From Azolla caroliniana (Eukaryota > Plantae > Polypodiophyta), in contig JBHGNT010001369.1 in NCBI GenBank assembly GCA_043228905.1, positions 1-9,331 of the forward strand: 9,331 nucleotides of DNA, read 5' to 3'. Within the stretch, counting starts at the first letter, position 1, and each line of letters starts with the position of its first letter. Under the pieces are notes generated by a model. The model saw only the letters and a list, made by a program, of their open reading frames with translations, searched no databases and was not told where the DNA came from. This document shows, one piece after another, positions 1-9,331 of this stretch. Both the position numbers and the translations under genes were made by a program.

Positions 1-442
1 TTCTAGATTTCCAATTTACGGTTCCAGACTTCTCCTAGTCCACAAGGCATGCTCTTTCTGGCGCTTCATGTGTTTTCTGCCCGACACATTTGACACCATC
101 ACACGCTCATCCGACTTGCGGTTCCAAGATTTCTGTTTAGGGCATCCTATTCCTCCCTTTGGCCAGCACTAGCTGACATGCGGCACCATCACACTTGCCT
201 GATTTGGAGTTCCAGATTTCCATTTACGGGTTTTAGCCCTCTCACAGTCGCATGCCACTATCACACTTACCTGATTTGGAGTTCCAGATTTCCATTTACG
301 GGTTCTAGCCCTCTCACAGTCCACAAGGCCTGCTCTTTCGGGCGCTTCACGTGTTTTCCGGCAAATATTTGACACCATCACGCTCACCTGACTTGTAGTT
401 CCATGATTTCCGTTCACGGGCATCCCGTTCCTCCCTTTGGCC
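1..442. repeat. Composite tandem/direct repeats, probably LTR U3
   Basis: A ~160 bp block at 1-164 recurs at 282-442. A ~72 bp unit (CACCATCACACTTGCCTGATTTGGAGTTCCAGATTTCCATTTACGGG...) is tandem at ~177-249 and ~250-321. Confidence 0.85.
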
Positions 443-732
443 TAGAAGTCCAACTCCGACCATTGTACCTTAGTGTGAACATTCCTTGTAGTTAGGGCTT
501 AGTTCCCTCTTGTATAACTAGAAGGAATTTCTCCTTGTTCAAACTGACAAATGAATATACAAATCTACTTTTGCCTAACCATTGTGTAACTCTCTCTCTC
601 TCTTTGCATATTTTGTAGCAGAACAATACACATATTGTCTCACGCTTACCCTACGTCTTGCGAAGTTCCACAACAAGATCCACACTTGCTTTTGCATATA
701 TCAGTCGACTAGACACTACAAGTGTCATCAAG

Positions 733-744
733 TGGTATCCGAGT
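733..744 (+). other. Primer binding site, tRNA-iMet type (copia 1)
   Basis: TGGTATCCGAGT versus canonical TGGTATCAGAGC (10/12), 2 nt after a CA terminus and upstream of gag. Confidence 0.8.
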
Positions 745-829
745 GTTCTAGAACCTAAGTAGCGTCAGTATAAGAAGAGCAAAAGCTTTGAAGGAAAAAA
801 CCAGGCTGATAATCACCTTCAAAAGAACA

Positions 830-1928
830 ATGGCTTCAACATCTGGTATAGGTTGTGAAATCAGAAAGTTCAACGACAAAAATTCAGCCCTTGGAAGGAG
901 ATGATGCAGGATGTGTTGATCATCAGATGCCAGATCAAAGCGATCAGGCACAACAACAAACCGTCGACGATGACAGTTGAAGAATAACAGTTTCTTGTCG
1001 AGATTGCGAGATCGATAATCCAAATGCATCTCACCGAAAACGTCTACTTCAACATGGTGAATGAGTCGATTCTATTCGCCCTATGGGAGAAACTTCAATC
1101 GATATACAAAAAGAAGTCGGGCTCCTCCAAACTCATCTTGATTTGACAACTATTCAATATGAAGATGAGGGAGATAGAGCCGACAACCTCCCATATCAAA
1201 ACCTTTAGTTGGTTGGTGATCGAACTCTCCTTGCAAGGTGTGAATTTCGAGGAAGAAATCAAGGCACTTGCACTCCTTTCGAGCCTCTCGATGAGTTGGG
1301 AAGTGTTCTGTACGACTATCACCAACAACTTGACGAAGCTGACGCTCGATGAAGCAATCAGGGTGGTATTGTCAGAAGAACTTCAAACGCCTACTTCACA
1401 CATTGCAGGAAGGTGGGCCACCAAATTGCCGACTGCTTCTCATTAAATAAAAATGAGATCTAGGTAGAAAATTTGAGCGGAACGTAGGCTCTTCTGACTT
1501 GAATCAATCATCTGATGGCAACAATATTCATGTTGCCAAATCACTGTTGACAAAAGCCCTCTTATTAGAAGGCTTGTCGACCGACGAAATCCTGTACAAT
1601 GCACAAGATGCACGAACGTGGTAGCTTGATTTGGGTGCCACCTTTCACGTGACCTCCCAAACAGAATGGTTTTCGAACTATTCAGCTAGTGTCGGCTCAG
1701 TCTGACTTGGAAATGTGCAAGAGTACAAAATCGTTGGAATAGGTGAAATACTTGTTCACTTGCAAAATGGAAGCACCATCACCCTGCACCAAGTCCAACA
1801 CGTACCTAATCTAAAGAGGAGTTTAATCTCCATCAGCATGTTGGCAAAAAATGGTCCGACATGCTGATCTCAAAAGGCAATCTGCATATAGGCCATGGCA
1901 TAAAGTACAATAATTTGTACCCACTTAC
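830..1928 (+). pseudogene. gag-pol: Copia gag-protease pseudogene (Tnt1-like)
   Basis: ATG 830 MASTSGIGCEIRKFN..., LWKEMMQDVL, LWEKLQSIY, KALALLSSL..SW (UBN2-type gag). Decayed knuckle FTHCRKVGHQIADC at 1395-1436. Protease W*LDLGATFHV from 1619 and VQHVPNLKRSLISI...NLYPL. Multiple stops and frameshifts. Confidence 0.88.
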
Positions 1929-2300
1929 TGCAGAAAATAAGGTTTGGCCACAACCGAGATTCATGCACAAGGGAGATGAAACAGAAAATTAGAAAATTAG
2001 AAAATATTTACTTTCACGGGAGACACCAGATGTTAACATGGAAAAACCCCAAGCGGGTAAAAACCACAAGAGCGACTCTGAACAGTTCACTATGAGAGAT
2101 ATACATTGAGTCTCATAGGCAACGACCTCGAGCTCGTCTTCTTCGCATGTAGGCGATACACTTCTCTCTCTCACACAAAATTACAACAATATGAACATCT
2201 CACTTCTAATGTTTTCCCCTAGTTATATTTATACGAATATTACTTTAGGACTATTTATAACTCTGGCCTAAATAGGCGCAACCATAGATTGACAAATGCG
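1929..2300 (-). mobile_element. Opposite-strand copia-type LTR (U5/R/TATA part); right boundary uncertain
   Basis: Copia 1 coding similarity stops at TGCAGAAAAT (1929; CA end on the minus strand). Minus-strand GTGGTTTTTACCCGCTTGGGGTTTTTCCATGTTAACATC (2029-2067) resembles the common plant copia U5 motif. Minus-strand TTATAAATAG at 2251-2260. Confidence 0.6.
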
Positions 2301-2610
2301 TGATATTCGTGATATTCTCCATGTGTGATATTTGCAATATTCGAGAATACAAAATGGCCGTAAAGATATTATAAAACCATTCGTTTTGCAAAATAAATAT
2401 ACAAAAAATTAAGTAATTAATTAAGAAAAAAGAATTTAATTCACTAAAAAAAGAGCAATCATTCATTAATAGATTATAAAAATATGATTAGTATTAACTC
2501 TCCTTTATAGTGTCAAATAAAAAAGGGGAGAGTTTATTAACCTTTATTTTAATTAATTAATTTTTAAAAAATGAATATTTTTATATTTATTGTAGAAATT
2601 TGATTAGTGT

Positions 2611-3014
2611 TGTCATGAACAAAAGTCTTGTCATGATTTGACCTCTTGACCTATTGTATTTAATCGATATGTTTTAACCGATACATCCAATACATAATCA
2701 TGTTACCTTACTAGATTATTATTAATGATCTATTCTACATGTAGGATATTAGAAGCTTCTAGAAAGCTCCGGAAGCTAGAACATTCTAGAAGCTTGTGCA
2801 TGAAAAGTAGTCTTTGCATGGGGATACATTTAGAGTCCATAAACATGTATAAATAGAGGGGTTCACCTTGGCCTTAGTCAAGGTGAACAACACCAATTAC
2901 GGAATCATAATTCAGTTCTTGTTCTCTTGACTACTTTCTCTCTCTCCTTATTATCTTGTCTATGAGCTCTCTCTCACTCTCTTAGTATTGAGCCTCGTCT
3001 ACTTGTCCGTAACA
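2611..3014 (+). repeat. 5' LTR of gypsy A
   Basis: Starts TGTCATGAACAAAAG (12/15 identical to TGTCGTGAAGAAAAC at 5965), TATAAATA at 2848-2855, CT-rich U5, ends GTAACA at 3014. An alternative start is 2629. Confidence 0.75.
2751..2792. promoter_or_regulatory. Two perfect heat-shock elements
   Basis: aGAAgcTTCtaGAAa at 2751-2765 and aGAAcaTTCtaGAAg at 2778-2792 match nGAAnnTTCnnGAAn and lie upstream of the TATA box. Confidence 0.7.
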
Positions 3015-3016
3015 AT

Positions 3017-3027
3017 TTGTTCACCTT
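3017..3027 (+). other. Non-tRNA, self-priming-type PBS of gypsy A
   Basis: TTGTTCACCTT, 2 nt after the LTR end, is the exact reverse complement of AAGGTGAACAA at 2880-2890. Confidence 0.8.
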
Positions 3028-3046
3028 CCATTTTCAAAACCTCATC

Positions 3047-3735
3047 ATGTCAGATTCTACTGAGAACATAAATCAACTATTGGCAGCCATGCATCAACTT
3101 CAACTTGAAAATGAGAATCTTTGGGAATCTCTCCAGAAACTCCAAGCTAGGACTCCAATGGAATTGGAGAATGAGGAACCCAAATGCCCTCCTACATTAA
3201 GGAATCTCCAATTTGTAGAGCTTGGCCCCTCTTCAATCCTCGCTCCAATTCCTCTTCACCCCACTTCAACTATAGAACCCAATGTTAGTTTACTCGACAA
3301 GTTCGATGGCACAAGGGCACGATTCCAAGGGTTCATAAATCAGATCAAGCTTATTATCCGACAACAACCCCAAAGATATGCGAATGACTTTTGCCGACTA
3401 CAACCCATCTAATTCGCTTTTGCCCACTCAAAAGCAATTTGCGACAAGTCTATCGGGACAATCCAACTAGTGGGTCCCAACATTCGGAAAATGACGAGGT
3501 CCAACTACAGTAGGAGCCATGTGGTTGGACATCAGACATACATGCTGCTCCCAAAGTTCTATTAATGACTTTTCCTTCGAGGTAACTCTCTATATCTAGT
3601 CTATTTCAATTCAATCCTTAGTGCTACTCGATTTCGGGGCCACGACGTGTTTTATGGACAAAACTTTGGTTCATAAACCCAACTTTCCTGTTGTCTGGTT
3701 GTCCAAGCCTATCTCAGTTGAAGCTATCGATGGGC
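3047..3735 (+). pseudogene. gag-pol: Gypsy A gag (internally deleted) and 5' pol (protease)
   Basis: ATG 3047. Homology to element B breaks after RYANDF (~3393) and resumes in another frame at the knuckle tail HLIRFCP..RQVY. The -1 frame from 3492 gives GAMWLD...LLDFGA with in-frame stops. Confidence 0.85.
3486..3551 (+). promoter_or_regulatory. Relic -1 ribosomal frameshift signal (gypsy A)
   Basis: G GAA AAT at 3486-3492, 6 nt spacer, 11 bp stem 3499-3509/3520-3530, loop GTAGGAGCCA, possible second stem with GCTCC at 3547-3551. Confidence 0.65.
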
Positions 3736-4188
3736 TATTGAGCGAGCAAGCTCAACCGGATCCGGATCGGCTGAATAAGCTTGAGCCGGATCGACATTCA
3801 GAAGGATGAGCCGGATCCGTATCCGGAAACAACCAGCTGGATCAGAGAGCCGGATTTGAGTGGGAACCAGAAGCCTAGTAGTAGCCTAGTCTACTAGGTA
3901 ATCATTGTCTCGTAGTTAGTGTCAGTCGCTCGTATGAGCATTGAAGTACCTGTCAGTACTTCCGTCAGTCCTTTATGGACTTTGTATAAATAGTGTTGTT
4001 ATAGCACATTGTATGAATATAGAGTTAAAGAGTGTTTTATTATTTTTGAATCTAAGTTTATGTTATGCTCTCTGTGTCTCTCTCCTGTGTATACTCTTTG
4101 TGTATTAAACTTCTCCATTAACGCTTCATCTTATTCTCTGTTGCTATCCAGTTGAGCTGGTTCTGTCTAACACTTCTGCACGTTAACA
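3736..4188 (+). repeat. 5' LTR of copia 2 (ends uncertain by a few bp: 3736/3739 to 4188/4192)
   Basis: TATTGAG (likely a mutated TGTTG) ... TTAACA. Repeated GAGCCGGATC motifs at ~3755-3857, TATAAATA at 3985-3992, followed by a PBS. Confidence 0.7.
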
Positions 4189-4194
4189 TTCAGA

Positions 4195-4206
4195 TGGTAT
4201 GAAAGC
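4195..4206 (+). other. Primer binding site, tRNA-iMet type (copia 2)
   Basis: TGGTATGAAAGC versus TGGTATCAGAGC (10/12). Confidence 0.7.
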
Positions 4207-4288
4207 GCGAGGGTTGAGAACCTCTGCAATTGACACTTGCTTTTGTAGACGAACCCTAGAACCCGGTAACAATAGACAGGAAGAAGAT

Positions 4289-5964
4289 ATGGACAGAGGA
4301 ATGGCGAGTTCACTTCCATCAGAGAAGCTCGACCAGAGCAACTACGCGTCCTGGTCATACAAGATGCACCAATACCTGTTGGGGCATGGATATTGGAGCT
4401 TTGTGAAAGGAACAAATGAGGTAGCATCGGAGCCGGCACACGAGGACTTCCTGATATGGGAGCAAGGAGTGAGCCGAGTATTGTACTGCCTCGCGTCCTG
4501 TGTGCACGACCAGATGCTCGACTAAATAAAGGTTGCAAAAACGCCGAAGGAGGCTTGGGGAAATTTGAGGAAGATTTTCGTGGCAAGTACCATAGCCCGT
4601 AAGTTGTAGCTCTGTCAAGAGCTGAGCAACATCCGGCAAAAAGACATGACAGTTACAGATTACACCACCAAGATAAAGGAGATTTGTGATGCACTCGGGT
4701 CCATCAACGTGACGGTGGACGAAGACGAGATGGTACAAATCTGCCTCAGTGGTCTAGCGCAAAGGTACGAGGTAATCCGGACAGTGATATGCACCCGAGA
4801 GAAGCCACCGTCCTTCTTCGACTTACAATGAATGTTGATGGTCGAAGAAAACCACGCGAGCAGGTTGAGGACCACTGAATCGGACAACTAGATGTTGTAC
4901 ACGGAGTCAGATCGGCCCAATGGACATGGAGGACGAGGTGGGTCGGCACGCAATGGAGGTGGCCGGCAAGAGTAGGACCGAAGGTACAAATTTAGTGTCG
5001 ACAACAGTTCTAGACCCTCCACAAGTAGGGGGAGTCAAAGCGGCGCTTGAAGCTGGCAAGGAAAAGCCGACACAAAATGCTGGTATTATGGCAAAAAGGG
5101 CCACAGGTAAAGCGAGTGTTGGAAGAAGCGCGCCAATTCGGACAAATCTGGATTTGGCAAATTTGGCAAAGCTCGCACTACGCGGAAGGATCAGAAGGAT
5201 TCGGAATCGGGAAGACCGGTAAAGGGTCAACCTTCATGATGAAGCACAAGGATAACTCGATGAAGAAGACTACTTCCAAATCGGAGGAAGTATGATACGT
5301 TGATTCCGGAGCGTCCAACCACATGACGAACCATGAGGTGTGGTTCTCGTTTTTGGAGAAACTAGACCAACCGGGTATTGTTGAAATCGGAGACGACACC
5401 CCTCACCCGATTGTGCATGTCAGAGAAGTCCCTTTAAGCAATGTCGGGCAGAAGGGGAAGTCGATGAACGTACTACACGTTCTGACTATCACCAAAAACC
5501 TGGTGTCGATTGGATAAATCGTCGACCAAGGAATGCAGGTGCGGTTTACGCACCTCGGAAGCTTCATCAAGGAAGAAGGCTAGATAATCGCGCAGGGAAG
5601 GCAACTTGTTCATCCTCAACACTAATGTTTGCCAAAGGACAGAAGATTGAATCAGACATCGATATCTGGCACAAGCGGATCGAAACACTAATGATGTCAA
5701 CTACCAGAGGCTTCAGGACTTGCAATCGAAACAAGTTGTTTTCGGTTTGCCGAAATGTAGCGGCCGGAAGGCCGTAATTTGTGAAGCCTGCCAACTCGGG
5801 AAGCAACACCGGCTTCCATTCCCCACCGAACGAAACCGGGGCCGTAACAAGCTCGATTTAATCCAGTCGGATGTATGGGGACTGACACATAATGTTAGTC
5901 TTGGCGGGAGTCGGTACTTCGTCTCCTTTATTGATGATTACAGTCGGTACACGTGGATCTACGT
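4289..5964 (+). pseudogene. gag-pol: Copia gag-protease-integrase pseudogene
   Basis: EKLDQSNYASWSYKM, AKTPKEAWGNL, MTVTDYTTKIKEICDAL (gag). CWYYGKKGHR*SECW at 5078. *YVDSGASNHM at 5293. IWHKRI, CEACQLGKQHRLPF, LDLIQSDVWG, YFVSFIDDYSRYTWIY (integrase). Many stops and frameshifts. Confidence 0.93.
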
Positions 5965-6622
5965 TGTCGTGAAGAAAACCGGCCATAGGCGGAATCGGAG
6001 AGAAAGCGCGTAAACCGGCCCTTACACGGATGGACGCATGACTTGACATTTTGTACACGAACCGGTGGGTGTAAATACGAAGCCGCACGAATTTATTAGG
6101 GGGGGGGATTGTGTGTATCCCGGGAAGGGGGACAGGGAATAAAGGGAAGAGGATCATGATAACAGTCACATCATGCATCGAAAGGATCATGACACTCACA
6201 TTATGACTCGAAAGGATTTGAACCCACGACCTTGTTGTACACATGTCAAATCCTTAACCATTGTATTAATATTCTTATATGTATAATCTCTAGAATATGA
6301 AATCTAATATCATAGGAATATTCTATATTACTCTACATTCTAGAATGACCTAGAATATTCTAGAGTGTTCTATACCACTAGAACCTTCTAGAATACTCTA
6401 GAGATCTTCTAGATTACTCTACATTCTAGGATAACCTAGAATATTCTAGAGAGTTCTCTATTACTTATAAATAGGGATCTATCACCCATCCCAAACCTAA
6501 ATTGGTTCAACGCCATTTTGTAGCCTACTCTTTGTAATCCATTTTACGCTTCAATATAATAATTCTCTTTCAATTATCTCTCTATCTCTTTTTCTCTCTC
6601 TTTCTCTCTCTTAGTCTTGACA
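5965..6622 (+). repeat. 5' LTR of gypsy B (~658 bp)
   Basis: TGTC at the point where copia integrase homology stops, TATAAATA at 6466-6473, CT-rich U5, ends TCTTGACA at 6622. Confidence 0.75.
6321..6460. promoter_or_regulatory. Heat-shock-element array within a duplicated U3 block
   Basis: Perfect aGAAccTTCtaGAAt at 6380-6394, near-perfect aGAAtaTTCtaGAGtgTTCt at 6352-6371 and its copy. A 54 bp direct repeat at 6321-6374 and 6407-6460 ends just before the TATA box. Confidence 0.7.
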
Positions 6623-6624
6623 GT

Positions 6625-6636
6625 TTGAACCAATTT
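6625..6636 (+). other. Non-tRNA, self-priming-type PBS of gypsy B
   Basis: TTGAACCAATTT, 2 nt after the LTR end, is the exact reverse complement of AAATTGGTTCAA at 6499-6510. Confidence 0.85.
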
Positions 6637-6710
6637 CTTTCCTTTCATCTCTTCATCTTCCACAAACCCTAACAAGTTCTCTTCTTCCTTCTCCTCTCCC
6701 CTCATAAGCT

Positions 6711-7835
6711 ATGGAGTCCGTGAGCAAACAAGAATACATGCGTGTTCTTTCTGAGCTCGACATGCTCACGAATAAATTTGTGGCATTAGAGCATGAGAAT
6801 CAAAGGCTACTTGGAGATCTACAGCACGTGAGCGCCGAAAAAGCTCAACAATATGAAGAGTTATCACAGCGGGTTCATCAACTTGAGGCGACTATATTGT
6901 CATTACGAGAGCAAGCGTCGGGGGCTTAGAACTCCCCTAGAGAGCCAAAGATCAGCCTCCCTGCCAAGTTTGATGGTACGAGGTCTTTATTTCGAGGCTT
7001 TTTGAATCAAGTTCGTTTAGTTATTCAGCTACATCCCAATCGGTATCCAACTGATGCTGCTCGTGTGGGATTAGTGGGAACTTTGCTATGCGGTACGGCG
7101 TTAGCATGGTTCGCACCACTTCTCGAGAAGAAATCACCATTGCTGGAGGATTTCGAGGCCTTTGTTAAAGAGTTTCAAGCTAGTTTCGGAGACACCGACA
7201 GCACTAGGACAGCGATAAACAAGATTCGAAGGCTCCGACAAGGAGATCGTCCCATGTCGTCTTATGCAGCCGATTTCCGTCTCTTGGCATGCGATATCCC
7301 TTGGGATGAGGCAGCTTTAATGGATCAATTCCGTCAAGGTTTGAGAAATGATGTCAAAGATCTTCTTCTTACTTTCCTTGAAGATCCGAAGTCACTTACA
7401 GAAGCCATTAGTCGAGCTGTGCGATGTGATAATCGCCTATTTGAGCGACGTTCTGAACGCCAACAAATGTTACGCCGCCAACCTGAACAGACTTACGCTT
7501 CCGTAGTCGCAACGCCTCCACAAGTTTCTAGACCCATTACAAGGGATGGCCCAACTCCGATGGAAATAGAGTCAACACAACGTCGTGGGCCGTTATCAGA
7601 TGCTGAGAAGCAACGACGTCGAGCGCATCGCCTCTGCCTGTATTGTGGTGGTTCAGGACATATAGCTGTAAATTGTCCACATAAACCTAGGCGTCAAGTA
7701 TACCAAGTAAGTGCCCATGAAAACCCTACATCGAGTTCTATTGTTACTTCTAATAACATAAATAAGCCTCATAGTCCATGTCATGAGAATAGATTCGATG
7801 TCTTGAGTCAATTAGAGGATGTGTTAAACGAGTAA
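6711..7835 (+). pseudogene. gag: Gypsy gag with a single in-frame TAG (6927-6929)
   Basis: ORFs 6711-6929 and 7002-7835 are in the same frame and joined by open codons (EPKISLPAKFDGTR). Coiled-coil-like N-terminus, capsid motifs (ALAWF, LRQGDRPMSSYAADFR), knuckle CLYCGGSGHIAVNC. Confidence 0.92.
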
Positions 7836-7895
7836 GTCCGGCCAAAATAGGAGCCATTTGGCTGGACCATCCTAGCTATGTAGAGTTAGTTCCTA
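7823..7895 (+). promoter_or_regulatory. -1 programmed ribosomal frameshift signal (gypsy B)
   Basis: G TTA AAC at 7823-7829 in gag phase, 6 nt spacer, 11 bp stem 7836-7846/7857-7867. Loop TAGGAGC can pair with GTTCCTA at 7889-7895. Confidence 0.78.
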
Positions 7896-9331
7896 GTCGT
7901 GGTTCCATTTCATCAAATCAAGTGAGTCGAGTTTTTTCAGCACAAGTCGAGCTTACCACATCTACATGTCATCGAGTCCTAGCCTCTGCCCTTCTAGATT
8001 CTGGAGCCAACTCTTGTTTCATGGATCGTGAATTTGCCTTGTCACAAAACATCCTCTTGAATAAGCTTCCCAACCCAGTAGCCGTAGGAGTCATCGATGG
8101 ACGTCCCATAGCATCAGGAGATATAGTCGAGGAGTCCGAGCCAATTAGGATAGTTCTTGGCAATTTGGCAAGCCTAATCTCTTTCAATATTATTCGTAGT
8201 CCGGACCACCCAATAGTTCTAGGTCTCCCCTGGTTTGAACTCCATAACCCGAAGATTGATTGGATGAAAAGAACAATTGAGGAGACTCGGAAAAAAAGCA
8301 CAAATCCCGCATCCCTCTCTCCTACATGTGCTAATAGATCCCCGGAGTTATCGCCCATCTCTTTACGACAGTTGCGGGAGGAAGGGGGGAACGAGGCCAT
8401 GTTCGTCTTCGCAATAGTAGCAACTCCATCATCCACTTCACGTGACGCGGATATTAAACTACCAGAGAAATACAAGGAGTTTTCAGATGTCTTTGATAAG
8501 GTGAAGGCCAATACATTGCCGGAGCATCGGCCATATGACTGCCCTATTGACTTACAACCAGGGAAAGAACCTCCATGGGGCCCAATTTATAATCTCTCCC
8601 CTGTAGAGCTAGAGACTTTGCGGGAATATATTGATGAGAATCTGGCAAACGGATTCATTCGGCATTCTAGATCCCCTGCTGGTGCACCTATCTTCTTCGT
8701 TAAGAAGAAGAATGGGACTCTTCGGTTGGTCGTGGATTATCGAGGGCTAAACAAAGTGACTATCCGAAATAGATATGCTCTACCATTAATCCCGAATCTT
8801 TTGGAACGTCTCAGTGGTGCAAAATATTTCACGCAGTTGGACCTTCGCGGAGCATATAATCTAGTTCGGATTCGCCCGGGGGATGAATGGAAGACAGCTT
8901 TCCGCACTCGCTATGGACATTTTGAGTATACAGTGATGCCATTTGGTCTCACGAATGCACCTGCTGTTTTCCAACATATGGCGAACGATATTTTTCGAGA
9001 TTTTCTTGATATCTTCACTATAGTTTACCTAGATGATATTTTAATCTACTCAAAGACCCAAGAGGAGCATGATGCACATGTTCGTCAAGTACTGTGCCGA
9101 CTCCGAGAATATGGTCTCTACGCAAAATTAGAAAAGTGTAGTTTCGGCCAGAATCAAGTGGAATTTTTGGGGTATGTTGTATCGTCAAATGGTATTGCTA
9201 TGGACCCCATGAAGGTACAGGCAATTTTAGAGTGGCAAACGCCCCTTTCAGTGCGTGATGTGCAATGTTTTCTCGGGTTTGCAAATTTTTATCGAAAATT
9301 TATTAAAGATTATTCCAAGGTTGTGCTTCCG
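7829..9331 (+). CDS. pol: Gypsy pol (aspartic protease and reverse transcriptase), 3'-partial, -1 frame relative to gag; absent from the ORF track
   Basis: Manually translated open frame to the window end: ALLDSGANSCF (DSG 7997-8005), IVLGLPWF, SPAGAPIFFVKKK, VDYRGLN, DEWKTAFRT, VMPFGLTNAPAVFQ, YLDD (9026-9037), FLGFANFYRKF. Confidence 0.96.

What the first reader, a model, noticed from the sequence alone, without database searches (positions are those of the whole stretch)
6466..6636. tRNA-independent self-priming architecture in gypsy element B
Seen: no TGG-type tRNA PBS follows the LTR. Instead 6625-6636 (TTGAACCAATTT) is a perfect 12 nt reverse complement of 6499-6510, which starts 33 nt after the first T of the TATA box, where transcription should begin. 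Established: S. pombe Tf1 primes reverse transcription with the first 11 nt of its own RNA annealed to the PBS and released by RNase H, whereas typical plant LTR elements (including both copias here) use tRNA. Inference: this plant element self-primes. I cannot tell whether this has already been reported for this family.
Basis: partly seen in the sequence, partly recalled or inferred. Interest (0 to 1): 0.85.

Follow-up and report, generated by a model that had tools for sequence, protein, structure and literature searches.

The report
Self-priming Tcn1-type plant retrotransposon
This jumping gene, likely from a moss, has no tRNA primer site; its primer site instead pairs with the predicted first 12 letters of its own RNA, a pairing kept through matching changes in dozens of relatives, so it likely primes its own copying as yeast Tf1 does, which is already predicted in print for this group of moss elements.

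Summary
6625-6636 is the exact reverse complement of 6499-6510, which starts 33 nt after the first T of the TATA box at 6466. It lies 2 nt past the LTR end, and no TGG follows. It is not chance. A second gypsy element in the window (A) has the same layout with a different 11-mer. Of 80 gag-related loci, all 33 where a TATA box and an LTR end were found pair at 10-12 of 12 positions; 3 more pair at 9 of 10. Nine of 12 pairs show compensatory changes. The element is a chromovirus whose RT groups with fungal and vertebrate elements, apart from seed-plant ones, which fits the Tcn1 clade of the Tf1/sushi group. No named Tcn1 reference could be aligned. The start site and RNase H cleavage are untested here. 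The scan noted the same layout in two other moss genomes. Verdict: real, likely self-priming, a new member of a known kind.

The parts
5965..6622 (+). 5' LTR of gypsy element B. The 3' end is at 6622. The 5' start is inferred at 5965 (TGTCGTGA, where the copia-2 integrase frame breaks off); most family copies begin at the equivalent of about 6185.
   Evidence: loose ends and depth; L044 alignment
6466..6473 (+). TATA box of the LTR
   Evidence: same position in 33 related loci
6499..6510 (+). Predicted self-primer: predicted first 12 nt of the transcript (start site not measured)
6511..6518 (+). Conserved CRCCA motif after the primer, then the 5' arm of a short inner helix (GTC or GTT in most relatives; TTT here, so weak in this copy)
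6574..6612 (+). (CT)n-rich U5 tract; several assemblies of relatives break here
6625..6636 (+). Primer-binding site complementary to 6499-6510, 2 nt after the LTR's terminal CA
6711..7835 (+). gag (Retrotrans_gag, Ty3_capsid, CCHC knuckle) with a premature stop at 6927-6929 in this copy
7793..9331 (+). pol (protease, RT; runs off the window), overlapping gag in the -1 frame. The 98%-identical relative P0008 continues with RNase H, integrase and a chromodomain.
2611..3014 (+). 5' LTR of a second, degraded gypsy element A, with TATA at 2848
2880..2890 (+). Predicted self-primer of element A (11 nt, different sequence, 32 nt after its TATA T)
3017..3027 (+). PBS of element A, exact complement of 2880-2890, 2 nt after its LTR end

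Best explanation
Element B is a Ty3/gypsy chromovirus, likely of the Tcn1 clade, whose PBS pairs with a 12-nt stretch of its own LTR and which likely primes reverse transcription with that stretch of its own RNA instead of a tRNA. Shown here: the 12-bp complement, its position 33 nt after the TATA box and 2 nt after the LTR end, its covariation across families, and a short covarying inner helix in most relatives. Inferred from Tf1: RNA polymerase II starts at A6499; nt 1-12 fold back across the 114-nt R-U5 loop onto the PBS; the RNase H domain of the element's RT cuts after about nt 12; and the new 3'-OH primes minus strong-stop DNA through U5 and R. Also inferred: copying of the primer during plus-strand synthesis would rewrite the PBS and help keep both strands matched. 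This copy carries a stop in gag and would need proteins from a sister copy.
For: Exact 12-bp complement at both expected anchors, and no TGG. Element A in the window has a different 11-mer in the same layout. Of 80 loci, 33 had an LTR-end anchor and a TATA box, both chosen without regard to pairing. With element A these 34 scored 12/12 in 22, 11/12 in 10 and 10/12 in 2; PBSs from other elements scored 12/12 in 5 of 476 trials, mostly 6-9. Three long-leader loci pair 9 of 10. On 17 rows (16 distinct primer/PBS combinations), 95.1% of primer-PBS cells pair and 9 of 12 pairs have double-sided changes; 0 of 500 shuffles reach the covariation score of 0.526, and slid controls give at most 0.108. 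RNAalifold finds the helix unprompted. The helix has mean pairing probability above 0.5 in 34 of 35 folds. The pairing starts at a YR step in 35 of 35 and 31-33 nt after the TATA T in 30 of 35. The RT falls in a 44-row clade (100/100) with amphibian, fish, gecko and fungal elements, apart from seed-plant and Closterium sequences. The family's Pol has a chromodomain with F/W/Y cage residues, and gag and pol overlap, as in 60% of classified Tcn1 elements.
Against: No transcript start, cleavage or cDNA end was measured. 44 of 80 loci could not be scored because the contigs were truncated or the LTR was missing or broken. One of these, L003 (97% gag identity), has the PBS but foreign DNA upstream of the (CT)n tract and scores 5 of 10 against a stray TATA-like box. 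Twelve of the 34 scored carry 1-2 unpaired or G-U positions in a 12-nt frame. Related rows share ancestry, so the shuffle count is not a probability. The inner helix is weak in this copy. A leader-side third duplex of the Tf1 'pretzel' is absent from this copy's MFE fold and was not tested across the family. Novikova 2010 found no sign of self-priming in Selaginella SM-Tcn1. No named Tcn1 sequence was in the tree.
Confidence: 0.88

Rival explanations
1. The R-PBS helix is real and selected but serves another purpose (packaging, dimerisation or translation control), and another primer starts reverse transcription.
For: Covariation shows pairing, not priming. No cDNA end or cleavage was observed.
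Against: The helix begins at the predicted first nucleotide and ends 2 nt from the LTR edge, which is the geometry priming needs. There is no TGG PBS to use instead. The same geometry primes Tf1 (PMC7175516 passage).
Confidence: 0.06
2. A host tRNA fragment or half-tRNA primes at this PBS, and the LTR match is secondary.
For: The primer's GGTTCAA core resembles the tRNA T-loop consensus (recalled, from no call). Half-tRNA priming exists in plant copias such as Osser, Bryco and Bianca. No host tRNA set was available.
Against: The PBS core takes 15 different 12-nt sequences among 34 elements, several with no T-loop likeness (for example TTGTTCACCTT, TTGACTAGACT, TTGATCTGCT). Each matches its own LTR rather than one shared sequence. 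tRNA priming offers no route for the LTR to track the PBS.
Confidence: 0.04
3. The match is chance or a by-product of local repeats.
For: The LTR's U3 is rich in TCTAGA palindromes, which give 5 other 12-nt inverted matches in the window.
Against: The match is not in those repeats, sits at two fixed anchors, and recurs with different sequences in 36 loci and in element A.
Confidence: 0.01

Closest known systems
Plant Tcn1-clade chromoviruses of mosses and club-mosses (REXdb; Neumann et al. 2019, PMC6317226; Novikova et al. 2010, PMC2864245)
   Same: Chromodomain with aromatic cage, gag and pol as separate overlapping frames, RT closer to fungal and vertebrate elements than to seed-plant ones, no tRNA PBS, and an LTR complement of 10 nt or more starting 0-5 nt after the LTR (Neumann's criterion; 83% of 1500 Tcn1 elements predicted to self-prime).
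   Different: No named Tcn1 sequence could be aligned, so membership is inferred. Neumann's call was a blastn match; the passages I read give no covariation, TATA spacing or inner-helix analysis. Their per-element table (Additional file 1) was too large to read and may already list this family's PBS.
Tf1/Tf2 of Schizosaccharomyces pombe, with Tj1 and Tosmo1-3 (Tf1/sushi group)
   Same: The 5' end of the RNA is complementary to a PBS just after the 5' LTR; chromovirus; an inner duplex lies between R and the U5 end.
   Different: Tf1's primer is 11 nt and experimentally proven; here it is mostly 12 nt (10-12) and only predicted. Tf1 needs a three-duplex 'pretzel'; here only the central helix and a short inner helix were seen. 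Tf1 is a single ORF (recalled); this element has overlapping gag and pol frames.
Tcn1 of Cryptococcus neoformans and sushi-like elements of vertebrates
   Same: Proposed to self-prime; Tcn1 has a programmed gag-pol frameshift. The nearest named RT hits are fungal (Cunninghamella 68%) and vertebrate (51-66%), against 44-50% for seed plants.
   Different: Different host kingdom; the primer sequences were not compared.
TAR-lineage Ty1/copia elements (Houba, Osr-1) of plants
   Same: Plant LTR elements predicted to self-prime (89% of 203).
   Different: Copia superfamily, unrelated to this gypsy element.

Membership tests
Ty3/gypsy chromovirus | Domain order gag-PR-RT-RH-IN with a C-terminal chromodomain | tested here: met
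   Window: gag, PR, RT. Relative P0008, 98% identical over RT: RT, RNase H, integrase, Chromo PF00385. The window itself ends inside RT.
Tcn1 clade / Tf1-sushi group | RT clusters with fungal and vertebrate Tf1/sushi elements, apart from seed-plant gypsy elements | tested here: met
   44-row clade at 100/100 holding the window RT, Cunninghamella, frog, fish and gecko proteins; Lolium, Tanacetum, Helianthus and Closterium lie outside. 54 rows were used (the window RT plus 53 of 120 hits); midpoint root.
Tcn1 clade / Tf1-sushi group | Clusters with named references (Cryptococcus Tcn1, PpatensLTRs, SM-Tcn1) | not testable with these tools
   No search returned a named Tcn1 reference.
Tcn1 clade / Tf1-sushi group | Chromodomain with the aromatic cage (95% of Tcn1) | tested here: met
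   By eye on the C-termini of P0008, P0012 and P0014: F or Y, W and Y at the cage positions (positions recalled from HP1). This is not unique to Tcn1.
Tcn1 clade / Tf1-sushi group | gag and pol in separate, overlapping frames | tested here: met
   gag stops at 7835; the pol frame is open from 7793, -1 relative to gag.
Tcn1 clade / Tf1-sushi group | Non-seed-plant host, 5-bp target-site duplication, 5.5-9.4 kb length | not testable with these tools
Tf1-type self-priming elements | PBS 0-5 nt after the LTR, complementary over 10 nt or more to the 5' LTR, with no tRNA PBS | tested here: met
   12 of 12, 2 nt after the LTR; conserved with covariation.
Tf1-type self-priming elements | The complementary stretch is the very 5' end of the RNA | tested here: inconclusive
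   Only indirect: TATA spacing of 31-33 nt in 30 of 35 and a YR step in 35 of 35. No raw RNA reads could be laid.
Tf1-type self-priming elements | Three-duplex 'pretzel' structure | tested here: inconclusive
   Central duplex yes. Inner 3-bp helix 92% paired across 17 rows but weak in this copy. Leader-side duplex absent from this copy's MFE and not tested across the family.
Tf1-type self-priming elements | RNase H cleavage releases the primer | not testable with these tools
   Needs an experiment. An RNase H domain is present in the family.

The most novel reading that the evidence does not exclude
Moss Tcn1-type elements use a distinct form of the Tf1 structure. A 10-12-nt primer has a freely covarying core but an invariant 3' end (CAA paired to TTG). 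It is followed by a CRCCA / AGT internal loop and a GTY:RAC inner helix that together mark the RNase H cut site, without Tf1's third duplex. My five paper searches found no such family-wide covariation map, and no experimental test of self-priming, for a plant element.
Probability: 0.45. Interest if true: 0.35.

Novelty: new member of a known kind. Interest (0 to 1): 0.17.

Why it matters
The covariation turns a published blastn-level prediction for plant Tcn1 elements into a better supported structural claim. It also names the invariant bases to mutate in a first plant test of self-primed reverse transcription. It does not reveal a new mechanism: self-priming is proven in Tf1 and already predicted for this clade.

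Tried and rejected
No whole genome is held, so the PBS could not be searched against host tRNAs and no genome-wide copy survey was possible. No RNA holder listed; all runs laid were contigs, which cannot show a start site. One search lists no variant in 6499-6510 while 6498 and 6512 vary, but it masked 6574-6680 and omitted variants seen, so I do not use it as proof of invariance. Viral contigs held no relative. Rfam gave only 6 weak miRNA-like matches, far below their gathering scores, on the U3 palindromes; rejected as chance. Three protein searches, a cluster look-up, two PDB searches and the ESM Atlas returned no named Tcn1 reference. A candidate PBS near gag in the L058-L080 group was a false anchor: that family has a leader of about 900 nt and its real PBS lies further up. 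My TATA pattern missed the window's own box (preceded by T), so element B was added by hand. Neumann's Additional files 1 and 3 were too large to read.

Full report
Observation. The window is a nest of LTR retrotransposons: copia 1 (PBS at 733), a degraded gypsy A (LTR 2611-3014), copia 2 inserted into A (PBS at 4195), and gypsy B inserted into the integrase frame of copia 2 at about 5965 (the nesting is read from the sequence). In B, TATAAATA starts at 6466, and 6499-6510 (AAATTGGTTCAA) is the exact reverse complement of 6625-6636 (TTGAACCAATTT). The second stretch lies 2 nt after the LTR's terminal TGACA, and no TGG follows. The window has 6 positions with a perfect 12-nt inverted match within 300 nt; 5 belong to TCTAGA palindromes in U3. 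Element A has the same layout with another sequence: TATA at 2848, 2880-2890 complementary to 3017-3027, 2 nt after its LTR end. Neither copia has such a match.

Family test. A gag search of metagenome contigs kept the best 80 of 232 related stretches (53-98% identity). I anchored each locus on an LTR-end motif and a TATA box without regard to pairing, then scored the first 12 PBS bases against the best register in a 16-position window after the TATA box. Of the 80 loci, 33 had both anchors, 15 had a PBS but no TATA box (contig end, or LTR broken at the (CT)n tract), and 32 had no anchor within 400 nt. With element A, the 34 scored elements gave 12/12 in 22, 11/12 in 10 and 10/12 in 2. PBSs from other elements gave 12/12 in 5 of 476 trials, 11/12 in 38, 10/12 in 33 and 9 or fewer in 400; the high values are expected where PBS variants differ by only one or two bases. 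Looking up to 1500 nt upstream recovered 3 long-leader loci at 9 of 10. The other 44 loci stay unscored; one, L003, has the PBS but foreign DNA in place of U3 and R and scores 5 of 10 against a stray TATA-like box.

Covariation. There are 16 distinct primer/PBS combinations among 35 elements. On an alignment of 17 rows (one per combination plus both window elements), the 12-bp helix is 95.1% paired and 9 of 12 pairs have double-sided changes. The whole structure has 48 such cells against 15.2 +/- 2.7 in shuffles. The covariation score of 0.526 was reached by 0 of 500 shuffles and by no slid control (at most 0.108). Kinship inflates such counts, and the helix was chosen from these sequences, but several positions take three different Watson-Crick pair types. 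RNAalifold predicts the same helix unprompted. Single-sequence folds give it a mean probability above 0.5 in 34 of 35 elements. The three pairs at the primer's 3' end (CAA:TTG) never vary. A CRCCA motif follows, then a 3-bp inner helix GTC:GAC or GTT:AAC, paired in 24, 28 and 27 of 28 distinct contexts. In the window's B copy this helix is weak (TTT against GAC). The 5' edge of the pairing lies 31-33 nt after the TATA T in 30 of 35 elements, at CA (32), TA (2) or CG (1). That fits the plant TATA-to-start spacing and the YR initiator rule (both recalled), but the start itself is not measured.

Identity of the element. gag (6711-7835, with a stop at 6927-6929 that most copies in the laid runs lack) overlaps pol in the -1 frame. 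A relative 98% identical over RT carries RNase H, integrase and a chromodomain with aromatic-cage residues. In a maximum-likelihood RT tree of 54 rows (the window RT plus 53 of 120 hits: selected named ones and every third id, aligned over 230 aa or more), B lies in a 33-row clade (99/99) with unnamed contig proteins and a Cunninghamella element. That clade sits inside a 44-row clade (100/100) with vertebrate elements, apart from seed-plant and Closterium sequences. Identities are 68% to the fungal RT, 51-66% to vertebrate and 44-50% to seed-plant RTs. This is the described profile of the Tcn1 clade, but no named Tcn1 reference could be retrieved, so membership and a moss host are inferred. 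The family is high-copy in runs of several coded organisms, including leaf and plant metagenomes.

Mechanism. By analogy with Tf1, transcription would start at A6499 and nt 1-12 would pair with the PBS across a 114-nt R-U5 loop. RNase H would cut after about nt 12, and the freed 3'-OH would prime minus strong-stop DNA. In Tf1 the first 11 bases pair with the PBS and RNase H cuts between bases 11 and 12 (PMC7175516, passages), within a three-duplex 'pretzel' (bioRxiv 10.1101/2022.12.06.519325, passages). Tj1 is proposed to do the same (PMC4600332, passages). The pairing and its position are shown here; start, cleavage and priming are inferred. Confidence 0.88. Rivals: a helix with another role (0.06), priming by a tRNA fragment (0.04; host tRNAs not available), chance (0.01).

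What is known. Neumann et al. 2019 (PMC6317226; passages and Additional file 5) state that most Tcn1 elements of mosses and club-mosses lack tRNA PBSs and are predicted to self-prime (83% of 1500). Their criterion was an LTR complement of at least 10 nt starting 0-5 nt after the LTR, which this element meets. They predict the same for TAR copias (89% of 203). Novikova et al. 2010 (PMC2864245; passages and section 6) defined plant Tcn1 but saw no self-priming signal in Selaginella SM-Tcn1. PMC3350952 (passages) added nothing on priming. Neumann's Additional files 1 and 3 could not be read and may list this family. Five searches (listings, open-licence papers only) showed no experimental test in a plant and no covariation analysis for plant Tcn1. 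The primary Levin and Butler papers were seen only as references. Two earlier AI notes of this scan reached the same verdict in other moss genomes; I read them after forming my view and do not count them as support.

Verdict. The feature is real, conserved and most likely a Tf1-type self-primer. It is a new member of a known kind, already predicted for its clade. Interest 0.17.

Noticed in passing
window 2848-3027: Gypsy element A has the same self-priming layout with a different 11-mer and a 7-bp inner stem; L075 shares its primer and PBS.
   Followed up: yes
window 5965-6215: This copy's LTR seems about 220 nt longer at the 5' end than most family copies and has a 30-nt tandem duplication (6156-6215) where the usual LTR start lies. 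The extension has low depth in two of four runs and none in the other two at 6100-6130: a minor subfamily or a nested solo LTR.
   Followed up: partly
window 6510, runs X17 and X18: Four contigs laid up to 6510 continue with the reverse complement of the U5 end. They may be minus-strand PBS contigs caught by the complement, library fold-back chimeras, or primer-cDNA junction products; they cannot be told apart here.
   Followed up: no
L073:1972-3001, L077, L078, L066: A related family has a leader of about 900 nt between PBS and gag, yet keeps the TATA-primer-PBS layout (9 of 10 paired in three loci).
   Followed up: partly
L069:960-1520; L026 and L027: Elements lie in tandem sharing one LTR (chromodomain, PPT, LTR, PBS, gag in L069; two gag copies about 5.3 kb apart on one contig).
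   Followed up: no
window 6306-6465 and 2750-2800: U3 of both gypsy LTRs carries TCTAGA-rich direct and inverted repeats upstream of the TATA box, also seen in relatives; possibly enhancer repeats.
   Followed up: no
window 6927-6929: Premature stop in gag of this copy, so it is likely non-autonomous.
   Followed up: partly
P0039: A close relative's Pol (80% RT identity) carries a precomputed PF00692 domain (dUTPase by my recall of the accession). dUTPase has been reported in fungal gypsy elements (PMC2864245).
   Followed up: no
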